From: a virus
Taxonomy: Duplodnaviria > Heunggongvirae > Uroviricota > Caudoviricetes
IMG/VR virus record: IMGVR_UViG_2579779007_000006
Span: 1 to 41,819 of that record
Strand: one strand, 5' to 3'
Length of the DNA stretch: 41,819 nt
In this document: positions 1 to 41,819 of the stretch, piece by piece
How the letters are laid out: the number at the start of each line of letters is the position of its first letter
How positions within the stretch are numbered: the first letter of the stretch is position 1
The notes under the pieces: model-generated
What the model was told of the DNA's origin: nothing
The model's input: only the letters and a program-made list of their open reading frames with translations
Database searches by the model: none
Made by a program: the position numbers and the translations under genes

Positions 1-804
1 TTACTCTTTGTCCTCAACCAACAATGAGTTTTCGAAAGTAAATTCAGGTATGGGAACAACTTTGTCTTGGGAGAAAATAGCTTTTTTAATTACATGTTTA
101 TTTTTACACGTCTTGCAATATAACTCTGCTCCATCCTCCATGTCGCATAATGAGATGTGGTTTTTTTCACCACATATAAAGCAAGCTACTACAGCAGATT
201 GGAGTGATTCATATGTACCATCCGGGGCAAGTCTAATAATAACATAATTATGGCAACCAGCATTTTGGCAATCTATTTTATTATTTTTTTTCACGTAATT
301 TTTAGTAAAAATAATTTCCTTTTTACATTTTTCACATTTTATTTTCTCATAACCTCGATGAAATGTTATGAGCTGATGATCGCACAGTTCAGCTAAATTC
401 GATAATATCGAATTTAGTTTATCTTTATCTACTTGAAATTCTTGCTTTTTTATGGTTGGTTGATGTAAAAAACTCCCAAGGGTATTATACCATTTATTAA
501 GGTCCTTATACTTAATATTTTTATAGTTTGCTGTTATCTCATTAGAGTCATCACAAGTTATAGTTACTTTTAAATCCTGATCTGCTGTTTCCTCAAACAT
601 GCATAAAGATTTTATTGCTTGAGGTGGTTGCCATGTGTTAATTACCGTCTCTGGAATTGTTCCTAGCCCTGCTCTTAATTGAATATATACATGGCACTCA
701 ATTGCAAATCTCAATTCCAATGCACAGTATCTTAAAGAAGCGTTATCCCCAATTTCATAGAGCCTCTTAGCATTGCTAATATGCTCTTTATAATCATACC
801 CCAT
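1..804 (-). CDS. hypothetical Cys-rich protein, 267 aa, several CxxC pairs (zinc-ribbon-like)
   Basis: Complete ORF: stop codon is the reverse complement of bases 1..3, start at 804. Translation has paired cysteines (CEKC, CQNAGC, CFICGEK, CKTCKNK). Strongly AT-rich compared with the phage structural genes. No family recognised. Confidence 0.5.
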   Translation of the reverse strand: MGYDYKEHISNAKRLYEIGDNASLRYCALELRFAIECHVYIQLRAGLGTIPETVINTWQPPQAIKSLCMFEETADQDLKVTITCDDSNEITANYKNIKYKDLNKWYNTLGSFLHQPTIKKQEFQVDKDKLNSILSNLAELCDHQLITFHRGYEKIKCEKCKKEIIFTKNYVKKNNKIDCQNAGCHNYVIIRLAPDGTYESLQSAVVACFICGEKNHISLCDMEDGAELYCKTCKNKHVIKKAIFSQDKVVPIPEFTFENSLLVEDKE

Positions 805-1537
805 ATACTCCCTCCTACATCTCCGGCTAGATTGTAACTTATATAGTGTATCTTAGATCATCTCACTATCTAAGTAAGATATCATGGGGTATCGGAAGTT
901 CAACTCCTCGCATCAGTCAATAATTTAAATAAAAACAGACGGTTATGTCTTTATTTATTGTTTCCTCTAACTTCCTCCCCGTTGATTAACACACGCGCCA
1001 TAGTCAACTAAATCGGTTGCGACCGGGAGAAGCGGTAGCCAAAATTTTGCCACGATACGAGTGCTTGCCATCCCCCCTCAACTTCCGCTTTTGGCACATA
1101 GCAGCCCTAGAGACAGTGGCGTAAAGTCATGGAGGGTCGGTGGCAGGAGATGCAAATCCTCTCATACAAAAATACGTAAAATCAATAACGGCTAGAAATC
1201 ATTCAATACTCGCACTATCTAACATTTACCAGCCAACCGCAGCACGTCTTGCATACGACCTGTCTGCGGTTTCAATCACCTCTCACCACCAGTCCCATCA
1301 ATAATAATTAAACAGCGCCTAAACAAAATAAATAACAACAAGTCAACAACCTCGACAGGATGCCGATGGGATGATGAAGAGATAAGAAAGAATAACTAGT
1401 AAAGCCCTAAAACGTCAGCGTTCAGACGCGTTTTTTACTTAACCGGTAACAAATACGTTGTATCATAGCAACATAAAATGATTGTTCTAAATCAGATTAA
1501 CTCCTCACTTTTGTACAATGTCGCTTACAGGTATACC

Positions 1538-3427
1538 ATGAAATCCGAGACGCTAACTGTCCAACAACTTTTTCAAGACCGCCGACAATACTGCGTTCCA
1601 TTCTATCAACGTGCCTATGTATGGACTCAGCGAAACCAATGGTCAGCTCTACTGGAGGATATCCTAGAGAAAGCACAATCCCGGCTCTCGGGTACAAAAC
1701 CAACTCCCCATTTCCTTGGTGCAGTGGTACTGGAACCTCAACCAAAAAAAGGATTATTAGGTGTAGATTCCATACATATTATTGATGGTCAGCAACGATT
1801 GACCACTCTTCAATATGTTCTGGCATCCATCCGATTAGCATTACGTGCGACAGATCTTTCCAACTTAGAGCCTCTCATTTCGTCTTGCCTGAAAAACTCA
1901 AACGAAGACACAATGCGAAATAAAGAAGTAGAGCGCTTCAAACTGTGGCCAACTTTTCGGGATCAAACTCATTTTATTCAAAGTTTTAATGTTGAAAATA
2001 TTGACGATATCCGGAATGTATTCTCTGATAGTTTCACGCAGCATGGTACGTTGCGTAAGCATTTTAATCACCCGCCATCACTAGAAGCATTATGTTTTTT
2101 TACTGAAGCCTTTATAAAGTGGATTAAAATAGAAAATCACTCACCACGAGAAAATGCTGTAGCATTAATTGAGGCTGTCTTGACGGATCTGAAACTAGTA
2201 AGCATATTTCTCGAGGCTGAAGATGACGCTCAAATAATTTTTGAAACATTAAATGGCAGAGGTGCGGAACTTCATGCCACAGATCTTATTCGCAATTATA
2301 TTTTTATGTGCGCTGAACATGAAAATATTAATGCTGTTGAATTATATGAGAATGAGTGGAAGATCTTTGAAGATACGTACTGGTCAGAAAGACAACGTCG
2401 TGGTCGTATTAATAAACCACGCATGGAGTGGCTAGTGCATGCGACATTGCAATCAGAAAGGCAACGTGAAATCGATCTGTCTCGTCTTTACAATGAGTAT
2501 CGTGATTATGTAAGTAAGGACTTGCCTTCACAACGAGCAGATCTGCAAGTAAAGCGCCTCAAACAATATGCATCACAATATAAAGAATTGGTTGGTGGTT
2601 TTGGCACAACCCCCATCTCACACTTTGGACATCGCATCGCAGCCTATGATGTGACGACACTTTATCCGCTTGCTTTGTTCATTTCGATAGCTAACATCGC
2701 CGATGATGAGAAAGCAGCCATGTATAATGATCTTGTCTCCTACGTAGTACGAAGAGCCGTATGTGGCCTGACGCCAAAGAATTACAACAATGTATTTATG
2801 AATGTATTGCGGCACTTGTCTAAAACGGAAATTTCCAGTGTTGAGTTACGTAATATCCTCAATAGCTTAAATGGCGAAGCCTCACGTTGGCCTGGGGACT
2901 CAGAATTTCTCAACGCTTGCATCAATGCTCCACTTTATCCTGGCAGGCTCGACGCACCGAAAATGCGCTCAATGTTAACGGAACTTGAAAGAGAACTTTG
3001 TCGCCAAGTGAAGACAGAGAAGCCTGATGTTCCAAATCTTTCTAACCTCGATATCGATCATCTTATGCCTCAAAGTTGGTATTCCTGTTGGCCTCTCGAA
3101 AATGGTCATATGGTGACAAATTCAGATGCTACGGTATTGAACCAAATTGTTCTGTCTGGAACCGATCTTACCCCTGAACAGCTACTGGTAAGGAAACGGC
3201 AACAAGCGATAGCTACGTTGGGAAATCTAACTTTGCTTAACCTTAGCGTAAACCGTTCTGTTCAGAATGCTGTATTTCTGAAAAAACGTGATGCTCTCAT
3301 CGTCCACACCAATCTACGACTGAACATTCCACTTATAGTTAAGGATAAATGGGATGAGGATGAAATCCTGGAGCGGGGTAAAAAGTTGGGGGAAATTGCA
3401 TTGAAAGTATGGCCAAAACACGATTAA
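1538..3427 (+). CDS. GmrSD-like type IV restriction endonuclease candidate (DUF262 N-terminal, DUF1524/HNH-like C-terminal)
   Basis: N-terminal FYQRAYVW and IIDGQQRLTT motifs are typical of DUF262; C-terminal DIDHLMPQSW is a His-Me finger-like motif. Start chosen at MKSETLTVQQLF; the longest ORF begins at 1478. Confidence 0.7.
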   Translation: MKSETLTVQQLFQDRRQYCVPFYQRAYVWTQRNQWSALLEDILEKAQSRLSGTKPTPHFLGAVVLEPQPKKGLLGVDSIHIIDGQQRLTTLQYVLASIRLALRATDLSNLEPLISSCLKNSNEDTMRNKEVERFKLWPTFRDQTHFIQSFNVENIDDIRNVFSDSFTQHGTLRKHFNHPPSLEALCFFTEAFIKWIKIENHSPRENAVALIEAVLTDLKLVSIFLEAEDDAQIIFETLNGRGAELHATDLIRNYIFMCAEHENINAVELYENEWKIFEDTYWSERQRRGRINKPRMEWLVHATLQSERQREIDLSRLYNEYRDYVSKDLPSQRADLQVKRLKQYASQYKELVGGFGTTPISHFGHRIAAYDVTTLYPLALFISIANIADDEKAAMYNDLVSYVVRRAVCGLTPKNYNNVFMNVLRHLSKTEISSVELRNILNSLNGEASRWPGDSEFLNACINAPLYPGRLDAPKMRSMLTELERELCRQVKTEKPDVPNLSNLDIDHLMPQSWYSCWPLENGHMVTNSDATVLNQIVLSGTDLTPEQLLVRKRQQAIATLGNLTLLNLSVNRSVQNAVFLKKRDALIVHTNLRLNIPLIVKDKWDEDEILERGKKLGEIALKVWPKHD

Positions 3428-3522
3428 TGCAATTAATAAAATGATTATAGCGGCTTTACATTAGTAAGGCCGCTACTCACTATTAAATCCTTTAATTTGC
3501 AACAAGAACAGCAGTGTCAGCC

Positions 3523-3651
3523 CTAGGTTTCGGACTTTGTACCGCTTATCTTGTCTTCAAAAATCAGCTCGCATCCTGCACAGCTCAACGCATTACGTTG
3601 TAGATCGGTGTTCTGGTCATTTGTTGATACGCGTACATAGCCAATAAGCAT
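3523..3651 (-). pseudogene. truncated Pin/Gin/Cin-family serine DNA invertase (N-terminal 42 codons only)
   Basis: Minus-strand translation MLIGYVRVSTNDQNTDLQRNALSCAGCELIFEDKISGT matches the N-terminus of Pin/Gin invertases, including the catalytic serine context (VRVST), then ends at a stop after 42 codons. The rest of the gene is absent. Confidence 0.75.
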
Positions 3652-3677
3652 GGTAGCTCCCCCTGACAAAAGCAGGA

Positions 3678-4214
3678 ATGATGCCATTTGCTCGTTATTT
3701 CTGCATTTTCATAAACGTTGGTTTGGGAGAAGGTTCGGCATTACCCGTTGGCGTGCCTGTTCCGTGGCCTTCCGCCACTCCGCCAACAGGCTGGCTGAAA
3801 TGCAACGGAGCGGCTTTTTCTGCTGAAGAATACCCGGAACTGGCAAAGGTTTACCCGACCAATAAATTGCCTGATTTACGTGGTGAGTTTATTCGTGGCT
3901 GGGATGATGAACGTGGTGTGGATAGTGGGCGAACTCTGCTTTCAGCGCAAGGAGATGCTATTCGAAACATTACTGGCGGTTTTGGTCAGTTGCGCGTAAA
4001 CAGCGAAATTAATGCAATTGTCGATGTTCAAAGTGTGAGTGGGGCTTTTTACGGAGGTACCTCAGTCAGGAATAACATCAATGTATCTATGACATACGCT
4101 AATGACCGAAAAATCCGACAAGATGTTCACTTCTCGGCGGCAAATGTTGTTCCAACAGCAAATGAAAATCGTCCACGTAACATCGCCTTTAATTATATTG
4201 TGAGGGCCGCATGA
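3678..4214 (+). CDS. alternative tail-fibre C-terminal (variable) segment, silent orientation
   Basis: ORF shares the GLGE junction with the minus-strand tail fibre and lies inside the invertible segment followed by its own tfa. It has no constant N-terminal domain in this orientation. Confidence 0.6.
   Translation: MMPFARYFCIFINVGLGEGSALPVGVPVPWPSATPPTGWLKCNGAAFSAEEYPELAKVYPTNKLPDLRGEFIRGWDDERGVDSGRTLLSAQGDAIRNITGGFGQLRVNSEINAIVDVQSVSGAFYGGTSVRNNINVSMTYANDRKIRQDVHFSAANVVPTANENRPRNIAFNYIVRAA
3706..3731. repeat. invertase crossover site (pix/gix-like), left copy
   Basis: ttttcataaacgttggtttgggagaa; its reverse complement shares a perfect 14-bp core (ttctcccaaaccaa) with 5590..5615. Both copies lie on the codons for LGLGE in the two tail-fibre reading frames. 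Confidence 0.7.
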
Positions 4215-4816
4215 TGAATAAAGCTGTATTGAATAGCGAACTCATTGCCATAAAAGCGGGAGACATTATCATTTATAATTATGATGGTGAAACGCGGGAA
4301 TATATTTCTACATCAACTGAATATCTCGCTGTCGGCGTCGGTATCCCGGCATGTTCCTGTTTGGATGCACCAGGTACACATAAAGCTGGTTATGCAATCT
4401 GTCGCTCTGTAGATTTAAATTCATGGGAATATGTGCCAGACCATCGCGGTGAAGTTGTCTATAGTACCGAAACGGGAGATACCAAAGAAATCGCAGTTCC
4501 GGGTGATTATCCTGAAAATACAACCACTATCGCCCCGTTAACGCCATATGATAAATGGGATGGTGAGAAATGGGTGACGGATACTGAGGCACAGCATAGT
4601 GCCGCAGTAGACGCGGCAGAAGCACAGCGCCAGTCACTGATTGATGCAGCAATGGCTTCCATTAGTCTGATTCAGCTGAAATTACAGGCCGGACGGAAGT
4701 TGACGCAGGCAGAAACAACCCGACTTAACGCCGTGCTGGATTACACTGACGCGGTGACGGCAACAGATACCAGCACCGCGCCGGATGTCATCTGGCCTGA
4801 ACTGCCGGAGGCGTAG
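4211..4816 (+). CDS. tail fibre assembly protein (Tfa), partner of the silent fibre segment
   Basis: Tfa-like C-terminus (APDVIWPELP) mirrors that of the opposite-strand Tfa (APDIEWPTPP); start overlaps the stop of the preceding ORF. Confidence 0.7.
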   Translation: MMNKAVLNSELIAIKAGDIIIYNYDGETREYISTSTEYLAVGVGIPACSCLDAPGTHKAGYAICRSVDLNSWEYVPDHRGEVVYSTETGDTKEIAVPGDYPENTTTIAPLTPYDKWDGEKWVTDTEAQHSAAVDAAEAQRQSLIDAAMASISLIQLKLQAGRKLTQAETTRLNAVLDYTDAVTATDTSTAPDVIWPELPEA

Positions 4817-5228
4817 GCCATTCAATATCTGGCGCACTGGAAGTATCGACCAGTTCCAGTGCGTCCAGATAATCCAGCCACAGATTATATTGCGCCAGAT
4901 CCTCGCCTTTCAGACGACCAATAGCGGCTTTACCGGGCCATTGTTTACTGTTCATGTATTCATTGGCCTGGCTAATTAACTGCTGTTTTTTAGTTTCAGC
5001 AATATCCATAACCATTTTTTTATCTGGCGGAGATATTAATATCCATGCAGGTCTCCCCTGAGAGGTGGCACCTAATATAAAACCATCAGGAGGAATTTGC
5101 GTATATTTATTCCATTCATCATCTGATATTTCGATAGCATCATCTGGCCATCCAATACCGTTGTGATATTCTTCTTTGCGAGTTTCATCATAAAACCACA
5201 ATGTTGATGCACTGAAAAAAATTCTCAT
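4788..5228 (-). CDS. tail fibre assembly protein (Tfa), expressed orientation
   Basis: 146 aa directly downstream of the expressed tail fibre; conserved Tfa C-terminal motif. Confidence 0.75.
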   Translation of the reverse strand: MRIFFSASTLWFYDETRKEEYHNGIGWPDDAIEISDDEWNKYTQIPPDGFILGATSQGRPAWILISPPDKKMVMDIAETKKQQLISQANEYMNSKQWPGKAAIGRLKGEDLAQYNLWLDYLDALELVDTSSAPDIEWPTPPAVQAR

Positions 5229-5229
5229 T

Positions 5230-5892
5230 CTAATATCCTATCGCAAACCACGAGAAAGAAAGTTCTCTGGAATTGGCTGTTGGTGGCTGACCAATGCCCC
5301 CACGATAAAACGCCAGAGTTAATCCTCCTGCTTTGCGTGATGTTGTTTGAGCAAATACATAGTCATTTGTGTTCTCTTCCGCACTTAAAGCTCCTCCGGC
5401 AATACAGTCATTAGGGAATGCTGCAGGGAAATTAATCCAGATACTGGACTGCGTTGTCAGCTTTCCATACCCGGCTTTCAGAATTAATCCTCCTGGTAAC
5501 TCAAAATTAAGAGGATTGTTTTTTGTAAATGGAAAGTTGGAGATATCCGGTATCTGATTTTCCCCTGTCCCCACATCCCGTTTTGCCGCTTCTCCCAAAC
5601 CAAGGTTTTCGAGAGCCGTTTTCACCGTGCCATCCGATTTGATATCACCAAACGGATTCTTGCGGCTTAACAGCAGAGCACGAAGCGCGGTAAGCAACTG
5701 GTCATGCCGCCCCTTCTCCAGGCTGGCACCGGAGGTCTCCACAACGCTGCAAAGCTCCTCCTGCAACATGTCAAAGTAGTCATCATCCAGATCGGTGGCA
5801 GGCGTACCAGTCTGGGGATTACCACGGGTAAAACCGTTCTTACCCGCGCCGAACTTATCCTTCTGCGCGGTTTTCGTGTCTATACGATGCAT
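5230..5892 (-). CDS. side tail fibre protein (e14 StfE/StfP-like constant N-terminus plus variable C-terminus)
   Basis: N-terminus [52 protein letters not shown] recalls the e14 side tail fibre; the crossover site falls at residues 95-101 (ENLGLGE). Confidence 0.8.
5590..5615. repeat. invertase crossover site (pix/gix-like), right copy
   Basis: ttctcccaaaccaaggttttcgagag, in inverted orientation relative to 3706..3731. Confidence 0.7.
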
Positions 5893-5895
5893 GGA

Positions 5896-6480
5896 TTACT
5901 CCGGATATTTAAAAATTACGTAGGTATGCGACGGGCAGAGTTTGTTAAGCACACATTCGACAACGGTGTCGCCCCAGATACGCAGTGCGGAATCACAGGG
6001 ATCGCCACATGTCATCCAGGTGGTGTTGGTGGCGGCTGGCATGTTGACCTGCCAGTAATACCGCCATTCCGGCGCATTCACCGCGTCAGTACAGGAAGAT
6101 GAGCAGGTGAACGTGCTTTTGTCGTATCGCGTGATGGTAGCGTCTGGTCTGCCCAGGGCAGCAAGCTGTGCAAGGTAAAAATCCTCATTGATGCCGCCCG
6201 CCAGGTTAACCTTCGCATCCAGTCGTTGCTGACGCTGGCGAAGGGTCTGTGTCCCTGCGGGAATACATTCATCCGGCAGACCGCACAGACGCTCCCAGCG
6301 GTTTATCAGTTCAGTGGTGGTGCGCGGATCCAGCTCCCGCATCAGGGCATCCGCACGCTGATGAACGCGGGTTAATGACGGTGCCGCACCGGCAATCGCC
6401 GGATCTCTGGCTGACCACGCCGGACCGGGTGGCAACAGTGCCGACAACAGACGGATGTAATCATCGTTTGTCACGTCCAT
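5896..6480 (-). CDS. baseplate/tail protein, Mu gp48 / YmfQ-like
   Basis: 194 aa immediately upstream of the tail fibre, the position occupied by ymfQ in e14-type tail modules. Confidence 0.65.
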
Positions 6481-7529
6481 GAAATCGTCCCCAGTACCGC
6501 CAGTTCATTTTTTGCAATGGAGATATTGTCTGCCGGTGCAAGCAACTGATGGCTGTATTCCCCGTTCGCACCGGAAATCGCTTCACTGATACGTGACACC
6601 TTCAGTTCTCCCTGCGGATAACCATCACGCAGCAGGAACGAACGCAACTCCGCGGTAATGGCAGCCCGTATTTCTGGTGTGTCCGGCGTCACGCGGATAT
6701 GAAAATCCACCGTATGTGCCACCGGCCTGAATACATACAAATCAGAGCCTGCCACCGGGGCCAGTGGCCCGATATGTTGTCTTGCTGCCGTTTCCGTTGA
6801 TTCTTCCGGAATGGGATTAATCAGGTCACTGCTGGCAATCATCACACCGACAGTTCCCGTTCCCATCCAGTGGCGGTATGTCCATGCACGGGTAATGCCT
6901 GGCACTTCTTTAGCCCAGACGACATAGTCCCCGTCAGCCCCGCCCTGAGGCGTCCAGTAATACCGCTCAATGACGCGGGCGCGCCACGTTTCCAGCTCTT
7001 CAGTATCAAATCCGCCTGTCAGGGTGTCAGCCACACCGGAAGACGGCAGACCATTCACCGGCGTGACCAGGATTAATGCCGTACCGTCGTCAGCGTTACC
7101 GACCGCGCCTGTAGTTGAGCAAGTGATCGGCACACGCAGGACACCACCGGAGCTGGTTGCATCGGCAGTTGCCGTGTACTGAACCAGGTCATCGCGCTGA
7201 ATCACGCTCCCGGCAGTCACCTTCAGGCCATCGCTGACACCTTCCCAGCGCATATACCCGCTGGCAGCCGTGGCCCCCTTGCGCGGACACCGTTTCATCG
7301 CAGCATGTCGCGCCAGCCAGGACTCATCGCACAGGTCAGGCAGCATATTCATTGCCAGATAATCGATGTACCCGTAAACCGTATGCAGCGCCGCCGCATA
7401 CACCTTTGCCCGCACGTCTTCATCCATGCGCCGGAGCGTGTCGCTGACGTCCAGCCTGGCGAATAAATCGTTACGGAGCATACTGATATTTTCTGCCAGC
7501 GTCGGGCGCTGAAATTCACTGTCCGCCAT
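6471..7529 (-). CDS. baseplate J-like protein (Mu gp47-like)
   Basis: 352 aa in conserved gene order between the gp46-like and gp48-like genes; overlapping start/stop. Confidence 0.75.
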
Positions 7530-7944
7530 GCGTTATCGCACTCCACAGATCATCAAAAGAAATCATTACCGGTCCGTCACGACGCCAGAGAGTGATACTG
7601 TTACCCAGTTCATTAATCCCGGTGCGGCGGATATCCAGATCAATACGGGACACCACGCCGTCATCAACCATCCATTGCAGGCATTCGCGGATATACCCCC
7701 TTACCGTCTGCACCAGCTGATTGGTCAGTTTGCTGCGCTGAAGCAGCCACAGTCGGGAGCCGTAACGGTCATTCTGTACCGCAGGCCAGGTATCCCCCCA
7801 CCATCCCATCGGGACGTCGGCGTTGTCATCAGGCTCCGCCCGCCGCCAGGTAAACAGGGAAATCACCACGGCGCGGGTCAGCGGATCCAGCGGTGCGCTG
7901 GCGCAGGTGCGTTTACCGTTCACCGTCAGCCACAGTTCCATCAT
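7516..7944 (-). CDS. baseplate protein, Mu gp46-like
   Basis: 142 aa, conserved position in a Mu-type baseplate operon. Confidence 0.65.
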   Translation of the reverse strand: MMELWLTVNGKRTCASAPLDPLTRAVVISLFTWRRAEPDDNADVPMGWWGDTWPAVQNDRYGSRLWLLQRSKLTNQLVQTVRGYIRECLQWMVDDGVVSRIDLDIRRTGINELGNSITLWRRDGPVMISFDDLWSAITHGGQ

Positions 7945-8489
7945 GCCTCCATCGCTTTATCAGGTTTGTCGGTGTTACTGCCCTGACCGTTCTCTCTGTG
8001 ACGATGCCCGTTATAGGCAAGCCGCATCGCTGACATGGTGGTGCCGCCGGAGTCGCACAGGTCTTTCACCTGTCCTGTCACTTCCAGGTCCATTTCAAAA
8101 CGTGCTTCAGGTGCATTGCGAAACGTGATCGTTTTACCTGCACCGTCCACCACGATCCCCTCCCGGGTCAGCGTCACGGACTGCCCCTGATCGTCATAGA
8201 CAGCCACCTCACCCGTCTGCAGCCCTTTCAGGCGGTAGCGCCGGTCCGACACCGTAACAACCACCGCATGAGAACGGTCGCCATCCGGAAACAACACCAC
8301 CGCTTCCGCACCGCTGTTTGCCCTTGCGGTAAAACCGTAGGGTTCAAGATGTTCAACCCCGGCTTTGGGTTCACCGGCAATCAGGGACACATCCACGGTC
8401 TGACATTTCGTGGCGGCACTGATGCTTTTCACCACTGCCCGCCCAATCAGGCCGAGAAGTTGTCGCTGCATGGCTTCAATCGTCCTCAT
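7941..8489 (-). CDS. baseplate spike/assembly protein (Mu gp45 / P2 gpV-like)
   Basis: 182 aa following the P-like gene; translationally coupled. Confidence 0.65.
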   Translation of the reverse strand: MRTIEAMQRQLLGLIGRAVVKSISAATKCQTVDVSLIAGEPKAGVEHLEPYGFTARANSGAEAVVLFPDGDRSHAVVVTVSDRRYRLKGLQTGEVAVYDDQGQSVTLTREGIVVDGAGKTITFRNAPEARFEMDLEVTGQVKDLCDSGGTTMSAMRLAYNGHRHRENGQGSNTDKPDKAMEA

Positions 8490-9568
8490 CAGAACGGGTC
8501 CTCCTGTACTCTGGCTTTTTTCTTTTTCCGCGCACCGGGATCTTCGGGTTCAGGCAGATAAGCATCAGGTGGGCCGACACGGATTTCCGTCAGGGTGCCG
8601 TTCTGGTCCTGAGTAAACGTGACTTCCGAAACAAGCAGTTCGGTATTGTCGAAACCACAGACCGGATCAAAGACAATCACCCGCTGGTTGGGCTGCCACA
8701 GCGTACCGTTACCCTGTCGCCAGCCCTGCACCACATAGGTGGTTTCATCCGTCCGCGCCGCCCGTTGTCGGGCTTCAAAGTCCGCACGGGCAATACAGCC
8801 TGCCCCCGTAGCCTGCCCTGTCTGCCTGATATACATCGGACGGTAACGGGCAATAAATGCGTCCTCTGTGCGGGCCCGCAGCGCGGTGGTGGTGGCCTCA
8901 CCGAAATCATCGTCGTTTCCGGCACGCTGCCCCGCCACCTGGTAAACAGAAAATCGCTCCCGGATACTCTTCTCCGTATCGCAGGAAAGGATGTTTTCCC
9001 CGAGTACCAGCGCAGTATGTGCCCGCGTTGAGCCAATACCGCCAATCACCAGCCTGCCGTGCGGGTCGTCGTAAGCCAGTGCCTGCTGCTGACCGAGTAT
9101 TTTGTTGATTACCTCAATCACCGTTTCACCGTGATCAGGCTGAACATCAGGAATAACACCCGACGGCGCACCGCTGTTCACCACCTCAATGCCGAAAGGC
9201 GCAGCAAGCGCCTGCGCAATCTGCACCAGCGAGCGTCCGTTAAACTGTGTCGGTTCGGCTGCACAGTCAATCAGGTCAGCCGTCAGACTACGTCCGGCAA
9301 TACCGGTGCTGACCGAACGGGCATCGTAACGAACGGGAGTCGCCTCCACCCAGCCGGTGATCACCAGCTCATCACCAATCAGCACTTCCACTTTTGAACC
9401 GTTTTTAATGCGCGGCTGAAGCGTGGTGATACCCTCATCTCCCGGCCACTGGCGAGTGATCTCCACACTGAAATCCCGCGCCAGCCGTTCAATACCGGCA
9501 CCGATGCGCACCGATGTCCAGCCATTCCACTCCCGGCCATTTACCCGTAGCGTGACATTGTCGTTCAT
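8489..9568 (-). CDS. Mu P-like tail/baseplate hub protein
   Basis: 359 aa in conserved order after the DNA circulation protein. Confidence 0.7.
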   Translation of the reverse strand: MNDNVTLRVNGREWNGWTSVRIGAGIERLARDFSVEITRQWPGDEGITTLQPRIKNGSKVEVLIGDELVITGWVEATPVRYDARSVSTGIAGRSLTADLIDCAAEPTQFNGRSLVQIAQALAAPFGIEVVNSGAPSGVIPDVQPDHGETVIEVINKILGQQQALAYDDPHGRLVIGGIGSTRAHTALVLGENILSCDTEKSIRERFSVYQVAGQRAGNDDDFGEATTTALRARTEDAFIARYRPMYIRQTGQATGAGCIARADFEARQRAARTDETTYVVQGWRQGNGTLWQPNQRVIVFDPVCGFDNTELLVSEVTFTQDQNGTLTEIRVGPPDAYLPEPEDPGARKKKKARVQEDPF

Positions 9569-10935
9569 TGCACTGGCACCTTCAGAGGGATCACCGGCAC
9601 AAAGCCGGGATGCGTAATGGCATTACGCCGGATAATGTCCGCGTCACGCGCCGCGTTATCAAACCAGGTCGCCGCCAGCACCAGCGCGGGTAAAACCTCA
9701 TCCGGCGTGCGCTGAATGATCCGTGCAGACTGTTCAAGGCGCGTGTTGATATCCGCATTCAGATCTGCTTTCACCCGGCGCAGCGCCAGAAACAGCGCAT
9801 CACTGGTTGTACGGGACAACTCCTTATCAATTGCCGTATTCAGTGTGTCGCGAATGTCGGTCAGTTCTTCCCACGTTGGCAGGTCAACCGTGTTTTTCAC
9901 CGCCGGTGCATTGTTCAGTGCCGGATGCGTGACAGAAGGCCAGCCGGTGCTCTGCGCGGGTGTTGTTGACTGCCCCACTGTGGCATTCTGCATCACCGCG
10001 GAAGTTGTGGGCGCAGGCAATCGTGTGACGGCATACGCCGCTTCGCTGATTGCGGTCGTACGAAGGGTGCTGGCAACCACGTTACGCTGCTGCGTCGCCG
10101 TGGCGGTGGTTTTACTGTCCGTTTTCCAGACGCCGCGCGGTTGCAGATCGCTGCCGAGGCTGACACCGGAAAGCGTTTTGATCATGGTGACCAGGTCGCT
10201 GGCGTTACCATAAAGGCGTTTCCCGGTACGCCACATTTTCTGCACCTGCTCAACGAAATTTTTGCCTGACGATGGCGGCGGCAGAAGTACCGAGATATCC
10301 CCCTGCAACAGCCTGGCGGCATCCGATACGGCAGAATCCACCACTTTCATCGCATCAGAAACATACCCAAGCATTGTGCTGGCATTACCGACGACGTCGT
10401 TCTGCACAAAATCTGCCACGCCATCGATACTGAAACCACTGAAGCTGTCACTGATGCAGTCATCCAGTGCAGAACAGGATGACATCAGCGTCTGCGCCGT
10501 CGCCGCACCTGAAGTGGGGTAAGAGAGTTCTCCCGCTTCGACAAACTTCAGGTCAAAGCGGACAATACGCCCTTCACTCTTCGATGTGCTGACCCGAACT
10601 TCCCCGTCAACACAGACTTTCAGCTCACCGTAAGTCGGATGGACAAGCGTGCCGGGACCGGGTTTATTCAGCGCGTCAATCAGGCGATCGCGCTGGTCAA
10701 AGCAGTCATCTCCCACCACATAAGCTGTGATGGACGGGCGGAAAGTGATTTTCCCCAGGTCTTCGGTATAGGGTTTGTCGCGGTTCGGGTATTCGTGCGT
10801 TTCCACACGACGACCGGTTCCCGCACTTTCTTCTTCAACCTTAAATGGCACACCGCGAAATGACGCGTCCTGAAGTCTGTCTTTCCACGTCATATAAACT
10901 CCGTACATAAAAAATCCCACCGGAGTGGGACTCAT
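9565..10935 (-). CDS. DNA circulation protein (Mu N-like)
   Basis: 456 aa immediately downstream of the tape measure gene, as in Mu-type tail modules. Confidence 0.7.
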   Translation of the reverse strand: MSPTPVGFFMYGVYMTWKDRLQDASFRGVPFKVEEESAGTGRRVETHEYPNRDKPYTEDLGKITFRPSITAYVVGDDCFDQRDRLIDALNKPGPGTLVHPTYGELKVCVDGEVRVSTSKSEGRIVRFDLKFVEAGELSYPTSGAATAQTLMSSCSALDDCISDSFSGFSIDGVADFVQNDVVGNASTMLGYVSDAMKVVDSAVSDAARLLQGDISVLLPPPSSGKNFVEQVQKMWRTGKRLYGNASDLVTMIKTLSGVSLGSDLQPRGVWKTDSKTTATATQQRNVVASTLRTTAISEAAYAVTRLPAPTTSAVMQNATVGQSTTPAQSTGWPSVTHPALNNAPAVKNTVDLPTWEELTDIRDTLNTAIDKELSRTTSDALFLALRRVKADLNADINTRLEQSARIIQRTPDEVLPALVLAATWFDNAARDADIIRRNAITHPGFVPVIPLKVPVQ

Positions 10936-10953
10936 TAACAGATTAATTTTTCA

Positions 10954-12789
10954 TTACCTGCCAAAGCGCGTATAGCCAACATCATGGCTGACATCAAAAC
11001 CGCTGGATCGCGTTTCCATAACCCGCATACCCGGAGGCGAATTCACAAAAGAGACCTTGATCTCACCATCAACTTTTGGCGCAGAAGCTTTGTTAATCAT
11101 GAAGGGATTCGGGCCTGTGGCATCGGAGGCGTTGTTTGACTGAGCCGGATCCACCGCCTGATAAGGTGTGTATCCCCGTGCCGGTATTCCCGTCCCATAA
11201 GCATCATAAGCACCCGCGCCCCACTGCGCAGAGTTAATGGCATCGACCGTGTCACCGGAACTGTCGGTAAACCACTCAATAATTGGCTTCAGCTTGTCCC
11301 ACATATCCTGAAACCACTTAACAACCGGTCCCCAGTTATTGATTACCATCCCCAGCGGCGACCAGGCAAAAACCTTCTTCAGAAGTTCCCAGCCAGCCTC
11401 AAAATAAGGACCAATGGTTTCCCAGAGCTTCTTGAAATAAGGTCCGACAACATCCCAGTTAGTGATAATTAATCCCGCAGCCAGGGCTATCGCCGTCGCA
11501 ATCATTCCAATCGGCGTCATCGACATGATCCTGCTGACAATACTGATGGCACCGCCAACGCCCATCAATCCCAGTTTCAGAATCGCAAGACCGGCAGCAA
11601 GCCCGACGACGCCGCGAATAACCCGGGGATTTTCATCCGCAAACTTCGTGAATTTTTCCCCTAACTCCCCCAGCCATTGCGTGATATTTTTGGCGTCACC
11701 AGAAAATGCGCCGCCAATAGCCGCAAGGCCGTTAGTTGCGGTCCCCGTCATTGCCTCCCACAGGTTGGACAGCGTACCAAGCTGGGCCTGAACACGTTTA
11801 TTCAGGCTGGCCTGTTTATTCATCTTCTGCTGGATCTGATCGTAGCCATCCTTTCCTTTATCGATTAGTGCATTGACCACCTGAAGGGTTTCGGCATCAT
11901 CACCAAATATTGCCTTAAGTACACCTGTTCGCTTAACGTCGGTCAGTTTTCGCAGCTTTGCCAGTTGCCTGAACATGTTATCAAGACCGCCAAAACTTCC
12001 TTTGCCGTCAGTAAAATCGAGCTGTACCCCGAGTTTCTGGCGGGCCATGACTTTATTGACGTCCCTGATTTTCTTAACGCTTAATCCGGACTGGATAACT
12101 TTTCGCAGGGCATTACCTGCCGACTCCCCGTTCATCCCCATCTGATCCATCATGACGCTGATGGGGGCAAGGCTCTGTGCAGCCTGAAGACCGTCCTTGT
12201 TCACCATCTTCAGAACAGAACTGGTTTTAGTGAAGAAGGACAACATGTTGGTATCGTCAACGCCCAGATAAAACGCCTTCTGGATAGTGTCGAACAGCCC
12301 CATCATGTCTTCTGACGCCGTTCCGGTAGCATCCTGCATCTTTGCAGCAAACTCAGCAGCCGCTTCCGGTGTTTTTTTCAGTTGTACCGCAAGATAAGCT
12401 GTCGCTTTACCTACACCGCCAAGAATGTTTTCTGCCGGGATCCCCTGACGCACCAGCATCTGCATCATGTTCTGGAAATCAGCCGTTGTACCGGGTAGCT
12501 GGTTACCCAGACCAATAGCCAGTTTATTGATGTCCTGAAAGCTCTTTCCGACCTCGCCGTTCGCATCCATCATGGCGACTTTCAGCCCGGTGGCGGCGTT
12601 TTCCTGATCAGCATAAGATTTCAGGGAAAGCGTCAGACCCGCTGCCAGTCCGCCACCAAGCGCCAGCCCACCCTGTGACGCTTCTTCCGCCTGGCGTTTA
12701 AATCCCCGGATTTTCTTTTGCATTTTCGACAGCGCGGGAGAAAGCCTGTCGACACCGGTGATCAACGCCTTAAGCTCAAATTCAGCCAT
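10954..12789 (-). CDS. tail tape measure protein
   Basis: 611 aa, Ala/Gly-rich with a hydrophobic segment, positioned after the tail chaperones. Confidence 0.85.
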   Translation of the reverse strand: MAEFELKALITGVDRLSPALSKMQKKIRGFKRQAEEASQGGLALGGGLAAGLTLSLKSYADQENAATGLKVAMMDANGEVGKSFQDINKLAIGLGNQLPGTTADFQNMMQMLVRQGIPAENILGGVGKATAYLAVQLKKTPEAAAEFAAKMQDATGTASEDMMGLFDTIQKAFYLGVDDTNMLSFFTKTSSVLKMVNKDGLQAAQSLAPISVMMDQMGMNGESAGNALRKVIQSGLSVKKIRDVNKVMARQKLGVQLDFTDGKGSFGGLDNMFRQLAKLRKLTDVKRTGVLKAIFGDDAETLQVVNALIDKGKDGYDQIQQKMNKQASLNKRVQAQLGTLSNLWEAMTGTATNGLAAIGGAFSGDAKNITQWLGELGEKFTKFADENPRVIRGVVGLAAGLAILKLGLMGVGGAISIVSRIMSMTPIGMIATAIALAAGLIITNWDVVGPYFKKLWETIGPYFEAGWELLKKVFAWSPLGMVINNWGPVVKWFQDMWDKLKPIIEWFTDSSGDTVDAINSAQWGAGAYDAYGTGIPARGYTPYQAVDPAQSNNASDATGPNPFMINKASAPKVDGEIKVSFVNSPPGMRVMETRSSGFDVSHDVGYTRFGR

Positions 12790-12964
12790 GTGTGCGTTTC
12801 TCCTGCTCTATCCTGTTTGCCTGACTGACCAGCAAGGGAATTTCACTGATCGGCATATTCAGCAATTCGAAGGGATTAATGCGCCAGTAGCTGGCGCAGT
12901 CAAAGAAGCGATCAGTGAGGTATTCAGCCGTCAGGCCTGGAGGAAAAAACCAGCCACAAGCCAC
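12782..12964 (-). CDS. tail assembly chaperone, frameshift-extension ORF
   Basis: Lies in the -1 frame relative to 12931..13200 and overlaps it by 34 nt; a TTTTTTC-type slippery run on the coding strand sits in the overlap; its end overlaps the tape measure start. Confidence 0.5.
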   Translation of the reverse strand: MACGWFFPPGLTAEYLTDRFFDCASYWRINPFELLNMPISEIPLLVSQANRIEQEKRTHG

Positions 12965-13200
12965 GCCGCTGCATTCAGGTCTGCCGGAGACATCTGGTCG
13001 ACAGAGCTTTGCGGCACTTTCGCCAGCCGCACAATGTATTTCGACACCACATGCGCCAGAAGTCTGACGGACTCATCCTGATTCATCTGGTAGGGATACC
13101 CCAGCTCGCGGACATCCTTCCCGGTGGGTTCATCAAACTCCAGTACGGAGAGTGTCTCACCATGAGCGATAATCGGTTTCTTTAACTCAAGCTCTTTCAT
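12931..13200 (-). CDS. tail assembly chaperone
   Basis: 89 aa between tail tube and tape measure genes. Confidence 0.7.
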   Translation of the reverse strand: MKELELKKPIIAHGETLSVLEFDEPTGKDVRELGYPYQMNQDESVRLLAHVVSKYIVRLAKVPQSSVDQMSPADLNAAAWLVAGFFLQA

Positions 13201-13556
13201 TACTGGTAATCCCCTTCTTCACCGTGGAACTCAAGATCAACCGTGCCTTCTTCGGCATTATGGTTCGCTTCTCCGTGCAGCCAGGCGGACGACAATACAT
13301 AGACCTGACCGTTCGCCAGCTCGGCAGTGATGGTCATCTCATCAGACGAGGTGATTTTGCTCACCGGAAAATTCTTCGGCACCTTGAAGGTCCCTTTGAC
13401 ATAAGGCGCACGGTGAGTTTCCTTGCGGTCCACTGAACCGTCCAGGCCGATGATGTCATCATTGACCGTCCTGTTCATGGGCACCTCAATGCCGCCGGTC
13501 AGCGATAGCTGCTGACCGTCAATTTTGAAATAACAGGTTCCCCCGATACGGGCCAT
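13200..13556 (-). CDS. tail tube protein (contractile tail)
   Basis: 118 aa directly downstream of the sheath gene. Confidence 0.8.
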   Translation of the reverse strand: MARIGGTCYFKIDGQQLSLTGGIEVPMNRTVNDDIIGLDGSVDRKETHRAPYVKGTFKVPKNFPVSKITSSDEMTITAELANGQVYVLSSAWLHGEANHNAEEGTVDLEFHGEEGDYQ

Positions 13557-15052
13557 TATGCAGACTCCTCTGAATACTGAAGACGGAACTGGTTAACCAC
13601 GGCAAAAACACGCAACTGGTTAACATAGTCAGGCGGGAACAGCGTGTTCAGGCGGTTCGGATCGCTGGCATCACGCTCCACAACCAGATACTGCTTAAAC
13701 AGTTCGTAGTTTTCCACGATCCCCGCACGCTCAAGCTGACGGTAGGTTGCCAGCAGTTCCCCTTTGATTACCGCCGGGGTGACAATCGCCTGACCGGGAC
13801 CAAAGCGGGTACCGTCGCTGGCAAGCTTGTGACGCCCGTACTTACTGGTAATGACGGATTTCAGTTTGCGCAGTACATACGCACTGGTATGCAGCGTCTC
13901 GCTGTCGAGGTAGCTGTTATCCGCAACCCCGTAAGCATTTTTCCTGTACGTGGTGACATCACGCTGAATGCGCAGCACCCCGCTTTCGACATACGCCGTT
14001 GCCACGCCATGAGACAGCAGGGTCTGCTGCTCGGTCATCGTGAACCGTTTCCCCTTCGGCGCAGGCAGCATACCCACCAGCTCACCGGTCTGCGTGGGAC
14101 GTGCCGGATCGTTGCGGATAAACACCGCTGCGCGGGCGGTACGGCTTGCCGCCAGCTCGTCGGCAGGCGTCTGGGTGTCTTTTTCGTACCCCGCCAGGGT
14201 AATGTGCTGCTGGTTAAACTGGTCACCTGCGGTCACCAGTTCTGACAGCGTGCCGATCTTTGCCGTATACACATGACCATACAGCTGACGCGCATAGCTC
14301 CAGCGACCGCTGGTATCGTTCATCTCGGTCACCAGCGTGTTAACGGAGGCCGTGTCGTTGAACGGCAGGCCGATATAATCAAACGGCTCATCCGCCATTG
14401 CAGCCACCGCGCCGGTGAGAACAGGAGCGCCCGTTCCGGCGTTCCCCGTCGCCACGGCAATCTGTACGCCCGCTGGCAGCACTTCGCCCCCACCGAAGCC
14501 GTAGTAATTGAGGCTGACAGGAATTTCATTCCCGCAAAGCCCCTTATGACGCGCGGTCAGTGTGACCACGCCAGCCGAAGATGAAGCTGTAAACGGCAGA
14601 GTCGGAACGGCATTGATGGCATCTTTGATACTGCTGGCAATCGTCGTGACGTTATCGCCGTTGGTCACCGGTGCCTGCACGCGGGTACGTCCCACATAAA
14701 CATTCACCGTGCCGGTTTTGGTTGCCGCCCCGGTCACCGTCAGCGTAACTGTTGCCGCCGCGCCCGTGGATTCAGGAACGGCAATCACATACAGCTCACC
14801 AAACGGGTCGGTCTGGCGATAAGCCTCGACCATACGCGCCAGCTGACTTCCCGCACCACAAATCTGGCGTGCATAGTCTGCCGACGGCATCAGCACCAGA
14901 CGGTTGGCAACAATCTCTGCACCGTTATTGGCATGACCAATCAGCAGCGATGCTCCGCTGTCCTGTGCAGTATTCGCAGCCTGGTTATCCATTTCCGCAT
15001 AAAACAGCGGAACCAGCGTATTCGACGGAATGGTGTTAAAGCTTATCGTCAT
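13556..15052 (-). CDS. tail sheath protein (contractile tail)
   Basis: 498 aa in the sheath-tube-chaperone-tape measure order typical of myovirus tails. Confidence 0.85.
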   Translation of the reverse strand: MTISFNTIPSNTLVPLFYAEMDNQAANTAQDSGASLLIGHANNGAEIVANRLVLMPSADYARQICGAGSQLARMVEAYRQTDPFGELYVIAVPESTGAAATVTLTVTGAATKTGTVNVYVGRTRVQAPVTNGDNVTTIASSIKDAINAVPTLPFTASSSAGVVTLTARHKGLCGNEIPVSLNYYGFGGGEVLPAGVQIAVATGNAGTGAPVLTGAVAAMADEPFDYIGLPFNDTASVNTLVTEMNDTSGRWSYARQLYGHVYTAKIGTLSELVTAGDQFNQQHITLAGYEKDTQTPADELAASRTARAAVFIRNDPARPTQTGELVGMLPAPKGKRFTMTEQQTLLSHGVATAYVESGVLRIQRDVTTYRKNAYGVADNSYLDSETLHTSAYVLRKLKSVITSKYGRHKLASDGTRFGPGQAIVTPAVIKGELLATYRQLERAGIVENYELFKQYLVVERDASDPNRLNTLFPPDYVNQLRVFAVVNQFRLQYSEESA

Positions 15053-15206
15053 CGGTGTTCACCTTTTTATTCACGCGCCGGATATCACCCGCTGCTTCAC
15101 GGCGCAGCCAGTAGTTGTTCTCATCAACATTTCGCCCTTCGGCGGGCAAAAGGTCGCCGCGGGCAGGATCAGGAACTGACCGCCCTTTAACAGGTTTCAC
15201 AAACAT
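15036..15206 (-). CDS. small hypothetical phage protein (56 aa)
   Basis: ORF MFVKPVKGRSVPDPARGDLLPAEGRN... with a GAGGA ribosome-binding site; below the 60-aa cut-off of the supplied track; overlaps the sheath start by 17 nt. Confidence 0.4.
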   Translation of the reverse strand: MFVKPVKGRSVPDPARGDLLPAEGRNVDENNYWLRREAAGDIRRVNKKVNTDDDKL

Positions 15207-15214
15207 GATGATCC

Positions 15215-15775
15215 TCAGGAAGGAAGGGGTATTTCGGTGTGATGTTCGATATCGCCGTCAGGCCCGTTACCGGGATCGAGATAATCAACATCAATCGCCA
15301 GCGTTCGCAGTTCATCCAGACTGTTCAGGTCATCCTGCTGGCGGGTATCGTCTTCGGTCAGCTCGCTGATGACCGAAAAATCGAACTGATAAATCAGCTC
15401 ATGACGATTCAGATCCAGCAGCGTGCCGCCGTCATAGGTAATCGGGTTACCACACGCTTCCGGGTTCCAGCCCAGCAGAGCCTTAAAGAGCATCTGCCGG
15501 ACATCGTCCACCACATCATACGAGGCAAACTGACCGCGCTCATCACGCCCGTTACTCAGTATGACAACCACGGAGAAGCCCTCTTTCAGCTCCTGCCAGT
15601 AGTCGGTCTGGCTTTTGTTTTCTCCCGGAGAGTCATCACCCGGTACCACATATGCCGCCGGGAGCTTCAGCTTTCCGACCTCCGGCAGATTTTTGAACTG
15701 GGCCGCGCCTGCCACCCGGTTTTCAAAATACGGACAGCGGGCACGCAGCGCAGCAATAACAGGAGTCAGTTTCAT
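15215..15775 (-). CDS. putative tail completion/neck protein
   Basis: 186 aa between the gp10-like gene and the sheath gene; assignment by position only. Confidence 0.5.
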   Translation of the reverse strand: MKLTPVIAALRARCPYFENRVAGAAQFKNLPEVGKLKLPAAYVVPGDDSPGENKSQTDYWQELKEGFSVVVILSNGRDERGQFASYDVVDDVRQMLFKALLGWNPEACGNPITYDGGTLLDLNRHELIYQFDFSVISELTEDDTRQQDDLNSLDELRTLAIDVDYLDPGNGPDGDIEHHTEIPLPS

Positions 15776-16278
15776 CTGTGTCGTCGCTCCGGCTTCAGTG
15801 ATTTACGCAATTCCCGCGCCAGAAAATAGCGTGTCCAGCTGCGGTTCTTTTCAAGCGTTTCCACCATGAAGTTATTACGTGGAGCCAGTCGCCAGCCGCT
15901 GCCACCGGATGCACCACGATGATGGCTGCGACGACGCTTTGCCCCTCGCCTCACGCCATAGAACAAAAAAGCCGGATAAAAATCACCGGTGATACGACGG
16001 TTTCCCTCTCCATTACGCTGGTTAGGGGCTATACGTGCCATAAAACCAGGGCGATGTTTACTGGCTCTGGGTACCATGTAACCAATCGAATGAGCCAGGC
16101 GTCCGGTCTGATAACCGGGGTTTTCACCCGGTGCCGACCGCGCACGGCGCATCACCAGCCGACGGGCATCACGCATATGACGCTGACCAATCGTGACAAA
16201 CGCCCGCCGGACACGGGCGCGGTTAAAGCGCATCTCCGCAGGCTGCTGAAAATCAACGTGCAAAAAGGAAGTCGTCAT
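15772..16278 (-). CDS. HK97 gp10-family head-tail joining protein
   Basis: 168 aa, very basic, in conserved order. Confidence 0.6.
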   Translation of the reverse strand: MTTSFLHVDFQQPAEMRFNRARVRRAFVTIGQRHMRDARRLVMRRARSAPGENPGYQTGRLAHSIGYMVPRASKHRPGFMARIAPNQRNGEGNRRITGDFYPAFLFYGVRRGAKRRRSHHRGASGGSGWRLAPRNNFMVETLEKNRSWTRYFLARELRKSLKPERRHR

Positions 16279-16663
16279 TGTTGTCTCCGTGACTCTGCCT
16301 ACATTCGCCCAGCTCCGTACACTCCAGCAGCAGAAAGCGCCGCGCCCCGTTCAGATCGCGCTGACGTTTCACCCGGTACACACTGTCACCGCAGACCACC
16401 TCATAATCAGCGGTGATCCCCCGGCGGTAACGAATGGTGATGTAATGGGTGATGGCGTCCCCGGTCTGCGCGGTTTCCTGCCAGGTGGTGGCACTGGTCT
16501 GGATAACCTTCGCCCATGTCCGGAACGTAACCGGGTATTGAGGCTCCACGCCAAAGTTATCCGCGGGCATATCCACCCGCTGGCGGATCAGGACGCGTTT
16601 ATTCAGTTCACCGGGGTCCGGCAGAATGTAGGTTGCGCTGGTCTGCGCCTGACGAATTTTCAT
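16253..16663 (-). CDS. head closure / head-tail adaptor protein
   Basis: 136 aa following the gp6-like connector gene. Confidence 0.6.
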   Translation of the reverse strand: MKIRQAQTSATYILPDPGELNKRVLIRQRVDMPADNFGVEPQYPVTFRTWAKVIQTSATTWQETAQTGDAITHYITIRYRRGITADYEVVCGDSVYRVKRQRDLNGARRFLLLECTELGECRQSHGDNNDDFLFAR

Positions 16664-16983
16664 TGCGGAAAGTACCTGTACGGGCCGACAAGCCAGCCAA
16701 AACTCTGCGGCATGTCGAGTTTCTCCACTTCCGTAACCGACGAGCGGTTTTCGTAAAAATGGCTGATAAGCATCAGCATCCCCAGACGAATATCATCCGG
16801 CAGGTGCAGCCCGTCCGGATCGCTGTCCGGAATGGTTTCATCCGGTGCATAGAGCTTCCGGTTCAGATACGTTTCCGTCCGCTTTTGTGCCGCACAGGCC
16901 AGCAGTTGCAGATGGCGGTCATCAGCATCGAAATCCTCATCCAGCCGGAGTTGGGCTTTAATCTCTTCCATTGTCAGAAGCAT
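16660..16983 (-). CDS. gp6-like head-tail connector protein
   Basis: 107 aa, position after the capsid gene. Confidence 0.65.
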   Translation of the reverse strand: MLLTMEEIKAQLRLDEDFDADDRHLQLLACAAQKRTETYLNRKLYAPDETIPDSDPDGLHLPDDIRLGMLMLISHFYENRSSVTEVEKLDMPQSFGWLVGPYRYFPQ

Positions 16984-16985
16984 AC

Positions 16986-17186
16986 TCAGCCCTCTTTACT
17001 GGTCGTGGCTTTTTTCTCTTTTGTCGCTTTACTGCTTTTTGCACTGGTTCCGCGCTCTGCTAACCCGGCCTGAAGTGCAATCTCCTGCACCCGGGCAGGA
17101 AGCGCCCCGTCGTCATACTCACCGGCCCGAATGACCTCAACACGCATACCGTCCGGTGACCATTTCAGATCTTGTTTCAGGATCAT
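16986..17186 (-). CDS. hypothetical small head-associated protein
   Basis: 66 aa with a Lys/Ser-rich tail, between capsid and connector genes. Confidence 0.4.
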   Translation of the reverse strand: MILKQDLKWSPDGMRVEVIRAGEYDDGALPARVQEIALQAGLAERGTSAKSSKATKEKKATTSKEG

Positions 17187-17234
17187 GATTCTTCACCCGT
17201 CAGAACAGGGGCGCGGTTCCGCGCCCCTGAGTGA

Positions 17235-18440
17235 TTACGCCACTGCAATCTTCAGCAGTTTGATGGCCTGCGAATCGACCAGCATGCCGCCGGTGCGTTT
17301 GGTGGTATAAAAACCGACAAACGGTTTATTGGTGTACGGGTCACGCAGAATGCGGGTGCCGATACGGTCAACGATGGTGTAACCCCGTTTGAAGTTACCA
17401 AATGCAATGGCTTTCGCATCAGCGGCGATATCCGGCATCTGTTCGTTTTCAGCGATACCGTAACCCGCCAGAGAGGACGGCTGCCCCAGCTCCAGCCCCG
17501 GACGCCACAGATAGTTACCCTCGCTGTCTTTCTGCAGACGGATGGCAAACAGGCTGTTGTTGTTCATCATGAACTTCGCGCCTGTGCGGTGTGCCTTACG
17601 CAGCGTGTAAATCAGTTTGATAATGGCGTCTGCGGTCACCGCCGTCGCGTCGCCGGATACAATATGCTGAAGTTTGCCGAACGCCCGGACCTTATCGGTT
17701 TCATCCGTGGATTCATACGCCAGGAACCCTTTCGGCTTCTTGGTACCATCGCCGGTGGTAAAGGCAATTTCTTCCTGTTCGGCAAATTCGGTTGCCAGCT
17801 CGCTGTTGATCCATGCTTCCACGTTGAAAAAGGCATCATCCAGCATTTTCTGGGTGGCCTGCGGGTTACCGTAGATTTCCCCCATGAAAGGTTCAATCAG
17901 GCCCAGTTTTGAGGTGGCAGTCTGGGAGCGCGCGTCAGTCTCGCCAACCCATCCGGAAGCCGTGCCGCCCAGATTCACCAGTTTTTTGTAGTCGGAACCA
18001 CCAACGGTGATCACCGTGGCTTCCTGGCGCATCACCACTTCATCTTTCAGCAGGGTGAGAATGTTGCGATCCAGTGCTTCCGGCACGGCATAGCCGCCGT
18101 CTTCATCGGTGCCCACCTGTAATGCCTTGCGCTCCAGATCGCGCAGACCATCTTCACGGCCTTTACGCAGGAAGCCCACAAACGCTTCTTTATGCTCGGT
18201 GGCCAGTTTATTTTGCGCACCACCTGCCGGACGTTTCAGCTCAAGCAGCTCTTTTTCAAGGTCGCTTTTGAGATTTTCCAGCTCGCTGAGTTTCCCGTTC
18301 AGGGTTTCCACCTGCCCGGCAAGCTTGCCTTTTTCCTGCTCAATCGCATCCACGCGCTTGTCGTTCTTTGCTTTGAAGTCGTCAAACTTCTGCTGCAGCT
18401 CCTGCGCGACCTGTTCGACATCTTTAATATCAACCGCCAT
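17235..18440 (-). CDS. major capsid protein, HK97 fold family
   Basis: 401 aa with an N-terminal coiled-coil delta-like domain, downstream of the prohead protease. Confidence 0.9.
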   Translation of the reverse strand: MAVDIKDVEQVAQELQQKFDDFKAKNDKRVDAIEQEKGKLAGQVETLNGKLSELENLKSDLEKELLELKRPAGGAQNKLATEHKEAFVGFLRKGREDGLRDLERKALQVGTDEDGGYAVPEALDRNILTLLKDEVVMRQEATVITVGGSDYKKLVNLGGTASGWVGETDARSQTATSKLGLIEPFMGEIYGNPQATQKMLDDAFFNVEAWINSELATEFAEQEEIAFTTGDGTKKPKGFLAYESTDETDKVRAFGKLQHIVSGDATAVTADAIIKLIYTLRKAHRTGAKFMMNNNSLFAIRLQKDSEGNYLWRPGLELGQPSSLAGYGIAENEQMPDIAADAKAIAFGNFKRGYTIVDRIGTRILRDPYTNKPFVGFYTTKRTGGMLVDSQAIKLLKIAVA

Positions 18441-18454
18441 CGTATTTCTCCTGA

Positions 18455-19141
18455 TTAGAAGTTCAGATTTTTCAGTGCATTCAGTGCAGAGCCCACATCC
18501 TCAGCGTCGCGCAGGGACAGTGCGCCATAGCCCCCGGCCATGAATGCTTTGGCCTGGGTACGGGAGAGTCCGACATCACGCAGGACTCTTTCGATTTTTT
18601 TCTGTTCGGGGATTTCCCCGCGGGCCAGTGCGTTCTTGACGTCGCTGATCCGCGCCTCGTCGTTAGACGGGAACGTCACCAGGCTGACTTCCCAGAGGTC
18701 GATTTCTTTCAGCAGAAAGGCTTCTTTGCTCCGGTCGTATTCCCAGTCTTTCAGGACGTACCCAATAGAAAGGCCGGTTAACGAACCGGCCTTCATGTGT
18801 GCATGTGCGCGTTTTGCGAGGGGATCATCATCAATAAGCAACCGTCCCCTGACGTAAAGCCCGACATCGTCTTCCTTCATTTCGGTGTAAACACCGATGG
18901 GTTCATCCATGCGGTGCTGCCAGAGCAGCGCAGGTAACGCTTTTCTGTCACTCCACGCCCGCAGGGAAGCAGCAAATGCCCCGGACATCACCACATCATC
19001 GTGGCTGTCCTTTACACCAAAGACGGAGCCATACCCTTCAAACTCACCGGAGTCACTGACAGATTTCAGACTCAGCGGTACATCAAGACGTTGTTTCGTC
19101 TGCATTGGCGTTATCCTTCTGCTTACCGGCTTTACTGCCAT
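18455..19141 (-). CDS. prohead protease (HK97 gp4-like)
   Basis: 228 aa between portal and capsid; true start may be the internal Met at about 19105. Confidence 0.85.
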   Translation of the reverse strand: MAVKPVSRRITPMQTKQRLDVPLSLKSVSDSGEFEGYGSVFGVKDSHDDVVMSGAFAASLRAWSDRKALPALLWQHRMDEPIGVYTEMKEDDVGLYVRGRLLIDDDPLAKRAHAHMKAGSLTGLSIGYVLKDWEYDRSKEAFLLKEIDLWEVSLVTFPSNDEARISDVKNALARGEIPEQKKIERVLRDVGLSRTQAKAFMAGGYGALSLRDAEDVGSALNALKNLNF

Positions 19142-20324
19142 CGGAGGGTTTCGTGGTCATGTTCATCGGTGTGAGATAGACATCACCACCGGGACGCGGA
19201 TTCATATCTTCCAGGTCGCGGCAGTCATTGGGAGAGTAAATTCCCCAGTTAATCCCGGTGGCGTAGGCTTCAAAACGGGACTTCATATCCCCGCGCAGTA
19301 ACGCCCCGGCGTTAAATTTGGCGTAATAAACGCCCTGCTTACTTTTTCGTACCAGTCCGGTGTTGATCCGCTGTTCGATGCGGGTCAGATACGGCACCAG
19401 TGAATAGTTGATAAATCCGAGCCCCAGTTCTTCGATATTGTTGAAGGTGGCGCGATCGGTGTTCTGCACCATGTGCAACGGTACCCGGAACAGACGACAG
19501 ATTTCTTCAAGCTGAAACTTGCGGGTTTCCAGGAACTGGCTGTCCTCGGCGTTCAGCGCCATCGACTTCCAGTCCAGCCCCATCTCAAGGATCATCGGGC
19601 GGTGAGCATTGCCAAGCCCGGTGTGACGCTCCTCAAAATCTTTCTTCAGGCGCTCGTAAGCCTGATCTGACAGCGTCTGCTCTGTACGCAACACACCCGA
19701 CGTCACCGCGCCATTGCTGAACAGTCTGGCCCCGTGCTCTTCGGTCGCTGCCGCCAGCGATATTGCCTCGCGGGCATAGGCGATGGGATTCAGCCCCACC
19801 AGTCCGTCCAGCGTCAGCGTGCGCACATGCCAGATATCCTCCTGGCTCAGTACATCCGTGGAGCCATCCGGGAATGTGACCTGATAGACCGGCTCCCAGC
19901 TACTGTTAAGCTTCGGTACCACACAGCCGGGATCGACGGGCAGCAGTTCAGCCACTTCGCCAAATGCTTTCACTTTGTAGGCATAAAAGTTTCCCCGCAG
20001 GCACAGACAGGTGACCACCAGCTCCCAGAACTCCTGCGGCGTCATATAGCCATTGGGATGCGTGGAGATCAGCTTATGCAGACGTTCGCCAGTGGCTCTC
20101 TGCTTCAGGCTGCCGTTCAGGCGATACAGGTTGCAGGGCAACATCCCGACCGACTCCGCCAGCACCCTGACGCAGGAAAAAACCGCCGTCAGTCGCATGG
20201 CCCTCTGGCTGCTGATCTGCTTTCCGGTATAGGTGTCGTATGACAGCCCGATAGCATCCACCAGCTCTGCTGGCGTGGTCACCGGTGCGTCACTTTTTCG
20301 TTGAAATAATCCCGAAAAGAACAC
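19083..20324 (-). CDS. portal protein (HK97 family)
   Basis: 413 aa following the large terminase. Confidence 0.9.
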   Translation of the reverse strand: MFFSGLFQRKSDAPVTTPAELVDAIGLSYDTYTGKQISSQRAMRLTAVFSCVRVLAESVGMLPCNLYRLNGSLKQRATGERLHKLISTHPNGYMTPQEFWELVVTCLCLRGNFYAYKVKAFGEVAELLPVDPGCVVPKLNSSWEPVYQVTFPDGSTDVLSQEDIWHVRTLTLDGLVGLNPIAYAREAISLAAATEEHGARLFSNGAVTSGVLRTEQTLSDQAYERLKKDFEERHTGLGNAHRPMILEMGLDWKSMALNAEDSQFLETRKFQLEEICRLFRVPLHMVQNTDRATFNNIEELGLGFINYSLVPYLTRIEQRINTGLVRKSKQGVYYAKFNAGALLRGDMKSRFEAYATGINWGIYSPNDCRDLEDMNPRPGGDVYLTPMNMTTKPSDGSKAGKQKDNANADETTS

Positions 20325-20506
20325 TATTTACCTCCACCAACAGACATCTGTGTACGGTCGAGATATCGCGCCACCAGCCACGACCAGAACAGGCACAACG
20401 CCCCGGCAACAACAAACCCCGCCGGGGGATAAATCAGCCAGGCACCATACGCCAGCAAAAGCACCCCCAGCACGCCCACCAGAGGCGCGAGAATCAGCAT
20501 GATCAT
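20324..20506 (-). CDS. small hydrophobic membrane protein, hypothetical
   Basis: 60 aa, two predicted hydrophobic helices, wedged between terminase and portal with stop/start overlap. Confidence 0.4.
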
Positions 20507-20517
20507 AATTACCTCAG

Positions 20518-22251
20518 TTAAAGCGAGCGGATCCCGTAGGACTCAATGTGGTCGGACAGCGTGTCTTCTTTCTCATACAGCATGGCTCTGCCAACCGCCA
20601 TAATCAGCGCAACTGCACCATCGATTTTGTTTTCCGCCTGCTCTTTGACGGGCTTCACCACATCATCGTTACCCGGAATGGTTTTGCCGACCACGTTGCC
20701 GATACACCAGGTCATGATGGGATTGCCATCATGATGAAAGCGCCCCGATTCAATTGCCGCTTCCAGCTCTTTCATCGGGTCGGACATGTTGGTGTAGTTC
20801 TGAATGATGGTGATGGGATTCAGGTCTTCATCAGCAAGGTCATGTGACAGCCCGGTCGCCCCGAAGGGGTCGATGGGTGACTCGCTGACCGGGCTGATTT
20901 TGTTCGCCGCTTTGGCCTCTTCGAGGATGTAGCGATAATCCACCTCTGCACCATCGGTAACGGTCAGGACGCCCATTTCCCCCCATTTCTGAAAGCGTTC
21001 GGCTGTCCGGCGATCTTCATTTTTCTCGACGCTGTACACCGTGTCATACGGTACCCAGAAACGCGGGGCCACACTGTAGTAATGCGTTTTACCGTCAATC
21101 TCGCGGGTATAAAGTCGCGCCATGCTGTTCATATCCAGCTTACGCGCCAGGTCAAAGGCCAGAATGCACGGCTGCCCCTCGAACTGCTCAAGAGTCAGTG
21201 ATTTATCCTCGCAGCTCTGCCAGCTCACCAGGTTGAAATACGCCGAACGCGCCGACACCCAGATATTGAGGTGTTTTGTTTTAAAGACGTTTGCCAGACG
21301 GGCGTTATTTTTCGCACGCTGCTGCTGACTTAACAAAAATTCGCGATAAACCGACACGCCAATATTCGGGTTAGCTTTTTCCAGCACCTGCGGGTCGGTC
21401 CAGTCATCGCCTTCGTCAACGGTATAGATGATCCCGAACAGTTCATCGTTGGGTACCGACCCGTTGAGCATCTCGATAACTTCCCGTCGCTTGTCGTAGC
21501 ACGGCCCCTCAATGTTGTACCCGGCAGTAGTAATGGCCCACATCAGTGGCTGACGTCGCGCCCCCATCCCGGTAAGCATCGTGGTGTAAAGCGCATCGGT
21601 GGCGTGCTCGTGATATTCATCCACCACCGCACAGTGGGGTGATGAACCATCACCGGGGTTACCGATCAGCGGTTCAAACCGCGCGCCATCCTCCGGACGA
21701 TTCATGTTTGAGGCGTTAACCTCAATCCCGAACGCTTCCGTCAGCATGGGAGTGCGTTTACACATCAGTCGCGCCGGGCGAAAGACTTCCCACGCCTGTT
21801 TCTCTGTCGTGGCACCGGAATACACTTCCGCGCCAAACTCGTTATCACAGGCAAAACAATACAGGGCAACACCGGCAGAGATTGCCGATTTGCCGTTCTT
21901 ACGGGGGATTTCGGTATACACCTCCCGGAAGCGGCGCAGCCGGGACCCTTTATTGACCCAGCCAAACGCACAGCAGACCACAAATAGCTGCCACGGCTCC
22001 AGCGTGATGGGCATCCTCTTGAATGCCCACTCACCCTTGGTGTGCGGCAACAGCTGAATAAATTTGGCGGCCCGTTCAGCCAGGTCCTTGTCGAAGCGGT
22101 AACGAAACGACTTACTTTTTTCCGCCATCAGGTCATCAAGATGGCGCTGGCAGGCCTGAATCACAAACTGGCAGGCCACAATCTTTCCGCGCACAACATC
22201 ACGGGCATACTGATTGGCAGCATTTACGTTGGGGTAAGATTTCCGGCTCAT
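20518..22251 (-). CDS. terminase large subunit
   Basis: 577 aa; position and size typical of the ATPase/nuclease large terminase. Confidence 0.9.
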
Positions 22252-22751
22252 GACTCGATGATTTTCAGAAACGGGTTAGTGGCTTTCTTCTGCCCCGCCA
22301 GGCCAATCAGACGCTGGCGGCTGCTGGGGTCGAGTCCGAGCATTGCCCCCGTGCTGCTCATCTCGGACTCCTGTTCTTTTTTGGCGGTCAGCTCCGGATT
22401 TTTGACCCTGCCGCCCATTGCACCGGTGATGGTGTTGCCCTGTATGGCAATATTTTTCACGGCACGTCGCCAGAACTCATAGGCCACGCACCACCGCTCA
22501 AGCACCGCGAGGTCAGTCACGCACAACAGGCCCTGACCGCAGAGTTCTTTGGTTGTCAGTTGCCACATGATCGTGGCGAGAGGGAGATTTTCTTCTGCGA
22601 ACCACTCCGGTGGCTCAACACCTTTGATGGGCGTAAAAACAGGTTCATCTTTATTCAGGGCTCGCTTGCCGGGGTTTCCGGCCAGCGCCTTGCGCGCCGT
22701 TGGCTTGGGGCGACGCCCGGAACGCCCCGCCGTTCCAGCCATATGCGGCAC
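22248..22751 (-). CDS. terminase small subunit
   Basis: 167 aa with a basic N-terminus, translationally coupled to the large subunit. Confidence 0.8.
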
Positions 22752-22867
22752 TCCTGGTTAAATTTCATTTTTCGCGGGTATAAAAAAACGATGGGGCGGG
22801 CAGTCCGGAAGACGTCAGGTCACAGGGATTTGACCCGCCCCTCCCCTCAGACAGTTGAGAATTATTA

Positions 22868-23218
22868 TCACTTTAACCGTTCACGGGTCGTCTTCGCCTT
22901 ATGACACGGCCAGCACAGACTCTGCAGATTACTGTCAGCATCAGTGCCGCCATGCGCTTTAGGGATGATGTGGTCAACAGTTTTCGCCTCACGCACCACA
23001 CCAGCACGCAGACATAACTGACACAGGCCTTTGTCACGCTTCAGGACACGCGCGCGGATACTGTCCCACTTCGAACCGTAGCCGCGCTGATGACGGGATT
23101 GTCCAGGTTTGTATTGCTTCCAGCCTTCGCTTTTGTGGCTTTCGCAATAGCCTGACGGGTCAGTGGTGGTATGGCGGCAGCCGCGAATACGGCAGGCTTT
23201 TGGGGTTCGTGGGGGCAT
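22868..23218 (-). CDS. HNH endonuclease (terminase-associated, HK97 gp74-like)
   Basis: 116 aa with CxxC...H...CxxC His-Me finger, located just upstream of the terminase genes. Confidence 0.85.
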   Translation of the reverse strand: MPPRTPKACRIRGCRHTTTDPSGYCESHKSEGWKQYKPGQSRHQRGYGSKWDSIRARVLKRDKGLCQLCLRAGVVREAKTVDHIIPKAHGGTDADSNLQSLCWPCHKAKTTRERLK

Positions 23219-23272
23219 TTAAATTTCTCCTTCAATCATTACTACTGGTCTACCCATCGTAATGGCAACAAA

Positions 23273-23299
23273 AAACCGCCCGTGGAAAGTGGGCGGTTT
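23273..23299 (-). terminator. rho-independent terminator-like hairpin
   Basis: aaaccgccc / gggcggttt perfect 9-bp stem with a T-run on the minus strand, immediately after the 23314..23634 gene. Confidence 0.55.
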
Positions 23300-23313
23300 A
23301 GGAGAGAATCGAT

Positions 23314-23634
23314 TTAAATCAAATTGCCGATAAATTTCGCCTGTACAGACAGAGTCGCACCAGGAACACCAGCAATTCCACCTTCAAGGTAATAACCATC
23401 CCCAATATCTCTCACAGAGAGATCCATCACATAATCGTTAAGGCCTGCAATAACGTTTTGTGCTGAAGGGTTATGGCGGGATACATGAAGTTTCAATACC
23501 CCATCTTGTACACGCCCCTGATAGGTAAACCCAAAATCACCACCATTAACCGCATTATCCTTCACAACGACCGTGCCATTGCCAACATCATTATGACCGC
23601 TTCTGAACACAACAAAATAAATGCCGTCTTTCAT
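23314..23634 (-). CDS. hypothetical protein (moron between lysis and packaging genes)
   Basis: 106-aa ORF followed by its own terminator hairpin; no family recognised. Confidence 0.5.
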   Translation of the reverse strand: MKDGIYFVVFRSGHNDVGNGTVVVKDNAVNGGDFGFTYQGRVQDGVLKLHVSRHNPSAQNVIAGLNDYVMDLSVRDIGDGYYLEGGIAGVPGATLSVQAKFIGNLI

Positions 23635-23726
23635 GTGTATAGTCCTTCAAAAAAATCACCCAAATCAGGTGCTTTGTATCTATTGGGTCATCACATATCA
23701 AATCAAGGAACAAAATAAAGTGAACA

Positions 23727-23996
23727 TCATTTTTTTTGCATGATGTGACCACGCTCAACTTCAATCCTTCTGATGTCAGCTTTATCGGTATTACACTGCG
23801 CCAATGCAGACAACAAGGCGGCATTCAGATCTAAGCTCGAGCCCCACGTAAAATGATCAGGTAAATCAGGCTGAGGGGTTTCAACCGTCAGGCTGGCTGG
23901 CAGTGGTGCCGTCGGAGTGTTCACGTAAACTGTCCGCGTACTTCCGCAACCGCTCAGCAGCGGCAGCAGGCACAAGACGTGAAGCACAATCATCAT
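23727..23996 (-). CDS. Rz1: o-spanin Rz1 (outer-membrane lipoprotein)
   Basis: Starts MMIVLHVLCLLPLLSGCGS with a lipobox (LSGC); lies in the +1 frame overlapping the 3' end of Rz. Confidence 0.8.
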   Translation of the reverse strand: MMIVLHVLCLLPLLSGCGSTRTVYVNTPTAPLPASLTVETPQPDLPDHFTWGSSLDLNAALLSALAQCNTDKADIRRIEVERGHIMQKK

Positions 23997-24273
23997 CCGC
24001 AACGGCCATTTTGATATCTTCCTGGGCTCTCTGTGACTCCTGTGCGATCTGCTGTTTTGCATGCTGGTTAGCCTCCAGAACTGTATTGACGATTTGCAGT
24101 GATTGCAGGACGTTATTGGTAATGGCCATTGCTGATCCAGCATTTCGTACAGACTCATCAGCACGTTTCTTTTCGTACTGATATTTGCTGTAGTAGTGGT
24201 TGGCTGACCAGATGAAAGAACCAATGACAGTAACGAAGAAAGCAGCGATAACCAGCTTATAGCTCAACTTCAT
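23881..24273 (-). CDS. Rz: i-spanin Rz
   Basis: 130 aa with an N-terminal transmembrane segment and coiled-coil region, directly after the endolysin. Confidence 0.8.
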   Translation of the reverse strand: MKLSYKLVIAAFFVTVIGSFIWSANHYYSKYQYEKKRADESVRNAGSAMAITNNVLQSLQIVNTVLEANQHAKQQIAQESQRAQEDIKMAVADDDCASRLVPAAAAERLRKYADSLREHSDGTTASQPDG

Positions 24274-24733
24274 TTACCCCCCCACCAGCCTCTTCAAACC
24301 GTGCAATCAGGTCACCGATTTTATGTTCATACTGACCGTAACCTGCACCAGGTAATGACGCCCAGATATTGCTGCAACGGTCGATTGCCTGACGAATATT
24401 GCCGCGGTCAATCATCGGTAAAGCGCCACACTCTTTAATCTGCTGCAGAGCTACAGCGTCCTGGCTTTCTGGAGAAAAATCTTTCAGGCCAAGCTGTTTA
24501 CGGTAAGCATCCCACCAGCGTGAAAGAAGCTGGTAACGTCCGGCGGCTGTTGACTTGAGTTTCGGGTTTAGCGTGACAAGTTTGCGAGGGTGATCGGAGT
24601 AATCAGTGAAGAGTTCACCACCAACAATAACGTCATAACCGTGGTTACGTGTCGGTTGTCGTCCGTTATCCGTTCCTTCTGACCAAGCCACCATATCGAG
24701 GAAAGCTTTACGCTGGGAATTTAGTACCTGCAT
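24257..24733 (-). CDS. R: endolysin, lambda R-type lytic transglycosylase
   Basis: Near-identical over most of its length to lambda R as recalled (NQRKAFLDM..AWSEGTDNGRQ.TRNHGYDVIVGGELFTDYSDHP...). Confidence 0.95.
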   Translation of the reverse strand: MQVLNSQRKAFLDMVAWSEGTDNGRQPTRNHGYDVIVGGELFTDYSDHPRKLVTLNPKLKSTAAGRYQLLSRWWDAYRKQLGLKDFSPESQDAVALQQIKECGALPMIDRGNIRQAIDRCSNIWASLPGAGYGQYEHKIGDLIARFEEAGGGVNEVEL

Positions 24734-24736
24734 AAA

Positions 24737-25063
24737 TTACTCCTTAGAGCCACCAAATTTGTTACCGATTACTCGCATTGCAGCCCCACGAATAGCATCG
24801 ACACCGATCAGCCCCACCCCACCACCAATGGCAACAGATAGTGATTTAGGCCATCCGACATACTCAAGAGCGGATGCAAAAGTCAGCGTCAGAGCACCAC
24901 AGAGTAGAATTTCGAGTGTTTTTCGCTTCCAGCCGCCACCACCGCCAAAATAGGCAATACGTAAACCAGCCATAACAATCGACATAATCACTGCGCCCAG
25001 CGGTGTGTCTCCACGCCACCAGCTCTGGACCAACTCCAGCCAGGTATTTGGGTTATGAGGCAT
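24737..25063 (-). CDS. holin
   Basis: 108 aa with hydrophobic helices and a charged C-terminus, immediately upstream of the endolysin. Confidence 0.8.
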   Translation of the reverse strand: MPHNPNTWLELVQSWWRGDTPLGAVIMSIVMAGLRIAYFGGGGGWKRKTLEILLCGALTLTFASALEYVGWPKSLSVAIGGGVGLIGVDAIRGAAMRVIGNKFGGSKE

Positions 25064-25463
25064 TTGTAGTTATCTCTCACCTCGCCAATACAGGAGGTGC
25101 AAATTGAGGGAACATCATGTACCGCAAATCAGAAGCGGAAACGTAAAAGAGGCCGAGCCAATGGATAACTGCGGTATAGACCAGGCTCAACAAATAGCCG
25201 GGTCCAGAAACGACAAACCCGCTCGACGGCGGGTTTAAGCTGTGTGGCGAAGTGACCACTCTTAACACGATACAATAGTTTTTGCGTACGCGTTAGCATT
25301 TTTGATGGAAGTTAATGGTTGTTAATCTTATACTCAGTAAACAAAATTTATGCCGCCTTGAGCATGATGCGACATTAGGCACATGTTTGGATCTTCCTCG
25401 AAGATTCGTGCGGTAGCTATGCTCAAAATCCAATCAGCTCATAAAACATACTATGGGTTTTAA

Positions 25464-26213
25464 ATGCTCATTCCAACATCTCTATCAAAACAACCAGTAA
25501 TCGAAGCTGCTTTCGAAATGCGTTTTTCTAAAGAAACACAAATATCGGAAATAGTTCCAGGGTTTCTTTTTCACGCTCTAGGTTGTACAAAACCAGTAAT
25601 TAGTTTACCACCCAGTCAAATACCTAAAAATGTTCGTGAGGGAGATGAACAATTACATTACGCAGTTGTCAGTCGCCTCGAAATCGAAGGGTACTATATT
25701 GGACTAAGTGACCATGGTGTTGTTGTATCCACCAGCACCAAATATCAAGGGTGGAGTCATTTTAGAGAAAAAATCATTCATGTATTAAATGAGCTTAACA
25801 AATTAAATTTAAATGACAACATCATCCGCTACTCATTAAAGTATGTAGATTTTTTCCCAAAAGAAGACGATTCTAATTTATTTGATAAGCTAAACGTCAG
25901 CTTAAATATGGCTGGCGAGTCTATGTCTAATTATCCGATCAATATCAGAATCGATAAAAATGAAGGCGCATTTCTAAATATAATTCAAATATTATCTCAT
26001 GCTTTAGTCATGTCAGATAATGGAGAATTTAATAAAAAAGGACTAATCCTAGACATAGACAGTATTAGGCAAATCACTAATACTGATGAAATAGATAAGT
26101 TTAAAAACGAACCAAAAAAAATTCTTGATGATCTTCACTCCTGTAATAAATTAGCTTTCTTTAGTTGCCTTAAAGAGTCAACAATTCAAGAACTAGAACC
26201 ATCCTACAAATAG
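25464..26213 (+). CDS. hypothetical protein, possibly TIGR04255-family; cassette gene A
   Basis: 249 aa, AT-rich, opposite strand to all flanking phage genes. The N-terminal PVIEAAFEMRF resembles the start of TIGR04255-family proteins from memory (unverified). Confidence 0.6.
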   Translation: MLIPTSLSKQPVIEAAFEMRFSKETQISEIVPGFLFHALGCTKPVISLPPSQIPKNVREGDEQLHYAVVSRLEIEGYYIGLSDHGVVVSTSTKYQGWSHFREKIIHVLNELNKLNLNDNIIRYSLKYVDFFPKEDDSNLFDKLNVSLNMAGESMSNYPINIRIDKNEGAFLNIIQILSHALVMSDNGEFNKKGLILDIDSIRQITNTDEIDKFKNEPKKILDDLHSCNKLAFFSCLKESTIQELEPSYK

Positions 26214-26228
26214 AAATGGTGGTATGAT

Positions 26229-26573
26229 ATGTATCCGTCTCATCATGTTTATCGAGCTCAACTTCAAGTATTAACTTTGGTTTTATATGGTCTGCATATA
26301 ACAGCATTAACAGACATTGCCCAAAATCAACAGCATGGTCCTCAACAAAGTTTAATCGTCAAAAATCACGCTTTGGAGTATAAGTCTTCAACTACCGATT
26401 CAGTTCATTCCATCACACAAACATATAAAGCAGGGAGCACAATCTCAGTTGATCAAAGACTTGCAGTCTCGATGACAAACTTTTATGAAAAATTATCAAC
26501 AAACCAGGTGTCTTTAGGCAGTGAAATAAATAAAGTCGTTCATGCTTCACTGTGGGATTTATACTTGGATTAA
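26229..26573 (+). CDS. hypothetical protein; cassette gene B
   Basis: 114 aa, 15 nt after gene A, same strand; no family recognised. Confidence 0.45.
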   Translation: MYPSHHVYRAQLQVLTLVLYGLHITALTDIAQNQQHGPQQSLIVKNHALEYKSSTTDSVHSITQTYKAGSTISVDQRLAVSMTNFYEKLSTNQVSLGSEINKVVHASLWDLYLD

Positions 26574-27191
26574 GTGATGAGTAATAACATTTTTGATATC
26601 GAGAAATTCAAAGATCAAATTCCATATTATTTAACAGCTCATCAAAAAGAAGGGCTAATAAATGCACTTAGAGATTTCCCTGAAAACACTAACTACTACC
26701 TTAGCAATTATCATGATGATCTGAAAAATGCTGCACTTCAGGGAGATATATTTAAGGAGCTTACAGTATATTCAATTAAAGGGACTAAAAAAACACGAGG
26801 AATTATATTAAGCAACAGTTGCGATATAGATACAAGTAATAATCGTGATGTGCCAATGCGTGCAGTCTTTGCTCCGTTAGTAAGTTTATCTAAGTTCGAA
26901 GCTATTCTTCTCTCCAACGGAGTTTCTAAGACTTCAATAGATAGCAAAATTGATGCTATAAGGAAGCAGTTAATTACTAATATTTTTTATCTTCCTGAAT
27001 CAGACAACTTAGAAGAATGCATCGTTTTTCTTGATGATGTATACCAATTACCAACGGAAGAATTACAAAAACTCTTGAATGATAAATGCAAAGCCATAAC
27101 TTTAAGTCAAGTTGGTTTCTACATTTTACTATTCAAAATATCTATTCACTTTTGTAGATTCCATGAAAACATACAACGATTCGATCATTAA
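26574..27191 (+). CDS. hypothetical protein; cassette gene C
   Basis: 205 aa; start (GTG 26574 or ATG 26577) abuts the stop of gene B; followed by a terminator. Confidence 0.55.
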   Translation: MMSNNIFDIEKFKDQIPYYLTAHQKEGLINALRDFPENTNYYLSNYHDDLKNAALQGDIFKELTVYSIKGTKKTRGIILSNSCDIDTSNNRDVPMRAVFAPLVSLSKFEAILLSNGVSKTSIDSKIDAIRKQLITNIFYLPESDNLEECIVFLDDVYQLPTEELQKLLNDKCKAITLSQVGFYILLFKISIHFCRFHENIQRFDH

Positions 27192-27218
27192 GGCGGTACT
27201 ACCGCCTTTTATTATTTT
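27192..27218 (+). terminator. rho-independent terminator of the three-gene cassette
   Basis: ggcggt-act-accgcc stem-loop followed by ttttattatttt, directly after the cassette stop codon and abutting the 3' end of Q. Confidence 0.7.
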
Positions 27219-27576
27219 ACACAAGTATACTTACAACCCCCTCTATAAAACCGATTGCGGTTTGCAACTCCTTCCTAATAGTGCCATCAGAGCACCTTCT
27301 CTTTTTGGCAATAGTGCGTAATGAGATACCAATAACAAAGTGGGCTATGATGAGCTCATATTCCTCTGGTTTATACCTTCTCAACCGAGCCACACAACTG
27401 TCTATCATAATGCCTTCGTCATCATCACACTGAATCCGTGACTTTTTGCCATGAGGTAAAAGCCCCTTGAAGCCTGCTGCTACCGACTGCCAGTCCACAC
27501 CACTGTTGTCTGCTGCAGCCCATGCTCCCCAGCGGTCCAATACTTCATACATATCACGCATCAACTTACTCCACAA
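27217..27576 (-). CDS. Q: late-gene antiterminator Q
   Basis: 119 aa with the Q-family motif (LDRWGAWAA...W...AAGFKGLL, CxxC) as in lambdoid prophage Q proteins. Confidence 0.8.
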   Translation of the reverse strand: MWSKLMRDMYEVLDRWGAWAAADNSGVDWQSVAAGFKGLLPHGKKSRIQCDDDEGIMIDSCVARLRRYKPEEYELIIAHFVIGISLRTIAKKRRCSDGTIRKELQTAIGFIEGVVSILV

Positions 27577-27579
27577 AAA

Positions 27580-28575
27580 TCAGGCCAGCACGCCAATTGC
27601 CAGCGCACGATCGATAAAACGAAATATCAGCTCCAGCTGGGAGCCATATCTCTCTTCAAATGCCACGGTATCCGCATGCAGCTCGTCGTGATGCTTTCTG
27701 CACAAAGGCAACACAAAGAGGTCATGCGCTTTTGTACCCATTCCACCCTGACCGTGACCTATCAGGTGGTGGGGATCATCAGCTGGCTTTCCACAACATG
27801 CACACGGCTGTGTCTTAACCCAGCGCGTGTATTTTTCATTAACCCAGCGGCGACGTTTTGGGCGTAACATAAAAGACTCCGGCGACTCCGGATCCACTTT
27901 CAGCGCCAGCACCTTTTTCGCTTTATCCTGGATGATGCTGGTGGCAGGAACCGAAGGCACAAGGTCACTTTCCCGGGCGACAGACGGCACAACAGGCCTC
28001 GGTAATCTCAGTGCCTTACGGGCTGCACTTTCCGGTAAGGCATCCGCCAGGTCATTACGAATCAGCCACCAGCACAGTTCCGGCATTGTCACAACGTGAC
28101 TGTCATCAAAACCGAGATCCCGACGCACAACAGACAACACCCAGCGGGCACAGTTATCCGTTGCCATTGATTCCAGCCGTTCCGTGAACTGATCGCGCAG
28201 CTGGTTATCGCAGTGCCAGCACAGACGGATTGCGCCCGGAGCGTGTCGCATTGTGGTCATGTTCTCGCTGTGCCAGTCGGAATGAGGCCACTGGCAGCCT
28301 TTTTCACGAAGTAACCAGCTTTCAAGACATTCCACGCCACCAGCACGACGGATCACTGCCTCATTGCGGAACACGGCCCGAACGGCAGGATCATCCGCCA
28401 GCGGTTGTGATGCCGCCGGAACGGCACCACTGGCGAAAGATGAGTAACGTTCCGGCTCAGGCTCCAGCAGGACACGCCCCTGCATAAACAGGGGCATCAG
28501 CTCTGAACCTGGCCTGAACAATACGATCCCCATACGCGGGGCAATTTCAGGGGTCAGTAGTGCTCTCACGGTCAC
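27580..28575 (-). CDS. DUF968-family protein (HNH-like C-terminus)
   Basis: 331 aa with C-terminal CACCGKPADDPHHL...H, common in lambdoid nin regions next to rusA. Confidence 0.6.
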   Translation of the reverse strand: MTVRALLTPEIAPRMGIVLFRPGSELMPLFMQGRVLLEPEPERYSSFASGAVPAASQPLADDPAVRAVFRNEAVIRRAGGVECLESWLLREKGCQWPHSDWHSENMTTMRHAPGAIRLCWHCDNQLRDQFTERLESMATDNCARWVLSVVRRDLGFDDSHVVTMPELCWWLIRNDLADALPESAARKALRLPRPVVPSVARESDLVPSVPATSIIQDKAKKVLALKVDPESPESFMLRPKRRRWVNEKYTRWVKTQPCACCGKPADDPHHLIGHGQGGMGTKAHDLFVLPLCRKHHDELHADTVAFEERYGSQLELIFRFIDRALAIGVLA

Positions 28576-28576
28576 C

Positions 28577-29374
28577 TCAATGAACGGTATCGAGCAGCTT
28601 TAACAGCTCAGGGAATCGGGATTCGAAGAAATGCGGCTGCGTCTCGCGCGGATTTGCGGGACTGGTGATGTTCTTGCCGAACATGCAGCCTTTCGCTGTC
28701 AGCGACCAGAATTTTTTGATGTTGTTAATCGCGGTACGACTGTATCGTTCGCGCTGCTCGACGATCCCCAGCTTCACCATCTGGTGATATGCCTGATTAG
28801 CTGTCAGGCGGATACAATACTGCTTCAGCAGTGCACTCAGTGACAGCGTGGGGCGGCTTGAGCCATCAGGCGCGTCAGCAGGAGCATCAATGGCATAGCG
28901 CGGTGCCAGATTCGGTAAGCCAACAGCCTCCTGGAGTTTCTGACAGGCTCCAAGCACTGAAGAGTTAGACAGGTTTAATTCCCGGCGCATAAAGTCCAGC
29001 AGAATCACACCAGCCTGCATCTTGTCAGCAGCCTGTCCGGATAATTTTTCCGGTGCACTGGTTACCATGTCGAAAGTACGGATCACCTTCAGATGGAATG
29101 ACGGGCTGATCCACATTGCATAGGCATACACCAGTTCTTTGCAGACATACGTCCCCTGGTTATTTCCGCCACGAATAACGTTAACTGGTTCTATATTGAC
29201 CGAGTTGCAAATCTGCAACTCGCTTATTAAACGTTCAGTTTGCTCATTGCGGAGCCAGAATGCAGGCTTATGCTTATCCAGAGAACCAGCAGCCCTGTGC
29301 AGATCGTTCAGGCTGTAACGCCCATAAGCATCACGACGAACTTCAATACCATCAATAACCATCAGATTATTCAT
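28577..29374 (-). CDS. KilA-N domain protein (antirepressor-like)
   Basis: 265 aa; N-terminal region (IDGIEVRRDAYGRYSLNDLHRAAG) is KilA-N-like. Confidence 0.6.
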   Translation of the reverse strand: MNNLMVIDGIEVRRDAYGRYSLNDLHRAAGSLDKHKPAFWLRNEQTERLISELQICNSVNIEPVNVIRGGNNQGTYVCKELVYAYAMWISPSFHLKVIRTFDMVTSAPEKLSGQAADKMQAGVILLDFMRRELNLSNSSVLGACQKLQEAVGLPNLAPRYAIDAPADAPDGSSRPTLSLSALLKQYCIRLTANQAYHQMVKLGIVEQRERYSRTAINNIKKFWSLTAKGCMFGKNITSPANPRETQPHFFESRFPELLKLLDTVH

Positions 29375-29393
29375 ACTTCGTTTCTCCTCTTAA

Positions 29394-29783
29394 TCAGGCG
29401 GCTGCACCCGCCGGTTTCTCGTACTTACTGATAGTGATCTCGACCTTCCCTTCCGGGATAACCGGTCCCCACTCCACCAGCATTCTTTTCACCTGACTGT
29501 CGTCTTCCCACACACCCGCGTGGGTCAGGGCGTCAAACAGCGCCTTGTTATAGTTGTCCAGATCGCGGATCCTGTTATCCGGAGGAAACAACACGATCTC
29601 CACTGAAGCAGGTGCCGACGTTGGTTTCGGCAGACGACGTAACTGCTCAACTATTGCTGCGCACGCCGCGCTCTGGAATTTTCGCCCCGCCGCGCTTATC
29701 AGGCTCTTACCAGCAAACGCCCCTTTGTTGGGGTGTCGCCAGTACGTGTTCACGCTGGGTGGAAAAGGCAGGATCAGCTTCAT
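29394..29783 (-). CDS. rusA: RusA Holliday-junction resolvase
   Basis: 129 aa beginning MKLILPFPPSVNTYWR, the characteristic RusA N-terminus, with conserved acidic residues. Confidence 0.85.
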   Translation of the reverse strand: MKLILPFPPSVNTYWRHPNKGAFAGKSLISAAGRKFQSAACAAIVEQLRRLPKPTSAPASVEIVLFPPDNRIRDLDNYNKALFDALTHAGVWEDDSQVKRMLVEWGPVIPEGKVEITISKYEKPAGAAA

Positions 29784-30106
29784 ACTTTCAGGCCCCTCTC
29801 ATGTAACCAGTGGGTTGCACGCAGCCTTGCGTTTTCCTCACCGGCAAGCAGTGAGCGGATAATCCCGACCGCCTCGCTGTCGTCGTCCTTCACCGCGGTA
29901 TGAAGCGTGATGCCCCGGGCCACGCCACGCTTTATCGTGATGACGCCTTTTTTCTCCAGTGCGCGAAGATGCTCCACCGCTGCATTCACTGAACGGTATC
30001 CCAGCATGGTTGCCACCTCCTGATTGGTTGGCGGGAAGCCACGTTCTTTCTGATAAGAAATCAGCATATCCAGCACCTGCTGCTGGCATTGAGTTAACGT
30101 CGTCAT
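29780..30106 (-). CDS. LexA N-terminal-like winged-helix DNA-binding protein
   Basis: 108 aa (QVLDMLISYQKERGFPPTNQEVATMLGYRSVNAAVEHLRALEKKGVI) resembles the LexA DNA-binding domain without a peptidase domain. Confidence 0.6.
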   Translation of the reverse strand: MTTLTQCQQQVLDMLISYQKERGFPPTNQEVATMLGYRSVNAAVEHLRALEKKGVITIKRGVARGITLHTAVKDDDSEAVGIIRSLLAGEENARLRATHWLHERGLKV

Positions 30107-30756
30107 GCCGCCATCTCCCTGACCAGTTTTTCTGCCTGCTGGCGAACCTGCGCCAGAAAGGCCTCACCACATGCCTCAAGTTCATCGCGCCCGATGTAGC
30201 TGATTGCCGGTCCCTTCCAGGTCTTGTCGAAAACAGCAATAGCACCAGCGAAGAAAGCGCCTGTCGGCACCTGCTTCTCATCCTTCGGGATAAACCAGGC
30301 AGGCAGTTCAAAACCAATACGCCCGCGAATAAAAGCAATATGATCTGCATCTTCCGGCCACCACACTTCGCTGGTGGCAGCTTTGATCAGGAAAACATAG
30401 CGCCCGCCTTTATCACGCATGGCACTGGCATGCTTCATGATGTAACGCATGCCGGTAATGTATTGCCCCTCATGCTGACTGGCGCGGCTGTATGGGGGAT
30501 TACCAAAGGCAGCACCTTTAAGCTCCGCAAGGCGTTCTGACCAGTCATGCGCCAGCGCGTTGTCTTCCGCCGTGTAATACGCAGCACATTTGGCGTTATC
30601 ACCGTCAGTGAACAGATCCAGAACAAACGGGCCAAACAGGGTGTTAATTCCCCAGAAAATGTTGTCCGGCGTGCGCCACTGATCGCCCACTTCCTTCAGT
30701 TCATGGGCTGGTTTGTTCCGCAGTTCCGCCAGCGCCTGGCAATATTTATTACTCAT
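30103..30756 (-). CDS. phage N6-adenine DNA methyltransferase (Dam-like)
   Basis: Contains the NPPY catalytic motif (FGNPPYSR); start taken at MSNKYCQ, sharing one base with the stop of the upstream gene (TAATG). Confidence 0.8.
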   Translation of the reverse strand: MSNKYCQALAELRNKPAHELKEVGDQWRTPDNIFWGINTLFGPFVLDLFTDGDNAKCAAYYTAEDNALAHDWSERLAELKGAAFGNPPYSRASQHEGQYITGMRYIMKHASAMRDKGGRYVFLIKAATSEVWWPEDADHIAFIRGRIGFELPAWFIPKDEKQVPTGAFFAGAIAVFDKTWKGPAISYIGRDELEACGEAFLAQVRQQAEKLVREMAA

Positions 30757-31250
30757 TAAGCCCCCACGTAATTCCCTGAGAGATACCACTCTTCACCTGA
30801 TGCAGCCTGCTTACTGCTTTTCCGTAAACACCGTTCACGACGCGCCAGAAAATTGTTTCGTTCTGGCTGGGAGTGGCTTTCACGGAATGCCGCCATCCAC
30901 ACGGTTGCAGCACGACGGTATAAGCCCCTGGACTCCAGTTCTTCAGCCTGGCGGGTCAGGCACAAAATCACCTGGGGATCGTTAGTGCCGACATAGAAAT
31001 TGCGCACAGGTCTGGTTTCTCGAACTGGTTGTGGTTCCGGTTCCTGCGCTCTCTCAGTCAGGCGCGGGAAATGTCTGCGTGTATCTCCTTCACAACGGTG
31101 AGCCACACGCCCACTCTGACGTAACTTGCTTGCTGACTGCAGAACGCGCTGCCGTGAGTAACCTGCAAAAGCATCCGCAATGTCTCCGGAAGTACATCCC
31201 GGATGGGCTTCAATGAATTTCTGAACTTCATTCAAAAGACTCATTATCAC
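30756..31250 (-). CDS. hypothetical protein in the helicase-loader position
   Basis: 164 aa directly downstream of the O-like gene; C-terminal region (RRAATVWMAAFRESH) may resemble PerC/ANR-type regulators (uncertain). Confidence 0.5.
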   Translation of the reverse strand: MIMSLLNEVQKFIEAHPGCTSGDIADAFAGYSRQRVLQSASKLRQSGRVAHRCEGDTRRHFPRLTERAQEPEPQPVRETRPVRNFYVGTNDPQVILCLTRQAEELESRGLYRRAATVWMAAFRESHSQPERNNFLARRERCLRKSSKQAASGEEWYLSGNYVGA

Positions 31251-32188
31251 CCCCTGAATCCTGCCGGGATCTGGCTGTAGTCCACGTTGTCGTAACTGGA
31301 TTTGAAGTACGGGTCTTCGCGTTTTTCGGTGTACGTGCTAACGGACGGTGATAAGCGCAGGGAAAGCTCATCCCATTTTTCCCGCAACTTCGACGGGCTG
31401 AGCACGTTACGGCACCAGAACGGATCGCGGCTGACGCGGCTGTACATCTCGCAGATTTGTTTGTGAGTACGACCATCCTGCACACACATCAGGCGAATTT
31501 CGTTTGCCCAGGCTGTCCAGTTCGGTTCTTTGGGACGAACCACCTCGCCGTCACATTCGGCGGCTTGCTCGTACAGGGCGATGATTTTTTTCCAGAGCCA
31601 CTGTGCGCAGGTCAAATCATCCTGCGTTCCCCACTGGCGCTTTTTAGGGCTGAATACAACCGCATCAGGATGGCGAGTTAAAAAATCCTGTTCATCCGTC
31701 TGCGTGTCCGGTTGCGAAGCGTCCGGACGAGAAGGTTTTTTATCTGACGGATCATGTTTTGATTTTACTGACGGATCCCCGCCAGATTCTGACGGGTGAA
31801 AACCCGCTTTTTTGCCAGATTTCGACGCATCAAATTTTGACGGGTCAGATTTTGATGCGTCAGATTTTGACGGGTCAGAATCTGACAGTTGAGAAAATGC
31901 CGCTGCCTGAAGCTTCGCAACGTTAAGCTGATAAACATTCGACGCATTGCGGTTACCCTGGCGACGCGCCTTACGCGTTAACCAGCCTTCTGCTTCCAGC
32001 CGTGCGATAGCCGTTCTGACGGTACTCATTCCCGCGCCAATCTGGCGGGCAATGGTTTCAATTGATGGCCAGCACACACCTTCGTCATTACTGAAATCAG
32101 CCAGGCGGGCCATAATTGCCACGCTGGATAATTTCATGCCTGATGCAGCGCAACCATCCCATACATAGCCGGTTAATTTAGTGCTCAT
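31247..32188 (-). CDS. replication initiator, lambda O-like (HTH N-terminus, internal repeat linker)
   Basis: 313 aa; N-terminal winged-helix region; central Ser/Asp/Lys-rich repeats encoded by the iterons; position after cro/cII-like genes. Confidence 0.7.
   Translation of the reverse strand: MSTKLTGYVWDGCAASGMKLSSVAIMARLADFSNDEGVCWPSIETIARQIGAGMSTVRTAIARLEAEGWLTRKARRQGNRNASNVYQLNVAKLQAAAFSQLSDSDPSKSDASKSDPSKFDASKSGKKAGFHPSESGGDPSVKSKHDPSDKKPSRPDASQPDTQTDEQDFLTRHPDAVVFSPKKRQWGTQDDLTCAQWLWKKIIALYEQAAECDGEVVRPKEPNWTAWANEIRLMCVQDGRTHKQICEMYSRVSRDPFWCRNVLSPSKLREKWDELSLRLSPSVSTYTEKREDPYFKSSYDNVDYSQIPAGFRG
31740..31890. repeat. tandem iteron-like repeats inside the O-like gene (putative replication origin)
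   Basis: At least seven direct copies of a roughly 15-bp unit (cagattttgacgggt and variants). Confidence 0.6.
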
Positions 32189-32197
32189 GACCGACCT

Positions 32198-32536
32198 CTA
32201 TTTCCCTGAATTTACGACGAAACTGTTCGAGCAGGCTGAAGCACTCATGCTCATAACCTTCGCGGAGGTAGATAACCCGTTGTGTTTCCGGCTCCCAACG
32301 AATGACTCTGACGGGCACTCCGTAGTGATCTTTGAACCAGCGGTTAACTTGTCGCAAAGGACTGTCTCCTTCTGCCGGTTGAAATCACCCACAGCCCACT
32401 CTGCAAAGCTGTGGGTTACAATTTCCCTGTCACCTGGTACATTTACTGCATAGCAATACTCCACCTTCGCTTTTCCACCCGGTACAGGAAGCGCAATCAG
32501 TTGCGAGCGACGGTAGTGTGTTGTTAAACTGTTCAT
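32198..32536 (-). CDS. hypothetical protein
   Basis: 112-aa ORF whose ATG overlaps the stop of the upstream gene (ATGA) and ends 10 nt before the O-like start; a plus-strand ORF (32181..32453) occupies the same DNA and cannot be excluded. Confidence 0.35.
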
Positions 32537-33084
32537 GCGTTAGTTTCTCCACAGTCACGACACGCCACGGCGCCCGGAGCTGCACACTCGCGGGCGTCAT
32601 TACTTTCTGAAATGCAAAAAATTTTGTAGACCAGTGCTGCATGCTCCTGCAGCTTCGAAATTGAGAGGTACAGCTCGTCGTTAATTGCTGTCTTCTCATG
32701 CGGTTCCACTACACCGTCTTCAATTGCTGAACGAATCTGTTTTGAATAACTGCCGATCTGTTCAATGACTTCCAGCAGGCGCTGGTTAATATCGGCGTTG
32801 TCCACATCCTCGACGTCAGGAAGAGACACAAAGACGCCATTTGCAGACTGCGCCACAGCGTCAGCAATGAAGTGAGTTCCACCAGCACGTTGCAAAATCA
32901 TTGCCCATCCCAGCGGGAAAATCTGATCGCCATCGGCACGAAGGCGGTTAAATAATGCGTTCTCTGTTACATCCAGCCAGTCAGCTGCTTCAGCGTAACC
33001 CCCCGGCAACGCTGCGATAGTTTTTCTGACAGCTTTCACGTACCACTTAGGCTGTTTTTCTACTTTCCAGTGATGCTTACCCAC
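32533..33084 (-). CDS. YdaT-like / cII-position regulatory protein
   Basis: Start assigned to the GTG preceded by AAGGAG (the longer ORF to 33189 would overlap cro by 83 nt); lies directly downstream of the Cro/YdaS-like gene. Confidence 0.5.
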
Positions 33085-33106
33085 GGCTATCTCCTTAAAA
33101 CTGTGG

Positions 33107-33355
33107 TTACTTTTCATCTGATGAATCTTTAATCTTTTGAAAAATATCTGGACGTAATTTTTCTTTTGATATGCCAGTGGTCTTTTCAATGAATATCGAG
33201 AGCTTTGCAGGGGGACGCTTTTCTCTGTTCAACCAGTTCCAGACATGTTGTTGCTTTACTAAATGACCGCTGCTGGCTGTGAGCTTCCGAGCCAATTCTG
33301 ATTGACCACCAGCCAGAGCGATTGCCTCCGATAAGGCTAATTGCTCAGGTGTCAT
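33107..33355 (-). CDS. Cro/YdaS-like HTH regulator
   Basis: 82 aa with an HTH (GGQSELARKLTASSGHLVKQ), divergent from the CI gene across an operator region. Confidence 0.75.
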   Translation of the reverse strand: MTPEQLALSEAIALAGGQSELARKLTASSGHLVKQQHVWNWLNREKRPPAKLSIFIEKTTGISKEKLRPDIFQKIKDSSDEK

Positions 33356-33490
33356 AGCTTTCTCCTTTTTAGGTAGTTAAGTTGTTACGAGTTGCAAGAA
33401 TACAACATTAACAACTTTTATCACAACTTTTAGGTGTTGGAAAGCTAAAACATAAAGTTGTAACCTCATCAAAAAAGAGAGGGATATGTT
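33356..33490. promoter_or_regulatory. OR/PR-PRM-like divergent operator-promoter region
   Basis: Intergenic region between divergent repressor genes carrying repeated AAGTTGT/ACAACTT half-sites. Confidence 0.6.
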
Positions 33491-34177
33491 GTGAAAACAC
33501 TGGCAGAACGATTAAAGATAGGTAGAGAGAAAGCTGGCATGAGCCAAGCTCAACTAGCTGAAAAAATTGGACTTTCACAACAATCTGTAGCCAAAATAGA
33601 GAATGGCGAAACTCTACAACCGCGCAAAATTAAAGAAATTGCAAAAGTTTTAGGTGTATCACAAAAGTGGTTACAACTTGGTATTGAAGACAACGCATCC
33701 ATACCTGATCTTGTTGTAAAAGAAGCAGAAAGCACCGCATTAGACCCCGATATTTTCGTAAACATTCCTGTTTTAGATGTCGAGTTATCGGCAGGTAACG
33801 GATGTCTGGCTGAAATAGTTGAATCAGCTATTGACTGGTTTCCGTTAAGAAGAGCAGATTTGAGAAAATCTGGCGTATGTGCATCTAATGCCAAGATCGT
33901 AAAAATATGGGGGAACAGTTTATTACCGGTTCTCAATAATGGAGATCTTGTTGCCGTTGATATTTCTCAAACCGTTCCTATTCGTGATGGCGATCTTTAT
34001 GCCGTACGAGATGGTGTATTGCTAAGGGTTAAAATACTTATCAACTTACCTGACGGTGGCTTGATTCTTAGAAGCTTCAACAAAGATGAGTACCCAGATG
34101 AAATACTCACCTTTGAAGATAGACGAGCCAGAATTCATGTTATAGGTAGGGTATTCTGGTCATCGCGAACTTGGTAA
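33491..34177 (+). CDS. CI-like prophage repressor (HTH plus S24 peptidase domain)
   Basis: N-terminal HTH (MSQAQLAEKIGLSQQSVAKIENGE) and a C-terminal LexA/S24-like domain (SLLPVLNNGDLVAVD...RVFWSSR). Confidence 0.85.
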   Translation: MKTLAERLKIGREKAGMSQAQLAEKIGLSQQSVAKIENGETLQPRKIKEIAKVLGVSQKWLQLGIEDNASIPDLVVKEAESTALDPDIFVNIPVLDVELSAGNGCLAEIVESAIDWFPLRRADLRKSGVCASNAKIVKIWGNSLLPVLNNGDLVAVDISQTVPIRDGDLYAVRDGVLLRVKILINLPDGGLILRSFNKDEYPDEILTFEDRRARIHVIGRVFWSSRTW

Positions 34178-35050
34178 TGCATCGAAAAGCATTTCTTCAG
34201 AAATAATTTTAAGTTTTGCACCATTATCATCCCTATAAGATATAGCCTTTTCGATCTTCCTTCCGTGACTTGAGAATTTCCAATCACGGGAGGAAAGCGT
34301 CCCAATTACTAAAAAATCCAACTTTTGAGTAATTCCACTACTGATGTTCCCACCAGCATTTTTAATCAAATTTTCAACTACGGCTCTCTTTCCTGCAACA
34401 AAAGTGCCTGTAAGACAATAGGTTTTACCCTCTAACTCTATCGAAGCCCCTACATCAATAGGCAGCCTGGTCGCCAAACCATCCACCACCCCACTTTCCA
34501 AGTCACATCCTGTGAAGTCTACTAATGCCTTATGTAGAGTTAAACTCTCATCTTCAGTAATAACACCATCTTTAAGAATTTCCTTTACAAGTGCATAAAG
34601 TTTTTTTCCTGGGTAGTTGTTCTTCAAAGCTCCATTTTGCTCAAGCCACCAATTAAGATATCTTATTTCTTCTTGAGTTAAGTTCCGATCAGCAATTAAT
34701 CCTTTACATAGTCCATTAAGTAAATGGACATCTACATCCTTGGAGTAAAAATCAATTTCAGGGATATCAAGAATTTCCCTCTGTATTTGGAGAAGGCTAT
34801 TTTTAAGGTCATCACGTTCTTCTGATGTGATTATTCCATCCGCAAGAATATCCGACACCCGTGCTGATAGACTTTTTATAACTCCATTATTGATAATCTG
34901 CTTTGCTTCAAGTAACCATGTATCTAAGTAAAGAACCTCCTCTTCACGGACAACTCCATCTGCAATGATTCCATCAATGATGCTAATCAAGTTAGCAAAT
35001 AACTTGTCCCGGTTCTGTGTGTAATTAAAAGCGTAAAGCGCGTCTTCCAT
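34160..35050 (-). CDS. hypothetical protein: four TerB-like DGxxxxEE helical repeats plus C-terminal BRCT-like domain
   Basis: Start placed at MEDALYAF (AGGAGG ribosome-binding site 5 nt upstream). Four roughly 45-aa repeats begin DG[VI][VI]xxEE; the C-terminus (GKTYCLTGTF...AGGNISSGITQKLDFLVIG...GAKLKIISEEMLFDAL) is BRCT-like. Confidence 0.65.
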   Translation of the reverse strand: MEDALYAFNYTQNRDKLFANLISIIDGIIADGVVREEEVLYLDTWLLEAKQIINNGVIKSLSARVSDILADGIITSEERDDLKNSLLQIQREILDIPEIDFYSKDVDVHLLNGLCKGLIADRNLTQEEIRYLNWWLEQNGALKNNYPGKKLYALVKEILKDGVITEDESLTLHKALVDFTGCDLESGVVDGLATRLPIDVGASIELEGKTYCLTGTFVAGKRAVVENLIKNAGGNISSGITQKLDFLVIGTLSSRDWKFSSHGRKIEKAISYRDDNGAKLKIISEEMLFDALPSSR

Positions 35051-35094
35051 ACAACCTCCTTTTTTTGATAATCCTTGCACTCCTTGGCTACTCG

Positions 35095-35160
35095 TTCAAA
35101 CCACATAAAGTTGTTGACAACATTCAAAACCACAACTAAATTACAACTTAAAGGTGTTAA
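35095..35160 (+). promoter_or_regulatory. OL/PL-like operator-promoter
   Basis: TTGACA (35114..35119), 17-bp spacer, TAAATT (35137..35142), embedded in the same AAGTTGT/ACAACTT repeats seen at OR. Confidence 0.55.
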
Positions 35161-35315
35161 AACAATGAGCAGGCAGGACGCCCACGAAGTAGCCGCCTGG
35201 GGCATATGAAGTCCAGGATGATTCGTTAGCAACAAAAAAGCGCCCTACAGGACGCTTAGCTCTTTAACAATCTGGTCCCCATCAACAAGTAACTGATAAC
35301 TTGAGGAGGTGTGAA

Positions 35316-35522
35316 ATGCACAAAACAGAACCAAAAATCGTCGCGCCCGGATACACAAATGAGGAAATTTACGAGTGGATGGCAAAGAAGCTGGCAGCTA
35401 TAAACCAGCTTCGTGAAGTGCTGTCTTATCGACAGGAAACAATAGACTCCTTAAAAAAACTGGATCAGGAAATCACGGTTTTATCACAGGATGTTACTTT
35501 AGATATTGTGCAGACAAATTAG
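35316..35522 (+). CDS. small hypothetical protein, first gene of the early-left operon
   Basis: 69 aa; GGAGG ribosome-binding site 7 nt upstream of ATG; predicted helical/coiled-coil. Confidence 0.55.
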   Translation: MHKTEPKIVAPGYTNEEIYEWMAKKLAAINQLREVLSYRQETIDSLKKLDQEITVLSQDVTLDIVQTN

Positions 35523-35928
35523 GATCCCATTCATTTTCGTCAAAATCATCAAAGTGATGAATTTGTGATCTCCAGTCTCGATAATCTAAAAATTTCTGGG
35601 CGGTTACGCTTATTTTATCAAGCGTGAGTTCATCCTGAATTGAAAGAAGAAGTTCATCAAATTTCATCTCATTAATCTGTTTTGGCATCCAGTGATGCTT
35701 CATCAGAATAAGGTGAACCAGAGCTTTTTTCCCATTCAACTGATTATAGGGAGTGCCGAATTTCTTCCGGTGCTCATGTAAGACAAGGTCCAGAAGAGTA
35801 AGTAATGTTGCCCTTGATTCAACTTTGCTTATTTCGACTGATGACACTACCCCACTGATTTCAATGCCCCGATACTTTCCAACATTTTCACAGTGGGATT
35901 TGTACAGCGTATAGATATTACCGGACAT
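35494..35928 (-). CDS. hypothetical protein
   Basis: 144-aa AT-rich ORF on the strand opposite the early-left operon, converging on the small plus-strand gene; no family recognised. Confidence 0.5.
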   Translation of the reverse strand: MSGNIYTLYKSHCENVGKYRGIEISGVVSSVEISKVESRATLLTLLDLVLHEHRKKFGTPYNQLNGKKALVHLILMKHHWMPKQINEMKFDELLLSIQDELTLDKISVTAQKFLDYRDWRSQIHHFDDFDENEWDPNLSAQYLK

Positions 35929-36214
35929 TTCTTTTCCTTTTGCGTTGTTGGGGATAACCAGATTAACCGAATCCTTGTTGTTGGGGAATAACCAGGTCCA
36001 CCTCGCCTGATGTGGCTAAAAGCAGGCACATAACAGCTAAGTATTTTCAACCAGAGAGAATCCTTAGCGTTGTGGTGAATGCGGCTCAGCGCACGCGGGT
36101 TAAGGTTGAGGCTGACAGTCGACCTTCTGTGGATACCCACCCGTCTGGTGTGCAACCTTCGCCAGGCACCGGGAGGCACCCGGCACCACAACTTTATGCT
36201 GTGTGTAGTCCCGG

Positions 36215-36259
36215 CGGTACCAGTTTGTACCCTTGCTTCCGGCTGGTACCGTCCTTTTT
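36215..36259 (+). terminator. terminator-like hairpin
   Basis: cggtaccag / ctggtaccg 9-bp stem with a 19-nt loop followed by TTTTT. Confidence 0.4.
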
Positions 36260-36348
36260 ACAAAACAGAGAAGAGCATCACCGGACGACGGGCTCATAAC
36301 CCAATCCATCCGGGCGGCTGCCACCGCAGGTGTTCTTCTCTGTTTTGT
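36260..36348. repeat. perfect 15-bp inverted repeat flanking a 59-bp GC-rich spacer
   Basis: acaaaacagagaaga (36260..36274) and tcttctctgttttgt (36334..36348) are exact reverse complements. Confidence 0.6.
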
Positions 36349-36396
36349 GGAGAAACTAATCGGCCTTGCAGGGTCGATATGATGAGGAGCAGCAAA

Positions 36397-36759
36397 ATGG
36401 CTAGCGAACGCAGTACTGATGTGCAGGCATTTATCGGGGAGCTGGACGGCGGCGTATTTGAAACCAAAATCGGCGCAGTTCTCAGTGAAGTCGCTTCCGG
36501 TGTGATGAACACGAAAACCAAAGGTAAGGTCTCACTCAACCTGGAAATCGAACCATTTGATGAGAACCGTGTGAAAATCAAACACAAACTCTCATATGTT
36601 CGCCCGACTAACCGCGGGAAAATTTCCGAAGAAGACACCACCGAAACGCCGATGTATGTCAATCGCGGTGGTCGCCTGACTATTCTGCAGGAAGACCAGG
36701 GACAGTTACTGACTCTTGCCGGTGAACCTGACGGAAAACTCCGCGCAGCAGGTCGTTAA
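36397..36759 (+). CDS. YfdP-like prophage protein
   Basis: Start at MASERSTDV with a GAGGAG ribosome-binding site; the longer upstream extension looks non-coding. Confidence 0.65.
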   Translation: MASERSTDVQAFIGELDGGVFETKIGAVLSEVASGVMNTKTKGKVSLNLEIEPFDENRVKIKHKLSYVRPTNRGKISEEDTTETPMYVNRGGRLTILQEDQGQLLTLAGEPDGKLRAAGR

Positions 36760-36824
36760 TATCGTTTTTAATTAACTGATTATTTATCTCATCACTGAAT
36801 ATCTTTATATAGTGAGGACTTATT

Positions 36825-37649
36825 ATGTCTCAGAACTTAGACGCAACCGCAATTAATCAAATCCATGCCCTTATTTCTGCTCAGGGTGTTAATGAAATTA
36901 TCAGTAAGATTGGTGCCGATGCTGTGGCATTGCCTGAGAATTTCCGCATTCATGATCTGGAAAAATTTAATTTAAATCGCTTCCGTTTCCGTGGTGCGCT
37001 TTCCACTGCCAGCATCGATGACTTTTCCCGTTATTCTAAAGATCTTGCAGATGAAGGCACCCGCTGCTTTATCGATGCTGATAATATGCGTGCCGTCAGT
37101 GTGCTTAACCTGGGTACTATTGATGAACCAGGTCACGCAGATAACACCGCCACACTCAAACTGAAAAAGACAGCACCGTTCTCTGCTCTGTTGTCTGTTA
37201 ACGGCGAGCGTAACTCCCAGAAGTCACTGGCAGAATGGATTGAAGACTGGGCCGACTATCTTGTGGGCTTTGATGCTAATGGTGACGCTATTCAGGCAAC
37301 AAAAGCGGCTGCGGCTGTCCGTAAAATCACGATTGAAGCAAACCAGACCGCTGATTTTGAAGATAATGACTTCAGCGGCAAACGCTCCCTGATGGAGTCT
37401 GTCGAAGCGAAGACCAAAGACATTATGCCAGTGGCATTTGAATTTAAATGCGTTCCGTTTGAAGGTCTGAAAGAACGTCCGTTTAAATTACGCCTCAGTA
37501 TTATCACTGGCGATCGTCCTGTACTGGTTCTGCGCATTATTCAGCTGGAGGCGGTGCAGGAAGAAATGGCTAACGAATTTCGTGATCTGCTTGTTGAGAA
37601 ATTCAAGGACAGCAAAGTAGAAACCTTTATTGGTACTTTCACCGCCTGA
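36825..37649 (+). CDS. YfdQ-like prophage protein
   Basis: 274 aa; resembles the CPS-53 YfdQ family as recalled. Confidence 0.65.
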
Positions 37650-37776
37650 TTTCATTACTGCAAATGCCCCTGCGGGGGCATTTATGGAAACGTAATTTAC
37701 TCAATAATCGCAGGATGGTGAGGGATTCTTTTTACCAGAATTCAGCGCGGTGCAGCGCATATACGTGGAGAACAAA

Positions 37777-38313
37777 ATGTCATTTATTAAAACTTTTTCC
37801 GGGAAGCATTTTTATTATGACAGGATAAATAAAGACGACATCGATATTAACGATATCGCGGTTTCCCTTTCAAATATCTGTCGCTTTGCCGGTCATCTTT
37901 CGCACTTCTACAGCGTCGCCCAACATGCGGTTCTTTGCAGCCAGCTGGTGCCGCAGGAATTTGCTTTTGAAGCGTTAATGCATGATGCAACAGAAGCGTA
38001 TTGCCAGGACATTCCCGCACCACTGAAACGCCTTCTTCCTGACTATAAACAAATGGAAGAAAAAATAGACGCCGTAATCCGTGAGAAATACGGGTTACCC
38101 CCAGTTATGAGTACGCCCGTGAAATATGCCGATCTCATCATGCTGGCAACCGAACGCCGCGATCTCGGGCTTGATGATGGCTCTTTCTGGCCTGTACTGG
38201 AAGGTATCCCGGCAACAGAGATGTTCAACGTGATTCCACTGGCACCGGGCCATGCCTACGGGATGTTTATGGAACGCTTTAACGAGTTATCGGAGTTACG
38301 CAAATGCGCATGA
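37777..38313 (+). CDS. HD-domain phosphohydrolase (YfdR-like)
   Basis: H...HD metal-binding motifs (HFYSVAQHAVL, MHDATEAY); start at MSFIKTF with a GGAG ribosome-binding site. Confidence 0.7.
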   Translation: MSFIKTFSGKHFYYDRINKDDIDINDIAVSLSNICRFAGHLSHFYSVAQHAVLCSQLVPQEFAFEALMHDATEAYCQDIPAPLKRLLPDYKQMEEKIDAVIREKYGLPPVMSTPVKYADLIMLATERRDLGLDDGSFWPVLEGIPATEMFNVIPLAPGHAYGMFMERFNELSELRKCA

Positions 38314-38666
38314 ATGTTTTCGAAATGGAAGGGTTTCTTCGTGGGAGATGTGTACCGCGAGATCTGAAAGTAAATGAAACAGATGCTGAATACCTGGTGC
38401 GTAAATTCGATGCGCTTGAAGCTAAATGTGCAGCACAGGAAAACAAAGTAATACCAGTGTCAACTGAACTGCCACCAGCAAATGAAAGTGTTTTGTTATT
38501 CGATGCTAACGGAGAAGGCTGGCTAATTGGCTGGCGTTCTCTCTGGTACACCTGGGGACAAAAAGAAACCGGAGAATGGCAGTGGACATTTCAGGTCGGG
38601 GACCTTGAAAACGTCAATATCACTCACTGGGCAGTAATGCCAAAAGCACCGGAGGCTGGAGCATAA
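38304..38666 (+). CDS. DUF551-like protein (YfdS-like)
   Basis: 120 aa; C-terminal Trp-rich region (WRSLWYTWGQKETGEWQW...HWAVMP). Confidence 0.55.
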   Translation: MRMNVFEMEGFLRGRCVPRDLKVNETDAEYLVRKFDALEAKCAAQENKVIPVSTELPPANESVLLFDANGEGWLIGWRSLWYTWGQKETGEWQWTFQVGDLENVNITHWAVMPKAPEAGA

Positions 38667-38971
38667 TGACCACTTTTACCGACAAAGAACTGATTAAAGA
38701 AATTAAAGAGCGTATCAGCAGCCTTGACGTGCGAGACGATATTGAGCGCCGTGCTTATGAAATCGCACTCCTATCTCTGGAAGTAGAACCAGATGAACGC
38801 GAAGCTTATGAATTATTCATGGAAAAGCGTTTCGGTGACTTAGTAGATCGTCGGAGAGCAAAAAACGGCGATAACGAATACATGGAATGGGATATGACTC
38901 TCGGTTGGATCGTCTGGCAGCAACGAGCTGGTATCCATTTTTCAACAATGTCACAGCAAGAGGTGAAATAA
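38666..38971 (+). CDS. hypothetical early protein (YfdT/Ea-like)
   Basis: 101 aa, translationally coupled to its neighbours, immediately upstream of xis. Confidence 0.5.
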   Translation: MTTFTDKELIKEIKERISSLDVRDDIERRAYEIALLSLEVEPDEREAYELFMEKRFGDLVDRRRAKNGDNEYMEWDMTLGWIVWQQRAGIHFSTMSQQEVK

Positions 38972-39321
38972 TGGAGCCATACAGCCTCACACTCGATGAG
39001 GCCTGTCATTTTCTCAAGATATCCAGACCGACTGCCATTAACTGGATACGCACAGGGCGTCTTCAGGCAACACGCAAAGATCCCACTAAGAATAAATCTC
39101 CTTACCTCACAACACGACAAGCCTGCATTGCGGCTCTTCAGTCTCCGCTGCATACTGTCCAGGTGAGCGCGGGTGATGGCATAACAGAGGAAAGAAAATG
39201 TCACTCTTCCGCAGAGGTGAAATATGGTACGCCAGTTTCACATTGCCGAACGGTAAAAGATTTAAACAGTCTCTTGGAACAAAGGACAAAAGGCAGGCGA
39301 CAGAACTCCATGACAAGCTAA
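38971..39321 (+). CDS. xis: excisionase
   Basis: 116 aa ([36 protein letters not shown]) closely matching P22 Xis as recalled; 3' end overlaps int. Confidence 0.85.
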
Positions 39322-40361
39322 AGGCTGAAGCATGGCGGGTCAGCAAACTTGGTGAAATACCTGATATAACGTTCGAGGAAGCGTGTGTCAGGTGGCTTGA
39401 AGAGAAAGCACATAAAAAATCACTGGACGATGACAAAAGCCGGATCGGATTCTGGCTTCAACATTTCGCAGGAATGCAACTAAGAGACATTACTGAATCA
39501 AAAATTTATTCAGCAATGCAGAAAATGACGAACCGGCGTCATGAGGAAAACTGGAAACTCAGGGCAGAAGCATGCAGAAAAAAAGGGAAACCTGTTCCAG
39601 AATACACGCCAAAACCAGCGTCCGTTGCAACGAAGGCTACGCATCTTTCATTTATAAAGGCCCTACTAAGAGCCGCAGAGCGTGAATGGAAAATGCTGGA
39701 TAAGGCACCAATTATTAAAGTGCCTCAACCAAAGAATAAACGGATCCGCTGGCTGGAGCCCCATGAAGCACAAAGGCTGATTGATGAATGTCCGGAGCCA
39801 TTAAAGTCTGTTGTTGAATTTGCACTGGCAACAGGCTTAAGACGCTCGAACATCATCAACCTTGAATGGCAACAAATAGATATGCAGCGCCGGGTGGCAT
39901 GGATAAACCCGGAAGAGAGTAAATCAAACCGCGCAATTGGCGTTGCGCTGAATGATACTGCATGTCGCGTATTGAAAAAACAAATCGGGAATCATCACCG
40001 TTGGGTATTTGTGTACAAGGAAAGCTGTACCAAACCAGACGGAACGAAAGCGCCAACAGTAAGGAAGATGCGGTATGACGCAAACACAGCCTGGAAAGCG
40101 GCGCTGAGACGGGCTGGTATTGATGATTTCAGATTTCACGACTTGAGACACACCTGGGCAAGTTGGCTGGTTCAAGCCGGAGTCCCGTTGTCAGTTTTAC
40201 AGGAAATGGGAGGCTGGGAGTCTATCGAAATGGTTCGTCGATATGCTCACCTTGCACCTAATCACCTTACCGAACACGCACGGCAAATAGACTCGATCCT
40301 GAACCCATCGGTCCCAAATTTGTCCCAGTCAAAAAATAAGGAAGGTACTAATGATGTGTAA
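39198..40361 (+). CDS. int: tyrosine integrase, P22 Int-like
   Basis: 387 aa beginning [47 protein letters not shown] with the catalytic R...HDLRHTWAS...Y region, ending 14 nt from the tRNA 3' end. Confidence 0.95.
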
Positions 40362-40375
40362 CTTATTGATTTTAA

Positions 40376-40451
40376 TGGTGCCGATAATAGGAGTCGAACC
40401 TACGACCTTCGCATTACGAATGCGCTGCTCTACCAACTGAGCTATATCGGC
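40376..40451 (-). tRNA. thrW: tRNA-Thr (anticodon CGU)
   Basis: The reverse complement reads GCCGATATAGCTCAGTTGGTAGAGCAGCGCATTCGTAATGCG...GGTTCGACTCCTATTATCGGCACCA, a canonical cloverleaf with a CGT anticodon. Confidence 0.95.
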
Positions 40452-40565
40452 CCTGAAAGGACATGTTCACGAACGTGAATCACGGTGGACAAGGTTAAAA
40501 CTAACCGGGCGATGCGTCAATGGCCTTGTGAATCAAATGGCTACTTTTGCATCACCCGGTTTTAT

Positions 40566-41819
40566 TTACGCACGAATGGTGTAATCACCAATGCCGATCC
40601 ACTTGTAAGTGGTCAGCGCTTCCAGCCCCATTGGGCCACGCGCGTGGAGTTTTTGTGTGCTTACCGCCACTTCCGCGCCCAGTCCAAACTGGCCGCCGTC
40701 GGTAAAACGCGTAGAGGCGTTAACGTAAACAGCGGACGAATCCACTTCGTTAACAAAACGCTGGGCGTTGCGCATATCGCGGGTCAGGATCGCATCGGAG
40801 TGTTGCGTGCCGTGTTCACGAATATGGGCGATGGCATCGTCAAGATCGCTGACGATTTTGACGTTCAAATCTAATGACAGAAACTCATCGTCATACTCTT
40901 CGGCTTTAACCGCCACCACCTTCGCAGGGCCTGTCTGCAACTGCGCCAGCGCAGCTGCATCTGCGTGTAATGTCACGCCGCTTTCCGCCATTTGTTTGCT
41001 TAATGCGGGCAGGAAGCTATCTGCTATGTTTTTATTTACCAGCAACGTTTCAACCGTATTACATGTGCTCGGACGCTGGGTTTTCGCGTTGACGATTACT
41101 TTCAGGGCTTCAGCGATCTCTGCACTTTCATCAACATAAATATGGCATACGCCTATACCACCTGTGATCACCGGGATCGTCGACTGTTCGCGGCACAGTT
41201 TATGCAGGCCAGCGCCACCACGCGGGATCAGCATGTCGATGTATTTATCCATACGCAGCATTTCACTGACCAGCGCACGGTCAGGATTATCAATCGCCTG
41301 CACGGCACCCGCCGGTAAGCCACAGGATTTCAGGGCGTCCTGAATCACCGCCACCGTTGCCGCGTTAGTGCGACAGGTTTCTTTGCCACCACGCAGGATC
41401 ACCGCATTACCGGTTTTCAGGCACAGCGAAGCGACATCAACCGTCACGTTCGGGCGCGCTTCATAAATCACGCCAATAACCCCCAGCGGTACGCGACGAC
41501 GCTCAAGACGCAGGCCGCTGTCCAGTACGCCGCCATCGATTACCTGCCCCACCGGGTCGGCGAGGTTGCACACCTGACGTACATCGTCGGCAATGCCTTT
41601 CAGCCGTGCGGGCGTCAGTGCCAGACGGTCAAGCATCGCTTCGCTAAGGCCATTGGCTCGCGCGTCAGCAACATCCTGGGCGTTAGCGTTGAGGATGATT
41701 TCGCTTTGTGCTTCCAGTTCATCGGCGATTTTTTCCAGCACGCGATTTTTTTCGCGGCTGGAGAGTTGCGCTAATTTATACGAGGCTTGCTTCGCGGCAA
41801 TGCCCATTTGTTCCAGCAT
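40566..41819 (-). CDS. proA: gamma-glutamyl phosphate reductase
   Basis: 417-aa translation matches enterobacterial ProA over its whole length ([30 protein letters not shown]...). Confidence 0.97.

Follow-up and report, generated by a model that had tools for sequence, protein, structure and literature searches.

A convergent, 3'-overlapping gene pair built around an ECs1072-family protein, very probably a linked accessory module of Enterobacterales temperate phages

The window analysed here, meaning the whole stretch of 41,819 nucleotides, is an E. coli lambdoid prophage of the SfIV/SfV/CPS-53(KplE1)-like type. The 951 bases spanning the gene pair under study match one E. coli chromosome at 100% identity; their identity to Shigella phage SfIV and to a number of Escherichia phages is 98-99%. 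The features around the pair are arranged as follows.

Before cI, minus strand: cro-like gene.
33491-34177, plus strand: HTH/S24 cI repressor, from a domain match.
34160-35050, minus strand: BRCT-domain gene, 296 aa, between cI and PL.
35114-35142, plus strand: PL-like promoter TTGACA-17-TAAATT, from a scan for sigma-70-like promoters, overlapped by operator-like half-sites.
35160-35227/35275, plus strand: early-left leader, which is the left flank of the cargo slot and is conserved in related phages.
35238-35257, minus strand (the ECs1072 strand): hairpin resembling an intrinsic terminator, followed by TTTTTTG.
35316-35522, plus strand: small partner gene, 68 aa, from the ORF call, its ribosome-binding site (RBS) and phrog_1744.
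35494-35522: 3' overlap of the two genes, 29 nt, read from the sequence.
35494-35928, minus strand: ECs1072-family gene, 144 aa, from the ORF call, NF033230 and phrog_5286.
35944-36034: right flank of the cargo slot with direct repeats, from the sequence and flank comparison.
36039-36262, plus strand: STnc100-like RNA, between the pair and yfdP.
Beyond the STnc100-like RNA, all plus strand: yfdP-yfdQ-yfdR...xis-int.

A preliminary description of this DNA had placed a convergent pair just downstream of a putative PL, and this layout was confirmed. A TTGACA-17-TAAATT promoter flanked by cI-operator-like half-sites precedes the pair, and the small gene is the first gene after PL, with the strong RBS that had been claimed for it (GAGGAGG, 6 nt upstream of the ATG). 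The 144-aa ORF on the opposite strand is found both by ORF calling and in RefSeq, is AT-rich as stated (GC 0.38 vs 0.50 for the window), and converges on the small gene with a 29-nt 3' overlap at 35494-35522. One correction concerns the length of the small protein, which had been given as 69 aa. The plus-strand ORF call runs over 35301..35522 and the conserved ATG lies at 35316; the coding sequence thus comprises 207 nt including the stop codon, that is 68 aa, and the same 207-nt CDS is present in RefSeq.

Half-sites of the form AAGTTGT/ACAACTT occur both in the cro-cI intergenic region (33400-33465) and around the PL-like promoter (35100-35160), and as operator-like elements they may define OR and OL of this immunity type. 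Because the half-sites are common to the cro-cI region and the promoter lies downstream of the S24/HTH cI gene, the PL assignment is supported and the promoter is credibly repressor-controlled. In SfV, PhiR29_1, Salmonella F1055 and Klebsiella phages, the leader at 35160-35227 is retained with 86-97% conservation, despite their differing immunity regions and cargo.

The small gene has a GC content of 0.41, against 0.50 for the window, and its product matches phrog_1744 over the full length (E=4.8e-34, positions 1-68 of 68). Homologues come from Klebsiella, Serratia, Yersinia, Citrobacter, Salmonella and Arsenophonus. The protein is acidic (pI 4.97, charge -3.4) and starts with MHKTEPKIVAPGY, an instance of the N-terminal motif M-x-K-x-E-P-x-I-x-A-x-G-x-(T/S)-x-E-E-(I/L)-x-x-W-(M/L). 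Across diverged lineages the motif takes the form M..K.(E/Q)P.(I/F).(A/N).G.(T/S).E(E/Q)(I/L)..W(M/L) and persists among homologues down to ~20% identity. Each homologue in the diverged lineages has its own Shine-Dalgarno sequence, and the RBSs are conserved. An AF2 model of the protein consists of an extended N-terminal segment and one long helix over residues 15-60 (pLDDT 86.9). Within the window lineage the small protein varies more than its ECs1072 partner (91-100% identity), and in E. albertii and some metagenomic variants its C-terminus is frameshifted.

The product of the opposite-strand gene matches the NCBIfam model NF033230, 'ECs1072 family phage-associated protein', over profile positions 2-142 of 142 with 157.8 bits (E=1.7e-46), where the curated cut-off is 70 bits, and it matches phrog_5286 with E=1.5e-90. 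RefSeq also names it an ECs1072-family protein, so the family name was already curated. For the large protein, an exhaustive HMMER search retrieved 76 representative clusters, each of stand-alone proteins of ~145-155 aa, from Escherichia, Shigella, Salmonella, Klebsiella, Yersinia, Serratia, Pantoea and Providencia. Residues conserved in the family alignment (A4) are R39, [HY]53-R54, L64, G66, A69, H72, K77, W80 and a C-terminal E-W134-x-P. The AF2 model is a compact, all-alpha single domain (pLDDT 91.8, pTM 0.85), and the protein is predicted to be soluble, given this model and a reading of the sequence by eye that found no hydrophobic transmembrane stretch.

Homology searches and structure prediction led to three families without assigned function, with a large protein that has no fold match and a small one made of a single helix. 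The large protein had no Pfam match at E<=1, including none to PF14163 that would mark it as SieB, and a PDB sequence-profile search with it found nothing. Foldseek with its model gave no credible relative in the PDB (best E 1.5) or in BFVD (best E 0.8). A relation to HD/HDOD proteins was considered, with a faint enrichment of matches, and was rejected on motif inspection and hhalign. The small protein and its family alignments likewise had no Pfam match in a scan at E<=1, and no DNA-binding fold of the HTH, RHH or AbrB type was found in its single helix. When both proteins and the family alignments were scanned against Pfam, NCBIfam, PADLOC and PHROGs, only unnamed or hypothetical families came up; in PADLOC-DB 2.0 there were zero matches for both window proteins and all 58 members of A4. 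That neither gene resembles N, kil or gam, as had been said earlier, holds: neither has a Pfam match, and the small protein (pI 5.0) lacks the arginine-rich motif of a lambda N-type antiterminator, being acidic instead. A literature search on ECs1072, the RefSeq accessions and the PHROG identifiers found no functional study and no paper that treats the pair as a unit.

To establish whether the two genes belong together, DNA around increasingly diverged homologues of the large gene was compared. In 12 of the 14 diverged lineages, a homologue of the small gene converges on the ECs1072 homologue. The lineages and contigs with the pair are as follows.

E. coli/Shigella: the window.
E. albertii: L090.
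Yersinia: L096/L097.
Klebsiella: L098.
Pantoea, P2-like: L103/L104.
Serratia: L005.
Metagenomic contigs: L091, L092, L093, L095, L100, L105.

The two exceptions are L089, where an intact large gene has no small partner, and L102, where a convergent ORF is present and the motif is absent. The reverse search gave the same picture. Among 80 phage contigs seeded with an 85-aa subfamily of the small protein, 77 carry an ECs1072-family ORF in the same convergent overlap; the other three have a deletion and retain the small gene alone between Q and holin (e.g. L183, 2932-3258). The identities of the two proteins also co-vary, with a Pearson r of 0.89 over 19 distinct pairs (171 locus pairs) and median identities of 32% and 30%.

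Selection was estimated from the 85-aa subfamily. The large gene has a dN/dS of 0.16 as a whole and 0.08 over the first 120 codons, and the small gene has 0.11 over its 55 non-overlapping codons and 0.75 in the overlapping tail. In the window lineage, a biased sample made up of the best-scoring 80, the ECs1072 protein is identical in 84 loci despite 16 synonymous variable codons. The scores for NF033230, phrog_5286 and phrog_1744, together with the low dN/dS, indicate that neither ORF arose by chance. The doubt left earlier, that one or both ORFs might lack conservation or a coding signal, is removed by these results, as both families are conserved and both are under purifying selection.

The same data bear on the reading that these are two independent abutting genes, the small ORF being either an unremarkable early gene or no coding sequence at all, only the antisense image of the ECs1072 3' UTR. 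In its favor, the small ORF of the E. coli lineage has 12 amino-acid-changing against 8 synonymous variable codons, and PGAP leaves it unannotated in some genomes. Against these stand the N-terminal motif kept to ~20% identity, the dN/dS of 0.11 outside the overlap, the conserved RBSs and the co-occurrence in 77 of 80 contigs. The co-occurrence and selection data refute this explanation, which is given next to no credence. The idea of a pair is instead backed by co-occurrence and a conserved convergent overlap in distant phages, and we hold with high confidence that the two genes form a cognate, linked accessory module of Enterobacterales temperate phages. What is new here is the recognition of the two genes as a fixed module; the family name of the large gene already existed.

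The overlap has a distinctive anatomy. Its length in the relatives varies between 29 and 269 nt. The 10-nt palindrome TGGGATCCCA lies within it in 71 of 80 related loci and encodes W-D-P on both strands, as part of E-W-D-P in the large and of F-P-W-D-P in the small protein. In the window, the proline codon of the large gene is CCT rather than CCA, which turns the TGG of the small gene into TAG. The 68-aa form is therefore the version truncated exactly at the tryptophan codon of the palindrome.

The position of the module in the phage genome varies, and its orientation does not. The pair lies just after PL in the window, L090, L092, L095 and L096/L097; in the PR operon, after cro, in L093, L098 and L105; between Q and holin, in the late region, in L005, L100, ST64B and 77 viral loci; and in the early operon of a P2-like phage in L103. 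In every case examined, the small gene points the same way as the phage operon, and its ECs1072 partner is encoded on the antisense strand. In the window the pair occupies a slot whose flanks (left 35160-35227/35275, right from 35944/35998) are common to SfV, PhiR29_1 and Salmonella phage F1055, with unrelated genes between them. Among complete E. coli genomes, the flanks were found in 1912 of 5426 and this cargo in only 406 of 5426 (~7%). The large gene had been proposed as an antisense moron, and it behaves as one, in a variable cargo slot just after PL.

These positions bear on whether the pair regulates the phage life cycle, with the large protein acting in the lysogen on induction, early/late timing or lysis and the small protein countering it after derepression. 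First after PL, after cro and after Q are typical places for a regulator, the orientation rule links the pair to lytic transcription, and Owen et al. list the ST64B homologue of the large gene, STMMW_20121, as 'accessory or regulatory' (PMC7067206). The same module nevertheless occurs in four operon types, in lambdoid and P2-like phages with unrelated circuitry. Its slot also holds swapped, unrelated cargo in close relatives, which argues against a core regulator, since such a gene would not be so dispensable. A regulatory role of this kind is considered improbable.

The cargo seen in the slot differs from relative to relative. PhiR29_1 (L087) has a 242-aa minus-strand gene at 2637-3365, SfV (L086) has orf33, a 98-aa plus-strand gene, F1055 (L088) has three small genes at 2586-3680, and other E. 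coli genomes have a gene for a 'ClpX C4-type zinc finger protein'. The slot is a cargo hotspot worth mining. Its right flank contains a direct repeat, GTTGTTGGGGA(A)TAACCAG, at 35944-35961 and 35977-35995, which is common to PhiR29_1 and F1055 and also accompanies the ECs1072 homologue in L091. This repeat may hold a minus-strand promoter or mark a recombination boundary.

Evidence for expression comes from Salmonella prophage ST64B, which carries the module between sb49 (Q-like) and holin, with the small gene annotated as sb50/STMMW_20131. For the large gene, the phage record has no annotation; its counterpart in strain D23580 is STMMW_20121 (2090066-2090500), which overlaps STMMW_20131 by 71 nt. 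STMMW_20121 matches the A4 profile with E=1e-43, and STMMW_20131 matches the small-protein profile with E=1e-35. ST64B thus shares with the window the same two families, the same convergent overlap and a large gene antisense to lytic genes. It differs in that the module lies between Q and holin, not after PL, and in that the small protein is 85 aa long with an extra C-terminal FPWDP.

Owen et al. (2020, PMC7067206) drew attention to STMMW_20121, which they found to be transcribed from a promoter of its own in nearly all of 17 conditions, antisense to lytic genes, and they regarded it as a candidate for an accessory or regulatory role. Neither the partner gene nor the family or the module was recognised in that study. 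In their Table S5, STMMW_20121 reaches 70-270 TPM in 16 of 17 conditions, similar to cI and bstA of BTP1, and STMMW_20131 reaches 23-258 TPM in lysogens, with the Q-like gene at 2-7 TPM and holin at 0.3-33 TPM (PMC7067206). The ECs1072 family is therefore expressed in lysogeny, as seen in published RNA-seq of the ST64B homologue. The level of STMMW_20131 in lysogens means that a small protein made only in the lytic phase is not general; in ST64B this gene probably sits behind a constitutive late-promoter leader. ECs1072 itself is among the growth-phase-responsive genes on O157 Sakai arrays (PMC2241611). In the part of the D23580 transposon-sequencing data that was available, the intergenic region neighbouring the pair is scored 'not required'.

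The arrangement also has antisense potential. The terminator-like hairpin on the ECs1072 strand lies 54-58 nt beyond the start codon of the small gene (58 nt in the window) in the window and in L091, where the hairpin is conserved and its loop changes. In the 85-aa subfamily, the hairpin on the ECs1072 strand falls within the small gene, opposite its conserved KAALEERL codons. From these positions, the ECs1072 mRNA is predicted to be antisense to all or part of the small gene. In the window, the ECs1072 transcript would be antisense to the whole small gene, and read-through of the host operon would conversely be antisense to ECs1072. A promoter scan found no consensus promoter for the ECs1072 strand in the window; a weak minus-strand promoter, TTCCCC-N17-TAATCT, would likely be located in the right flank. 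Upstream of the large homologues of the 85-aa subfamily, an extended -10 (TGATAAAAT) is conserved.

Several known systems resemble the module in part. In lambda N/sieB, P22 sieB-esc and Rac ydaF-ydaG/sieB, a gene expressed in the lysogen lies antisense to the PL operon and converges on its first small gene or genes. SieB is a membrane protein with an exclusion or abortive-infection function, from which its own phage protects itself, and in P22 the self-immunity product, Esc, is made from within sieB itself rather than from a convergent gene of its own. The sieB systems are like the module in being antisense to the PL operon and convergent on the first small PL gene(s). They differ in the protein, since SieB is a PF14163 membrane protein and the ECs1072 protein is predicted to be soluble and all-alpha and has no Pfam match. 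The two types can also be neighbors: in the Yersinia locus L096, a genuine sieB gene (PF14163, 3827-4321) lies in tandem with the ECs1072 homologue. The BstA-aba system of prophage BTP1 is similar in having a lysogen-expressed gene by the immunity region, with TPM like those of STMMW_20121, and a built-in sparing of its own lytic cycle. BstA has ~307 aa with a KilA-N-type domain and relies on a DNA sequence as its immunity element; it is a different protein, with no sequence or fold relation to ECs1072. By analogy, sieB/esc and BstA/aba may be regarded as the nearest conceptual precedents.

Toxin-antitoxin systems of types I and II resemble the module in pairing a small gene with a larger one, in the close linkage of the two and in antisense transcripts that overlap. 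This raises the alternative of an addiction system, in which ECs1072 would be the toxin, the small protein and/or an antisense RNA the antitoxin, and the main effect stabilisation of the prophage rather than defence. The layout of a small and a larger gene fits it, as do the strict linkage and co-divergence, the transcription of both genes in ST64B lysogens, the type-I-like antisense potential of the overlapping 3' ends, and the occurrence of orphan small genes, as orphan antitoxins occur. Type II systems differ, however, in being bicistronic, with co-oriented and co-transcribed genes; all lineages examined here have the two genes facing each other and overlapping at their 3' ends. Furthermore, no toxin or antitoxin domain was recognised in Pfam, the PDB or BFVD; a DNA-binding domain is absent from the small protein, as is a known toxin fold from the large one. 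The intact large gene without a small gene in L089 and the tolerated C-terminal frameshifts of the small gene also speak against it. Addiction is judged an unlikely main role.

The reading preferred here is that the pair is a cognate two-gene accessory module, expressed in the lysogen, with the small gene as the modulator partner, and this is thought to be probable. ECs1072 would most likely be the lysogen-phase effector, and the small helical protein the cognate antidote or modulator that acts on it. The earlier suggestion of a toxin/antitoxin-like or defence/anti-defence pair would be plausible as a hypothesis. In the proposed mechanism, the ECs1072 protein would be made in the lysogen from its own promoter, and its mRNA would cover the small gene in antisense. 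Firing of the host operon (PL in the window) would bring strong convergent transcription and RNA pairing, which would damp ECs1072, and the small protein would be produced, which may bind or antagonise the ECs1072 protein. The phage's own lytic growth would thereby be spared from the activity of the module, which would most likely be exclusion or abortive infection of other phages, or may be another benefit to the lysogen.

Such a specific mechanism of defence with self-immunity is put forward tentatively, as a possibility with somewhat less than even support. In its strongest form, the module would be an unrecognised prophage anti-phage system of the exclusion or abortive-infection kind, whose effector fold and self-immunity logic would both be new. 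Its antidote would be the convergent, 3'-overlapping small gene in the phage's own lytic operon, and induction would both silence the effector by antisense and supply a protein inhibitor. This stronger form is speculative and, on balance, rather doubtful. If a role in defence or exclusion were true, the family would be a new effector family whose self-immunity is achieved via gene orientation. Recognised as one module, the 'transcriptomic curiosity' STMMW_20121 becomes a testable two-component system, with relatives in prophages of Salmonella (ST64B of SL1344, 4/74 and D23580), Klebsiella, Yersinia, Serratia, Pantoea and Providencia.

Two neighbouring elements were also observed. The BRCT protein encoded at 34160-35050 on the minus strand matches PF00533 (E=1e-6) and phrog_3989, and is a weak PADLOC candidate (PDC-S48, E=2.4e-7). 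The gene is present only in some of the phages with the ECs1072 pair; it looks like a second moron of the lysogen type and is a possible defence candidate. In an Rfam scan, no family overlapped the pair, and the sole match was the adjacent RNA of the STnc100/PasD family (RF02076) at 36039-36262 on the plus strand, with 41.6 bits, just below the gathering score of 47 (E=1e-6). This stretch is covered in RefSeq by a 'frameshifted hypothetical protein', a pseudogene that is probably a mis-called RNA.

Follow-up and report, generated by a model that had tools for sequence, protein, structure and literature searches.

A composite structured leader RNA of a prophage early-left operon and its conserved three-way-junction element with an initiator-tRNA-like core

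The prophage in the window (the whole stretch of DNA analyzed here, 41.8 kb in length) possesses an early-left operon with the gene order yfdP, yfdQ, yfdR ... xis, int. Positions 36036-36396 on the plus strand, directly ahead of yfdP as the first gene, are a composite leader RNA. A small hairpin is followed by a cassette (module A), a terminator-like hairpin (module T), a three-way-junction element (module B), a short conserved tail and a hairpin C. The Shine-Dalgarno sequence of yfdP at the end of the leader is GAGGAG (36384-36389); RefSeq starts the gene, in an identical prophage, at the ATG that follows on the same strand (36397-36399). Folding of the leader results in z = -6.1 for the plus strand compared to z = -3.4 for the minus strand. 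The initial annotation had described 35929-36396 as one GC-rich structured region without a convincing open reading frame. The GC content is indeed 0.54-0.56 over 36000-36400 compared to 0.34-0.47 on both sides, and the structured character holds for most of the region; the first approximately 105 nucleotides (35929-36035), however, belong to the upstream region of a divergent gene. This gene occupies 35494-35928 on the minus strand and is assigned to the ECs1072 family by the ORF map and the RefSeq annotation. Its upstream region has a GC content of 0.42-0.47 and contains the direct repeats TTGTTGGGGA(A)TAACCAG at 35945-35959 and 35978-35992.

A candidate PL promoter, TTGACA-17-TAAATT with 10 of 12 consensus positions, was found on the plus strand at 35114-35142, which is outside of 35929-36396 and places the structured leader approximately 0.9-1.2 kb 3' of it. 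The half-sites AAGTTGT/ACAACTT flank this candidate and occur again in the cI-cro intergenic region, and its position is that at which phage ST64B carries its own promoter and operators after cI. The promoter scan returned no promoter-like site on the plus strand nearer to the element. The candidate PL is likely the source of the transcript bearing A, T and B. A separate conserved element of approximately 65 nucleotides is located directly 3' of PL (35160-35225).

The leader starts with a small hairpin (AGCUAAG...CUUAGC, 36036-36068, plus strand) that is part of the minimum-free-energy fold. ST64B, phage P1 and two related phages (L010, L089) exhibit a long stalk with similar strand sequences at the matching position, and the small hairpin is probably a shortened version of these stalk units, which lie ahead of the cassette in the relatives.

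Module A (36069-36192, plus strand) is an STnc100/PasD-like cassette. Its closing helix pairs GUUGUGGUG (36069-36077) with CACCACAAC (36184-36192), and its 3' hairpin CCGGG-AGGCA-CCCGG lies at 36169-36183. The stretch 36039-36262 matches the Rfam family STnc100 (RF02076) over the full length of the model (positions 1-206) with 41.6 bits and E = 1.8e-7, which is below the gathering score of 47, i.e. the curated family threshold is not reached. At this threshold no STnc100 copy was found in the window or in 15 related leaders, while the positive control, the copy of phage 933W, scored 207.7 bits. A stretch of 22 nucleotides (CACCGGGAGGCACCCGGCACCA) and the motif GGUGAAU are shared without change by module A and the 933W copy, a bona fide STnc100, and the conserved core of the family (closing helix, GGUGAAU and 3' hairpin CACCGGGAGGCACCCGGCACC) is present in module A. 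Compensatory variants occur in the closing helix (GUUGCGGUG/CACCGCAAC in phage P1) and in the 3' hairpin (GGUGG-AGGCA-CCACC in L089 and L122); they were read directly off the sequences, as MAFFT displaced the 3' hairpin by one column. Judged by these shared motifs, 36039-36262 is an STnc100-like sRNA module that the initial annotation had overlooked. STnc100 overlaps the Hfq-bound sRNA EcOnc27/sRNA103 (PMC12711010), and the sRNA PasD is structurally related to STnc100, abundant and likewise bound by Hfq (bioRxiv 10.64898/2026.05.13.724894). The expression and Hfq data cover late-region STnc100 copies only (PMC12711010; bioRxiv 10.64898/2026.05.13.724894).

The slot taken by module A holds at least nine unrelated cassette types across sister phages, and tRNA-like inserts are found there in L107 (Rfam tRNA, 43.9 bits) and in L101. 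Since no B element occurs near the bona fide STnc100 of 933W, we regard A and B as independent modules. Module A is connected to T by a conserved single-stranded linker, UUUAUGCUGUGUGUAGUCCC (36193-36212, plus strand), of which UGCUGUGUGUAGUCUU reappears upstream of T in phages bearing different cassette types.

Module T (36213-36259, plus strand) had already been noticed as a terminator-like hairpin, and this assignment is strengthened by our analysis. Its stem comprises 13 base pairs (36213-36225 with 36241-36253) below a pyrimidine-rich loop of 15 nucleotides, and it is followed by CC and the tract UUUUU (36255-36259). The fold has approximately -23.1 kcal/mol (z = -4.6). Among 18 diverse phages the stem sequences vary (UACCAG/CUGGUA, CAUC/GAUG, CGUC/GACG, UUAUCCA/UGGAUAA). 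Pairing is preserved despite this, as are the GGCGG/CCGCC base and a tract of 5-7 U. T also aligns with the terminator of the Rfam STnc100 model. A simple terminator scan passes over T because the scan allows loops of up to 8 nucleotides. With its GC-rich stem-loop, adjoining U-tract and conserved position T behaves like a candidate intrinsic terminator.

Directly after T lies the inverted repeat that had first drawn attention to the locus: ACAAAACAGAGAAGA (36260-36274) and TCTTCTCTGTTTTGT (36334-36348) are exact reverse complements around a spacer of 59 nucleotides, as claimed. The repeat finder lengthens both arms to 25 nucleotides with 84% complementarity, and the window has no second inverted repeat whose exact seed reaches 13 nucleotides within 150 nucleotides. 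By our own arithmetic approximately 0.004 perfect 15-mers with a spacer of up to 100 nucleotides are expected by chance per 41.8 kb. The inverted repeat is the basal stalk of a conserved folded RNA, module B (36260-36348, plus strand). A segment of 101 nucleotides folds with -51 kcal/mol (z = -7.8), and none of 200 shuffled sequences was as stable. The stalk, helix P1, has 20 base pairs (36260-36279 with 36329-36348) and includes both 15-mers; it contains one G·U and one U·G wobble as well as one conserved internal mismatch, and the fold adds about five weak pairs. Helix P2 pairs 36281-36285 with 36309-36313, and helix P3 pairs 36314-36317 with 36324-36327.

All three helices are backed by covariation among 18 sequences; a comparison of related prophages had been suggested as a check. 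In the alignment 95.5% of the cells are paired compared to 34-52% for shifted partners, nine pairs are altered on both sides, and the observed values were not matched by any of 500 shuffles. U·G and G·U pairs are conserved at alignment columns 21-98 and 5-114; since these would become A·C mismatches on the other strand, the plus strand is the one to be read. The covariance model built for B (R1) agrees with this, yielding 110.5 bits on the plus strand compared to 39.2 bits on the minus strand. The long stem predicted at the RNA level is thus kept via compensatory changes and is strand-specific. A candidate pairing of the linker with the 5' strand of the stalk was discarded, being without covariation.

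The same observations bear on the proposal that the repeat acts as DNA. It might then bind a protein as a palindrome, form a cruciform, serve in recombination or make up the two ends of a miniature inverted-repeat element (MITE). The perfect 15-bp arms would suit such a role, and the conserved sequence flanking a hypervariable cassette could mark recombination joints between phage modules. We nevertheless consider it very improbable. In a cruciform the conserved G·U pairs would turn into A·C mismatches, the model scores favor one strand, and the most conserved part of B is the asymmetric "spacer", i.e. the branched core, and not the arms, which even shrink to 6 base pairs in Klebsiella phages with the core being kept. 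The strand asymmetry and variable insertions in the spacer speak against a protein-binding palindrome; a MITE is difficult to reconcile with one copy in 41.8 kb, and in general one per genome, which always stands in sense orientation and constant context in a phage operon leader. No target-site duplications were noticed on casual inspection.

Even less probable, to the point of being nearly dismissible, is a protein-coding function of the region, either as an N-terminal extension of YfdP (an ORF of 226 amino acids, 36079-36759) or as the RefSeq "frameshifted hypothetical protein". Upstream of yfdP the reading frame has no stop for 318 nucleotides, and the SfIV and PGAP annotations place ORFs or a pseudogene here. 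None of the ORFs has a Pfam match, including the 226-residue in-frame extension, and homologues carry indels of 1, 2, 4, 19, 21 and 25 nucleotides within the supposed frame; the claim that the region lacks a convincing ORF is in agreement with this. Moreover, the substitutions follow base pairing and not codon position, the base composition suits a GC-rich structured RNA, and RefSeq lets yfdP begin at 36397.

An Rfam scan had also been suggested: at curated thresholds tRNA-Thr was the sole match, STnc100 remained below threshold, and for B neither the curated nor the permissive scan gave an RNA family, riboswitch or ribozyme. We regard the permissive matches to mir-9412, ftsZ-DE and the hairpin ribozyme as noise. 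A literature search (yfdP, ST64B sRNAs, tRNA-like decoys, VapC and phage) yielded no description of the element, and module B is apparently undescribed.

The tip of P2 carries the core GACGGGCUCAUAACCCAAUCC (36287-36307, plus strand), in which the stem GGG/CCC (36290-36292 with 36300-36302) closes the seven-nucleotide loop CUCAUAA (36293-36299). The aligned sequences were retrieved by the pattern ACGGGCTCATWAYCCAATCC. This pattern spans 20 core positions and prescribes 18 of them, so that the invariance of the core in the alignments is largely by construction. The model R1, however, finds cores outside of the retrieval by this pattern, in phage P1 (ACGGGUUCAUAUCCCAAUC) and elsewhere, and in an Acidobacteria example the flanking G and the context match as well. 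Within the core, CGGGCUCAUAACCC is identical in 14 out of 14 positions to the anticodon arm of Escherichia coli metY, the initiator tRNA. The other tRNAs tested share at most the loop, and the Ile tRNAs of 933W and phage P1 with CAU anticodon share the 7-nt loop only. The core occurs once in the window. A kinship to the E. coli metY-rimP leader was rejected, as nothing is shared except the 14-mer. We also rejected the loop as an antisense seed against a phage gene, because its best match (25045-25063) has the same sense as the holin mRNA instead of being complementary and is probably due to chance.

The similarity does not extend to a complete tRNA. The only cloverleaf that ARAGORN and the Rfam tRNA model report in the window is tRNA-Thr (40376-40451), and no tRNA match is obtained in 35700-36600 even at E up to 10. 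An acceptor-like stem with NCCA is absent in the window, where the stalk is followed by GGAGAAAC. Such a feature is present in Klebsiella-type relatives, namely a 6-bp stem and then RCCA.

B, its core or relatives thereof occur in Shigella serotype-converting phages, Salmonella ST64B, Stx2c phages, phage P1, Klebsiella phages and an Acidobacteria phage. The pattern scan found the core in at least 120 viral contigs, and the 468-nt region matches 2781 of 5426 complete E. coli genomes. In the scan of genome contigs the pattern has only 16 specified bases, and approximately 280 chance matches are expected in 596 Gb; among the 120 matches listed, approximately 17 are real (about 16 enterobacterial and one from Acidobacteria) and the rest is chance. 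One of the enterobacterial-type matches sits in a record labelled Chryseobacterium.

The contexts of B are diverse. It leads whichever gene comes first, be it yfdP, an rdgC-like gene, yfdR or a holin gene, and this suggests an operon-level or trans-acting role. In L032 it begins approximately 110 nucleotides after a promoter-like site; in L091 and L177 it appears, in our reading of the sequences, to follow closely on the repressor-gene terminator and operator-like repeats, with no promoter-like site found by the scan in L091. Klebsiella-type copies begin 6-7 nucleotides after tRNA-Arg or tRNA-Asn, followed by RCCA, and there the core lies behind the tRNAs and a terminator stands before the holin gene, with a Q antiterminator upstream. 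In phage P1, B-type units follow tRNA-Asn and tRNA-Thr with two core copies in tandem, and sister units enclose the T-arm-like GGGUUCGAAUCCC. Stalks of similar strand sequence also enclose other cargos in tandem.

In E. coli-type phages B occurs as one unit with T, the GGAGAAAC tail, hairpin C and the ribosome-binding site. The tail is located directly 3' of the stalk (36349-36356, plus strand), and its GGAGA is found in every E. coli-type homologue, which was partly selected for as the sequences had been trimmed at GGAGA. Hairpin C (AUCGGCCU-UGCA-GGGUCGAU, 36359-36378, plus strand), between B and the ribosome-binding site, is not significant when folded alone (z = -0.9); homologues keep a hairpin at this position whose stem varies and whose loop is (U/G)GCA(G). 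Two candidates concerning the tail were tried and rejected. Pairing of the terminator U-tract with GGAGAAA is weak and not kept in GUAUGGAG variants. The start of a conserved upstream ORF at the tail, i.e. at (A/G)UG before GAGAAA, is unlikely: the AUG/GUG ahead of GGAGA is not conserved (ACG in L064), an upstream Shine-Dalgarno sequence is missing, and the stop positions vary.

Taking these parts together, our best guess for the function is that of a processed, tRNA-derived small RNA module. We propose, with a probability of roughly 0.45, that the early-left operon has an untranslated leader composed of A, the terminator T and B, with B being a tRNA-like cargo that is processed at its stalk. 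T would end the A transcript and attenuate transcription, and read-through past T would yield the transcripts bearing B; if T is efficient, B would be made in read-through transcripts only, as T lies upstream of it. The stalk, with approximately 20-25 base pairs, might be the double-stranded target of a processing enzyme, with RNase III as the most likely one. Cleavage would free the cargo of approximately 50-70 nucleotides as a stable small RNA and at the same time separate the structured leader from the yfdP-int mRNA. For the Klebsiella phages we assume a different route, in which the cargo with its 6-bp stem, 6 nucleotides past the CCA end of a tRNA, could be released by tRNA-processing enzymes instead.

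RNase III cleavage of the 20-bp stalk is plausible, as helix P1 has the length (at least 20 bp, mostly Watson-Crick) of substrates of this enzyme, although a sequence alone does not predict where RNase III will cut. It would not be a feature of the whole family, since Klebsiella-type and Acidobacteria-type copies do not possess such a stalk. The literature search returned no transcript, 5'/3' end or cleavage site for the element, and in CPS-53 of E. coli K-12, checked for published transcript data, the element is deleted. E. coli K-12, in which RNase III sites are mapped, is thus without the element. The comparison to lambda sib made in the initial annotation is not supported. The sib site is located 3' of int and acts by retroregulation, with only read-through transcripts forming its RNase III hairpin; the element described here, in contrast, precedes the first gene as part of the 5' leader, approximately 2.8 kb upstream of int (39198-40361). 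The lambda N-leader site, the T7 early-region sites, the rRNA stalks and DicF maturation appear to be closer analogies.

The co-travelling unit of T, B, tail and hairpin C fits a purely cis-acting leader as well as the processed-cargo explanation. B, T, the GGAGAAAC tail and hairpin C would then control the downstream operon without release of a functional sRNA, and might represent a 5' stabilizing structure or an RNase III-modulated switch like that of the lambda N leader, where an RNase III site between nutL and N modulates N translation. The short distance from tail to start codon (approximately 40-100 nucleotides) and the conservation of T, B, tail, hairpin C and ribosome-binding site directly upstream of the first ORF, whichever it is, are arguments in its favor. 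We consider such a device possible but on balance unlikely: the core also occurs without a close ORF, as in the Klebsiella phages behind tRNAs and in the tandem copies of P1, and the central Shine-Dalgarno sequence of yfdP is unpaired in the minimum-free-energy fold, in which only its edges pair. A local stability element would further leave the tRNA-fMet arm identity and the 21-nt conservation across phyla unexplained.

The location of B at the beginning of long phage operons, or close to it, hints towards processive antitermination from PL to xis and int, either put-like by acting on RNA polymerase or nut/rrn boxA-like by means of Nus factors. In the early operon, putL and nutL occupy this position (PMC9378689). 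The annotations of the B-bearing phage group contain no N-like gene, and unpaired nucleotides of B are highly conserved, as in a protein-contacting RNA. The 3' strand of the stalk has UGCUCUU-like sequences which we take to resemble rrn boxA, but they are buried in the stalk. B is located downstream of T in the window and could not help the polymerase past it; each phage has one copy of B and none in the PR operon, and the Klebsiella phages already have a Q antiterminator upstream. R1 has no match in the HK022 immunity region containing putL, and the element directly after PL (35160-35225) would be better placed. We therefore judge antitermination by B to be improbable. An identity with HK022 put was rejected, as it is similar neither to B nor to the element just after PL.

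If the processed-cargo reading is taken one step further, the cargo of B may be a phage-made mimic of the initiator-tRNA anticodon arm whose trans-acting target is a universally conserved host factor that partners tRNA-fMet. We regard this as doubtful, and we know of no phage mimic of the initiator tRNA that has been described. VapC-type toxins that cleave tRNA-fMet are found in Shigella, Salmonella, Leptospira and Haemophilus, and the mimic might be a decoy or competitive inhibitor for such toxins. It might alternatively be a ligand of the 30S P site, IF3 or MetRS and tune translation initiation in phage development. A trans-acting mimic, if true, would explain the identical 21-mer across phages of Enterobacterales and of an Acidobacterium as well as the siting with phage tRNA genes. 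More broadly, the leaders would represent arrays of tRNA-derived "stalk plus cargo" RNAs, an undescribed class of phage small RNAs, and if the mimic is functional, temperate phages would be linked, in a testable manner, to tRNA-targeting defence or to how translation initiation is controlled.

The 468-nt region, carried by approximately half of the complete E. coli genomes, is labelled in databases as hypothetical ORFs or a pseudogene. Its recognition as RNA removes the spurious genes SfIV_34/35, the PGAP pseudogene and possibly plp and upl of P1, and B adds a family that is missing from Rfam. The STnc100/PasD slot as a hypervariable cassette within a repeated stalk architecture bears on the origin and exchange of prophage sRNAs.

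Module A resembles STnc100/PasD in being prophage-borne, in its multi-branch fold closed by a GGUG...CACC helix, and in the 3' terminator ending in CCUUUUUACA. It differs in its internal hairpins and in its location in an early-left leader approximately 0.9 kb from PL, whereas STnc100 proper sits in the late region downstream of Q, stx or an esterase gene; the scan gave no dedicated promoter for module A.

Module B can be compared to three groups of known systems. HK022 put and lambda nut likewise lie near the start of the early-left transcript, and B shares with them a compact two-hairpin RNA with conserved unpaired bases in a phage group without an N gene; unlike them, B has no second copy for PR and no similarity to putL, and it follows a terminator. 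RNase III processing stalks are known from rRNA operons, the T7 early region, the lambda N leader and the maturation of DicF from the dicB operon. Like these, B has a stem of at least approximately 20 base pairs formed by sequences flanking a structured cargo in a long transcript; its conserved internal mismatch is reminiscent of phage RNase III sites, and its position in a 5' leader of the lambda N leader. In contrast to them, short-stem variants of the B cargo exist, and cleavage at B is a proposal. Finally, B embeds an anticodon-arm look-alike in a non-tRNA, as do tRNA mimics and tRNA-like small RNAs, of which the thrS operator with its tRNA-Thr anticodon arm, the T4 stable RNA species 1 and 2 located in a tRNA cluster, mascRNA and the tRNA-like domain of tmRNA are examples. 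In the Klebsiella phages and in P1 it is co-located, and probably co-processed, with tRNA genes; it differs from tRNA-like RNAs by the lack of a cloverleaf and by its flanking GAC and AAUCC, which are conserved yet not tRNA-like.

Between the ECs1072-family gene and yfdP the prophage carries a conserved RNA structure on the + strand, with a modular anatomy, recurring contexts and a tRNA-fMet-like tip. The prophage is SfV/SfIV-like, its integration site adjoins tRNA-Thr, and the order of genes is a cro-like gene (33107-33355, −), cI (33491-34177, +), a BRCT-domain gene (34160-35080, −), a small ORF (35316-35522, +), the ECs1072-family gene (35494-35928, −), the region under study (35929-36396), yfdP (36397-36759, +), and yfdQ, yfdR and further genes up to int (39198-40361), all on the + strand. 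The initial annotation regarded the whole of 35929-36396 as structured. Its first approximately 105 nt (35929-36035) lie upstream of the divergent − strand gene and outside the fold. Two direct repeats TTGTTGGGGA(A)TAACCAG, 33-34 nt apart (35941-36002), are located here just upstream of the ECs1072-family gene and may represent a regulatory site for it; the distance is 33 nt when counted from the 15-mer coordinates and 34 nt in the register of the repeat finder. An Enterobacter prophage (L144) is arranged similarly.

The remaining description was borne out. The GC content is 0.54-0.56 over 36000-36400 compared to 0.34-0.47 around it, and the two 15-mers are exact reverse complements; repeat finding over the window returned no second inverted repeat whose exact seed reaches 13 nt within 150 nt. 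Folded as RNA, this segment reaches z = −7.8 against shuffled controls. Together with the former “spacer” the repeat forms module B (36260-36348, +), which two alignments, one of 13 and one of 18 non-redundant homologues, resolve into a three-way junction: helix P1 is the 20-bp stalk, P2 a hairpin arm, and P3 a hairpin that varies. The compensatory changes suggested as a check are present: 95% of the cells are paired compared to 34-52% with partners shifted by one to three columns, nine pairs carry changes in both partners, and the observed values were not attained in any of 500 shuffles. The + strand is established for B by its conserved wobble pairs and by the score of R1, the covariance model built for it (110.5 bits on the +, 39.2 on the − strand). 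This asymmetry, like the genomic context, contradicts the earlier suggestion of a palindrome or miniature inverted-repeat element acting as DNA, which we regard as very improbable. That the region codes for protein is hardly credible at all, as the mechanically called ORFs have no Pfam match and indels in the homologues break every reading frame. A “frameshifted hypothetical protein” pseudogene in RefSeq (PGAP, 36072-36382) and the ORFs SfIV_34 and SfIV_35 annotated across the structured RNA of SfIV (L002 2919-3831) look like annotation artefacts.

The tip of P2 is a 21-mer, GACGGGCUCAUAACCCAAUCC; over its 14 central nt it matches the anticodon arm of E. coli initiator tRNA without a single difference, comprising a stem of three G-C pairs and a CUCAUAA loop. 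Neither ARAGORN nor the Rfam tRNA model called a tRNA in the cargo, the branched part enclosed by the stalk; B matched no Rfam family, and we found no description of the cargo in Rfam or the searchable literature. B is a widespread structured RNA, apparently undescribed, that carries an initiator-tRNA anticodon-arm mimic. A role in trans as a tRNA-fMet decoy or modulator of initiation is rather unlikely. The start of the holin mRNA (gene 24737-25063, −), in codons 2-5 (AUG CCU CAU AAC CCA AAU, 25045-25063), holds the 12-mer CUCAUAACCCAA in the same sense as the B core. Chance alone would give approximately 0.005-0.05 matches of this kind; we regard it as a probable coincidence.

Upstream of the repeat, the terminator-like hairpin already noted (module T, 36213-36259, +) has a stem of 13 bp, after which comes CCUUUUU. 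It is conserved in 18 diverse phages: the stem differs in sequence among them, but stays paired on a GGCGG/CCGCC base, with a run of 5-7 U after it. Module A (36069-36192, +) precedes it. In a permissive Rfam scan the stretch 36039-36262 matched the full STnc100 model with 41.6 bits (E = 1.8e-7), below the curated score of 47 bits; the proposed Rfam scan therefore gave a sub-threshold match for A and none for B. Phage 933W carries a bona fide STnc100 (207.7 bits), which has GGUGAAU, the identical 22-mer CACCGGGAGGCACCCGGCACCA and the terminator ending CCUUUUUACA in common with A. Compensatory changes are seen in the closing helix (GUUGUGGUG/CACCACAAC here, GUUGCGGUG/CACCGCAAC in phage P1) and in the 3' hairpin (CCGGG-AGGCA-CCCGG here, GGUGG-AGGCA-CCACC in the related loci L089 and L122). 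An Hfq-bound sRNA detected by experiment overlaps with STnc100 (PMC12711010), and the abundant, Hfq-bound PasD sRNAs are structurally related to it (bioRxiv 10.64898/2026.05.13.724894). A is a new member of this sRNA superfamily, a distant relative predicted from its sequence to work alike. B was not found near the STnc100 of 933W, so that A and B are independent modules.

The slot filled by A is hypervariable: in related loci upstream of B (e.g. L010, L016, L033, L037, L089, L107, L101) the cassettes are 58-162 nt long and of at least nine unrelated types, all closed by one helix, GUUGUGG...CCACAAC. One filling is tRNA-like, with a D-arm, a T-arm and a CAU-loop hairpin (43.9 bits with the Rfam tRNA model). 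The leaders of L010 and L089 contain T-arm-like hairpins GGUUCGAUUCC.

The 468-nt region has a match in 2781 of 5426 complete E. coli genomes, and an exact-pattern scan located the core in at least 120 loci of viral contigs. Most homologues were retrieved by a pattern fixing 18 core positions, so its invariance is partly by construction; more independent evidence comes from the matches in phage P1, Klebsiella, Raoultella and Acidobacteria, which the covariance model either detected or corroborated. The gene after B differs by phage (yfdP, an rdgC-like gene, yfdR or a holin), and in some phages B opens the early-left transcript, in one locus (L032) approximately 110 nt from a promoter-like site. 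In the ban operon of phage P1 (L005, NC_005856) R1 finds two units downstream of tRNA-Asn and tRNA-Thr, while inspection of 1930-2640 (+) reveals three tandem long-stalk units around tRNA-like cargos, one cargo with a T-arm-like GGGUUCGAAUCCC, each unit followed by an STnc100-like cassette (GUUGYGRUGAAU...CACAAC). On the − strand the ORFs plp and upl are annotated across these units, and their reality may need re-examination. In a different phylum, an Acidobacteriaceae MAG (L217 2543-2630), and in two IMG/VR contigs (L250, L260) the identical 21-mer tips an 8-bp plus 10-bp intergenic hairpin (R1, 37.7 bits) in a phage-like region with a Dam-type methylase and a glucosaminidase as neighbours. 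The cryptic CPS-53 prophage of E. coli K-12 (L126 7240-7600) has lost A, T and B and carries iteron-like repeats (GATTTTGACGGGTCAGA and variants) upstream of yfdP instead, which makes K-12 transcript and RNase III datasets uninformative on the element.

As to mechanism, a leader could be transcribed from the PL-like promoter (35114-35142, +), which has 10 of the 12 consensus bases, along with operator half-sites that recur in the cI-cro region. T would end the A-containing RNA and attenuate transcription, and B would be present on the read-through RNA, where its double-stranded stalk (approximately 20-25 bp) may be a site of processing, with RNase III as the most likely enzyme. A cut there would free the tRNA-like cargo and detach the leader from the yfdP-int mRNA. 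We give this scheme as a whole a probability of roughly 45%. A purely cis-acting leader device agrees with the conservation as one unit of T, B, the GGAGAAAC 3' of it, the (U/G)GCA(G)-loop hairpin and the ribosome-binding site of yfdP; we consider it possible, if somewhat unlikely. In Klebsiella phages, downstream of Q, the core sits on a 6-bp stem, 6-7 nt past the CCA of tRNA-Arg or tRNA-Asn, and RCCA follows the stem. Such short-stem, CCA-tailed copies behind tRNA genes, which tRNA-processing enzymes might free, lead us to prefer the release of a small RNA to a leader structure that is local only.

Put- or nut-like antitermination by B is quite improbable: B is in the right place for it, but is a single copy, lies downstream of T and lacks similarity to put. 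The 3' strands of the stalk in relatives read (G/A)UGCUCUU(C/U), in the window UGUUCUUC (36329-36340), base-paired if folded, and resemble the rrn/nut boxA core, UGCUCUUU. A separate candidate for a put- or nut-like element is the stretch of approximately 65 nt just after the promoter (35160-35225, +; CAGGCAGGACGCCCACGAAGUAGCCGCC...CCAGGAUGAUUCG). It is conserved in many N-less temperate phages, including SfV, SfII, SfIV, ST64B, phiNP, YeP1-3, ZF40, mEp237 and SPN3UB, and one stem covaries (CCUGG/CCAGG here, CCGGU/ACCGG in ST64B); it is a single copy, its fold is thermodynamically not unusual, and it has no obvious similarity to HK022 putL. ST64B further contains a C4 antisense RNA (79.7 bits) and isrK (64.3 bits) near sb41 (L001 409-597, − strand in the locus), of which the window holds no counterpart at Rfam gathering thresholds.

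The region is therefore more than a lone hairpin, as a member of a known sRNA superfamily is followed by a widespread structured RNA with a tRNA mimic. Unlike STnc100 and PasD, A stays under the Rfam threshold and has an unusual location. The stalk of B, which had been compared with lambda sib, differs from it and is better likened to the RNase III processing stalks of rRNA operons, T7 early sites, the lambda N leader and DicF maturation. Its cargo is grouped with tRNA mimics and the stable RNAs of phage tRNA clusters, which places B among the phage RNAs that derive from tRNAs or mimic them and that carry processing stalks.
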